64,000 nt of DNA from Callorhinchus milii (taxonomy: Eukaryota), in contig NW_024704742.1 in assembly GCF_018977255.1 (NCBI RefSeq), positions 30,072,001 through 30,136,000 on the forward strand, written 5' to 3'. Both the position numbers and the translations under genes were made by a program. Below, in pieces: positions 1 to 64,000 of this stretch (positions are counted from its first letter, which is position 1; the number at the start of each line of letters is the position of its first letter). The notes beneath the pieces were generated by a model. That model had not been told where the DNA came from and did no database searches. It worked only from the letters and a program-made list of their open reading frames with translations.

Positions 1-231
1 GGAACTCCATCCCACGGTCCCTTCGCCTCGCTTCCTCCCTTGCCTCCTTCAAGGCCGGTCTCAAGACCCTCCTCTTCGATCGTGCCTTCAGTCGCCCTCC
101 CACCTCTCTGCCTTCCCTCACCCCCACACCACCCCTCCTCCATGCTCGGGCCCTGACACCTGACTGTTCAGCGCTTTGGGATGTCTTCCCGAAGTGAAAG
201 GCGCTCTATAAATGTAATTTTTTTGTTGTTG
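1..231 (+). mobile_element. L2 LINE 3' end fragment
   Basis: Closely similar to 6130-6350; ends ...aaaggcgctctataaatgtaa(ttg)n. Confidence 0.85.
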
Positions 232-2799
232 TCTTTGAAATCCGAGTATCTTGAACTCTCTGCCTCAATCCCTTTACCTTTCTCCCTCCTTGTCCATCTT
301 CAGATGCACCTGAAGTCCTTCCTCTTCGACCATGCCTCCGGTCACATCCAACTCTCCCAGGCTCGATGTCAAGCTCCACCACTGTTAAGCGATCTGAAGC
401 CTTGCTCCCATCTGTACGGTGCTCTAGAAATGTAAATTGTTTTCTTTTAGGAATCTCACGCATTGATATTTGCAAACCAGAACTCACCCAAACCAACAGT
501 TCCTGACCACAAGGATTGTTGATTGGACCCCCAAGGCCAATTACACTATATAGCAAGAGATACTCATGTATTAAAACACATCATCCTCAACTCATTCAAA
601 GCAACAACAATTTAAATTTATTTATCACCTTCCAATTCGGGGAGACATCTCAACGCACTTAATACAGTGACTGGGAGCCTGAGCTATGTCGGTGTGGTGG
701 TGGTGGGGGGGTGTCACTGAGGAGGAGGGAGGGGAGGAGATTGTGGTAGACAGTGCAGTGGAAAGTAGATCTCAGGGGGACTCCAAAGAAGGGTAAAGAG
801 TTCCAGAGATATTTGATCTTGTTCTCCCACCATTCTCCCAGAGAGTAAACAAGCTGAAAAATCCATTTATATTAAAACTTCAGCTGTAACTGGAGGTGAA
901 TTGATTAGATAGGCCACTGTCACAGGCTGATTGCCTCTCTTTTATGTCACTTCATCCAGCCTTCATTGGCATTATATATGAAGTCTGTGTCTTGTCTAGC
1001 ATTCAAGATCAGTGTGCAAACAGTCCTCCTTTATGGATCCGAGCTCCTGCGGATACAGCAGAGAGGCTTCCTCTGACCCATTTGCAAAGTCCAGGATCAA
1101 GCAGTGAGGTGGATTTGTGGCGAACTTGGGAAGTGACTACAAGGGAGGGAGGGCTCCAGCCTACACTGACTTGTCGCTAAGCAAACTTGGAGGCGGAGGT
1201 GGCTTCATTACATCTAATACTTTTCGGAATTAGGCAATCAAGATATGTCCCTCCAGGGAGAGAGTGCCCATTCCATTCCAACAATCTACCTCTGGGATTT
1301 CCACGTGCAGGTGGGATGTGTAGAAATCTCAGCTTGGTTGGGATACTCTTAAGCCTGGTGGTGGGTTTCCACGCGTGTCAAGACAACCAGGTGACCACAA
1401 AAAAAAGCATATTTATAGAAACATCCTTGGAACTGTATCTGGGGCTTTGATAGTGTGTGTGAGTGACGAATGATTCGTAACACAGGAAATTAAATCAATG
1501 CAAATCTAAACCTAGGTTTTTGAATTCTGAGCAAATCTGTATGATATGCATAACTCGCTCCCATTACACAGTTATAATTCCCGTCTCTCCTTGTCCTGCT
1601 ATTTGTCAGCTCGTTAAGACCTTTTTTCTCAAACTGATTAACAACACAGAGATCACACATGTGCTATTTTTGAAAGGAAAAAGAAAAATTCAACCTAGAA
1701 GAGGCATCTGTTGCCAGGAAACCAGCAACGTATGTCAAAAACTGTTGAGAATTCACAAGAGCAGAGACCAGCTGGCCTAAACAGCCATTGTCCTCATCTA
1801 ATAGAGTACATTTTGCACGTGGATTTTGTTAATTGCTCCATCCTGTTAGTATCAATAGTCTGCCTGTAAGTGTATGTTGGGGGTGGGGGAGGGGAGTGTA
1901 AATTAGACATCTCTAATGGATGAAATGCCAGCTTCCCACTCCATACTAGGAAATCAACCTGAGTGTCTGTGCAGAGTACCACAGGCTGAAGCATCTCATT
2001 CACGCAAAAGAGGGAAACAGAGTAGATACATTTTGCAGCATTTTGCCTATTAAATCTATATGAATAGCATCAAGCATCATCTTTATAATTGTTCAACCTT
2101 TGAATTATAAGGCTGTGTTTTTTTTTAAAATAGCCTCTCCTCACACAAACACATACACACACACGACACAATTTTTTCAGGGTTTTAGTTTTTTGTCGTA
2201 TGTCTCCTGCAACGTGTTTGCGATCGTGGTTTATGTACATTTGGGAGTTGATGGTGAGAGGTGAGAAGGGTACATTGCAGCTATTTGGCTACATGTTTGT
2301 ACATCTTTTTTTGTGCACTATTTGCAGAAAAACACTGCTGTGAAAAATGTCACACGAACTTCCAGAAGAGGAAAGAAAGGAGCACATGGCGTAAGGGACT
2401 GTCCCAGTACAGAGAGGAGCATCAAAACAAAATGACCTGCTCTGGGTTGGGTTGGGTTCAGTTTGGCTGGTTGCTGGCTTGGGCTGGATTTCATAAGGCT
2501 GTACTGGGTTTCTCCCCCACCCACCCACAACTGCACCCCACCTCACATTCCTCCACCCTGCTAACCTGCAATCTCCAGTCTATTTACCATTTTGCTAAAA
2601 CTTTGGCAGTTTGCAACAAAAACACACTGCTTTCAAAGCGTTCATTGGTTATTCATTGAAGTTTAATTGGCAGCATATTAATTTGATTACACCTACACAG
2701 CAGTTTGCTGCAGTCAGTCTGCAGCTATGTGAGAGCAGAGTGCCCAGAGCGGGTTTACAATTCACTGCACACGATTCGGCTGTTTTGCCGCGGGCGACA

Positions 2800-3165
2800 C
2801 AGGCAGCCACGCTCGGTGCATTTATTTGCATTAGGCTCACATTTCCAAATCTGCCATTTGCTCTTCGTATGTTGTTTACACCACCAGTAACACTCAGTGA
2901 AGGTGAACGCTCATTCTCAAAGAAGAGTCTCATCAAACACTCACTCAGATCTCCAATGATTCAGAATGGATTGAATGCACTCGCACAATCCTGTCCATTG
3001 AGCACGATTTGACACGCACACTTCTTGATCATGTAGTAGCAACTGTGAATTCATGGTAAAAAGCATTTTAAAAAGGTGTTTAAGCATATTTTGCATGCAT
3101 AGTTCAAAGGGCTCCCAAATCTGATCTGTTTTAGCCCCATGTCCCGATCCTCTAATCTGGCCCTG
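2800..3165 (+). mobile_element. hAT DNA transposon relic (C-terminal dimerization domain plus 3' terminus)
   Basis: FPNLPFALRMLFTPPVTLSEGERSFSKKSLIKHSLRSPM matches the hATC motif (FPNL..L.....PVT...ERSFS.L..IK..LRS.M); ends aatctggccctg, a Tip100-type TIR. Confidence 0.8.
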
Positions 3166-3528
3166 TTTATACTGCTGCATTTTGAATGTTGAGAAGGGCT
3201 TAATGGGACTTAGTACCTGCAAAGCACTTTAGCAGCGTCACTTCTGTGTTCACGCCAATTTTATTCTGTTCACACAGTTCAAATTCTACAAAACTCAACT
3301 AAGCTCCACCTCACCTCCTTCTCTTCCTGAAGCTAATTATCTGCTAGAACTTCTTAGATGCTCTTCGCCTAAAGACTTTAGTGGCGCAAAAATTCTAGTA
3401 CGAGTGGCGCTGCCAGGCCACCAGTTGGCTATGACAAGGACAAGGATTAGCTACTCATTTCAGCCATCTCAAATGTCAGAGAGCCAACCAACCTGTGTGT
3501 GGAGCGTTGAGTTATGTCAACTTTGATC

Positions 3529-3548
3529 TGGACCACTAGGTGGTGCGC
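3529..3548 (+). promoter_or_regulatory. CTCF-like motif
   Basis: tggaccactaggtggtgcgc; one mismatch to CCASYAGRKGGCRS core. Confidence 0.45.
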
Positions 3549-5244
3549 GACATCAGTTTATGGAAAGACTCAATTCAGGGGTGTGACGATTGCAAGGATA
3601 CTGTATTGTAAACGTGGGGAGGAACATCAGGCTGCAGCGGTGTGTGCGTGTGCGGTAACTACAATAAAATAATACCTGCCACAAAATACATTCCTTGTGA
3701 AATTTACATTAAAAAAAGACTTACGTAATTATGTATCTCCCAGCAGCTTGGGACGTGAAAGGTGTGATAAAAATGTCATGCGTCGTTCTTGTGCAGACTG
3801 ACTTTTCTTTATTTCTTCCCTTGGTGTCTTACCCATTCCCCCTGCCCCACGGATATGTGTATCTGGGTGGGGTGGGATTAGGAGTGCATGTGTATGTGTG
3901 TGTGGGGTGGGGGAAGGATAGAATAGCACAAGACCTTCTTCCTGATGCAGGATATTCCTGATGACGTTTTTCTCTTTCTCCTCCTGCAGGGAGATGCGGG
4001 AGATGTCTGCTTCTGTCAGCATATCCCCGCCTCACAATAGTGCATCTGAGAGGTTGGTATTTCCAAATCTGTTTGTTTTTAGGTCAACCTGAGGTCTGAC
4101 ACATGCGGAAACCCATCGCCATGCTTAATGGCCAGCCTTTCCAAGTCCTGCCAATGAGCCAGTGCAACAGCAGAAACCTGGCATACTGTGGACCCTCCTG
4201 GCTCAGGAACCGGACTACCAAGACCAACATAGAGGACTGGCTCGATTCCGATATTCCGCTTCCCTTACTCCCTCCCAAGGGGATAGTTAATTGTTTGTTA
4301 CCTGACAAGCGCAGGTTTGAGCCCTCTATGGTGGATGGTAGGTACGAGAGACTGTGATGCTTAACTGTGCCCCTGCACCCATTTTCTACAGTTCTTAAAA
4401 GAAGAAACCGGCTTCCAAATGAAGGTAGAATTTAAGAATTTTCCAGTTCTGGACAATCTTAAATTTTAAGATGGAATATTAAAATAAAGCCAGAAGTTAG
4501 CCTTAATTTTGAAAGATTCAGTTCAGAAGCTGATTTTCCACAATTCTTTTCAAAACTGTCTCCCAAACTAAGGTTGTATAGCCTTTGTAAACTCAACATT
4601 TGATCTTAATTTTTAAGACAACAGTTTTAAGGCTAAGGCCGTGTGAACTTTGAGATATCTGGTTTTCTGCCACTTTGCTTTCCACTTCAGTAACAATTTC
4701 AAGCAGGAGCTGACCATTAGTCCATCTGTAGTCTATCCATCCAAATGCCCATGAGATTCCCTTGATGTTCCTATCTCCAAATATAATAATCCTGAATCCG
4801 TTTTAGATGTATGGAACTTGCCAAGTTCCTTTTTTGAAACCCATTACAGACCCACCTGTGTTGCTTGTCTTCCAAAAGCCAGTCACCCTTTTGTCTTTAT
4901 TTCAAAGTTATGAGCCCTTGTTCTTCAGTTTGTATCAGCTTGAAACAACATTGGTTTAAATTGTTGGCCGCAGACTAGAATGAAGATAAAGCATTCTCAT
5001 TACGAGTGCTATCTAAAGCTTTTGTAAATTCAAAACTACTTTAATCACTGCAGCTCAGAGATATCACAGGATGTGATACAGCTGCTACTTCCCGACTCTT
5101 CCGAGCACTTGAAAATGTGTTAATTTTGAGGTATGTGGTTTAACAGGTCTCAAAATACTTGCCAGCATGGTTTGGTACTTTAGTCCACATACTACAACAC
5201 ATTTTCTTCAAAGGAAAGAAAAACAAATCTCATTTCTCACTCTC

Positions 5245-6362
5245 TAACTTCGTCTCAGCAACCGGTTTCTCCTCCAGTCCCCGCACCGTCGTGTGGTGTT
5301 CCTCAGGGCTCTGTCCTCGGTCCCTTCCTCTTCACCCTCTACATGCTCCCCCTTGGTGACATCATTCGCAGACATGGGATAAATTTCCACATGTATGCGG
5401 ATGACACCTAACTTTCTCTCTCTGCCTCCACCCTCAACTCCAGGACTACTGGCATCCTGACCGACTGTCTGTCCGACATCAAGTCCTGGACGAGGGACAA
5501 CTTTCTCCAACTCAACGTCAGCAAGACCGAGGCCCTCCTGATTGGCTCGCGCCAGCACCTCTGCACCTCGGGCACCGGCAGCATCAGCCTCCACGCTTGC
5601 ACACTCAACCTCACGAAGCCCTGTCAGGAACCTGAGTATCTTGTTTGACCCTGAACTGTCCTTTCTCCCCCACATCCGGGCCATGACCGGCACTGCCTAC
5701 CACCATCTCCGCAACATTGCCAGACTCCACCACTGCCTCACCCCTCAGGCTGCCAAACCCTCACCCACGCATTCGTCACATCAAGGCTCGATTATGGAAA
5801 CTCCCTCCTCATCGGCCTTCCCAACTCTTCCCTTCACAAGCTTCAGATCATCCAAACTCTACAGCTCGTGTACTCTCGCGCACCAGGCTCCGTGACCCCA
5901 TCATTCCCACCCTCACCCGACTCCACTGGTTCCCCATCCATAGAGGATCAAATTCAATATGCTCGTCCTCACTTTCAAAGCCATCCATGGCCTTGCCCCC
6001 TCCTACCTCTCTAACCTGCTGACTCCCTACCAACCTGCCCACTTCCTCTGTTCAGCGGGCTCTGGCCTGCTCCATGTCTCCCGCCCGACCAGCCTTACCA
6101 TCGGTTCAGCCTCTCTACCCCCACACTATGGAACTCCATCCTACAGTCCCTTCACCTCGCTTCCTACCTTGCCTCCTTCAAGGCCGGTTTCAAGACCCTC
6201 CTCTTTGATCGTGCCTTCAGTCGCCCTCCCACCTCTCTGCCTTCCCGCACCCCTACCCTCCCCCATGCTCGGGTCCTGAACCCTAACTGTCCAACGCCTT
6301 GGGACGTCCTCCCGACGTGAAAGGCGCTCTATAAATGTAGTTTTGTTGTTTGTTGTTATTTA
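5245..6362 (+). mobile_element. L2 LINE, 5'-truncated, degenerate reverse transcriptase plus 3' tail
   Basis: [38 protein letters not shown] (YADD), then RNL.ILFD..LSF, RLDY.N, LHW motifs with frameshifts; L2 tail with (ttg)n. Confidence 0.92.
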
Positions 6363-7649
6363 TTCACTCATGTCCTCTGCACTATGCACTCCATTATCGC
6401 TCCCTCCCTTCCCTCTTTCAAGGCGTGTCTCAAGATATGCCTCTTTGATCACGCTTTTGGTAATCATTCCCTTCTCAATCTCCACCTCGGCTCCAACCTC
6501 CAGCTTGAGTGTCCAGTCAGCACTGTGAATGCATTTTGGGATGTCCTGCAGATGTAAAAGACGTTATATCATTTGTTTTATTATATAATGATAAACAATA
6601 GGAACGGGCCATTCAGCCAAACTAGTTTGTGCTGCCATTTATACTGCACACAAGCCCCTACCCCTTCTATTCCCCATCCAATACCCCTCTATTCCCTTTT
6701 TGTTAAAAAAACAGCTTTCAAATTAAGACTGATTTTTTAAAAAAAAGTCCAGCACAATCTAAATTTTAAATCAATGATCCTAGGGCTAAGACCATAGAAA
6801 ATGTAGAGCTATTGAAGTTTAATGTGTATAGAATAATGAAATAATTCATTTGGTTAATTTCTGCATGAATTGGAACACATCATTTCATGAAATTTGTACA
6901 ACCCTTCTGGCATTATATAATATAGCAATGAAGCCCCAATACTGGAGCAAAGCCCAGAAATTGCAATGGTTGGAGAACAGAATATTGTACATGCACTGAA
7001 TCTCTGCCTGTGCATCTCTGGCATTATTTCACCAAGCCTAATATCATTGGAAATCATTACCTCACCTCCCACAGGGATGCTAACAGACGGAACTCTATGT
7101 ACTCAATTTTTGTTCAGTGTTTTGAGTGAAAACATAAAACCAAACATTGTTTGATGTGCGCTGTCCTGATCCCATATTCCTACAAGGGAGTCATTTATTT
7201 CACAGATTAGCCGTCAGACATTGTTTGGCTAATATTAGCAATTACTGCTCAAAACACATTACAAGAGGGTTCTGTAAGGAGCTGGTGTGTTTCTGTGAGT
7301 TCAGCATTCAGCACACAATCCCCTGTTGTTCAAACCTGTTTGAGCATGAAATCAATAGAATACGCAGTAGCATCAGCTGAGAAACAGCCTAACTTGATGG
7401 AAAATGTGATTGTAACACTATTTCCTGCCGTTTTACACACAAACACATTATTTACTATATTTCTGACGAACAGTTCTACGCCCTTCATTGGATTCTGTAA
7501 GCAGCATGGAGAACAGATAATGTTTGCGGCAACTTGGCTCAGTTGGTCTAGCATCACACAATATTTATCCATAATAATAATCCTTGCACGGTAGGGTGGG
7601 TACTCTGGAAGGAAGAGATTGCATGAGGAGAAAGGCCTTTTTCCTTCAA

Positions 7650-8035
7650 AATAATCTTGTGATTTGATATAGCACCTATTCACGCTGTTGAGATGTCTCA
7701 AAGAGCTTCACAGGATTTTACTGTGAAATGCAATGAGTGATTTGTGTATTTGTAGGTGAAGAAGGCTGTCAATTTACACACAGATATGTCCCACAAACAG
7801 CTGGGTAGGACACCAAGAAAATCACCAGAACTTGCTTCTCTTTTTGATCTGTAATGTCCACCTGAACAGACAGGAACTCGGTTTAATGTCTCAGTGAAAG
7901 GATGGCTCCTCCAACAACGTAGAACTCCCTCAGCATTGCAGTATCAGGCAGGACTGTGAGTTCAGAGTCCTGATGTGGGGCTTGAACCCCCTTCTGACTC
8001 AAGAGACGAGCATACTAGAGACTGAGCCCGGCTGC
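7650..8035 (-). mobile_element. Deu-domain SINE (SacSINE1/AmnSINE-like), tRNA head, L2-like tail
   Basis: Deu core tccacctgaacag..ctcggtttaatgtctca..gaaggatggc.cctcc; head ggggcttgaaccc..tctgactca; tail gatttgatatagcacc. Confidence 0.75.
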
Positions 8036-8189
8036 CAACTAAAGAGCCAGTTGGAGAAAGAAATCAAATTTCAAAGATGAACTGAAACTCCTTTGCCTCG
8101 AGTCAAAAACAGTGAACCTGTATTTGTCCACTGGGACCAGCACAGGCAAAGTCATCCTTTGCTTGCACGGCCTCTACACTTGACCTTCA

Positions 8190-8390
8190 GAAAGAAGGCT
8201 CTCGAACATGATCAGGAGCCGTGACTGATTTTCTCCTTCCCACTCAGAATTCTGAGACCAATCATAGCGTCCCTCTCCCAACCCCAATGCTTCGAGTTTA
8301 AAAAATTAATTCAGCACAAACTTGGTGTCAAATTTACAATGTCCCTATGTATCCAGCTCCGCTGCTCAATGGCCAAGACAGGCTTGTTTG
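8190..8390 (-). mobile_element. LF-SINE-like ancient SINE fragment
   Basis: Reverse complement gggacgctatgattggtctcag...gggaaggagaaaatcagtcacggctcctgatc resembles the LF-SINE consensus as recalled; not verified by search. Confidence 0.45.
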
Positions 8391-10058
8391 AATTTTTCTG
8401 GCATGAGTGTGCAAAGTAATAATCTGATTTTGAGCTTTAAGATGACACTTCTGAATCTCCAGTTTGGTTACTGGCTTGGAATCACTCCAGCTCTCTGCTA
8501 TTCTGTATAATTCAGTTGATAATGTCAATAGTGATTTATTATTAGCCAATATGAGTTTAAATCATCTCTTTGTGCTATGATCTTTCATGTCCTGATCATA
8601 CAAAACCTTAACTCTGCAAATACTTTACACTAAAGGCCAAAAGTTAGACTTGCTACATTAGGTTTTACAGAAAGGGTCCAGTGATGCAGGCTCTGGTCAC
8701 GTCAGCACTGGTTTGCTTTGAATTGAACTGACGATTGGATTTCTTTTTTCAGCATTTCATGTGAATGTAGATTACTCAGCTTTCACATTAGTTCAACAAC
8801 AGGAATGCAGCATGTAATAAGACAGCATAATGTTACCCAGTAGAACAACATTATTGATTGCTTGGAATATCAACACCATGGTGGTAGGACAGTACCATAT
8901 ATCAAATCCAAGGATTTGTAGTTCTAGGCTGAAAGAGCTGCTATATTAGAACTCTCTCTCTCTCTCTGCCCCCTCCCCCTCCACTAAGACACAAAAAGAA
9001 ACACAAGTAATAATTAATTTTAATATTGGGGAACAAGGTCATTAACTGGACATTGAATACTGTTTTAACAGGCCAAGAAAATTCAAAACAGTTCCAAGCT
9101 ACACAGTATTTGAGTATATTTGCCAAATTTTCATTTCCAGTGTAGCTTAAAATTGTCTGATAATAATCCTTGTATTTGGTACAGCTCCTTAACACGTCGA
9201 GACATTTCAAAGTGCTTCACAGATTATACTGCAAAGTAAATTGATTGTACATTTTGTGGGCAAAACAATAACATTAAGAAATACTTTGAAAGGAAAGTGG
9301 AAAAAGGACCATGAAATCCAACCCCAGGATAGTTCCCCCATTCTACCTCTTATCCCAAACTCTTAACTGCAATTCTTTTCTTTTACTGACCACCCAGGAA
9401 CTCTGTTCCACCCTCCCCTCCGCGAGATAAAATAACATAAAAGGCCAATTTGGGGGGGGGGGGGGGTTAATCAATGGAAATTTCTTACCCAATTCCTGAA
9501 TTCTACAAATCTGGCACAATTCCAAAATCCATCAGTTTTATGTAAACAAATCCAATAGGGTCACATCACCAACTTTATCAAACATCATCCTGTTGGAACT
9601 CGTACAGCATTAAGAATTTTATCATCAGTTTTACCTCGAGCAGATCTGTTGTGTAACTGAGGCAGACTAAATTACGATGGCACCACAGAAGCAGTATTGC
9701 TCCTGCGCTCAGGTTTGTTATTTGAGATTAATTTTTCTGGAAAACAGGAAGTGCAAGATTGTACTGTGAATCTGAAGTCATGTTAGCTACAGGAAAAAAA
9801 CGTTTCGGAAAACTCTGTAAGAAAGTCTTCCAATGGCTAATTCCAATTGTATTTAGAAACTGAACTACAAGATTTCCAATCTATAAATTCTGGTTTTAAA
9901 AACAAAACCATATATGATTCTATTTCTGGCTTTAGGCATTAATTCTTCCATTCAAAAAAGTTGTATTAAGTAAAAAGACAAGTCCACTAAGTGTCTAAAA
10001 TGAAAGAAATGACACATTAACCAGTCTGTCAACACAAGTTTGTATATGGGGAATGAAT

Positions 10059-10064
10059 TTTATT
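10059..10064 (-). terminator. Candidate AATAAA polyadenylation signal of TBC1D9
   Basis: AATAAA on minus strand ~555 nt after the stop, followed by GU/U-rich sequence (tgtgttgac...tgtgtcatttctttcatttt). Another AATAAA lies at 8535-8540. Confidence 0.55.
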
Positions 10065-10619
10065 CTATACACCATTTTTTTCATCTTAAGGGTAACAGCA
10101 ACATCCCTAAGAATCTTTAAAAAAGGAAAAGAAACCAATTCAAAACAGCAGCTTCAGTTTGGAAACAAAAGTTAGAAGTTGCATTGGTTCTGCATCTAGT
10201 ATAAAAATGAAATTTCCAGGAATGGTTTCAGTAAGAGAGACATTGGTCAATATATAAATAAAGTCAAAGTCGTCACAGTAAATCACTGGCCACAAATGAT
10301 TAATAACAAAAGAGACATAGTTGAACTGGTTTACAAAGAAACAGAATCAAAGTGCAGGTGCTCCAGGTTTCTATAGAGTAATAGTCTTAATTAAATTGAT
10401 ATGCTCAGTAATATGCAACAGGGGGCACATTAGGTGGAAAATATTCACCCATTTTAAATGTTGCTTATAATTTACAGTACTAAGAGATACGTTACAGGAG
10501 ACAGTTTTCTGAAACTAATGTACACAAATAGTTTACTAAACATTATATTGGCCTATATGATGTCAAGAGTTATAGGACTTCAGTTCACACAATCTACTGA
10601 CTGTACAGCAACACCCTCT

Positions 10620-11315
10620 TCATCCTGAGATTGTGGAGATCTCGTAGTCACTTGCCGAGATGATCGGTTTTCCCATCATTCTGATATTCTTAGCATTTGT
10701 AATTACAGCCATCATTACAGAAGGTTTCTCAAAGTGTCTGACCAGTGCTGTCTCTGTTAGAACGGAAGCCAAACACTGCTCAAAGGTGATAGCCCAGGCT
10801 TTGTCAATGCTACCACTCTTTGGAAGAGGGGTCTCATGGTTATTGCACACCAGCACTGTGTCCTCTGTGATATCCTCACACTGTAATTTATCATCCTCAC
10901 TAGATTCAGCACTCAGCACTGAGTATGAGGACATTGAAGTATCATCTTTAGTCTCATCATCTGAAATCAGCATCACTGAAGCTACTCCATTGTCTTTTGG
11001 TGAACTGTCATCCAATTTAATATCATGCATCTCACTGCAAGCCTTCTTTCCACCATCCACTTCACTTAGGATGGGACAGAAGGAATCACCCTGTCCACAA
11101 TGTAATGACTCATTCTCCTTTTTCTGGTACATTTTCCTTTTAATCTCATGACTGCTTCCTGGTTCTTGGGATGATTGACAGATGAACTGTTTTCCCACTT
11201 CCCCAATCTCCAGCAGTAAACTAGTTACAGCTGCAGTCGCATGATACAGTTCTTGTTCATTTGCATCTTCACTGAACATGTTGTACAGTGTCCGACATAG
11301 TTCAATGAACTGTTC
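10620..11315 (-). CDS. TBC1D9: TBC1D9 terminal coding exon 21
   Basis: [17 protein letters not shown]...WAITFEQ...[10 protein letters not shown]; gcacag| acceptor; ORF 10620..11345. Confidence 0.95.
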   Translation of the reverse strand, partial: EQFIELCRTLYNMFSEDANEQELYHATAAVTSLLLEIGEVGKQFICQSSQEPGSSHEIKRKMYQKKENESLHCGQGDSFCPILSEVDGGKKACSEMHDIKLDDSSPKDNGVASVMLISDDETKDDTSMSSYSVLSAESSEDDKLQCEDITEDTVLVCNNHETPLPKSGSIDKAWAITFEQCLASVLTETALVRHFEKPSVMMAVITNAKNIRMMGKPIISASDYEISTISG

Positions 11316-14300
11316 CTGTGCGGGACAAAGAAACATACAATACAATCAGTATCCAGAAATAGAAAAACTGTCAGTTTTCTGTTTTGTTAGAACAAAAAGA
11401 TGCACATACATAGCATCTTTCATATGACAAACATCTCAATACGCTTAACAAATATGATTAAGAACCAAGAAGGAAGCAAGAATAAAGATGTTAGGCAAGG
11501 ATGGGAGAATTGGATGATGCACGATGTAAATCAGTGAGCCTATTGCAAGAGAGAATACATGCTGCAGAGTTTGGGATGATTTTGAGATTGTGGAAGGTGG
11601 AGCTAGGGAGCGTGGCAAGGCACTGGCGAAGTCTATCCTCAAGATGACAAACACACAAAAAGGATTTTGAGTAAAGGTGTTAAAGAGGACAATGTTCTAG
11701 AGGTGGAAGAACACAATTTTAGCAATGGACTGGATATGAACATGTAACACTAAAAGTAGAGTAAAATTCTGAGTACTTGATTCAGTTTCGGCAGGTCTTT
11801 GATATTTTGTAACTTGGTCTCCCTTTCTTGTGCCCACATCCTGATGTAATGCCGATAATCATGCGAGTTTGGCCTCTTCTCTGCTGAAAGACAGAGGTAA
11901 GTATACAAATAGGCATTCGAGTTCTGCACAACAGTATTTCATGCTCTACAGAAACTGGAGCAATTAAAAACCACTCCCACTATGCATTTGGGACAACACA
12001 ATTCACCATTTAAACGTTCCAATACAATGTATCATGTTAGAATTTATTTTTAAAAAGTATATAAATGGGTTATTTTTAACACTTTTAAAAAAAATTTGCT
12101 CCTGTAGTTTAAAAGGTTAAATAACATCTTACCTTTTTCGTTTCTGAGATTTACAGTGACAAAGCCATCTTCTGTTTCACCTTTAGACTTTGATTCCATT
12201 TCTGTAACTGAGGAAAAATTAATTGGCCTTAAGTTACCACACTCATTCTACCAATTCAGCTGCAATACATTTTTCCATTTAGCTATGTTGAAGCTAGTTT
12301 TCTTACAATTAACCACCAAAGGCAATCATGTCCTCAAACACGGTGCTTTAAATGATAAATTCTATGTAACAAAGTATAGAAATTATAACTTTAAAAACAC
12401 ATTTGTAATTCCTGGGCAAAATTAATAACTCTCGCCACTCAAGAAATTTGTGTTATCTGCACCATACCGATGTAGTCAATATTAATCTTGCAACCAGTTG
12501 CTTCAAATAAAAATCTGGAAGCTAGGGCACCATTAACAGTTGCAAATAAGTACATTTGTCTTCACAAGAAATATTACTCCAAGTTGTAAGAAAGCACGAC
12601 TGTCCAGTCAAGAATTAATATAAAATATTGATCCAAAAGACTAACTCAGGCCTTTTTTTAATATAAAAAAGTGCACGCATATGAAGTCTCAGTTATAATA
12701 ATCCTTGCATTTGATATAGCGTTTTTCATGTCTTCGAGATATCTCAAAGCGTTTCGCAGAATATACTGTAAAGTGACTTGACTGTATATTTGTGGATGAA
12801 ATGTGGCAGCCAATTGCGCACAGCAGTGTCCCACAAACAATCGTGGATTGAGTGACCAAATTATTATTGTTTTATTTTCTTGAGGGATTATTAGCAGGCG
12901 TGTGGAGTAAAGAAATTTGCCCAGGGTTTCACCCTACCAGGAATCAAACCCAGGTCTCTCGTTTGCGAGGCGAGTGCTCTAACCACTGAGCTACAGGACT
13001 CCAAGTTGACAACATCCCCTGCCAAATCTGTTTTCATCTATTTTAGTTAGTTCAAATTCAATCAGTTCCACTAAACTATTGGACCTTTGTAAATAGCATA
13101 TTTGAGTATTTTACCAGACATTCAAGTCAACATGCATATCCAACAAAATGACAGGAATTACAAGTTGTACTGATCTCTTAATACAGTAGGACATTGCAAC
13201 TCAAGTGTGCTTGTCCACTCATCCAAACCAGACCAAGATATGGAAATCAGATTTTTTTTGAATTTTTGATTGATAATTTTAAAATCAGTAACCCAATCAC
13301 AATGCGTCTACTATCAAACCACCTCAAGTTCACAACTGTTCTCAGTGCAAATGATAAAAAAAAAGTTTAAATTATTTACATACAATACTGCAGAAAATAA
13401 GACATTGGAGGGAGTTGCAAGGCCTATAAATGAAAGTTGAACTTCAATCAAGATTATCAGTTAGTACCTTCACTAACTGCTGTTGAACCCATTAACAAAG
13501 ACATTTATACAGCACCCTTCATGCAGGGTAGCATCGGGGCGCTTAATAGTGGCCTGATACCAAGCCCGGGGGTGTGGGGAGAGAGAGGAAAGAATTTACC
13601 ATTCTGAAAAAGGGGAAGGAGGAGCAAGGAGGAGGGATTGAGGGAGAGAGTTCCAAAGTTTCAGCATGTAATGGCTTAAAGCACAGCTGCCAATGGTGGA
13701 GCAAAGGGGACAAGGGACAAGAAGTAGGCTGGAGCCAGCCGAGCAGAGGCAGTGGGTGGTGGAGTGGGGAGTAACCAGGTTGGAGAGGTAAGGAGGAGCC
13801 AGGGCATGAAGGGATTTGTATAAGTTAATTATAATTAATTGGATTACAGCCTTGTAACTTCTGCCCACATCTTTTATACAAACCAAGTCATATTGAACAC
13901 CATAAAACCTACCGTGAACAGTTTCTGGTGTCATATCTTCAAAGAAGTATTGGGTAGCTTCAAATGCTGAGTCAGGGTCTCCATGGTCAGGAAAAACTGG
14001 CTCTGGGAACAGTAATACAGTAAACTCCTGATAACTCGTCACTCCAAGGGAAAACAACTCAGTGACAAGTTAGGCATATGCATAAATACATGAATAAATG
14101 CAGCCAGGATACTGACAAGTTAAGCCAGGGTCAAGTTATTAGGAGTTTACTGTATATGAAAAAAAACTAAAAGTTGCATGCTTTTGTTAAAGAGCTTTAA
14201 CCAGAACCTTCTGGAACAACAAGTGTTGCTTGTAACAACCGAGAATGAAATATTTATTTTCCAAGTCTGAATCGCTCATTAACTCAGTAGTGATGAATTT

Positions 14301-17300
14301 GAATTTATATAAGGTCTATAATAGTATTTCTGGGCTCTGAATAAGCAATTATACATTAAGTTTCATAGATTTCTGTATAGAGGAACTCTCGTTTCTGGTA
14401 GAAAGCTAACCAACATGAATTAATAAAGCGATTGTAACTTTTAATAGTCATTTGTTTTTAAATCCATCTGTAGAAAGCACATGACAGTTGTCACCAAGAT
14501 AATTGGACATTCTGGAATGAAGTTTAATGTGGTTCCAATTATTGCATGGATATAATGCTTCACATTTATTTCTGTGAGTAAAGCAACTTTAGACCCAACA
14601 GTATAACAATGTGGAGCAGGAAGCCTGAGTTATTCCAACCACTTCGCATCACTGCAAATCATGGCCAAAGAAGCCAGCACCTGATTTTGGTGCTCAAAGC
14701 AGAATGTCAAAATGGTACATTGTTCTGAATTAAAGAAATAGCCATGCACATAGCTCAATAAAAGCATTAAAAAAGTGCACTGAAAAACTTGAGTTTTGAC
14801 TAGCGAACAGGGGAGTAAGTGTACACTCACTGAAGCAGTTCATAAAAGTCCTCCAGATAATAATATAAACCCTACATTTGATACAGCGCCTTCTCACACC
14901 TTGATATTGCACTTCAAAGAATACTGTAAAGTGAATTGAGTGAATTTTGTGGGCCAAATGTGGCAGCCAGCAGTGTCCCACAAGAAATAGGCTCCTGCAT
15001 AGTTTATACTGCAATCCCAAATAAGCTTTTTCATTTCTGGCAGCAAGTCACTGCCACGTGCACTGCGATTAAGCACCAAAAGCACAGTATAAAGTGCACA
15101 AATAGCGATGCCAGATGAGTACCAATTACTTTTCCCTCCCAATTAATACCACTTCATATAGCACAGTTTTTTTTTAAAAAAAGGCACATTTAAGTAAAGC
15201 AATTGAATATTTCCTTATGTTACCTTTGTGGTAGAATGGCCAACAAGCATCAAGCAAAACAGTCAATTTCCACTCAATGTGAAAGCAAATTCAATAGGAA
15301 TTGTTGAAAATATCAAAAGGCAAGTAATAAGCCATAAAATTGTCTTCATAAATATTTGGAAATCCATCGTGTAGGAAGCATTGCATTGTTCTCCAAACTC
15401 AGCTGACATCAGCTGTAGAATCTATCAGTATGAATCTTCATGGGAAACAGCAGGTTTTCTTGGACATGTTAGTACTTCCTGAATACAAATTTAGTTCTGG
15501 AGTTTCAAATACAATGTGTAAATAAATGGAACCAACCATCAGTTTTACTCTATGTTAAACAGATTTTCTTACCAGGAAGTACGTGCACTTTATACAGCAG
15601 TTTCAGCTTTTCCACAAGATCTCCATGACACATTGTACCTATAAAAACATAAACCTAATTAATAGGTAAATTTAAAAAAGGTTCAACTATTAAAGTACAG
15701 TTGAGAAAGGTCAAACTACTTGCAGCATATCTGTTCAAAAATCTTATGATTTCAGGATGTCAGAACCCACCATTTCAAGTCTCCCTTTCTTATGAAACAC
15801 ATGCTACAATGTCTGGTTACAACAACGAGATTAAAAAGCACTTAAATGAGGTAACCATCGTAAAAGCTACATAACAAGTTTTCTGCAGAGGAATCATGGT
15901 TATGTCACATTGTCTTGGGACACTTTGTCTATGAAGTTATCAAAAGTTAGAAACAAGTTGGTACATTTGCTTCAAGGCAATTTTGGTTGGAGTTGACGTC
16001 TTGCAAGTTGGTGTGACGTTCAATTATTTTCTTGCAAAAAATCCAATTTATGCTTCAAAAGCACATTTTCCTGTAGCAAAACTATTAGCGTCATCACTTT
16101 CAGGAGTGATTTTTAACCCCCAATTCAATGGTGCAGTACACCATTCGTACGTTCAAATAGTTTCTTCATTCTATTTATTTTTTGTGTGTGTAAAATCCGA
16201 ACATGACCTTTTCTTGCTCTCCCCCCCCCACCCATTTTTCTTCATAAATGAGTACATAACGCCCTTCATGCGGGTAGTGTCTGAGTGCTTAATAACAACA
16301 AACATTTGTATAGTGTCTTTCACTTTGGGGGGATGTCCCAAGGCGCTTGATAGTCAGAGATTTGAACCCGAGCAGGGCTTGAACCCGAGCAGGGCTTGGG
16401 TGGAGGCAGGGGTAGTTGGGTGGTCAAAGGGGTGGTTAAAGAGGACATAGCAGTGTGATTTGGCACCAACAGCAGTGGGGTTTCACACAGAACTTTTACA
16501 TCTTACACCAACCACTAAAACTTCTGTTTAGAGATTAAAACATTAAATGTACCCAAATCACAAATGAATACCCCTAGCGAATGTAAACAATAATGTTCCT
16601 TCCATTTAATGCCTCTCAAAGTGCTTCACAAGATTGACTGCAAAGTGCAGTAATTGTGTATTTTGTAGGCTAAGAGAAAATGTAATCATTTCTACTTACT
16701 TAATCCTGTAACAAATTCTTTGAAGTTGATGAGAGAGTCTCCGTTCTCATCGAGTAGTCGAAATAAGCGGCCAGCTAATACATCCGAATGGGCACCACAC
16801 GACCAGGGAAAAAGAAGTCCAAACAATTCCTTGAACTGTTCAAAATCAATGCGGTACTGTTCAAGATAAGGCAGACTAGGATCATGCCTTTCAGTAGCAT
16901 TACTGTTTCCACCCCAATAGCAACTGGTGAGATGCTCTGCCTGAAGGTGGTGAAATGAAAAGGATCAACANTTTTTTACAAAGTGAATTTCAGACTGACT
17001 AAACAAATGGAATCAATGCTTCATATGTAGACACACAATATTTCTATGTGGGTAACAGATTTGTTTGTCATCTGTTATACAATTGATCCAATATTCTTTT
17101 TGGATTTGCATAAAAGTCAGTTTTCAAACCCTTTGTTTTTGGAACTTGCTCCCAGTTGCAGCTGAGAGAAAAAGATGGAAAGAAAAGGTTTCCTTTTAAT
17201 TTCCTAATCAAATCCCTGTCATCCACCCTGTAACAAGAGGCAATCATCAACAATACAATGGAGGATTGGCTTTGCCTAGCTCAATAACTACCTGATTTGA

Positions 17301-20300
17301 CTAAGATTATACACCACCCAAGGTTAACAGCTTTATGGCCTCCCTATTTAACACTGACCAATTAGTGCAGAATTCTGGGCAGATTTGTACTATGGTATTG
17401 TGGCCTTAATTCTCCTGAGTATCAGACTGAACCAGGATAGTTAACAGATGTCCTAGAGAAAAACCTTAATTTCCATTTGTGTGGGATGGATCAATATAAA
17501 TCCTGAATGCTAAATACATTAATATTGCAAAAAGCAAAAATTGCAATTAGCATTGAATACAGCTTGAAAAGATTACAAATTAGAGTTCCAGTCACACAAA
17601 ATAGTTTCTTACTTTAAAAAGGACATAAAGTTCTTCCAGCTCATCTATGGTGAATGCAGTGTCTGTCACAATAGCTCGAACCTGAACAAAAGAGAAAAGG
17701 ATTCACATTAAAATATAAAGGTATTTATTTCTAATAATGACATCAGTTGATGTGAGCAAAACTCAATCAACTTTCAGAACCTTAACATAGGCTGTCTCTT
17801 TTTCATTTTGGATAGTCTTCAGACAGGATTGAACAATACTGGTAGACCCAGTGTGCAAACACATCAGCAAGTCCATAATGTCCACTAATATTCACCAATA
17901 ATTGCTTTACAGCATTTGGAGTCTAAAATAATTCAAAATATTTTGCCCTCTCTGAATAGGTGTGAGGGAGAAGGCTGAAGGGGGGAGAAAATGGGGGAAA
18001 AAGGGATACTTACAATATGCAATATCACAACTGTTTTTTGCCAGACACCCTCAACAAACTACAAGCTCAAGGTCATTAATTGAGAAAATCCATTCAGTTG
18101 AATTAAAATCAACCACATGCCAATTATGTATTGCATGAAATGCAGAGTTTGAAAAGTATGGCTGCTGTATACTTAATCGAATCACAGATTAATCTAGCTT
18201 TATAGCTCACGATTCCAGGAAGCTGGATTTTAAACCACCAGGGCAATTAATCATTCCTATTAAGGAAGATTTTTTTAAAGATGATGTAATCTCTGAAGAG
18301 AAAGGGGAAGCTCAGCTGTCTGCATGAACAGCTTTATAATATAAATTTGTCTGGTTTAAAAAAAAATACTTGTTGTACAAACAAAATAATGGAAATGTTC
18401 AAATGAAAATCCCTCAGATCTTTAGGAATACAAACTACATAGTATAATGCTTTTTCTTTTCCCCCCCCAAAATTGAAACTAAATGCTTATTCCTTCATAG
18501 ACATCTGGTAAATAATTAATTTTAAAATTACAAGCCACAAGTTGAATTATACGCTGTCACAAAAAAAGTTGGCTTCTATTTAAGTGACAAAGTTTTGCTA
18601 TTTGTAACTTTAGAAGTTATCTAGATATTATCAAATAAAATCTTAAATATTATAAAGGGAGATATCGCTACTCTGAGGACAGTTTCTTGGTTGCTCCTGA
18701 TAACCACATTCTTTGAAAAATCGTTGTTGTAGACAACCTGTTGACACTTAATGTCAATAATCAAGAAATAATTTAACTGATGCAGAATATTTTCAATAAA
18801 TGCACTCACCACATTGCGTTTTGTGGTATCTTCGAGAGTCTGAATCACTCTTAGTCGCTGTTTAAAACGCATCTGTTCAATCACATCGGCTCTGATGGTA
18901 CCAAATTTCTGAGAAAATTAAACATCAGGCAGGTCAGTCCAAAACAAATTATATAATGAAACAAAATTGCTCCCAGTTTCCAAAATAAATGGTAGAAGAC
19001 AAATAAGTTTAGAAACTAAGTTTAAGGTAGGAAGTTAGAATTAAGGTACAATTGCCAGCTATCTGATGAAGCTAATGATTTAAGAAAACAATAAGACCCA
19101 AAACTTTTGCATGAGCACATGATAGTTAATTATCAAAATGCTTTTGCTCTCACATTAAGTGAGGGGACATGCCAAAAGATGCCAACTGTGATCTCAGTCG
19201 TAGCCATATGGGATTACAGAGCATCTGTTGACACTCACGACAATTACCTTCATTGAGCTGACAGTCTAAAACATACTCCAATAGGTTCCATGTTGGTTTG
19301 TGATCACGCCAAATAATGCTTCACAAAAGGAGGTGACTAACAGGTTTAAGGGATGCTTTATTTTCACTAAGGATTGCAAGCAGGAATACAACAAGAACAG
19401 ATTTCGATCTCATTTAAAAGAGTTCAATTCTGCAAATGTGTTCAAGATAAAACTTGTCAAATTGTAAATGCTGCATTAAAGTGCAGCCTGCTTGTTACAC
19501 AAAGTGAAATGCTTTTGGTAATCAGGAGCAAGCAAGAAACTGTGCTAAGAGTAGTGATATCTCTTTATAATATTTAAGATTTTATTTGATAATATCTGGA
19601 TACCTTCCAAAGTGAAAGTAAAATGCTGTATAACATTATAGAACAGTTTGTTCAAGAGAATGGTATAAAAAATAAAATATAGTGGGACCTCATTACAATG
19701 CAGGTTTGTTTGGGATGTGGATTCTGACATTTACCTTACCCCAAAAATCTAAAATACAAATCAAATCCATGGGTGATTCAACCTTTTATCGGCGCTCGAG
19801 AAGCCAAAATGGTTGATTTCCATCCAGGTCAAAGTCGCACATACATCACTTCCTACATGCTCACATACAGGAAGTTGCATCAACCGTGACATAATACCCC
19901 AGAATTGGCGATTTTGGCTTCCTGTGCGCTGGCTGGCATTTTGAAGTGTTGATACAATGACTACCATTTGGTGTGCTGAACAATTGCACCTGGTTGTATC
20001 CCTTATTAAATTTTTCGACCCCATCTCCTAACTGAATGCCAACAAAGACAAAGGCTCTACTTATTTGGCTCCCATCAGCACCTTCTCACCTCAGGCACTA
20101 AACACATTAACCTTCACAGATGTTCACTCCACCTCATGGAGCCAGTGAGGAACCTAGGTGTCTTGTTGACATTCTACACCCGCTCTCTGTAACTCAATCC
20201 CTTTGCCTCATCCCTCCCGCCTCCCTTTAAAACCCACCTTAAAATCCATCTATGACTGCGCCTTCGGTCATCATTAACCCCTGCTACTGACCCTCACTTC

Positions 20301-23300
20301 CACCCCACCTGAACTCGGGTGTACAGTCAACTGTGTAAAGTCATTTGACCTGTCCTCCTAATGTGAAAGGTGCTATAAAAATGAAAATTGTTACAATGGG
20401 GTTCTAATGTATTAAGTTTGATACAACATTAGTCGGAGTACAGGTAAAGCCAGAAGGTAGTTTTAAAAAATCTTAGGCTTCAAAAACACAAGAAATACCA
20501 AGCTAAAAAATAAATCTACAGTAATGTACTTGCATAGCTGTAATTCTCTGCACAAACACTGTGAAACCTTTCAAAACAACCCTCTTGCTTTGACATTTAA
20601 GATGGATGCTAATATACTGCATTATTTCACACAAACATCACTTGTTTCATGCTCACAGAAAAAGCCTGCATTTTGAAATAAAATGTCATTTAAGGCTAAG
20701 GCTCTGGAAAATTGATAACAATAAGTAAAGCACGTGACTAAGCCTGCAGTTAGATCAAGCTGTGTGATAACCGGCACAATGCAATTTTCCTTTCTGTTAA
20801 AATGAAAAGGTACTTTGTTCAGCAACAGAAAATGTTTTCAATATTCCAGTGGCGTTACTGTACTGTAATCTGTATAAATCACACCAGAGTAAAATGTAGT
20901 CCATTTAAAATATTTTTAAACTGTTATTTTCCATGAATTTAAAAAAGAAACTGATGAAATGTCAAGCACACACCAAACAACGTGCCATTTATGCCCCAGG
21001 AGCCGAGTTATTTATAGCTTGCAATGCCGATGATCTCATCGTATGCATTGAACTGCAGAGGAGGCTATGAGCTTCTGCAAAGTCAAATTTTAAAAACTGC
21101 AATGCCTGATAGTTTGCTTATTTTTAAACCGCAATAAGTTTATCAAAAATCAATTACAATAAAACATTTATATAGCATCTTTCATATTGAGAGGACATCC
21201 CAAGTCAATTTAATCAATAATTTTAAATTGTAAGATTATATTTGTGATGTTTAATTTTTTTAAGGCTTTTAATTAATCTTTATATATGTTTAGAATGTAA
21301 CTTACCCATAAACTTTTAATAAGGTTTATTTGATTTAGTGACGAGCGTAGCGGGGTTAAAAGTAGCTTTGTTGGACCGGTTGAGGTCAGCTTCTGATTAA
21401 ATGGCTACAGCCTCAACACCTGCCTGTCTCAAGGCTAAAAAACAAGCAGGCTGTGGAAGGCTGCCGAGAAGTTGTCCATATTTTGCTCTCCCTGCAAAGT
21501 AGCCTGCGAAGGGTGTGGGCTATCTCTGTGATAAGGGGAGGCGGAGTTAGAAACACAAAAGATATAACTTTGAAATAGTTGGAGTTGTGTAGAGGGTCAA
21601 CGCACTTCCCAGTGGAATCGATAGGTTCTACTGTATCTATGGTCTCATTTTTAAGAGTAGTGAGGTCCGTAAGGAGGGCTTACTCCAGTCGGAGTGTGGT
21701 GTTATCGCAGGTAATATACATTTCAATTGTTACGCTGGATAAACCTGTATGCTGATGTAATAATATAATAGCAACGCTAATTCAGAGACTGTTGTTGTTT
21801 GAGTGTGAAGAAGACATTTTCTTTGAATCTTTGTGTCAACTCATATCGAGTTGACACAACTCCTGCAAACCTTACACCAATTTGATATTGGCATTTGATT
21901 CATGCATTTTCTTCCCCGTATTATCTAGGCACCTCTTTAGCATTACAACATCAGAACATAAAATGAAGAATACTTTCTAAAACTGAGAATATCCTTTACT
22001 AAAATTAATTTTGAATCAGTTGTACTCACATCATAGGAGGTTTTGATTATTTTGAAAATATCAACCTCAGGGTATGGATCTCCGTCATCACTGAGAAGAG
22101 AATGTAGATGAGGGATCGGTGGTAATGTGCTGTCCTTGTTTGTCACACTGTCCAAATATCTGGAGAACAAACATAGTTCATGTGCAAGTCTTCATCTAAT
22201 TTTAACATTTCTCTTGCATTTTAGTTGAAATATAAAATTTAAATACATAAATGCAAGAATTACTATCCTGCTTGGTGCTCCTGTACATCCTGAAGCACTT
22301 TACCCAATATGAAAGGTATCATATAAATAGTTGCATCAACATTGGAGAAAAGGGCTTCTATTTTCATAAGAATTGACTACTTCAGATTAAGGGATAAGAA
22401 GCAATAACTGACATCTGACTCATCTCAGTTTTCTGCAGCTGCAACCGTATAAATTGCAGCACAAAATGGACTAATTCTGCAAGCTTCCAAGAATGATTTG
22501 GTATTATTTGCCTATAGCATTATGGACAGACATCTATAGATTTGCCTGTACAAGCACCATAGATGGCTTACACTATACAAATTAACATTTATATAATAAT
22601 AATCCTTGTATTTGATATAGCGCCTTTCACATTAGGAACTTATCCCAAGACAGTCCAGGGTTCACATCCAAGCTGGGATGGGGGTCTGTGAAAAGATGGC
22701 CAGAAATATGGTCAATTCTGAGGCAGGCATTGAAGGAGGTGAGGGAAGGGGCGAGGATGGAATTCCAGAGAGTGGGGGCAGATATGTTGAAAGTGACCAC
22801 CAATGTTGGAGGAGGGGATGTGAAGCAGGTTAATGCTCACTGAGCGGAGGGAGCAGTCAGGTTGGTACGGTTTGAGGAGGTCACAGAGGTAGGGTGGGGC
22901 AAGACCATGGAGGATTTAAAGTTTAGGATGAGAATCTTGAACTCAATCCACTGGAGGATGGGGAGCCAGCCATGGGGGTGATAGGCTTAATGAGCCTAGT
23001 GCAGGAAAGGACATGAATTGCAGAGTAATGGATAGTCTGCAGCTTGTGAAAGGAAGAGGCAAGTAGAGTAGTCAAAATCTACCTTGCATAAGTAGTAACC
23101 TTGGTTTAGTCAAACTTAGTAAAACATACTTATTTGCAAGTTAACACATGTCATACAAATGTAATTTGTTGTTGTAATAATTTTAGATCTCTTTGGTGCA
23201 TGCAGTAAATTTACAAGAAGTAAAAATTACAATGAACTTACTTTCCAAGTATAGTCATGGCTTCTCCATCATCCTTACAATACAAAAGCTTGTGAATGTT

Positions 23301-26300
23301 AGCATCCAGTACAGCAAGAGCAAGTTGAAAGATCACTTTGATTCCCTCGAAAAAGAAACAGTCCACAACAACTACAGCACTTTCAAAAGGCATTACACTG
23401 AGGAAGATAGTGAGGAACCAGGAGAGCGAGATCGTGGAGATGACACCCAAATCTTGCATACAGTCATAGAGCTGAGGTACATAATCCCGCGTAAGCTCCT
23501 CAAACACACCTTGATCTACCAATGCTCCTAGAAGAAAAACAAGATAAATCAGCATTGAACCTTTGAAATAAAGTTGTTGCAAGCCAAAATATTTAACTTG
23601 GAAGCAACAAAAGACTAAAACTTAAACAATTCTGCACATCTTTCCTGAATGCTCACTTCAATTGCTACATACATATGTGAATACTTTTAAAGAGAATCCA
23701 AACCAAATAATAGTTAAAGATACTGGATAAAAACAAAGCATTAATAACCAGTGCATGCATTTCCAGGCATCTCTAGATTTGATTCACAATAGAAATTGAG
23801 CTGGGTTATCTGCAAGTATACCAGCAGACAGCAATAAAGAATATACATTCAACAAGGCCTTAATCCAAAATTCAGACACACCAGACTAATTGATTCATAT
23901 TTATCAGGAAAGAATATTTAGTTGCATTAAAGACAGGATATTATGGTTGCAGAAGAGCTACATGTCTGTTTCCTCCTATTCATAACTTTCCAGATCAATT
24001 TCAGCAGCAGTACATTTTGTCACTAACATCAGACAGCTCTCTTGTCTGATATCATTCAGCATTACACTGTAATATCAGTTCTGTCAAAATAGGCTCGAAA
24101 TTTGGGCTGCAAGGATTATTAAATAATAATCCTCAATTTAATTAAATTATTATTTAATTATTAATAAATAATCCTTGCATTTGATATAGCATATTATCGC
24201 GTCTTTGAGACATCTCAAAGAGCTACAGAATATACTGTAAAGTGAATTGACTATTTTATGGGCAAAAAAATTATAATTCATAAATCAAGAGTCAGAGGCA
24301 GATTGACTAAGGACAGAAGGAAGCAAAGTTAGAGCTGACAGTAGAATTGAGCAGGATGGAACAGAAGATGAGTGGAACACATTAGAGACCAGTAGACCTT
24401 GTAGACAGGCCAATTGAAACTAAATATGGTGCGAACAAATTGTCAAAACTCTTCCCATGGGAGTTAATTAACAGTGGATTTCTCCTCAGCACTCTTCCCA
24501 TCCTGAAACAATAGCCCATAATTTGACATACTCCAATTTGAACAACTGACGACAGCGGGCTATTATGCACAAAAGTATCAACATAGATGCAAGAGACCAG
24601 AATTTAGAAAGGAAGAATGATGGTTACAGAATTTCATTGTACATACAGATGTCATAAGAATGCAAAAAGAATGTTAGTTTGCAGAGTGGCATCGTCAGTA
24701 TGATTTAACTAAACGCTCTGCTTAATGCCCCGGTAGAGATGACAATGCACCTTTAATTCATATATCATTTCACATTAGTCAACATTAAAGATGCATTACT
24801 GCTAAGCTTTAATGGCTGCACTTTCAGTAACTAAATACTACTTACCAACCACTCTAGTGTTGTAGTAATCTGGCAGCATCCGTTCACAGAGTGCAACCAG
24901 CAACCAGAATGCTTCTTCCTCTTTTGCATATAGTAGCAGTACTGAGGTGACAATGTTCATTGCCTGCAAATTTCCACATATATAAAAAAACTAATATTTA
25001 GCAACTTTCTATCAATGGAAAATCAATACAACTTTGTTTTAACCTAAAAAAAATAAGGTATTCTTTTAACCAATAGTGATGTTATAAAAGCTACTCAATG
25101 TTGACAAGCTAATTGTTTGTGAACTCAAGTTTTAGATTAGTCAAGAATAAAATTACCTTATGCAGTCTATATACAGAAATATAATGAAAGACTAATTTTT
25201 GGGGGGATTGTTGGCCAGAACATGAGGAAAACTCCCTTCTCTTTTCAAATAGTGCTGTGGGATCTTTAACATCTATCTGAATAGGCAGACAAAAGTCAGT
25301 TTAACATCTTATCTGAAGAATGCCACCTCTGGCAATATAGCGCCCCTCCCTCACTGCAATGGAGTGTCAGCCTACACTATACAAGTTCTGGAATCTTAAA
25401 GTGGGGTTTGACTCAGAGATGAGTGCTACCACTGAACCAGGCTGACACTGATCATTGAAATATAAAAGCATTTTGTTGTTCTCGGAATACTTAAACAGCC
25501 CAGCAGATTATTTAAAAAAACACCTCCGAAGATTTTCAGCAGTCACTGCCTCAGACAGTTCGTTTTAGTGTTTCGATTGACAAGCCAGCTTTTAAGCCAG
25601 CTAGCAAAAGTGCAATTAAATCTCAGTGCATTTCAGCTGAAAGTTTTGCAAATGTTCAGCATTTGCCCTCTGAAAACCCAAAGAAATTACATTTGACAGA
25701 TAGCCTGGCTACAAATAGTTAGATATTTTGGAAATGAAAGGTTGAAAATTGTCCAACCAAAATACCACCATATAGAAAATGGCATTCGGGCACTAAACTA
25801 CGTTTTGACACTATGCGTTTAAAGCAGATAAAATAAAACAGATCAATTCCAACCAACCACCAAAACTACAAGTTAAGCAACAGTTAATTCAACATTTCTA
25901 ATGAAATGTGAAGTAAAATCATTACAGTAAGAGAATAAATAATCAGCAAGTCAGGTGTTGACCTTACTGATGTATTAAATGGTTCCCTTAGCCTGACAAT
26001 TGGATTTAAAATCTGTTCATCTAAAGACTTAGGTGAGGAATACATTGAAAACATCTACTTTCAGATTTCATCCAGGTTGTCCATTAAACATTGTCTATAT
26101 GGTTTAGAACACAGCTTTGTCTGCCTTCTGCAATATCAGGCCTAAGAAATTCAAATATCGAGGAATAGATACATAGACTGACTATAGCTTTCATCACAAT
26201 GGAGAAAACTTAGGCTTAACCTAGTGGAAATTTCCAAAGTTACGAAAGTGGTTATCAGGTTGACTAATTAGTCAATCTGATAAAGGGCAAAGTTTGAAGA

Positions 26301-29300
26301 AGTAGAAGACATTGTTTACAAATTCGGAATAACTTCTATCTGAATTTCCCACTCCATGATTTAATAGAAAACGAATTGTCTTTTAGCTGATCTTCCAACG
26401 TCACCTGCATGAACTTCATGGACCAACTACACATATTTAAGCAAACGTATACTGTAATACTTGCAAAATTAAAGTCACTGTTTTTTGATGTTTTTACAAT
26501 TCTAAGCCAGTACATTAAAATCAAATACTGGAACATCAACTGACTTGGCAATATCCTATGTTGGGGTTTCGGAAAGCATATGCAGTGAGGACTCTTCTGA
26601 GAGCACCAATCCCCATCTCATTCTGGAATGCAGGGTGCTCAGGCAGTGAACGGTGCAAGTCCCTCTCGATTTCTTCTGTAGCAAGATTATACTTTCCCAT
26701 TGATTTCTCCACCAACTCAGAGTAGTATCCAGGGTGGGTAGCCATTTCATTTATGGCTCCTGAAATCAGAAATTAGAATGATTCAAGATAAATGTTTCTT
26801 TCCGCAGCTCATAGTGGGGGATTGGGAGATAGGAGTGGAAAGAAAAGAAAATCTTGCAACTTACCTGAAAAACTATTTAAAAAATGCACTATGTCACCAA
26901 ATGTTCACTTACAAAATACAGTCACAACACACTAAATAGAGTATATCCTCTGAAGCGCTTTGAGATGTCCTCCCAGAGTGAAAGGTGCTTTGTTAAATGT
27001 AAGGATTTTTATTATAAGCTTTCAGTGTTTTCCACATTAAACGTGATTAATTTAAATTCAATGTAACTAGCTCATGGCTAAAGCTATCATGCTTTTGGCA
27101 AATGAACACATTCTAAAATCTGAAATTACTGATTTCTATAATCAACCCCACAGAAACAAAACTCCACAGAAACCGTACATACTCAGCAGCGTAGAACAAC
27201 ATTCCTGCATTTTTTGCCAATTTTTCTCCCTTCAAGAGGGGACTACGCTTCCATTCAAAGTCTTATCTAACATCCAAGTCAAAATTCAAAACAATCACCA
27301 ATTGAATCCCAGGCAAGGATACAATTTGAACTCCTGTGCAACTGATTAAGTTCTAATTTAATAAAGAGATGGGTCACACCAAGAATCCTGTTCATGTATA
27401 AAGTTGTGCACAGTTGGTACAGAAGCTACCAGAGCCACTAGATCACATCCTTAACAACAACAAAATTAATGCTTTCACATCGGGAGGATGTCCCAGACTT
27501 GAACAGTCAAGGAGCAGGACCCGATCGTGGAGGGCAGGGTTGGGATGAGGGAGGGCAGAGTGGGTGGCTGAAGGTATGGTCAAAACAGAGGTTCTTGAGT
27601 CATGCCTTGAAGAAAGCAAGAGAGCGAGCAAGGCAAAGGGATTGTGGAATGGAGTTCTAAAGAGTGGGGGCAGATGTTATTAACAATAGCATCTTCACAC
27701 ATGCAAACCACGATTCTCCCCCCCGCCTCCCAGCATTATCCCTGGTCAAGTCCAATGTGGAAGAATGAACACAGGATTAAATGAATTCTCTCAGTACATT
27801 TTTCTAACAAGCTCAAAATTATTATTCAAAAGATTTTTTGTAAAAAAAACACTGAAGTAAAATTAACCTAAATTAGCTAAATTAAAGAGCATTCTGCTCA
27901 ACACAAGTTGAAATGTTGCTTTCTATGTTTGCACACCTGAGAACAGCAGCCAGAGTTCACCCCTCATTCTCTCTGGAATTCCTTTCAGTACAAGCTCCTG
28001 AGTCTTCTCAGTACGATACATGCACACTCCACGGCCATATTCTGCAAAGTGCATTTTCCAGGACTGCTCCTTCATTAATTCCTTAGCCTAATATGGCAAC
28101 AAATACATTAATATACATGCCTCTGGATAGTACAATAGCAAATACAACAGATTTATTAAATTTAAATTAGAAATAAACATCAATAGGCTCACAACTGACA
28201 GCAAATACAAAACAACTGTTTGGAACTTGGGTCGTCTGGATCCAAAATCCTAGGCCCCAGGTTATAAGCAGAGTACGTGTGTGTAAAAGAAAAATTGATT
28301 TTCAGGTGGCCAGGTTATGTCATTTCCTAAGCACTGCGTAAAAGAGGCTCCCTAACATTGCTTCTTTCATGAAAGAGCAATGCCATAATCTGCAGGACTG
28401 ACTTTTGAGCGCTTCCTGCAAATAGCTCACAATATGTGATACCAGTGACATATACTGCACAGGAATTGACATCAGCAGTGATTGGACAACCCAGTCTGAC
28501 AATTTTTAGCATGGAAAGCCAGTTATTCAGCATCAGAAGCTGAGTGTACTGCTCTTCTGTTAGTGTATATCCATGGGAAGTAAGATATGGGAATTATAAT
28601 GGGGTTGTATTTAAACATTTCAACATTCTTTATACAAGTCTTTTTAAAATAATGCTTTCTTTGGTGAGTAGGAGTTACATAATTTAATTACTTAACTGAA
28701 TCTTTAGAACCCTAAGTTTTCTTAGACAGCAGTATAACTTCCCTTCCATCCATTTATTTTAAGTGAGGTTTTAGTGGTTATCCAGTTGTGCTGAAATAGT
28801 TCAGGTAGAAACAGAAATTTTCAGCACTGAACACCTGGTAATATCTTATGTTCGGGTTCATTCAGTCTATTGGTGGTTAGAGTATAGACCTCCAGTCTTA
28901 GTTTTCCACATAACATACTCCTGAGTCATCTGATGCTACAAGATGGAAGCATTAATATTTCCTCATAGGCAACAGAAAAACAAGTCTCATGTGCATCTCC
29001 AGAGTCTGTCAGAAGTCTGGAAGCATGGTACTGGAAGATGCTAAAAGAAATGCAAAACAATAAACTAGGAATTTTAGGTTTTGAGTTTAAGTACAAATTT
29101 CAATTAAAAATACAGATGGTCAGAAATATAGGGATTATCAAAGTTGTTAATTTACCCATAACTAACCACAAGTATCAACTCTAGTGTTAGGGCAAACACG
29201 ACAATGAATAGAAATTCACTTTACAGCTCTAAGCTAGTGACTACAGCACATACCATGGTGCTGTTGCAAATATGGTGGGTTAATAATAAACATGTAGTTA

Positions 29301-32300
29301 TATAAAAACTGTAATAAACACGTACCACTTTGGGATTAAATTCCTCTGGCGACCTACGACGGTACATTGTCATAAGCGTTTGTGTGGCTGTTGGAACACT
29401 GTTCCCATTTTGATTGAACTGGCGCTCTCCATCTGTGTCTGAAGTTGAACTGAGGCTTCTCTGTGGACTGCCTGAAATTATGCTGCTTTGTCTTGAAAAT
29501 ACCTGAAGGACAAACAGTTGACAAGTTGCTTGGAAAATACTTTAATGCTGCCATTGTGCATTAAGCAATAAATGCAAACAGTAAGAAACATTTTAAGTAA
29601 AAGGTGTATTTTAACTACAAAAAGCTGATCTGAAGACTACAAACCTTTACAATGTCAATAAAAGAGCACATATCCATGTGTTTTATTAGCGTCATAATTA
29701 TTGCACAATTCTGCAAGAAATTCAATACTTAAAACATAAATATACAATCAATTCACTTTGCAGTATATTCTGAGAAGCACTTTGAGACATCTCAAAGAAA
29801 TGATAAGGTGCTATATCAAATGCAAGGATTATTATTATAACACAGTAGTCTTTCAGATTCATAATGTACTGCACAAATACTGTTAAAAATATTTTGTTAC
29901 ACATACCTCATCGTCACAACTATTGCTTCCAACAATTTCCTTGTCAAAATAATTTTTTGATGTTGTTTGCTGAAGAAAGTCTGAAATTCTTTGCACCAGA
30001 AAGTCCCTGTCCTTAAGATTGGCAAAAAAGAAAGTCATCCTGTTCTTGGTGCTGATGGACAAAGGGCTGGGAAGCACACTGGAACTGTCGGCTTTTTCCA
30101 CTATTGTGACCTGAAACAAATATACAACAGGGTTCTTTCTACATTTTAGATTTCACCCCCAACTCCCCCCAACTACCTTTTATACACTAAAAAGGTATTA
30201 GCCTAGCTCAGGCGATGTATTCTCATCTCTGAGTCAGGAAATTGTGGGTTTGAACCCCATATCGGGACTTCTAAGATTCTGTGAAGCGAATTGAGATGTC
30301 TGAAGACATCATGAGGTGCTATATCAAATGCAAGGATTATTATTATATGAGATCCCAGTCTGGCCTGACACCTTTTAAGGAAATCCCAATTTCATTTTTT
30401 TTGTTTTAAACTTTTCCCCTAATTTTCTTGTTTGACAGAAATAAAGAGATGCTGGAAGAACAGAAATTGTGAATAAAAAGCAACTTAATATAACTAAAGA
30501 ATTTTTGGATATTTATGGATCATTTCACGGAGAACATGAACTAGTTTAAGCGAGAGCAATATCCAGACATGAAATAGTAATTTTTGTGGGGCTACACAGA
30601 GGCACTGATGAATGCTCGGATATTTGTTGACTATATGATTATTATACCTGTGAGTATATATTTATAGCAGAATGCTAACTAGTAATCTATGAATTAAAGT
30701 TCATGCATCTACAGTTGCTTCCAACACACCAAATACATTGTTGGATTTCATACATACCTCTCTTAAAGGAATGATAAGACTGCAAAGGTTTTCCTCCTTA
30801 CTGGTGAAGCAGATATAATTGGTAGAAACAAACATCTGACCCACAACGTGCATCTTACTAAATGGTGTCCAAAGTGTGCAGTCTGTGTGTCCATCCAATC
30901 GTTCATCTTTAGGTAGTCGGAACAACGCCCTGTATCTCTCACTCTTTGCTCTAGCATCAAGATCCCTAGAAAATACATAAAAATAATTTATTGCAGCTCA
31001 CTGAGCATGGTATGCACTATTGTATGGCAGATTCCCAAGCTTCTCTTTACACAAGCTGCAGACCACTCAGAACTCTGCAACTTGTGTTCTCTATCTCATC
31101 AGGCTCTGTAATTCTTCACCACAGCAGATAAAATTCAAGATCCTCATCCTCGCATTCAAATCCCTCCAACATTCCCCCTAATCCTACCTCTGCAACCCAA
31201 ACACTCCAGCTACTTAGTACCCCACTCAATCTGTCCCATCATGGGTAGGCAAACTCAATTCCAGAGTCTCACCCCCTCCCTACCTTCAAGTTTTTGACTG
31301 CATTTTGGTCACACTGTTTTCCCTACTCAAAATCTTCCTAATCTCCACCCATCCCCAGCTTGGGCTCTCAGTCAGCTCCGTGCTTTGAAATGTCTCCAGA
31401 CATGAAAAGCACGTATAAATGTAAATTGGCAATCATAGTGCTGAATGAAATAACTGATAGTTGATGCCCCTTTACCAGTTTGACATCAAGTTTCATACAA
31501 GTACAGTGCAATGAAATGAGTGTGCACAAAGCAGGATGAAAATTCCTTTTAGTTATAAGATGTGACATTACTAACCGTTTTAAAACAGACACTTTTTGGG
31601 GAGATTTCTTCTTCAATTTTGGGAGTGATTTGTCTTCTTCAAAACCTTCATTATCAAGAAGTTGCCTCATGGCAATGTTGGCAAGTTGTTCCATCAATTT
31701 AAATGTATCGCCAATATTAAGGAAGACAGAGAAAATATAGTCACTGCACCTCGTGCTCACTTTGATCATTTCAGGAAAGAGTAGTGTGGTATTCTTTTCT
31801 AGTTGAACAATGTCTGCCCATCGGATCACTAACTTGGCTAGAAAACAGGAAAATCTTTTTCAGATATTAATAAACAGACATGTCAAACATTTTTCATATT
31901 TAATTTTTATTTCAAAGCACTCCACAGCAGAGTCACTGTGTGTTTTGTGTAGGCAACTAATTTGCATACAGCAATGTCCCACAAACCGCCATCAAAAGAA
32001 TGTCCAATCTTTTAATTATTATTAGGAGACTGTTGGCTGAGACACTGTAAGAAACTCCTTTCTCTTTTTCACTAAATCCATGGGATCGTTAAAGTTCAAA
32101 CTGAACTGCCAGACACTTCAATATTATATTGTACAGTATTACAAACTCATTAGTCAGGTCAAACTTTCTCAGTCTGTTGGCTGAATTTATTGTTGAGTTA
32201 CCATTGTATTAACCTTAATGCCATTCATATCAAAATGATGACTTAAGTTTAGGAAAGAGTGCAAAGGAATACTCTACCTTCTTTACCCAACAAAAACGAA

Positions 32301-35300
32301 TAAAAGCAAAGGTGGTTAATGCTGAGATACATCCAACCCTGTCGAGGAACCCGTCCCTTCCAATAACTGCAAGAATAGTAGTTAACCAACTTCTCTTCTT
32401 CCGGCATCCCAAATAGTTTGCGGAACTTCAATATAGCTTCCTTAAATTTATTTGTGTCGTCATCCTCCTTTATATCATTATTTTTATTGTACTCTGCAAT
32501 TATACCCTAAAATCACAGAAAAGATATATGAACAGCAAGTCCACTTCATTACATAGGACAGGGTTGGCCAACTTGTGGTCCGCGTGATTATTTTACACAT
32601 GCATAATGCGGGCCGCATGTTGATCATCCCTGGCATAGAGCATAACATTTTAAACTGTACATTGTAGGTTCAAAATAAAATGACCATCAATCTTGCCAAG
32701 CCATGCCTAATATGAAATCATTAAAGATTAAAATGAGGAGTGTGTGAGTGAGTGTGTGTATATATTATGAGAAGCATGTGTGTGGGGAATATTAAGAGAA
32801 GCATATGTGTGTGATATTATAAGAAGTATTTAGTGAAATCTATTCAAGGCATGTATCCCATACCAAATCATTTTTTTTAAAATGCTTATACTCAACTTAA
32901 ACAATACAATTCTAATTTAATAGCGACTTGCTACAGCAGTCTTTACTTGAATACAATAGTACAATGATGCCTAAATCTAAGGTGTTGTTGGGAGTTCTTA
33001 AAATCTGAACTTGACTTATGACAAGGCAACAACAGCTGGTTTTCCAATGCGTGGGCACAAACATGTTCCTGTACCAAAACCCTGCTGACTTTCAGGTCAA
33101 GTTCCCAACTTGTGATAATCTTGAAGTCAGTCATTTTAGCGAAAGATAAAACTGCTGACTGCCAGATCATCAGGTCTCCGTTGACATTACTTCTAGTCCA
33201 CTGAGGGCAAGAAATCAGATGGGAGGTGACCTTGTGACCTGGAAGTCAGCCATGTTAGTGCAAAAGCTAGATGGTACATAAGTGATTTGGCCATCTGCAT
33301 GGATGCACACTCAATGGGGTCCACACCCCAACCCAGTTATGTTAGCCCTATTATGTTAGTCCTTGCATTTGATATAGTGCCTTACCATGTTGAGACGTTT
33401 CAAAGCGATTCACAGGATATGCTGTTAAAGGATTGACTGGGTATTTTGTGGGTGAAATATATAAGAACGCATTATAATAGGGCTGTCTATATTTTTCATA
33501 TTAGTATTTATCGTTAGTGCTTTGATGGTACAATCAATTGTCTGGTTACCTGTATTTTACCCTTTACAAATGTAGTGATATCATTTTCATTTTCAAAGAT
33601 TGAAAGTGTCTGCAGAAGATTCTGCTCTAGCCATTCCCAGTGTTCAGTAATTTCCTTCCTCGAGCCACCTAGGAAAATAACAATATTAAACATGTTTAAC
33701 AAGTCTTGATCTATCTAAACTGTTAATCAGCAGTTACGTTTTATCTCAAGATGCTTTTGAAGCTACTAATCTAATTCAATAATTTCCAATTATCAGGCAA
33801 ATTGTGATTGAATGACAGTCATTCACAAGCAGTTCTAGGCTGTCAAACAATGATGGGCGGAGGAACAGGGAAGAAACCAGGGAGGGAATAGGAGAAGTCA
33901 AATTACAATTGATTGAGAGCTGGTGCCGCTTGTGAATGGGTGGTGTGGCAATCCATTCACAAGGGCTTCAGGCTGTCAATCACCTCGGAGCCTCCACTAA
34001 TTGGTCCCTTTCCCATACTCCCACACTCCTCTGCTGGGCGGGAAGAGATAAGAGAACTTCGGGTCTTAGACACCGCCTCAGCTGGACAAAATGTCCGGGT
34101 TAAGTGGCTCCCACTGTAGCTTCCGTACATAAGCAACAAATTAAGAGTTAATATGGTAGATCCATAAACAAAGTTTCCATCATTGTTCATCTTCTATTAA
34201 CTTACTGTAGAAGAACAAAAAAACAAGATTTAATGTTTTAAACACTGAAACTGAAAGGGCTTTTCAATATTGCTTTTCTTCAGTTTTTGTTTATGGATGT
34301 GATCATGAAGACTAGACAAATTAAACTCAGTATCCAGGATTCAAAATTAACAGTGCTTTATTGAAATTTGTTTTTGCAAAAAGTTAAGCACAAGTTGTAG
34401 TGTGCTGAAAGATGTATTAAATGGATGTGGGGGGAGGAAAAAAAATCAAGAACATGCTGGAGGGTGGAGAAACTGTGCTAAAAATATATAACTTACAAGC
34501 AAAGTTTTGTTCTCAATGTTTTTACTCAACACCAATTGCACAATGGTTGTTTAGAACATGTGTCCAAAAATACATTTGTTCCATTTATTGTACTGTTTAA
34601 ACATCTTAGTTGTGTTAAACTGAAACTGGCATACTGGCATTCTCAAGAAGGGAAACTATTTATTGAACATTTGAGAACACAGTAACGCCATGTTATAAAT
34701 TTTACAGTTATAAACTAATTTGAATATTAACCCAAGCTCCATTAGTAGCACTGTTGAAAAAACCTTGTGAGACCAAACTTATATAATTGCAGTTTAAAAT
34801 AACTGTATTTGGTACAACACTGTTCACGTCAAAAAGATATCTCAAAACGCTTCACACAATTCAGTTTATCCAATCTGCGGGAAGGGGGGGGGGGGGGGTT
34901 AAAAAAGTGGCCATTTGAAAAAATAGATCTTGGCTTTTGAAGGTGAGGAAGGACTCCAGGATGGAGTTCCAGAAGTGGAGAGGCAGAATGGCTGAAAGCT
35001 CACCCACTGATTGTAGGGAAGTTGTTATGAAGTCCTGTAGCTTTTGTGGAGTCCTACAGTTTAGTAGTTAGAGCACTCGCCTCACAAGCGAGAGGACCTG
35101 GGTTTGATCCCCGGCCAGGGCGAAATGTTCCGAAAGTTTTCTTACTCCACACGCATCTGTTTAACTAGTAGTAAATAGGAACCCGATTGTTCGATTGGAG
35201 AATTGCTTCCCAGGGATAATAATCCCTTCAAAAAATAATAATATGGTCACTCAATCCATAACTGTTTGTGGAACACTGCTGTATACAATTGGCTGCAGTG

Positions 35301-38300
35301 TTTTGCCCACAAAATATACAGTCAATTCACTTCAGTATATTCTGTGAAGCACTATGAGATGTCTCAAAATGTAAGGCACTATATCAAATGCAAAGATTAT
35401 TATGAAGCAGGCACAAGAAAGCTGAGTGGAGGGAGCAACTGGGGCAGTATGGTTGCAGAGATAGTGGTGGCAGAAGTAGGTAATGTTATGAAGACATGGG
35501 AGGAGCCTGGATGTGGGTTTCATAACTGTTGACAATGCACTTTTGAATTTTTTTTAAAAAAACTTGTCATTTCTAATGAGAATACTAAAGAAGAAGAAAA
35601 AAAAACTTACCACAAGCAACTGCCCAATAGACTACAGAATCAGGACTCTGATAAAGGATTCTATAAGGTGCCACTCGAGCACTGGAGTCCAACACAACAT
35701 CAAGTGTCCCGACAAGCAAGCCTGCAGTACAAGTTACAAAAGAAACTATTAATGGAATCAGTGTCCTATTAAATTCACAATTACAATACTAAAGTATAAC
35801 TACAAGTGTTAGACAAAGTGCAAATTTTTCATACTACAGAGAAACAATTAGCTGTAAAAATTAAGTCACATACATCTATAAGATGACAACCTAATGTTCT
35901 GATAAAACATCTAGTTATCACAAAGCACTTCTAAAATAAAACTAAAGTGTGAAATATTAAGGAATCATTTTTTTTGGTTTTAAATTACCTTACTGCATTC
36001 ATGGCAAATGGTTCTCCAATAAATACGCAACATAACAACAAGAGGAAGAAGATCTTCAAGCCCGACCTGAAAATGGGAAGTAGGGGCAAGGCGAAAGCAT
36101 TGAGGGAAGAGAGTTCCACAGCTAAACACAAACCAATTTGCTCCCAATTTTGAGTGCAATCAGCTTTGAATCATTCGTTAACTACCTAGATTAACAAAAA
36201 AAAGTCAGCTCTTTCCTTGGGCATTTGTTTAAAAATTTGTAAGAAAACAAAGTTTGATAATTTAACTAATTGCTTTAAACACTGTGGTTTCAGGAGATTA
36301 AACAATTGCACATGTTAAATGAAAAGGTCCTACGGAAATATAAATGATTAATAACTACAATTGAATTTTTAAGCTTAAATAGTTCAGCAAGTCCGTTCCC
36401 TGGACTTTCACTTGCTCTCCTCTGTGGAATAGGCTTGAGTAACCTCAAAAATAATTATTGGCTTACTTTCTTTACCATCACATAATCACCATTGTGCTTA
36501 AAACACATCTGTATACTGTTGTTAAACTCTCTGAGTGAAGGGTGGTATATTAAATATAACTTGATTGTTTTGACCACAATTGTGAAGTTAACAGTATGTA
36601 AAAAATAAAGCTTCTAAGATTGCCAACTAAAGCTTCTGAGATTTTGCTGAACTTATTGGCAATAAAGGAATGAAAGAATGTAACACAATCATTACATTAC
36701 ACATTGAACTGAATGTATCTAATATGCATTCAATTCTAGGGGAAACTGTAGTGAAAGTGTTATTCAAAATGCCCCATCAAAAAAAAATTCTCTGGATAGG
36801 ATTTTCAAGCCGCTAAAATAAAAAATTATTTCCTTGTGTCATTCAAGAATATTGATCCTAATGGCTGATTAGCAAGAAGGCCAATGGCAGCTGTCACATT
36901 AAGAAAAGAGACCAAAAAGGAGATTCTATTTCAGCTCCTAACAGAAAGTTTCAAATTACGCCACAAAAAGTAGACATGAGGTACAATGTGACATCCTATT
37001 GTCACTCTTGATTACCATCCATTAATTAATACAAAATGCAATGTCACCAAAATCACCTTCAACTCCACCGCTTCATTAATCATATAACAGAATCATAGAA
37101 TTTTACAGCACAGGGATCCACTCAGGCCATCCCCACTCTTACCCCATGGCACTGCAATCTTTTTTAACCAATTCTCTTTTGAAAGCTGTTATCAAATCTG
37201 CTCTTTCAGGCAGTGCATTCTTAATTTCAAGGAATGAACTACCAACTCACACCAACATTGCTACAAATATTTTAAGCATTGTAATTGATTTATAATTCTG
37301 GACGTTTGAATAATGTTAACCAGGTGCCCATGTGATTTGGAAGCATGTGTACTGGCATAATCACATTGCACCATTGACGAGAGATGAGCACCCAAGAAAG
37401 CATAGTCTGAAGTTGCATTGGGGATTACAAGCCACGCTATTTTGGTATGGCAGGTTGATTTTCTTTTTCTTGTTTTTGTGAATTAGATCTTTCCTAAAAC
37501 AGGAATAGATTCCAAATATAAGATCAAGTAAGTATTAAGAAACTGTTTTGAACCTACATCAACTATAATTGTTATAGTTTCCCTACTTTAGCAACTAATC
37601 AGACATTATCTCACTTTATTTCCAATTTCTTACCCCAAGCTATCAAAATGCAGATTTATCCTTTAAGGTGGAAAGCAATTCAGGATTGAAAACAGAATCA
37701 GGTGGAGTTAAACGCTGTCAGGATGGCAGGAGAAGAAAATGGATCTTTGTATCAAATCACAATATTAGTTTGAAACCATTTCTCTCTAGTTTGTAAGCAT
37801 ACACTCTTTACTATTCTTGGCATCCAGGAATATAACTGCATAAACTTGTCAACGCACTCCATGGGGAATTACTGTTAAGTGTAGGGAGCATTTTTTTGGA
37901 ATGCAAACCTCAGTCGCCTCACTAAACCTCACTTTAACATCTGATTTTAAGAATGACGCCTCAAACAATGCTGGAGTGTCAGCCAAGACGTGAAAATCAA
38001 AGTCCTGATGTGAATCCACATTTTTCTGACTCAGGTGAAAATATTACTACCTAAGCCAAGCAGTCACCCAAGTTACATCTATATTACATTTGCAACTATA
38101 TTATTGTAAAAACAATTCAAGTGTTTGAATGTTTCAAACACTGGAAGAATGTGGGTGTCTGTAGCAATCAACTATAGCATTTTTGACCATGTTGCGAATT
38201 GTCAGCATGAAAGTTGGCACTCATGTCACCAAGCCAAAATTGTGTGAATAAATCACCCAGCCACGATTCCCAGCTTGGATCTAAGAAATAGGAAGCTAAA

Positions 38301-41300
38301 ACAAAATCATAACCACTGCTGAGTGTATTACTGTAAACTAATTACAAAGGAGGATCTTTTTATTACTATTTAAGCATCAATTCTTGGATTTTTATTCTTT
38401 CAGTTTCTTTATTGCACAACACAAGCTGTACATCACCCTTTACATTAGTCAGACTGAATATTCCGTTATTATAAATCACATTGGAAAAAATTGCAAAGAA
38501 AAACAAATCTCTAAAATACTTTTGTAAAAACAAAAATAGCACTATTGATACAATATGCACCTTTTAAATAGTTATCTAGTCTAGTGTTGCTTTGCATGGC
38601 ATTCATTTGGAGTCCTGTAGCTCAGTGGTTGAGCACTCGCTTTGCAAGTGAGAGACCTGAGTTCAATTCCAGGCAGAGGGCGAAACCTTGGGCAAGTTTC
38701 CTTACTCCACACAGAGCCTAATAATAATCCCTCAAAAACCAAAAACAATAATAAATTGGTCATTTTCAATCTACGACTGTTTGTGGGACATTGCTGTGCG
38801 CAATTGGCTGCCGCGTTCGCCCACAAATATACAGTCAATTCACGTTACAGTGTGTGTTCTGTGAAGCGCTTTGGGACGTCCTCCCGACGTGAAAAGCGCT
38901 ATATCAAATCCAAGGATTATTATTATTATTATTCACTTCACGATGGCATGCTTTTGCAACCAATAGTGCTTGCATTCTTTGTTATTAAACAAATATAGGT
39001 GCCACTGCACTTTTAAAGTATCTGATTGTGTCAGAGCTTTAATCAACTGAATCAAATGCAAGTATTATTATTTTATTAAAGTAAATGGTTATTGATTCAG
39101 GCTATCGTACTGATTAACAATGTTGCTTTAACAAACCAAAAATTGGGCAAATACAAAACTGGGTTGAAAAAAATAATCTTGGATTCAAGCATATATACCG
39201 TATAACTAACATAACTTCATACTTTTCTGAATTTCCCACCATGTTAAGATTTTAAATCTACTTGTCACCAAACTACAGTATTTTGCTTCATTTGGGTCTA
39301 TTTTTGTATCAGGCTGCTCTATAGGGTTGTTGAGACAAGCTCGATTCCTGGCACTTTCAGATGAGGCTCCATAGAAGCCAGATGTTTGATTAACACGGTT
39401 GCCTACTCAACCACTATTAACATTTCTCAGCTCAGACAGCAAGTGCCGATATCTGGGTTACAACTATATTTGGAGTCACTCTAGATGCATCCATAACCTA
39501 CAATTGGAGTCACTTTCCAGGGCAATAGGAGACAAGATAATGTTGAGAAATACAGCACCAAATTTGACAATTTCTTTGAAGGTAGGGTAAAGAAAGCCAG
39601 GAAAGAGATACTTCCTGGGTGACTGACACATGCGGAAATCAATCTCATTGCTTAAGAGTGACTGACAATTCCACATACGCATGCCAACTAGGCTTGCACA
39701 TAATGGATCATGTCTACTATTCTCCTTAGAGGGCTGTACCCTTCTAACTAATTCCAGAGTATTAGATGCAGGTTGGAAGTGCAGTGCGAATTGGGGTACT
39801 ACTGGAGTTTGACCAGCTAAATTCACATAGTGTGCAGCTAGTCCTTCAGAAGAAATGTCTAAGCCTCCGAGAGTACTGGATGGCAGGATTCCTGCTGCTT
39901 GTTCAGCTAAGACCACCCTACCTAGCAGAGCTTTGGCTTGCAGGGTTAACAGGAGCTGAATGTGAAGAATCCCTGCTCCAAGTTTGCTCCTTAAAAGTCC
40001 CACTGACGGCAAGCCAGTTGGTCTGTCATCAGCAGAACCTTGAAAAAACACAAATTTCACTGGCTCAGTAACCAGATACCAAGAACAGTGGGTTGACACA
40101 ATTTTGATATATTCTGTTGCCAAGCACAAGACCTTGGAGCCAGCTTAGCTCTTGAGGGGACCACGCTTATTTCTCTCCTGTTCTTCCACAGGAGGCATAG
40201 TCACTAATTGGTCATTTGGCATCAAACATTATTATAATTAAAGTAAGGCCCTCTACACCATCTTCCTTTAAAGAAAAAACAGTAGGTAGCATTTTCTATT
40301 TAATGTGCTTCTTGCTCATAAATGTATCCATACAATATTATTTAATACCAACTAAATAATATGGTTGATTTTACAAGCTATGTCAAGCTCAATGTTTCAG
40401 GTTTACAACTACAACAATTTGCATTTATATAGCACCCTTCATGCAGGGTAGCATCCCAGAGGTTTATACTTCTTTCCTAAGGCTACCACATCCCTTCCTC
40501 ATTAAGATTAAGTTTCAGGAGCAACTGCATGTATCCAAGAAGATGTATTTTCATGTCTGCTCATGTCTTTAACTGCCCCCCCCCCAAGAAAAATACATTT
40601 AAAAATTCCATTATAACCATCATAGCAATAAGTTTAACAAACTGCAAAAGATATTCATCCATATTTTCCACAGGATTTTTTTTCCCTACAAGATTACATT
40701 ATTTTCAGAGAAAATATCCTTAATTTTGCTTTTTTAAAGCACATAGTTGAGCAAAAGTGAAAGTTTTACACAGCATCTGATAATGTTAAACTGGACCTGG
40801 CAATGGTTGATGCAAAAAACAAAGGGGTTCCATTTCTCAATCTCATTATTGCATTCCATTTCTCAATAATCCCCTGGATAAATATAAAAACCTCTACTTC
40901 TCTCCCCCACGCCCCCGCCCCCTTTCATGGTTCAGTGAGTTTATCCAACGACTAGCTCAACACATGCAGATCAATCTGTGCTGCCTAAATTAACCTCAGC
41001 AGGAGCTGCAGTAATGGTGTACTTTAGCATCCTGGATTGGAGAGGGTGGGGGAGAAGAAGACATAGAATGGGATGGTTAAAATAATTGTGAAAGGATTGG
41101 GGGGTGGAGGAGAAGAAAAAAAGAGAATCTCTGGCAGATCAGTCTCTTACAGGCTCCTGATTGAAATGACTGCATATCAGACTAAGGCGCCCTTTTAAGT
41201 CTGGTCAATTATAAAATGGTTAAAGTTCTTGAATGACTACTTCAAGATATTGGAAGGCAACCAGTATTTAGGAATCACAGTAGAAGTACTTAAAAAAAGT

Positions 41301-43416
41301 CACATTCCTTTAAAAAGTGACAAATTTGATAAAGAAACATGATAAAAAATTAATCTGAGAGAAAACAATTTGTATCTTAAAATGCTTATTTACTATACAA
41401 TACTTTCTCACTTCACCAGACTTAAAACAATGAGGCACACGAAAATATAAAAAAAAGGTTTTAAACATTGTGGAATAGCCATCATTATAAAATAATTACA
41501 ATCATAATTATGATGCATTGCTGGGCCACCTCTGTATACTTATTGGCTTCACTGGATCTATCTGTCTGGTTCAGGCTACTAATCCTCATTCTGAATCCCA
41601 TTCACACTATCCAGAGAGAGCGCCATTTAAAATAAGAAACTAATATCATTATTAAAAAGCATCACGTTACAAGCTTAGAAACTAATTATTCGGGCAGTGC
41701 AAACAGAATTGGACTCTGCACTTCTGTTTCTTACTTACTGAGGGATCGTTATTTCCAAAAAAGCATTTTTAAATTTAAACAGTGGAGTTTATCAAGGAAC
41801 AGATTAAAAGCTATAGTCTACAACCTTGGAGAACTGTGTTCTAACTAAACTTAAAAAAAATTGGTCGCTTCAATCCACGATTGTTTGTGGGACACTGCTG
41901 TGCACAATTGGCTGCCGGTTTCACCCACAAATATAGTCAATTCACTTTACAGTATATTCTGTGAAGCGCTTTAAGACGTTTAGAAGATGTGAAAAGTGCT
42001 GTATCAAATGCAAGAATTATTATTATTATCAGACTCAAAAAAACTCTGATCACATAACAACAAGGTTGCTTTAATAACACGAGAAGCAAACCTTTTGCCT
42101 GAAATGCCCTTGGGATGAGCTTGTAGCAAGGAAAACCTTTCAGTGGTTAGCAAACGCGCATTTATAGATTTTTGCTGCCTTCAGCCTTTACCAGTGAATA
42201 AAACCACTAATTCACAGCCAGCCATAGAGGCTTTATTGAAATGCACTTATGCAGGCCCACTGCATTTCTTTCAATAACACAACTTTTGACTGGAAGGATT
42301 TAAGTGAAAAATGCAATGTTCAAATTCTTAAAAAAATAGTCCACTGTGAATGGATTTCAAGCGTTTAAAAGAAATGAGAAGCAGAGCTATGTAAATATTG
42401 GCACCATGAAACATGATGTACCTTCTTCAATGTCCTGTAAGGAAGTGGAATACATGGTGGTTACGTGGCAAAGAGACCCCAATTCTTCATTCAAAATGTT
42501 TAAAATCAACTAAATCCTATTATTGTAAAATAACAGCAATTAACTTTCTCAGCTTTCATCAAAAAAGAAACCTGACCAGAGCAAATTGCAAAACAGTTTA
42601 CATTACAGGACATTGCAAGTAACATTCTCAACATTATCAAAAGAGAAGTTGTGTATTATTTAAAATTTGCCGGACTTTAAATAGTGGACCTGTCCAATAT
42701 TTTTAGTCACTTTCTTATTGCCCAACTTGGACTGTTGTACAATCAGGGGTAAGTGCTTCAAAGCTCGCCAAGTCACTCCCAGTGAAGAAGTAAGAAGAGA
42801 GTCGGTGACCAGACAGGTTCTGGAGAAAGCTGCTGAGCAGCAAAACTTAATGCACGTCTGCACTGTAACCAGAAATACTCCACTGGGTCAACGGATTTAA
42901 AAATGCACGATCCGCATCCCTGAAATGGTAAAACGCTGCAAGAAACAGGACAACCGCCACACACAGCTTCACTACCCGGATAGAAATTCTGTACCCGCTC
43001 CGAGAATAGCAACACTCCCCCACCCAACCTGAGCAATTAATTGATCGCAGCTGATGGCGAAACCAAACAAATCCCCCTTCACCCACATCGTCCCAACCAC
43101 ACCCGCACACCCCCCCCCAACAACAACAAAAAAAAACACACGCATGCAGGTTATTTTTTTTTGTGTGTGTGTGTGTGTGTGTGTGGCAAACCTCGGGGAA
43201 ACTTCTGCCTTGGCTGCCCCGGCCCCATCCCGGAGAGAGAGAGAGAGAGAGAGAAAAAAAAACAAACAAAGATGGGAAATACGCTTCCTTACCGGCCAGG
43301 CCCCCTCCCGACCCGTCTCCATGCCCTTTCCTCCTCTGCAGCACGAAGTAGGGGTTGGCTCTCTCCGTCACCCAGAGCGCGTTGGCCAGCAGCACTTCCT
43401 CGGGGTTGACCCACAT
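10620..43416 (-). CDS. TBC1D9: TBC1 domain family member 9 (Rab GTPase-activating protein; 2x GRAM, TBC, EF-hand); complete 21-exon spliced CDS, ~1257 aa
   Basis: join(complement): 43293-43416, 35611-35721, 33550-33668, 32278-32506, 31576-31837, 30758-30965, 29907-30110, 29326-29502, 27937-28087, 26545-26759, 24846-24963, 23242-23527, 22030-22159, 18810-18908, 17613-17681, 16700-16940, 15573-15638, 13913-14002, 12133-12207, 11777-11880, 10620-11315. All introns GT-AG, phases consistent, total 3774 nt. N-terminus [15 protein letters not shown] and C-terminus [19 protein letters not shown] match TBC1D9 rather than TBC1D9B or TBC1D8. Confidence 0.96.
11777..11880 (-). CDS. TBC1D9: TBC1D9 exon 20 (alternative start 11883 via CAGCAG acceptor)
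   Basis: [35 protein letters not shown]; donor CAA|gtactc; 104 or 107 nt. Confidence 0.88.
12133..12207 (-). CDS. TBC1D9: TBC1D9 exon 19
   Basis: [25 protein letters not shown] (DGFVTV conserved with mammalian protein); 75 nt. Confidence 0.9.
12695..13002 (-). mobile_element. tRNA-derived SINE (short form) with L2-like tail
   Basis: Head ggagtcctgtagctcagtggttagagcactcgcc...gggtttgattcc (A/B boxes); tail gcgctatatcaaatgcaaggattattat. Confidence 0.88.
13495..13822 (-). mobile_element. L2 LINE 3' fragment
   Basis: [15 protein letters not shown]...LWNSLP motif in ORF 13596..14057; L2-type tail. Confidence 0.75.
13913..14002 (-). CDS. TBC1D9: TBC1D9 exon 18
   Basis: [30 protein letters not shown]; 90 nt; ttcccag| ... 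|gtaggt. Confidence 0.92.
14018..14152. mobile_element. Tc1/mariner (Tigger-like) MITE, 135 bp, TA target-site duplication
   Basis: TIRs cagtaaactcctgataact / agttattaggagtttactg (18/19), TA on both sides (14016-17, 14153-54). Confidence 0.85.
15573..15638 (-). CDS. TBC1D9: TBC1D9 exon 17
   Basis: [22 protein letters not shown]; 66 nt. Confidence 0.93.
16700..16940 (-). CDS. TBC1D9: TBC1D9 exon 16 (EF-hand [12 protein letters not shown])
   Basis: [37 protein letters not shown]...[19 protein letters not shown]; 241 nt. Confidence 0.95.
17613..17681 (-). CDS. TBC1D9: TBC1D9 exon 15
   Basis: [23 protein letters not shown]; 69 nt. Confidence 0.94.
18607..18706. repeat. Inverted repeat arm A (intron 14), pairs with 19516-19613
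   Basis: Hand alignment to reverse complement of 19516-19613: 8 mismatches plus a 2-nt gap, 35-bp perfect core. Confidence 0.92.
18810..18908 (-). CDS. TBC1D9: TBC1D9 exon 14
   Basis: [33 protein letters not shown]; 99 nt, phase 0-0. Confidence 0.95.
19516..19613. repeat. Inverted repeat arm B (intron 13), pairs with 18607-18706
   Basis: Same alignment; also visible as the near-identical peptides [12 protein letters not shown] / [12 protein letters not shown] on opposite strands in the ORF track. Confidence 0.92.
20045..20392 (+). mobile_element. Degenerate L2 fragment(s)
   Basis: gaggaacctaggtgtcttgttgac and L2 tail gtgaaaggtgctataaaaatgaaa. Confidence 0.6.
21229..21876 (+). mobile_element. 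Candidate solo LTR in intron 13
   Basis: TGTAAG...CTTACA termini, 648 bp, GC box plus gatataa TATA-like, CpG-richer than flanks; no clean TSD. Confidence 0.45.
22030..22159 (-). CDS. TBC1D9: TBC1D9 exon 13
   Basis: [43 protein letters not shown]; 130 nt. Confidence 0.95.
22595..23060 (-). mobile_element. L2 LINE 3' fragment
   Basis: Reverse-complement similarity to 5800-6350 (gagaatcttgaactcaatcca..ggatggggagccag) plus tail. Confidence 0.75.
23242..23527 (-). CDS. TBC1D9: TBC1D9 exon 12
   Basis: [20 protein letters not shown]...[11 protein letters not shown]; 286 nt. Confidence 0.95.
24846..24963 (-). CDS. TBC1D9: TBC1D9 exon 11
   Basis: [39 protein letters not shown]; 118 nt. Confidence 0.95.
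25195..25446 (-). mobile_element. Deu-domain SINE
   Basis: gttggccag..aactcccttctcttttcaaatagtgctgtgggatctttaacatc..ggagtgtcagcct..gagtgctaccactga. Confidence 0.78.
26545..26759 (-). CDS. TBC1D9: TBC1D9 exon 10 (TBC catalytic IxxDxxR and YxQ motifs)
   Basis: [13 protein letters not shown]...[17 protein letters not shown]...NPNIGYCQ; 215 nt. Confidence 0.95.
27937..28087 (-). CDS. TBC1D9: TBC1D9 exon 9 (start of TBC domain)
   Basis: [50 protein letters not shown]; 151 nt. Confidence 0.95.
29326..29502 (-). CDS. TBC1D9: TBC1D9 exon 8
   Basis: [59 protein letters not shown]; 177 nt. Confidence 0.93.
29907..30110 (-). CDS. TBC1D9: TBC1D9 exon 7
   Basis: [22 protein letters not shown]...NSCDDE; 204 nt; tttcag| ... 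|gtatgt. Confidence 0.95.
30758..30965 (-). CDS. TBC1D9: TBC1D9 exon 6 (GRAM 2)
   Basis: [35 protein letters not shown]...LIIPLRE; 208 nt. Confidence 0.95.
31035..31428 (+). mobile_element. Degenerate L2 3' fragment
   Basis: cacaagctgcag..cagaactctgc, aaattcaagatcctcatcctcgcattcaaatccctcca, L2 tail. Confidence 0.65.
31576..31837 (-). CDS. TBC1D9: TBC1D9 exon 5
   Basis: [15 protein letters not shown]...[10 protein letters not shown]; 262 nt; ttctag| ... |gttagt. Confidence 0.95.
32278..32506 (-). CDS. TBC1D9: TBC1D9 exon 4 (start of GRAM 1)
   Basis: GIIAEYNK...[45 protein letters not shown]; 229 nt; ttttag| ... |gtagag. Confidence 0.95.
32559..32632. mobile_element. Tiny hAT (Charlie-like) MITE, 74 bp
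   Basis: TIRs cagggttggccaac / gttgatcatccctg; subterminal ggtccgc / gcgggccgc; degenerate 8-bp TSD acatagga / gcatagag. Confidence 0.7.
33550..33668 (-). CDS. TBC1D9: TBC1D9 exon 3 ([39 protein letters not shown])
   Basis: cctag| ... |gtaacc; 119 nt; within ORF 33514..33702. Confidence 0.95.
35048..35403 (+). mobile_element. tRNA-derived SINE (long form with CORE-like segment)
   Basis: Same head and tail as 38609 and 12695 plus extra gcatctgtttaactagtagtaaataggaacccg... segment. Confidence 0.85.
35611..35721 (-). CDS. TBC1D9: TBC1D9 exon 2 ([37 protein letters not shown])
   Basis: ctgcag| acceptor, |gtaagt donor; 111 nt; not in ORF track, translated by hand. Confidence 0.95.
38609..38933 (+). 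mobile_element. tRNA-derived SINE (short form), apparently young
   Basis: A box tagctcagtgg, B box gagttcaattcc, (tat)n tail; flanked by attcattt / attcactt (7/8 TSD-like). Confidence 0.9.
41858..42029 (+). mobile_element. SINE 3' half (same family as 38609)
   Basis: caatccacgattgtttgtgggacactgctgtgc...caaatgcaagaattattattat. Confidence 0.8.
43163..43234. repeat. (TG)n and (GA)n microsatellites at the start of intron 1
   Basis: Directly visible. Confidence 0.9.
43293..43416 (-). CDS. TBC1D9: TBC1D9 coding exon 1 ([41 protein letters not shown])
   Basis: ATG at 43416; donor G|gtaagg; 124 nt, phase 1. Confidence 0.95.
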
Positions 43417-44457
43417 CCCTGGGAGGGAAAAGGAAGCCGACCCGAAAACGGGGGGTGGTGGTGGTGGTGGGGAGGGAGGGAGGGAGGGGGCGTTAAAAAA
43501 TATATATATATATCTCCGAAGGTGACAACTCGGGACGGAGAGGATGGATGAGATGAGATGAGAGGGAGGAAAAGAGAGAGGAGGCACACGGACCCGCGCA
43601 GCAGCAACAGCGGCAACAACCCCCCCCCCACCCAGGAGCAGCAGCGCCGCTGAGCTGAGCGACCTGACTCACTCACTCACTCACTCACAGCGGCCAGAAA
43701 CACCGCCGCATCCTCCTCCTCCTCCTCCTTCCTTCCTTCCTTCCTCCTCCTCCTCCCCACCACACACTCACACTACGTGTCTCGGTGGCCGTCAGGATCG
43801 AGCTATGCAACGCCAATCCGTTTGTAGCCCAAGTCCACCCAAAAGTAGCCCAATTTTAATGGGGCTGAAGGAGTGTGGTTGAGGGGGTGGGGTGGGGGGG
43901 GAAGACAGAGGGGGGTCGCTCACTGACTTCGCAAAGGTAATCGCAGAGTGGCCGAATTGAACGTTTTACCGGATTTTTTTTTATTATTTTTTTTTGGGGG
44001 GGGGGGGGGAGGGGGAGAGGGGGGAAGGAGAGGAGGGAGAGAAAAAGAAAAAAAAAATGTCAAATACGGCACCTGTCGAAAAAGCCTCTTTTCTTTTTCG
44101 CGTTCAGTCGCAACGCAAAACGCGCCCCAGTTCGGACCACACGGAGGGGCGGGGAAGAAAAGGGAAAAACACGGGAGGAGGCGGCGACGGCGGCGGCGAG
44201 GACTCTTTTTTTTATATAACAGTCCCGGCCCCGACCTCGCTCGGGAGCGACAAGCACTGCCCAGACCGGGTTCAGACACCTCTCGTGTCCCCCTCTCTCC
44301 CTCTCTCGGCGTCGCGTTAAATATTCCCTAAGAAACCGAGCGAGCGCGAGCGTCCGTCCACGTCCACGCCTGCGCACACGGCCCCTTCTCAAACGGCCCT
44401 CCCCCCCCGGCAATCACGACCGCGCGCTCGCTGTTACCTCACGGCGGAGCTTCGTGT

Positions 44458-44523
44458 ATTATTATCATCATCATTATTATTATTATTATTATTATTATTG
44501 TTGGTGGTGGTGGCGGCGGCGGT
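44458..44523. repeat. Compound trinucleotide microsatellite (ATC/ATT/GGT/GGC)
   Basis: Directly visible. Confidence 0.9.
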
Positions 44524-44953
44524 GCGTTTTTTTTAAAAAAAAACACATGACCTCTTAACGGAAATGGAACCGTCGAGCCCGCGGCCGAGCGGAGCCGCGA
44601 GCGGCGGCGGTTGGCGAGGGCGGCGCGGGCTCGGGCGCACGCGCAGGCGCGGGGCCGCCGCTTGGTGGTGGCGGTGGCGGTGGTTGTTGTTGTTTACTGT
44701 TGTCACCTTCACCTCGAGGCTCATTCGCTCCCGAGGCAGGAGGTGAGGTGAGGCGGGGAGGAGCGGGGCGGCTCAGGCAGATTCGCTCTCTTTCTTTCTT
44801 TCTTTCTTTCTTTCTCTCACTCACTCACTCTCTCTCTCTCTCTCCGGTGACCGTGGATATAACCGTCAACAAGGACGTCCAGAGATCCGGCCTCCGCCCT
44901 CTCCTGTGGCACTGAGTCCGCCTGACATCAGGCGTCAGGATTTGAACCTCTCC

Positions 44954-44995
<42 letters not shown>

Positions 44996-47900
44996 TGTCT
45001 GTCTCGTCCTGTCTCTCTTTCCTCCCACCCGATCCTCCATCCAATGTGGCCAGGCTTGGGCGGGGTTTGGTGTTTTTTTTTGCCTGTGCGTTGGGGGGGG
45101 GAAAAAGCGTCTTAAAAACAAACAATGTTTAATTTAAACTTGGAAAACTTCCCCCCCCACCCCCCCATCCCACCCCCCATCTCCTCTCTCCATCATCTCC
45201 CCCCCCCCCCCACCCCCCCATCTCCTCTCTCCATCATCTCCCCCCCCCCCCCCCCCCCACCACCTTGCAGACCTTTTCTTACCTAAATTGGCCACTCTTG
45301 TGTTACCCACAAGGGAGGGAGGAGGTGTTGCGTAATCGCGGGCTACTCTTGGGGCTGGCGTTTCGGTGGACTTTGGGTTACAAACGTACTTGGATTCCTG
45401 GCCAGACTCTCCTCCTCCTCCTCCTCCTCCTCCATCTAAAGTTGTGGCGCTCTCTTCCGCAACCGTCGTCTGTCTATCCGCTCCTTTTTTCCCCCCCCGT
45501 CTTCTTCTCGACCGCTGTCCAGGACCCCGAAACTAAGGCGGTTAGTTATTTACCCGCGTCCCCTCCAGGCCCACGTCATTGTACCTGGCCGGGCTTGTAA
45601 GGTCCACGGCAATTCAAGGCAGCGTGGAGGTTTTCCAGCCCGTAAATCAGTGCGGATAGGACTGCGCCGTGAAAAGCCTTTGAGTACCTGCCAAGTATTT
45701 GTTGTTTATGATCGAAGTGCCCTTGTTTGCGTCCTGCACGCCACTCGCGCAGATGGTCTCTCCTCTCACAAGTGTTTAACAAATCATTCTCCATGTAGCA
45801 CCTTATCGCGTCTTTGAGACGTCTCGTAGCGCTTCACAGAATATACTGTAAAGTGGATTGACTGGTATTTTGTGGGCGAAGCGCAGCAGCCAGTCGTGCA
45901 CAGCAGTGTCCCACAAACAGTCATGGATTGAAAGTATTTATAGTGGAGTCCCTCTTGCCCTCACATCATGTCCCATCAGTGGGTTTGATCCACCAGCGCA
46001 GATCATCTTCTAATTCCCCCACCTCTGGCCTGACCCATTACTAGACGGATCTTCTCTCCCCCCTTTTTGGTTATAGGATGAACTGGTTATTTCATAATAC
46101 TCCTTCAACCTTTGCAGGTTGGAAAACGTCTACACTTCCAAAACTACTTTAAATTACTATGGAGTTACCAAGTTTTGCCAAATGTTGTCCTGAGAGAACC
46201 AGTTCATAATCAATCTATTTAAATATCCCTTTGGTGCTAACTTTGAATTTTAGCACTTTGTTTTTACAGGATTCCAGTAAACTATATTTTTTGTTATCTC
46301 ACCCTCGGGTTAATCAAGGTGTCACCACCCTGCTCATTTTTATTGTGTTTTTTTTAAAGAAAAAATACAAAAAGAAATACAGAAAGCCTCAGAGAGAATC
46401 TTGTAAGTCAGATAGGTAGTCATGTCAGTCATCAGCGGTTTAGACTTTACCTCTAGTGGTTACTCATGGTTAAACTTGTTTGTATGATTCGTGGGTGGAG
46501 GGAAATTCAGACAGTGAGGTCAGAAACCAGACCTATAACATAATTCAGCTACTTGTAACCTCAATACAGTAGTTATTTTATCTGCATTTTAATGTCTGCA
46601 TGCAATGTATAGGAAAGGAAACTCAGATAAAAATATCCCTTAGGTAAACAGCTGCATTCTCAGATACAAAACAAAAACGCTGTTGTCACTTATTATTTTC
46701 TAATCATTATTGTAGGAAATAATTGACGATTGTGGATGATTTTTGAGTCAGTGTTAAGAAACTCAGCAGATGATAAAAACGAGAGTTAAGTTTTACTCAT
46801 AATGATCAGGATGTTTTCTCCTTGAACTGTCATTGGCTTTACATGTACACTGTCAGATTAAAAAAAGGGAAGAAAAATAAAAGCCACTGTACACTGAGTT
46901 TCAAAGTGACTGAATCTGTTAAATTCTTAAATTACTCATAGTGTTTCAAAATTGATTTAAAAATAATTTGATGACACTGGAATATCCCAGCCTGGTGTAC
47001 ATAGAAACCGCTTACCATGCTTAAGAGTATCCGTACTCCACAGAGGTCCACATTTGAGTTGGAGGGTTAACAGGAGCTGAGTGGGAAGAATCCCAGTCCA
47101 CAGTGACTCGTGACTGCATTAACCCTCGCTGACCGTGGCTCAGGAACCAGACTGCTAACACCAGCATGCAAAAAAGTATCCAGGTTTATCTCGTTTCGCT
47201 TTTGGAATTATTTTACTTGGTTTCCAATCCTTTGAAATTACTTCAGAATTCAGCAACAAAGATATTGTACCCCTGCGCTTTAAGGATCAAGCACATCTAA
47301 CCATCTTATCATTATTTCCAGCCTGTTTAGTTTCTCCTCTGTCATTTCTGAAAATCTCATCTCTAACTTCAGCAACTTTCCCTCCTCTTCTTCACGAAAG
47401 ATGAATACACATTTTAAATAGTTTCTGTTTGGCCGCTAAGTTGTTTTTGACCTAATTTAGCCTTGTGCTCTTGGTCTTGTTATGCGTCTCTTTTCCCCAC
47501 AAAGATATATAATGTTTTCTTTTTCAGTCCATTTAAAAAAAATGTTTTTTTGTTTCTTCATTGGTTTATTTCTTAATTTCCTCCGAGTAATCCTCCCTGC
47601 AGCTCTTATGGCTCCCAGAGTCTTAAGCTTCTTTAAAATTTTCTGTCTTAGCCTTTGATAGAGAATATTCAAAGACTTAGTTATGAGGAGAGGCTCACAG
47701 AGCTGAATTTGTTTACTTTTGAACAAAGGACATTAAGAGAAGCACAATCTGAGTCTTTAACAATGCCGAGAAGCAAAGATGACGTAATGTAAAACGATTG
47801 CATCCATTTAGACTTACTTTAATCTATCTTAGATATACTTGTGGGATATTTCTGCCAGAGAATAAATATATCAATTTGAAATCATGCAGAGAGTTTCTCG

Positions 47901-50900
47901 CAGTGTCCCAGCCAACATTTGTCCAGACAGATTGGTCATTCACTTCATGGCTATTTTTGAGACCTTGCTGTGCACAGAATGGCTTCTGCATTTGCCGACA
48001 AACACATGGTCACTACCGTCGACAGCATTTTCCTGTGAAATTCTGTCAAGGGTAGACCATTTACTTGTAGTGACCATGCGTTTCTTTGAAATGTTTGACG
48101 TTGTCAGTGCTATAGCAAATGCAAGGACCGTTATTACATTGGATTCCATTATACTTTAGTCAACTGCGTGTTTGTATATAGCATAGGTGGACCGTGAACC
48201 TACAGTATACTAGAAATGTGGTACACTTCCAGATTCTTGTCCTGACTGGCCAGCTTCCTGCATGTGGAGCCCAGGCTCAGAAAGCCTCTGGACTTTATCC
48301 ACGTCCAAGAAACTGTTGGAAATGGCTGTGAGAACAGTTGCCGCTGACCAGCTGGCTTTCTGCGCACTGCATGCACACTCAGTATGCTCAGCTCAGCAAC
48401 TTCATTGGCAATCTTATCACACAGAAGCACTGACAAGCAGCCGCATTACAGCATACCCGATTATAACTCAGGATCTCATTTTACGGACCCAAACCACCAT
48501 GTTCTAATGGATCTGACTGAATTATAAATTCCAAGTCACAGCTGTAATTAAGGGACATTTGTGATACAGATGGCACTGTTACACTTCATTATTATCAGTT
48601 CAGCTCATTTGAAATGCCTGAGGTGATCTACAACACCAGATAACATCAGACAACATCAATGCCACAGTTCAGATTATAAATTTTACACTGTGCTAAATAA
48701 AATAGACTGGATTAGCTGCTGATATTTAGCTTCCCGGTTTTTAAAATGGAAATACTGACCAACAAAACAACAAAATTACATTTGTAAAGTGCCTTTCACG
48801 TCGGGAGGACATCACAGTTTTGAAGCACACATTCGTGGACCAATCGCATATTTGAAAGAAAGATATGCAAGAGTTTTTGGATAATGGTTGAAGAGTTAGG
48901 ACAAGAATGAAGAAATCTGTAGCTTTGGGCATTGCAGAGCACTCTTCATAGTTCACTCGACATGATTGTGAAGTTTCACATTGTAATTTGTATGAATTAT
49001 TCACTATTAAAGTAATCCCTCGGTGCTCCATTAGAGATTGTTTTTCATTCGGATCCCAGTAAAATCCATTGAACAACTGATGGTGAATTTTCTGTAAACA
49101 TCTTATAAGAAGGGAAATAAATGGAATCCATTGAATCCAAATGAAATAAATGGTTAGTGTAAATGAGATGCATTTAGCTGCTATAATGCAAAATGTGAAG
49201 TAATTGGATTATCTGTGGTTAATACCCGACAGTGAAACAAGACTCATATTTGGCCTAATTACTAATTCATGAATCATTTGTCCATTAGAAGCAGTGAAAG
49301 ATAATGAAATCCATAACACACTAGCTAGTAATATAAAGGTATGAATTTTGGTTTATTTATACTAGATTATAGAGGCCGGAGGCTGGAATAAAATAAGATT
49401 GGAAGGCTGTTAGGAGAGAAGTAGGAGGAAAGGAGAAAGCAAATACAGAGAAAGAAAAACAAACCTAAAGCAATTAAAGAATCGAGAGTGAAAAAAAACA
49501 GGATACTCTCAGAATAATGTGGTTGAGTTAGAGGAATAAACAGGGTAAATAAATTCTGAGATTTGAAGATGGACACAAATGTGATCAAAATGTCAGAGGT
49601 TACGAAATGTTTTGGAAGGATAGAAAGCTAGCGAGGACAGTCAAATTTCCAGAAAAAAAATACTGGAAATTCAAGAAGGTACAGGGGTGCCCAGGAAAAA
49701 AAATCACAACATGAAATAGACTCACTAAAAGGAGGAAAGGATTAATAACAGTGAACTGCTTGAGTCCATCCCAGTACAATAATTGCGTACATAGTTTTAC
49801 ATAGAATCTACAACTAGTCCATGACTGTTTGATACACCATGAGTCTCCACCCATCCTAATCTTGGTTTCCCAGCCACCTCCCTCCATACCCCACTATTCC
49901 CTTCTCCCTCATGTAAGCACTGGGTTTCCTCTTACATGCATTGATGCCTTCTGTCATCTTATTCTGCTTCAATAAGGATGATCAATATCAATAAGTTTTA
50001 TAATCAGATCAGAAAGGTGAGTAAGAATGCAACATTAGGTTACTTAATGGCAATACAGGTGAGTATGAGGCAATCCCCAGATGATACCATGCGTTCCTCG
50101 AATCCCGCAGCTCCCTAGTTGGCTTCCAAGCTGATGCTTATATTTGACTCAATGGTGCCTCTAGAATGCACACAGCTTTTCCCTTCTAACAACAACTTGC
50201 AACAACCTCCAGTAACGTATCACTGGAGCAGCTGAGACAGGAGGCAGATACCAATTAATACTGAAAATAAAGTACAGTTTTGTACTGTGAAAAATGTTAT
50301 AGATTGTGTTTAATAGTCCACCACTGCTTTCTTTCCCTGAGCCCACTGTACATTCATTTGTGGATTCTGTCCTATCATCTCCAAAAGTAGAGTGCAGGCA
50401 CTTTTGATGAAGGTATGACTTTATCATGTAAGTAACGCAATTGCATGCAAAAAACTTTGGAGGTTTGTTTTACCGATTGCCGAAATACAAAATAACTGCA
50501 GTGAAGATTATGGAGAGGCCTGAAAATCTAGCAACTTTGCACATTTTTACCAAGTTCACAATCCTTAGTTTAATCGTGACGTATGGCAAAATAAACTTTA
50601 AATATTTTTGTGTATTCATGATGTGTCTCATGTCACTGTGCCAATTGTGCAGTGACACAACTCTTTCTTTTATTCTGGTGCTCATTCTTTTCATCGTGCT
50701 GCAAAGGCAGCAGAAAATCCGACTCCAAGAAGGTTTCTACTGACATTCGGCACAGAGAAATCACCAGACGTCTTTTTATTATGGATTACCAGTGGAAGCA
50801 GGCAGTGCCTCTGCAGGCAAACTGTTATTGTAAATGTAGTTTCACAATCTTATCTCAAAGAAAAGGCCTTTTGCTTTTCTGTTTTTTGCCTTTGCTGGTC

Positions 50901-50926
50901 AGCAGCAGGAGAGACATGTAGGTATA

Positions 50927-52030
50927 TGTTAGAATATACACTTTTTGTATACTGCTAGAATCATAACAGATGTTGTGAATGGGTTAACTTTTGAGCAAGT
51001 TGCTAAAACTAGAGGACCTTGGTTCCATCCCGGGATACTGATAAGAAATAACCAGTCACTTAAAAGGAATGTAGTAATGATCCCACACCACAAAATAATG
51101 AGCACCAGATACAGCTCTAAACTGATCAATCCTCTATCTCAGACACTTAAGGACAATGTGTATGTGCGCTGAGGCACGTACACCCCATGAGGTGTTCACG
51201 TGAACCCGGCATGATTTCGGCAGGTGATCTAATGTCCGCACCATGATTGGACGAACATCGGTATAAGAGTTCCGCTAACTTTGTGAACGGGGCCATCCCG
51301 GGTCGCGGAGACAAGGGTACGGGAGATGGGGCCGTCCCGGGTCGCGGAGACAAGGGTACGGGAGATGGGGCCGTCGCGGAGACAAGGGTACGGGAGATGG
51401 GGCCGTCGCGGAGACAAGGATACGGGAGATGGGGCCGTCCCGGGTCGCGGAGACAAGGGTACGGGAGATGGGGCCGGGTCGCGGAGACAAGGGTATGGGA
51501 GATGGGGCCGGGTCGCGGAGACAAGGGTACGGGAGATGGGGCCGGGTCGCGGAGACAAGGGTACGGGAGATGGGGCCGGGTCGCGGAGACAAGGGTACGG
51601 GAGATGGGGCCGTCGCGGGTCGCGGAGACAAGGGTACGGGAGATGGGGCCATCGCGGAGACAAGGGTACGGGAGATGGGGCCGTCCCGGGTCGCGGAGTC
51701 AAGGGTACGGGAGATGGGGCCGTGCCGGGCTGTGGAGACAAGGGTACGGGAGATGGAAGACAGAGCTAGAAACACTAAGACTGAAGATATCAGATGGAAG
51801 ATTGAAAGCTGTAAGCAAGAAGACTGAAAGCATGAAGAATCAAGCTTGTGTGCTGGAAAGACACAGTGTTGAACTCGAGATATCTACGGTGGTATTATTC
51901 GATTATAAGGTCTGTTGATTGTACCGGCCTTTGGTCTGACCCATCGGGATATTGGGGAATAACGAACGAATAATAATAAAAGTCTGATATCTGGTTGCAA
52001 ACGGATTATGGCTGGTTTTATTTTCTAACA
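50927..52030 (+). mobile_element. Solo LTR (ERV/Gypsy-type), 1104 bp, with internal minisatellite
   Basis: Perfect 8-bp inverted termini TGTTAGAA...TTCTAACA; ATTGG 51246, TATAAG 51262, AATAAA 51975; near-TSD tata/tgta. Confidence 0.72.
51290..51756 (+). repeat. G-rich minisatellite, 13 units of 32/34/39 bp
   Basis: Core gtcgcggagacaagggtacgggagatggggcc, optionally with gg or gtcccgg added. Confidence 0.97.
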
Positions 52031-52057
52031 TGTATATAAAATAATGTATTGCTAATG

Positions 52058-52465
52058 CTTACATTTGATATAGGGCCTTTTGCATCAGGAGGACATGTCA
52101 AAGTGCTTCAAAAGATATACTGTAAAGTGGAGTGATTGTTTTGCTGTGAATGCGGCAGCCAATTTTGTGTACAACAGTGGCACACAAACAGCCATGCAGG
52201 GAACGTAGTTTTATTGGGAGATTGTTGGCCAGGACCCCGAGAACCTCCCTTCTCTTTTCAAATAATATCATGGGATCTTTGACATCCACCTGAACAGGCA
52301 GACCGGACTTTGGTTTAACTTGTCACCTGAAGGCACCTCCAGCAACACAGCACACCCCCAGCACTGCATTGGAGTGTTAGCCAACACGTTATGAGCTCCA
52401 AATTCTGGCATGGGGTTTGAACCCACAACTTTCGAACTCAGAAGTGAGCCAATGGAGCTACAGTG
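52058..52465 (-). mobile_element. Deu-domain SINE, near full length
   Basis: L2-like tail, Deu core catgggatcttt.acatccacctgaacaggcagac, tRNA head ggggtttgaacccacaac. Confidence 0.82.
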
Positions 52466-52829
52466 ACAGATTATGAGGGAGGTGGAGTGTTTCTCCTGGG
52501 AGTGAACCTGGGCCTTTTTTCACTCCCGTTTAGGTGTCCGTATATGCATTTATTGCAGAGAAAGGGCCTAGTCTATTGTTTTGTGAATTAATTAAAAAAT
52601 TGGGATTACCTCCCAAATAAGGGTTGAAAATTAATATGTACTTGCAGAAACTACAAGTCTAATAACACCTTTACAAGCAGATTTTTATAGATACAATGTG
52701 TGATCCTCCACTATTTGAATGCATGGTTTTATGGTGCTTCCTTTTTAGTTTATCTCATTGCAGATTTGAAACCGCTGGCACAGCAGCTCTGCACCTGATT
52801 CTAGTTAGAAAGATCAGCAAGTCAAGTCA

Positions 52830-53168
52830 TCAAAACGTTTCAACTTGCTTCACAGGGAATGCTGTAAATTGTAGTGAATACCAAAAACAGCCACGAAGGG
52901 AATGACAAATTTTATCTGTAGCCAGGATACAAGGAGAAACTCCCTTCTCTTTTCTGAATAGCGCCATGGGATGTTTAACATCCACCTGAACAGGCAGATG
53001 AGACCTCAGTTTAATATCTAAACCAAAGGACGGGATCTCTGACAAAGCAACATTTTAGTACAACCCCAGCGCTGCATTGGAGTGGCAGCCTAATTATAAG
53101 TTCAAAATTCTGACTTTGGGCTTTGAAACCACAACCCTCTGAATCAAACCTATCCACTGAGCCACCTG
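52830..53168 (-). mobile_element. Deu-domain SINE
   Basis: gccatgggatgtttaacatccacctgaacaggcagatgagacctcagtttaa...ccactgagcca. Confidence 0.8.
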
Positions 53169-53912
53169 GCGCAATATCTTTTTTGACAGTGAAATAAAAT
53201 AAAAAGGGCGCTATATAAAGCCAAGTTGTTGACTAAACCAGAGTATGGAGAGTGAATTATATTATAGAAGCAATAATCTGATTATATTCAACTGAATTTA
53301 TTATCAGAGCAATAAGTGGTAGGATATTTATTTGTATTTTCGAAGTACAGTACAGGACTTTGCATAGATAACAGAGCTTTGTCATCACTAACAGTGGGAG
53401 GGAGTATGTTAGAATTTGCAGTATTGATTGTAGAACAGAGTTTTGATTGCACAACAGTTGTTTTTTTTGAGAGTTAATGAAGTTCCTCATTTATTGTTTA
53501 GAACCGTTCGTTGCAATGTTGAAGTGAGAAGTCCTGGCTGCTGAAGTTAAAACGAGTGGCCTTCAGGATGCCTTGATACTAGAAAGGCAGTTCATTTTGT
53601 TAAGACAAAAAAAATTCTATTCTTGAATCTTTGAAATGGAACAACTTTCCTAGTTCTAAGACAAACCTTTATAAAGAGAGCATTAAAATGTTTGATAATA
53701 GCACATTATTTTTACTTCAGCAAGAAGTTTTCTTGTAACAGTGTTTGTGGCTTTTCAAGACTTACTTCCCTTGTACAGCCCACAAAACAAACAAAACAAA
53801 AAAACATTTGCTGCAGCACACACCCAAGTGTTGTGGGTTTGAAGACAATTTTTTTTGGTCAGCTGGGTGTCTGACATGTACGGAAACCCATCACCATGCT
53901 TATGAGTATCCA

Positions 53913-54592
53913 AACAACAACAACAAATTATATTTGTATGGCACCTTTCATGTCAGGAGGATGTTCCAAGATGCTGGACAGTCATGGATTTGCACCTGAG
54001 CTGGAGCTTGGGATCAGGATGGGTGGAGGGGAGGTGGAGGTAGATGAAGACACAGTCGAAGAGGAAGATCTTGAGGCAGGCCTTGAAGGAGGCAAGGGGG
54101 GAACAAGGTGAAGGGACTATGGGATGGAGTTCGAACAGGTGGGGGGCGGAACGGCTGAAGGCCCGACCGAAGAGATCAGTAAGGGGTTAGCAGGTCACAG
54201 AGATGGGGGTGAGCAAGGGTGTGGAGGCTTTAAAAGCCAGGAGGAGAATTTTGCACTCTAACCTCTGGGAAATGGGGAGCCAGTGGAGCCGGATGGGGGT
54301 GATAGGGTCACAGAGTTTAGTGTGAAAGAGGACACGGGTTGCAGAGTTCTGAATAATCTTTAGCTTGTGGAGGGAAGAGTTGGGAAGACCGATAAACAGG
54401 GAGTTAGCGTAATCAAGCCTGGGCGTGATGAATGCGTGAGTGCTCTCAGTCTTGGCCACATGAAGGGAGGGGCAGTAGCGGAGACTGCGATTTTGCAGAA
54501 GTGGGGGAAGGCAGAGCCGGTCATTGCACAAATGTGGGGTTTGAAGGACAGTTGAGGGTCACAAAAATGCCAAGATTCTGTACTGGGAACCA
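53913..54592 (-). mobile_element. L2 LINE 3' fragment
   Basis: HAFITPRLDYANSLFIGLPNSSLHKLKIIQNSATRVL...LHWLPI in ORF 54187..54531; tail at 53913. Confidence 0.88.
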
Positions 54593-57500
54593 AACGTAGA
54601 ATTCCATGCATCCCACCTACAAATGGAAATTCAAGATAAATTGTTGGAATGGAATGGGCACTCTCCTAATTCCGGAAAGTGCTGGCCCGGTTGGTAAGAG
54701 CCAAGGCTTGGGGACCCCAGAGTATGCGTTGGGGTACTGCTGGAGTCTCACCAGCTAAAACTGCATAGCTTAACATTGATACAACTGACTGGCAAGCTTA
54801 ACCACTGATTGTCCAACAAGCTGAGTGATTGAATATTCCTGTGGGTACAGATAAGAATTGGATATTAGTTTTGAATTGCAGTCAGAGTTGTGGCACATCT
54901 TAATCATATCCCAGAGCATTTTTAACTGACCCATGCAATTGAACATTATGGTACTTAAACTCACAATATTTTCAAAGTGTGGAGCGATGCTCTATATGTC
55001 TGAAATTTTTAGTTAATTTTTCCTATCAGCACAAAATCATTCCTTATCATATCTGAATCTACTTTTTATTTCACAGGGTCACAAGAAGGGCTGGGGTGTC
55101 TTGTGAAGTCTAAACGCCTACCCCATGCATGATGGTGAAGAATTAAATACCTTAAACAGGTACATAGCATGTCGGGAAATGTGTTGGAATGTCAATATGC
55201 AGCATCAGAGAGGCAGAATAAAGGTTCAATTCTCTTCTCTCCCCCCAAAATTTGGAGTTCTCAATTTCAGGCAGATTCCTTCAGAAAGGAAGGGTAGGGA
55301 AAATCCTCACCCATAGCCAATTCAGAATAGCATTGGTGAAAGTCTGGAAACAGATCCGTTGCAATTGTATGCGCAAGAAAGACCAAGGAGGGAGTAGAAA
55401 ATAAGATAGATTTCATGTCCTCAAAAAAATTAGAATCTCCGGAGTAGGTCTAGTTCAAACTTTTTTTAAAAAAAAAGTGATCCTTGGTTGTCTAACTTAG
55501 ATATGAAACTGGGACTGCTGAAAACTGGCAGAGACCAAATCTTTATCTAAAACTTAAGAGGAATTTACTTATGTACGAACAACTTGACTCTATGTCTTTC
55601 TAGAAGGTGCATACATTTGTATCTTTTAAATAGCTTTACTCCCACAGATGCTACAACAGAAATTAACTTTGATGTGCTTGAAATTAATTATGCACACAGA
55701 ATTACACTAGTGAAGACAGGAGGTTAAACTACTTGAGGATCTTAATAGATTCCATGCTGAAATTTACGGATGAAATGTAGATCCTTTGGCCATCTTGAGG
55801 AAAACGTTTTGCTGTTTGGAGCACAAGGAATACAAATTTACATTGTATTTTCTCCTGTAGAAATACAGTAAGGCATTTAAATAAACCACTGAATAAAGGC
55901 TGCAGACAGCTTGGATATGCAATCATCTCTATTGCCCAGACAGGCTGAAGGTATTATTTGATAACACTCAATGTTTTACTGATCGTCAGTAAATGTATGA
56001 GGAAAGACTAAAACAAATGGGGCAGAAGGCACAAACTGAGAATTCTGTGAATTAGGATGAAGAAAAAAAAATGGAATAAAAAAAACTTGTGGACTAACCA
56101 TACTTACATTCTCAAAGAGTCTGTCTCACACAATTGAATAACATATGTTGTTTATAGGCGGTGCAACTGTTAGTGATTTGTTGTCTTTTCTCATTCTCTT
56201 TCATGTTTACCAAAAAGCTACACGGTTTTAACGAATTAAATTCCACTCTGCACACTCTGGAATTCCCATGATTTTGCCAAATTGTGCTTACTCTCTGGGA
56301 TTAATTAAACCTGGGGTGGCCAAAAAATCCTCATCCTGTTACATGTTAAATAACATATATGATGTGATGTCTCTCATCATTAGCATCATTGGCAAAAACA
56401 GCATCACATTGTAGTTGAAGAGTTCAATTACTTATTTTGATACGTACTAGAGAGCAGTTGTTATGTGGAATTAAAGCTTGGCCACCAATGATGGGGCAGA
56501 GAGATGAGGGACAGAGTTTGTGGAACAGATGCACTAAATTGGGGAATGTGACGGGAAAATATCACAGAGTAGGGAAGAAATATGGAGGCATTTGAAAGTC
56601 AGAATGAGAATATTGAAATGAATCCACTGGAGAAGAGGGAACCATTGGGGCGTGGCAAAGGTGGAGAGATGAGCACTCAGAGGCTAGTGTGGAGTAACAT
56701 TTAAATTAATTAATCTATTATTTAAAGACCCAGCTTTAAAATTATAAAATCGTGCTGACCCAACTGTCCAGCGCCTTGGGACGTCCTCCCGACGTGAAAG
56801 GCGCTCTATAAATGGAATCTTGTTGTTGTAATAAATCTGGAGAAAAATCCCACAATTCTGGCTACAAGGTTAGGCTAGGTTGCCCTAATGTCACTTCTTC
56901 GCACAGACTGTGCACGTGTGCATTGCACACAAAATCAAATGCTCAGTTGTGGTGTTCTCATGAAAGTTTCTAGCACTAGAAATGCTCCCATGCAGTCACA
57001 CCTAACCAGTCACCTTCCTGTACACTGTAGATATGTGCAAGGAGTGTACTTCAAGTAACCATTGATCCACAGGACACCCATGTTACAAGTAGACTTGCAC
57101 TCTATAAGAGGGTCATGCTGTATTACTGAAGACCGACAGAATTGCCCGGGAGCACAATTTCACACACATTTAAGAAAATCCACCATTTAGCATTCCATTT
57201 CACTTGGAGAGGCTACATGCATATAAAGTGTAAGAAAAACTTTGCATTTTAGAAGATCTTTCATAAGTATAGAAAAGGTGTAACCCACAACATTGCCGAA
57301 GCATAGAAACTGTGAGAATTCTAGGAATTCACCATCAGTGGTATATTCTCTATTCTTTGGGTCTTTTTTTTTTTAAAAAAGATGTGAAGTTGACTGTTTT
57401 ATTTTCACAGGTCAATCATTTACATTTCTTGGTTGTGAAGTGATCACACCCATAGAGCGGTCACAGATAGCGGTCACAAATAATTCATGTGATCTGCTCA

Positions 57501-60500
57501 GTACGTTATATAGAGCAGTCACATTTCTTTTCAAACATTCTGTTTACTTACTTTGTTTGTAAGAAATTAACTTATTCCTAGTGGAACTTAAACAGAACTA
57601 TTTTATCTGTAATTTGTAAGTTCTCTTATTGGTATCTTTATGAGAGCATTAAGTACAAATGGCAAGGTCACCTGCTCTGTCTGGGATAAAATACAATTGT
57701 ACTTCCGTTTTCTATCAACCGAAGCTGTTACTGGGTTGGGATATCAATGGAAATGTCAGATTAATGGAATAGATGATGTTTTGTAAAGTTTTGGTGGAGT
57801 CAAATTGTGAGGGACGTTGCTTTGAATTTCCTCCTTTTTAAATATTGACTTTCCCTTTAATTTTATTAACGTGGAAAATGGTCTCAATGTAATCCCTCAA
57901 CGATTATAAACTGATTAGAAAAAGCACTGAAAGGTGTATTAATGAGGCGAGTACATGGGTTCCTTACTGAGATCTCCTTTCAACTTAGTTCAGCTCATTT
58001 CCACCCTACAGCAAAGCCTTTAGTTACTAACTGAAAAGCAACAAGGATTTATGAACTAATTGCTGGCAATGGTTCAGCAAATGCCTGAGGTTCCAAGCTT
58101 ATTTACTCAGAGGCACTCTCATTAGAATGCTATGGTTGTAGGGTCATGGCTGACTATTGAAACATTTATCTTTTTCATCAAGAGGAAGCTTGACCATTGG
58201 CATAATTCAAAGAGGACTGTGGTTTAGACAGATGAATCATGTAAAAATTGAAACAAGTAGAATTAAAATGAAATAAGCTTTAAATAATCAACATCCGTTA
58301 CTCAGTATTTCCCATTGAGATGCTTTAACTTTAAGCCATTAAATGTACAGCTACATAGTTCACCATATTAACAAACCCTATCTTACAGCATGCCCTGAAA
58401 CACTCTTCCTCTATTCCTCCACCTTGCCCCTTTCTTCCCCATCTTCAGATCGCGCCTGAAAATCTTCTTCGACCGTGCATACGGTCACCTCTCCCCTCCC
58501 ACTGCTCGTCGTTGTGCTCAGTCACTGTCAAGCTTTCGGGGCCACTACCCTCGGTCAGGGGTGCTATATCAATTCAAGTTGTTGTCTCATGCCACCATCT
58601 GTCACAATGAAAGATGTGTAACTACAATTGTGCATTCCCATTTTAGCAGGGGCACCACAGAAGGTACAAAAAAAATTAAATACAATATTTGTATGCAAAA
58701 TGTTGAATTGAATCACATATGTGCTATTCTGACTATGAGCAAATTCCTACAATGTTCCAATAAACACAGATTGTTACTAGGTCCTCGTTCGTTGTGCGTT
58801 GTTTCTGTCCTGTAAGGTACAAGTTTTCTTTTTAGCAATACTGAATGTCACAAGATTACACAAGGTGGGCAATACCTGTAGAGCATACAAATGTACAGAC
58901 TCTAATCAATAGATATGTCAGTAAATTATTGGCTCAGGACTTGTAGGCATGATTGAGTCCACACAACAACAACAACCTGCCCTTATTATATAGAGCCCTT
59001 CATGGCGGACAACATCTCAGAGCGCTTGCACTCAATGCACAGCGCAGTGTTCTTTCTTGGTTAGAGTTCGCTCCATTATTTGTGGCTATTATACATTCCC
59101 CAGTGGCAGGCAAGATCTGTGAAGGCCAGCTAGAGAAAACTGCACCTCTGGCCTATACAGACCGGCTGTCACTCAGCCCACTTGCAACCTAAAAAAAACA
59201 CCGTCTCTGCCTCTGGTGGTATATCTGAGAAACACATCAATAGACAAGGCCTCTTTATTTATGGGCTTGTCGCCAAACTTGCTGAAAGATAAACAGCATG
59301 TGGTACATCACTGCCGGGAAACCTAAAGCACGCACAATCACTTGTATAGCTCTTGGACAATAGCGTCATTGTTAGGCTACATGTTAAAAGTCAATATTGC
59401 TTTCTTACACCTTTGTAATTGAAATGTAAACAAAATAGAGAGTTGGAAGAGTGGATGTGAGAGTCAATCAGAGGATTGTCCTTTCAGCTTGGTCTGAATA
59501 AATCCAATCTGATAAAATGATACCAAGTCTGCTCCATGACTGCTACTACTGCTCTCGTTGGTTTTAGGGGTGGACAGACTATATGGGAAATTTTCCAACT
59601 GCCCGTAAATAGTTCCCGAGCGACTGCATGATTGGCTCCAGGTAATAACTCACTGTAGCCTCTAGTGGGGACCTATCACCCCCGTTCTTGGCAGCTTCAC
59701 TGGCCCTGGTTCCGAGATTGGGCCCGAGATTTTCCTAAGGAGCACACAGATAACCCAACCAATCTTGAAAGAGAACTCAAGGATACCCAAGACTGCACCT
59801 AAGATCGCGCCCAAGAAAAAAAGCAGATTGTACTCTTATTTTTAGGAAAGGTAACAAAAGTGACCCAGGATACAAGACCAGTACATTTGACATTCATTGT
59901 GGGTTTCTTTATGAAGACTCTTATTAAGGATAAAATCAAAGAGCTTTTTAACATCTCATACAAAGGACAGCACCCACAGCACTACACTGAATGTCACACT
60001 CCATGGCTTCCACAGCCCAATGTGCAGATTCAACTCGCAACCTTAAGACCCAGAGCTGCCAGTCGTATCATCTGAGCCAGTCTGACACACAATTTCATTG
60101 TAACACATCCATTGTGATATTGCTGTGACAATTTATATCACATTGAAGAATCAGCAATATCATTCTAGAATATAATCAAGGAGCTCAAATCATTCTTACT
60201 TCTTGTTCCTCATGGCGCTGCACAAATACTGTATATGAGTCAAATATACCTGTGCTATGTTCCTTACCCACACTCTCAACAGAGGCACATTCCAAAAAGC
60301 GTTCCAACCCTCTCACACCATAGTCCTAGCCAAAGAGTTGTTTAAGACTATAACGGAAAAAAAGCATTGAAGGCCAATGAAGGAAAACAGCACAGACTTA
60401 CGTTAGATTCAATACCAGAAGACATGCAAAGCTTTCGATGCCATTCTGATTCCTTTTTTTAAAAAACAGTCCTCATGTGTCTTCTGGTATTGAATCTGAC

Positions 60501-60559
60501 GTAACTCTGTGCCGTTTTCCTTCGTTGGCCTTAAATGCATTTTTCTTTTTGATGAGTTG

Positions 60560-60870
60560 CTTTGTAGCCCCATCCAACCAGGCAGGAGTGCCTTTAAGCA
60601 TGGTACTTTTGCTTTCCATGGACACGCAATTTTCCATTACCTTTATAATGTCAGGACCCTGGGAGAAACTCCCTTGCCTTTTTCAAGTTGTGGCAAACAG
60701 GCAGATTGGACCTCAATTGAATGTCTCATGCAAGAATGCAAAACACTGCACTGGAGTATTATCTTAGACTATGTGAGTTTGAGTTCCGGCAAGGGAGATC
60801 TCAGCTCGTGAGATCAAGTCCCTCAAGCTTCTGACTCAGAGGTGAGAGTGCTACCATCTGAGCCAGCCTG
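60560..60870 (-). mobile_element. Deu-domain SINE (degenerate)
   Basis: gggagaaactcccttg..aacaggcaga..cctc..ttgaatgtctca..cactgcactggagt..tctgactcagaggtgagagtgctacc. Confidence 0.7.
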
Positions 60871-60904
60871 ACACACATTTATGGGGACTCTTATTAAAAG
60901 ATAA

Positions 60905-61198
60905 AATCACAGTGTACCTGGGCAGAAATAAAGTTATAAATGATAGCCAATATGGGTTCATGAAGGCCACGTTTTGCCAATCTAAATTCACTGCTTTTCT
61001 TTGATGGTTTGACAGAGGAACTCAATAAGGCTGTGGACGTTTTATATCTGAATTTTAGTAAGGCCTTTGATCACTTGAGAGGCTGCTACTGAAAGTAAAG
61101 AAGGCAGGAATTAGTGCAAAAGTGTTACAATGTATATGTAACTGGTTGACCAGAAGAACCCAGAGGGGGTGGTGCAGGGACTGTCATCAGACATTGTG
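60905..61198 (+). mobile_element. CR1 LINE reverse transcriptase fragment
   Basis: INDSQYGFMK...AVDVLYLNFSKAFD...RLLLKVKKAGISAKVLQCICNWLTRRTQ, CR1 RT motifs with frameshifts. Confidence 0.8.
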
Positions 61199-62235
61199 GA
61201 AAAATGTACTACTTCACACAGGCACAAAATAATCCAGGAAGGGACTATTATTTCAACAGAAGGAAAATATGTTTCTTTACTTACCAAAGTATCTATCCTT
61301 TAGTCTTCCAAACCCAATATCAAGCAGTTTCCTAAAGAACTCAAGTAATAAAATCATCTGGACTCCAAGCTCTCATGGCTGTCCATAGGAGGATTTGGGT
61401 CACACACCAAAAGAAAAAAGGTTGATTTTAGCAAGGGAGCTCCACATCAATCTTCTCCAGACTTTCCTGTCACACTCCCAGGCCCCCAACTTTATACTGG
61501 TGCTCAATTATCCGTGAGAGCTGGTGCTCAATTATCACAAAACTCCAATCAAACCCGATTGGAGTCCAGCCCTTGTCAGCTCCCTTTAACATAGATTGAT
61601 CATCCGTAAAAAGTAGTGACAGGGTTTATCCTCCTATCACGCTGTCATTTATTGGGCTATTTTCAAACGGATAATCTTCCAGTGCGTTTTAATGCGTTTT
61701 CCATTTATTAAGATCAGACAAATGTGTCTATAATTGACAGATGTAACTTTTACAACTCTCTTGGAATAAAACATCCACGTTTACTTGTTTCCAGTCTATT
61801 GGTTGAAATTCTGGGGGACAAATATTGAAATAATTATTGTCATTTAGTTTTTGTTTTCCCGCCAAATCAGTTACATTCACGTTGTCCGTAGAACCATCTA
61901 GCAATTGGTAATTGGTGCAGCCGATCACAGCCTGGCAAGCTCAAGCCCATTCAAAACAATTACTTGCATTTATATAATAGCCTTCCTGCGGGATAGCACC
62001 TTGGAGCGTTTTGGAGAAAGGTTTGCATAGTTAGTAGCCCAATCGAGGGAAATGACTGTAGAATATGGTCGAAGAGAAAGGTCTTTAAGGTAGTTAGGGA
62101 AGTCAACAATGTCAACAGTTTCAAAGTACTGTTTTTGATGAGATGAGCTGACTTTGACTGTAAAGCAGGTAAGCTGATCTCGACCCAAAGCCAATTTTCT
62201 TATAAATGGCTTGCACAAACACTTGTCAGCTATAA

Positions 62236-62600
62236 ATCAGCATTGATCTTTACTGGTGAACCAGGGTGAGGATTGGGAATAGGAGGCAGTTCGGGAGGCG
62301 AGGGGGGCAAGGGCGTCGAGTGTGGTGGAGAGGGTGCTGTGGAGGAGAGTAAATGCAGAGGATGGGGTTGGTGTGGGAGGTGAGCTAGAGGGGGAGGAGT
62401 TCAGAGGACTCCAGGGCAGCGAAGAGGGATTGCGGGGAGATCTTCTTCCAGGGGTGGTAGGAGATGGTGGTAAGTTTGGAGGCAGTGGGGAGAGGGATAT
62501 AGGAGTTGAGGGAGATGAAATAGTGGTCTCGGGCCCAATCACGGGTGAGGAAGGTAACCAAAGACGCAGTCAAAAAGAAAGGTCCTCTGCTGAGACCTGA
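62236..62600 (-). mobile_element. L2 ORF2 internal fragment (endonuclease-RT linker)
   Basis: DHYFISL..IPL...PWKK.SPQSL and TLSTTLDALAPL...SPWFT motifs in ORFs 62237..62542 and 62385..62651. Confidence 0.72.
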
Positions 62601-63534
62601 AAATGGGAAAAGAGGTGGCGAGAATAATAATAGGGGATGAGAACAATTCATTCCATCAAGTGAACCATGGCATAAAAATTATATATCTGACATAACCATT
62701 TGATTGTGCCGTTGGACAATATTCTTAAAACTTGCTTTAATCATAAATTGGTCATTCATCACCTGGCTCTTTGTCAGACATGGTTTGTGCACATATTGGC
62801 TGCTGAGTTTGCCTACAAATATGCAGTCACTGCACTTAATTACTGTAAAACACTTTTTCTACAATTTGACATTCTAGATGTTAAATCAAATGCAGGGATT
62901 ATTTTTTATTATTATTGGTGCTCACTATTACATCCGTCAACATTTCGAGACATGCTTTATGTGAAAGGCGTTATACCTTTCACAGGATGCTATAATGTAA
63001 TGTATGCTGTCTACTTTTTTCATTGAAAAGTGTGTGCCAGCTCAGGAGTTAATTATCTGTTTTTAGATGAGAACAGGCTTCGATAGTAGTGGGATCTGGG
63101 CATCATTTTGGGATCTTTTCCATTGCCTCAACATAAGCCTTAACCATTTCATGATAGATGCTTCCAACGACCAAAAATTTGGAGATTCAATTGGGAATAA
63201 AGTATGCTAATCCTAACTAACATAGATAATATTAATCCTTACAAATGGTCTAGCAACTTTAATGTCGGGAGGACATCCCAAAGCGCTTTGCAGAATATAC
63301 TGTAAAGTCACTGTTTTGTAGGTGACAATTTTACACAAAGCAATGTCCCAGACAACCACAGAGTGAATAAAGTAGATGTTCTTTCAATGAGTGGGGTGTC
63401 TTTATATGAAGAATCAAAGAAAAATAGAAATATGGAAGGAATGTGATTTTCAGTGTCGTAATTAGAAGGGTTATCATTATTACGTTGGCAGATATTCTGC
63501 TCCTGAAAATATCCCAGTGGATTAGCTCATCAGG

Positions 63535-63795
63535 TAAACTCCCCTTCTGCCCCCACACTCTGGAACTCTATCCCGCAATCCCTCCACCTCACCCCCTCTC
63601 TTCCCTCCTTCAAGTTCGGTCTGAAGACCTTTCTCTTCGACTGTGACTTCGGCCACCTTCCCACCCCCACCTCCCCTGCACTCCACCTCTCCTGACTCCA
63701 ACTCCCAGCTCAGGTCCAAAACCCAATTGTCCACTGCCCTGGGACGTCTTTCCGACGTGAAGGGCGCTATACAAGTGTAATTTGTTGTTGTTGTT
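63535..63795 (+). mobile_element. L2 LINE 3' tail
   Basis: ctctggaactct..cctccttcaag..gggacgtcttt.cgacgtgaagggcgctataca(ttg)n. Confidence 0.82.
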
Positions 63796-64000
63796 CAGAA
63801 GTTCTATTTAAGCCCTGATAACATTTTTAAATGGAGAGGTTTTATGTCAGGTCACTCGTTGCCCCCATTTTACCTGAAAATCCTGAGCCCTTTCAGGGAG
63901 CCAATCTGCAATGGTTGGTCTATTTTTTTGGCTGCCGGGTCTTGATGATACATGTGGAAACCCATCAACATGTTTAAGAACATCCAAACCAAACTGAGAA

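What the first reader, a model, noticed from the sequence alone, without database searches (positions are those of the whole stretch)
18607..19613. ~100-nt inverted repeat brackets frame-preserving exon 14 of TBC1D9: candidate RNA-structure switch (exon loop-out, circRNA or A-to-I editing)
Seen: 18607-18706 is the reverse complement of 19516-19613 with 8 mismatches and one 2-nt gap (~90%), including a 35-bp perfect core (agatattatcaaataaaatcttaaatattataaag). The arms lie 103 nt past the exon 14 donor and 607 nt before its acceptor. They do not resemble the SINE/LINE families elsewhere in the window. Exon 14 is 99 nt, phase 0-0, so skipping removes 33 aa between the TBC domain and EF-hand without a frameshift. 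Known: flanking intronic complementary sequences promote back-splicing and exon skipping, and long duplexes with A-C mismatches are ADAR substrates; two such mismatches are predicted in the minus-strand pre-mRNA. Inference: a locus-specific duplex may regulate TBC1D9 isoforms.
Basis: partly seen in the sequence, partly recalled or inferred. Interest (0 to 1): 0.8.

Follow-up and report, generated by a model that had tools for sequence, protein, structure and literature searches.

The report
Local inverted repeat flanking TBC1D9 exon
A 100-base stretch of one intron of the elephant-shark TBC1D9 gene was copied backwards into the neighbouring intron, so that a small exon now sits between two matching arms, but the RNA data available show the exon spliced in normally, so this is most likely a harmless mutational scar.

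Summary
Arms 18607-18706 and 19516-19613 are 90% reverse-complementary, share a 35-nt perfect core, and bracket a 99-nt, phase 0-0 exon (18810-18908, minus strand) of TBC1D9. The pair is unique in the 991-Mb genome and is not a transposon family. Predicted RNA pairing is strong (-119.7 kcal/mol) and persists in a 4.5-kb pre-mRNA fold.

New here: only arm B is flanked by a 13-nt direct repeat (12/13; about 1 in 1000 in a window-wide null). Arm B therefore looks like a templated, inverted insertion copied from arm A about 0.8 kb away, probably by a replication or repair template switch.

The regulatory reading found no support. Spliced contigs in 4 of 4 RNA runs (2 studies) join exon 13-14-15. 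No skip or back-splice joint is among the 15 of 68 joints shown. No A-to-G-type change occurs in arm B in the 2 runs with intronic contigs there. All 11 protein models of this species, and 119 of 120 vertebrate TBC1D9 models, contain the exon.

Contigs cannot exclude rare isoforms, and no related genome could be examined.

Verdict: a real, locus-specific intronic complementary pair, most likely neutral and able at most to give low-level by-products.

The parts
18607..18706 (.). Arm A of the inverted repeat, in the intron downstream of exon 14 (gene on the minus strand), 103 nt past the donor. It is the probable source copy, because it has no flanking direct repeat.
   Evidence: 90/100 to arm B, reverse complement. 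(flank score 4 against a null mean of 4.3). (1783 of 2000 shuffles reach the observed score).
19516..19613 (.). Arm B of the inverted repeat, in the intron upstream of exon 14, 607 nt before the acceptor. It is the probable derived copy (a templated inverted insertion).
   Evidence: Intronic RNA contigs run through it and both its borders in X1 (18879-21164) and X2 (18879-20094).
18623..18657 (.). 35-nt perfect core of arm A. Its partner lies at 19563-19597.
   Evidence: pattern with up to 3 mismatches gives exactly 2 places in the 991-Mb genome, both with 0 mismatches; reversed-pattern control gives 0.
19501..19513 (+). Left copy of the 13-nt direct repeat flanking arm B (target-site-duplication-like), 2 nt before the arm.
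   Evidence: 12 of 13 identical to 19615-19627. A score of 11 or more occurs in 9 of 9095 null placements in the window (AT-matched: 4 of 5075).
19615..19627 (+). Right copy of the 13-nt direct repeat flanking arm B, 1 nt after the arm.
18810..18908 (-). TBC1D9 exon 14: 99 nt, phase 0-0, 33 aa, residues 762-794 of P0001.
   Evidence: Joints 18908>22030 and 17679>18808 (cut +2) in 4 of 4 runs.
22030..22159 (-). Exon 13 (130 nt).
   Evidence: joints 18908>22030 and 22159>23242; splice sites.
17613..17681 (-). Exon 15 (69 nt, phase 0-0).
   Evidence: joints 16939>17612 (cut +1) and 17679>18808 (cut +2).
18909..22029 (-). Intron 13 (3121 nt), which contains arm B.
   Evidence: skips 3121, CT..AC on the + strand, that is GT..AG on the minus strand.
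17682..18809 (-). Intron 14 (1128 nt), which contains arm A.
   Evidence: skips 1128, CT..AC with cut +2.

Best explanation
The two arms are a lineage-specific local inverted duplication inside TBC1D9 of a chimaera (the protein is 100% identical to a Callorhinchus milii record). About 100 nt of intron 14 (arm A) was copied in inverted orientation into intron 13 (arm B), about 0.8 kb away. The likeliest route is a replication or repair template switch (FoSTeS/MMBIR-like, or a templated insertion at a break) that re-copied 13 nt on its return, leaving the direct repeat around arm B. The arms have since diverged by about 8%. In the pre-mRNA the arms can form a duplex of about 100 bp that loops out exon 14 with its two splice sites. 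The exon has consensus-like splice sites and is spliced in constitutively in the RNA sampled. The repeat is therefore most likely a neutral mutational scar. At most it yields low-level by-products (some ADAR editing, rare back-splicing or skipping) and is not a regulatory switch. Shown: existence, uniqueness, the flanking repeat at arm B only, predicted pairing, and dominant inclusion of the exon. Inferred: the direction and mechanism of the duplication, its neutrality, and its age.
For: The repeat is real: 90/100 identity, E 5e-34. It is unique. Searching the own genome with arm A gives 2 matches, both of them the arms. The 1651-nt region 18300-19950 at E<=10 gives only itself, the arms, and two unrelated matches of 44-45 nt. 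The 35-nt core with up to 3 mismatches gives 2 places and a control of 0. Homology stops at the arm borders: for the outer flanks 1524 of 2000 shuffles reach the observed score, and for the inner flanks 148 of 2000. The 13-nt direct repeat (12/13) sits 2 nt and 1 nt from the ends of arm B; a score of 11 or more occurs in 9 of 9095 null placements, or 4 of 5075 when AT-matched. Arm A has none (score 4 against a null mean of 4.3). The 1007-bp unit as a whole has none either (score 5, reached by 2988 of 8953 null placements). The source lying within 1 kb in inverted orientation fits short-range template switching as described in PMC7954356 and PMC2621351 (search listing and abstracts only). For RNA, joints 12-13, 13-14, 14-15 and 15-16 are present in 4 of 4 runs. 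Single contigs cross exons 12 to 16 in X5 (1082 nt) and X6 (2791 nt). All 11 of 11 protein models of the species and 119 of 120 vertebrate TBC1D9 models contain the exon. No Rfam family matches 18300-19950 at E<=1.
Against: The polarity (A as source, B as copy) rests on one 13-nt flanking repeat in AT-rich sequence; two arms were tested, so p is about 0.002. The register is ambiguous, because the outer end of the arm and the start of the repeat share 5 nt. No outgroup intron could be examined, so neither an empty site nor conservation of pairing could be checked. The duplex is predicted to be very stable (-119.7 kcal/mol; 91 of 98 arm B positions pair with arm A in the MFE of the 4547-nt pre-mRNA segment). 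It has no competing repeat of 30 nt or more in 16900-23300, which contains both flanking introns. By the plasmid work of Liang and Wilusz (PMC4201285, passages read), inverted repeats of 30-40 nt can suffice for circularization, so some back-splicing is plausible. Contigs drop rare variants, and only 15 of 68 joints were displayed. Arm A itself has no independent read support in the four runs laid.
Confidence: 0.6

Rival explanations
1. One reading: the duplex is a functional RNA-structure switch that regulates TBC1D9 isoforms by looping out exon 14 (giving a protein 33 aa shorter), or that produces a functional circRNA or editing site.
For: The exon is 99 nt and phase 0-0. The arms lie close to the splice sites, and the duplex is strong and without competitors. 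Short inverted repeats can drive circularization (PMC4201285).
Against: Contigs in 4 of 4 RNA runs from 2 studies include the exon, and no skip or back-splice joint is among the 15 of 68 joints shown. None of the 11 species models lacks the exon. Only 1 of 120 vertebrate models lacks it, P0093, a hamster (Cricetulus griseus) model. 5 of the 8 arm differences are transversions that break pairs, and only 1 is a wobble on the transcribed strand. The plus-strand RNA would pair better (-128.9 against -119.7 kcal/mol), so there is no sign of selection for pairing on the sense strand. Recalled, not from a call: single-exon circles usually come from long exons, and 99 nt is very short.
Confidence: 0.07
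2. The origin is neutral, but the locus yields measurable low-level by-products: a 99-nt exon 14 circle, a skipped mRNA, or promiscuous ADAR editing of the intronic duplex, in tissues or at levels that contigs do not show.
For: The predicted duplex is about 100 bp with a 35-bp perfect core. PMC4201285 passages: 30-40-nt repeats are sufficient in plasmids. Unspliced intronic contigs at depth 14-23 show that the pre-mRNA carrying arm B is sampled.
Against: No such joint is shown. There are 0 T>C differences in arm B (19516-19613) in X1 and X2; the only difference is 19518 G>T in X1, which looks like an allele. [quoted passage not shown]
Confidence: 0.2
3. The arms are terminal inverted repeats of a DNA transposon or MITE, or two independent copies of a low-copy repeat family inserted in opposite orientations.
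For: Two 100-nt arms in inverted orientation 0.8 kb apart resemble TIRs. Arm B has a flanking duplication.
Against: The genome holds only two copies by three searches. A conserved vertebrate exon lies between the arms. There is no duplication around the 1007-bp unit or around arm A. Recalled, not from a call: 13 nt is longer than the target-site duplications of cut-and-paste superfamilies. The genome search is stated to be a lower bound and may miss old, diverged copies.
Confidence: 0.05
4. Arm B is an RNA-templated (LINE-machinery) retro-insertion of a fragment of the gene's own intronic RNA. On the + strand, arm B has the sense of the minus-strand pre-mRNA at arm A.
For: The 13-nt flanking duplication is in the range of LINE-type target-site duplications (range recalled; repeat). 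The orientation is consistent.
Against: There is no poly(A) or other tail at the arm's end. Landing within 1 kb of the source in a 991-Mb genome would be an extreme coincidence for retro-insertion, but is expected for a template switch.
Confidence: 0.08
5. Assembly artefact: a fold-back error created one of the arms.
For: Arm A has no cover in the four runs laid.
Against: Arm B and both its junctions are crossed by independent contigs in X1 and X2. The arms differ at 8 positions plus an indel, which is unlike a fold-back chimera.
Confidence: 0.03

Closest known systems
Intronic complementary sequences that flank circularizing exons (inverted Alu pairs at ZKSCAN1, HIPK3 and EPHB4; the Sry inverted repeats; the Drosophila laccase2 repeats)
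   Same: Reverse-complementary sequences lie in the two introns beside an exon and close to the splice sites. They are longer than the 30-40 nt found sufficient in plasmids (PMC4201285). There is no competing pair within 16900-23300, which contains both introns.
   Different: The arms are not TE-derived; they are a unique local duplication. The enclosed exon is only 99 nt. No back-splice joint was seen in the data available.
Short-range template-switch mutations, FoSTeS/MMBIR, and templated inverted insertions at breaks
   Same: A nearby sequence is copied in inverted orientation, a short duplication flanks the inserted copy, and 5 nt are shared between the arm's end and the flanking repeat. 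The concepts come from PMC7954356, PMC2621351 and PMC11724301 (listing and abstracts only).
   Different: The copied tract (about 100 nt) and the distance (about 0.8 kb) are larger than the very short events (mostly 5-34 bp) in the abstract of PMC11724301, and far smaller than the CNV-scale MMBIR events. The ancestral state was not observed.
ADAR substrates formed by intronic inverted repeats (for example inverted Alus)
   Same: A long, nearly perfect intramolecular dsRNA is predicted in a pre-mRNA, with two A-C mismatches.
   Different: No A-to-G-type difference occurs in arm B in the two runs with intronic contigs. The pair is single-copy and not a SINE.
MITEs and non-autonomous DNA transposons with long terminal inverted repeats
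   Same: Two inverted arms of about 100 nt lie less than 1 kb apart.
   Different: There is no target-site duplication around the unit and no other copies in the genome. A conserved host exon lies inside.

Membership tests
circRNA-producing exon with flanking intronic complementary sequences | Reverse-complementary sequences of at least about 30-40 nt in both flanking introns | tested here: met
   100 nt at 90% identity with a 35-nt perfect core. The threshold is from PMC4201285.
circRNA-producing exon with flanking intronic complementary sequences | A back-splice junction (donor 18810 joined to acceptor 18908) in RNA | tested here: inconclusive
   No such 'goes back' joint is among the 15 of 68 joints shown for 4 runs. 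These are contigs and library types are not on record, so rare or non-polyadenylated circles could be missed.
Cassette exon skipped by RNA looping | An exon 13-15 junction (17681 joined to 22030) in RNA, or annotated isoforms lacking the exon | tested here: not met
   The junction is absent from the joints shown, and contigs in 4 of 4 runs include the exon. 0 of 11 species models lack it and 1 of 120 vertebrate models lacks it. Rare skipping is not excluded.
Cassette exon skipped by RNA looping | Exon length divisible by 3 and complementary boxes on both sides | tested here: met
   99 nt, phase 0-0; arms in both introns.
ADAR-edited inverted-repeat dsRNA | Clustered A-to-G differences between RNA and DNA within the arms | tested here: not met
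   0 T>C on the + strand within 19516-19613 in X1 and X2; the only difference is 19518 G>T in X1. Contigs reveal only majority bases, and arm A has no cover.
ADAR-edited inverted-repeat dsRNA | Long intramolecular duplex in the transcribed strand | tested here: met
   Prediction only: -119.7 kcal/mol. The arms pair in the MFE and the centroid of the 1041-nt fold and in the MFE of the 4547-nt fold.
MITE / DNA transposon with TIRs | Target-site duplication flanking the whole element | tested here: not met
   Score 5, reached by 2988 of 8953 null placements.
MITE / DNA transposon with TIRs | Multiple copies in the genome | tested here: not met
   Only the two arms were found in 991 Mb. The tool states that its counts are lower bounds.
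Template-switch / templated inverted insertion | Donor sequence nearby in inverted orientation, with homology ending sharply | tested here: met
   The arms are 809 nt apart, and the flanks beyond them are not homologous.
Template-switch / templated inverted insertion | Short duplication or microhomology at the junctions of the inserted copy only | tested here: met
   A 13-nt repeat (12/13) lies at arm B (9 of 9095 null placements); there is none at arm A.
Template-switch / templated inverted insertion | An ancestral empty site in an outgroup | not testable with these tools
   No related eukaryotic genome is held ('no relatives here'). One search found no look-alike windows.
LINE-mediated retro-insertion | A 3' poly(A) or LINE-type tail next to the target-site duplication | tested here: not met
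   Arm B ends 1 nt before the right repeat copy, with no A-run belonging to the insert.

The most novel reading that the evidence does not exclude
A single template-switch mutation created, from nothing and without any transposon, a back-splicing-competent and ADAR-competent architecture around a conserved, frame-preserving TBC1D9 exon in the chimaera lineage. In tissues or stages not sampled here, it yields a lineage-specific 99-nt circRNA or a TBC1D9 isoform 33 aa shorter. This would be a datable example of the birth of an RNA-structure-dependent isoform.
Probability: 0.1. Interest if true: 0.55.

Novelty: new member of a known kind. Interest (0 to 1): 0.25.

Why it matters
Complementary sequences that flank exons are the known substrate for circRNA formation, exon looping and ADAR editing, but nearly all studied cases derive from transposons. 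This pair is unique in its genome and its mode of origin can still be read: a templated inverted insertion with a flanking duplication. If RNA products were shown, it would be a clean natural experiment on whether one structural mutation is enough to change splicing. As it stands, the exon is spliced in normally, so the locus is mainly a well-preserved example of a small inverted duplication in a slowly evolving genome.

Tried and rejected
RNA runs. One search reports 'no RNA holder listed' on record. The runs are only guessed to be RNA, although the spliced contigs show that X1, X2, X5 and X6 contain mRNA.

Part without cover. Bin 18428-18668, which holds most of arm A, has depth 0 in all four runs. 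This says nothing either way.

Contig depths. Depths of the exon 14 joints (X1 650 and 593.5; X2 175 and 206.1) against their neighbours (X1 778.3 and 766; X2 216.4 and 251.3) were considered as a hint of partial skipping. This was rejected, because depth is one figure per contig.

Homology beyond the arms. None was found (1524 of 2000 shuffles reach the observed score for the outer flanks, 148 of 2000 for the inner flanks).

Target-site duplication. None around the whole 1007-bp unit. The left flank of arm A against the left flank of arm B scores 7, which 3.3% of the null reaches; this was not interpreted.

Rfam. 0 matches at E<=1 in 18300-19950.

Earlier findings of this scan. Nothing by place, by relatives or by words.

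Literature. 'TBC1D9' plus 'circRNA' returned 15 papers. The 10 listed (titles and abstract starts only) do not describe a circle from this exon. 'Elephant shark' plus 'circRNA' returned 5 papers, none relevant by listing. 'Templated sequence insertion' plus 'target site duplication' returned 4 papers, none used.

Step left out.

Age. The estimate of 22-86 Myr from K = 0.086 uses assumed substitution rates of 2e-9 to 0.5e-9 per site per year. These rates come from no call and are only illustrative.
Full report
**1. The observation**

The window sequence and two independent repeat searches confirm the inverted repeat. The repeat finder reports it as two gapless pieces: 18607-18663 with 19557-19613 (57 nt, 91%) and 18659-18706 with 19516-19563 (48 nt, 90%). 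blastn joins them into one alignment of 90 of 100 identities, 8 mismatches and one 2-nt gap, with E 5e-34 against the 64-kb window. All other window hits of either arm are 10-27 nt and have E above 0.05, so the arms resemble nothing else in the window.

The 35-nt core is exact on both arms.

On the transcribed (minus) strand the 8 differences give one U-G wobble, two A-C mismatches and five other mismatches. Three are transitions and five are transversions.

**2. The gene and the exon**

The ORF of the last coding exon (10623-11345, minus) is 100% identical to a UniRef TBC1D9 entry of Callorhinchus milii (P0001). The next hits are TBC1D9 of sharks and rays at 71-77% identity.

tblastn of the 1258-aa model P0121 places the exons on the minus strand from 43416 down to 10623.

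Spliced contigs fix the local structure:

| Exon | Coordinates (minus strand) | Length |
|---|---|---|
| 12 | 23242-23528 | 287 nt |
| 13 | 22030-22159 | 130 nt |
| 14 | 18810-18908 | 99 nt |
| 15 | 17613-17681 | 69 nt |
| 16 | 16697-16940 | 244 nt |

- The four introns between these exons (12-13, 13-14, 14-15, 15-16) are all GT-AG.
- Exon 14 is phase 0-0 and encodes residues 762-794 of P0001.
- It lies between the Pfam RabGAP-TBC match (501-701, or to 713 with the second model) and the EF-hand (875-899).
This does not change the frame argument.
- Arm A lies 103 nt past the donor, and arm B lies 607 nt before the acceptor.

**3. Copy number**

The window's own genome (991.5 Mb, 1762 contigs) was searched three ways.

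- Arm A as a 100-nt query gave 2 matches, both of them the arms.
- The whole region 18300-19950 at E<=10 gave itself, the two arms, a 44-nt match (19707-19750) on another contig, and a 45-nt, 87% match of part of the exon on a third contig, presumably a paralogue.
- The 35-nt core with up to 3 mismatches gave 2 places, and the reversed control gave 0.

The tool warns that its counts are lower bounds. However, copies of the same age as these arms (about 90% identity) should have been found.

The pair is therefore locus-specific and is not two members of a repeat family. No Rfam family matches the region.

**4. How it arose**

Homology ends sharply at the arm borders.

A transposon reading fails. 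There are no further copies. There is no duplication around the 1007-bp unit (score 5, reached by 2988 of 8953 null placements). An exon present in 119 of 120 vertebrate TBC1D9 models lies inside.

The flanks of the individual arms differ from each other.

- Arm B is bracketed by a 13-nt direct repeat, 19501-19513 and 19615-19627, 12 of 13 identical. The copies sit 2 nt and 1 nt from the arm.
- In an empirical null (20-nt flanks around 98-nt segments placed every 7 nt along the window), a score of 11 or more occurred in 9 of 9095 placements. With AT-matched flanks it occurred in 4 of 5075. In local shuffles, 30 of 2000 reached the score.
- Arm A has no such repeat: score 4 against a null mean of 4.3, and 1783 of 2000 shuffles reach it.

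I therefore read arm B as a roughly 100-nt insertion with a target-site-like duplication, and arm A as its template.

The template lies only about 0.8 kb away and is inverted. A replication or repair template switch that returned 13 nt behind its point of departure explains the proximity, the orientation and the flanking repeat together. The concepts come from PMC7954356, PMC2621351 and PMC11724301, of which I saw only the search listing and abstracts.

A LINE-type retro-insertion of intronic RNA would also give such a duplication. But there is no tail, and landing beside its own source would be a great coincidence.

The polarity and the mechanism are inferences. The register of the flanking repeat is ambiguous, because the outer end of the arm and the start of the repeat share 5 nt. 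No outgroup could be examined.

The arms differ at 8 of 98 aligned sites (K = 0.086). With assumed rates of 0.5-2e-9 per site per year, this would be roughly 20-90 Myr. These rates come from no call.

**5. What the RNA could do**

- The minus-strand arms are predicted to form a duplex of -119.7 kcal/mol. The plus-strand equivalent is -128.9 kcal/mol.
- The arms pair with each other in both the MFE and the centroid of a 1041-nt fold.
- 91 of 98 arm B positions pair with arm A in the MFE of the 4547-nt segment from exon 13 to exon 15.
- No other direct or inverted repeat of 30 nt or more exists in 16900-23300.

By the plasmid experiments of Liang and Wilusz (PMC4201285, passages read), inverted repeats of 30-40 nt next to splice sites can suffice for circularization. 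The same paper reports that not all repeats work, that stronger hairpins can inhibit, and that G-U wobbles matter. The architecture is therefore competent in principle.

The better pairing on the non-transcribed sense, and the excess of pair-breaking transversions, give no hint of selection for the RNA helix.

**6. What the RNA data show**

One search for runs listed 14 coded runs from 4 studies, none on record as RNA. I laid X1 and X2 (study P1) and X5 and X6 (study P2) on 16500-23700.

- All four runs contain spliced contigs with joints 22159>23242, 18908>22030, 17679>18808 (cut +2) and 16939>17612 (cut +1).
- In X5 and X6, single contigs (1082 nt and 2791 nt) run through exons 12 to 16.
- No joint from 17681 to 22030 (skip) and no 'goes back' joint from 18908 to 18810 (back-splice) is among the 15 joints displayed. 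53 further joints with less support were not shown.
- X1 and X2 also hold unspliced intronic contigs (depth 14.1 and 22.7) that cross arm B and both its borders.
- Within 19516-19613 the only difference is 19518 G>T in X1. There is no T>C, the sign of A-to-I editing on this strand.

Contigs show majority sequence and presence only. Rare skipping, circles or partial editing cannot be excluded.

Annotation agrees with constitutive inclusion. All 11 members of the species' TBC1D9 protein cluster contain exons 12 to 16 in full. Among 120 vertebrate models, only P0093 lacks exon 14, while four models (P0067, P0080, P0081, P0104) lack exon 15.

**7. Verdict**

The repeat is real, highly non-random and unique. 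It is best explained as a local templated inverted insertion. It belongs to the known kind 'intronic complementary sequences flanking an exon' and has an unusual, non-transposon origin that can still be read.

Nothing found here indicates that it regulates TBC1D9. The simplest reading is a neutral scar whose duplex may give low-level by-products.

The decisive tests are orthologous introns of other chimaeras and sharks, raw-read ribo-depleted or RNase R RNA-seq with matched DNA, and a minigene.

Noticed in passing
window 17613-17681 (minus): A 69-nt, phase 0-0 exon (exon 15) lies between exon 14 and the EF-hand exon. It is the exon absent from 4 of 120 vertebrate TBC1D9 protein models (P0067, P0080, P0081, P0104), so it is the annotated cassette in some species, and exon 14 is not.
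   Followed up: partly
window 22525-22765, and 16614-16643: A very high-copy repeat. Summed contig depth reaches 29,000-140,000 in the four RNA runs. There are hundreds of loose ends at 22593 and 22626, and joints link 22593-22626 with 16614-16634. This looks like a short interspersed element present in many transcripts.
   Followed up: no
window 19707-19750: A 44-nt stretch about 100 nt beyond arm B matches another contig of the same genome (C3:75575866-75575908) at 91%. It is a small unrelated repeat fragment.
   Followed up: no
window 18804-18848: Part of exon 14 matches C15:13142767-13142811 of the same genome at 87%. This is probably the equivalent exon of a TBC1D9 paralogue.
   Followed up: no
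window 26770-29319: tblastn of the 1258-aa model found no exon for residues 481-525. One small exon between 29320 and 26769 remains unlocated.
   Followed up: no
window 16971: The single N of the window lies in the intron just upstream of the EF-hand exon.
   Followed up: no
window 19518, and other intronic sites 17161-22511: Contigs of X1 and X2 differ from the window at scattered intronic sites, with changes of all substitution types (for example 19049 C>G in both runs, 19518 G>T in X1 only). These look like ordinary alleles between individuals.
   Followed up: no
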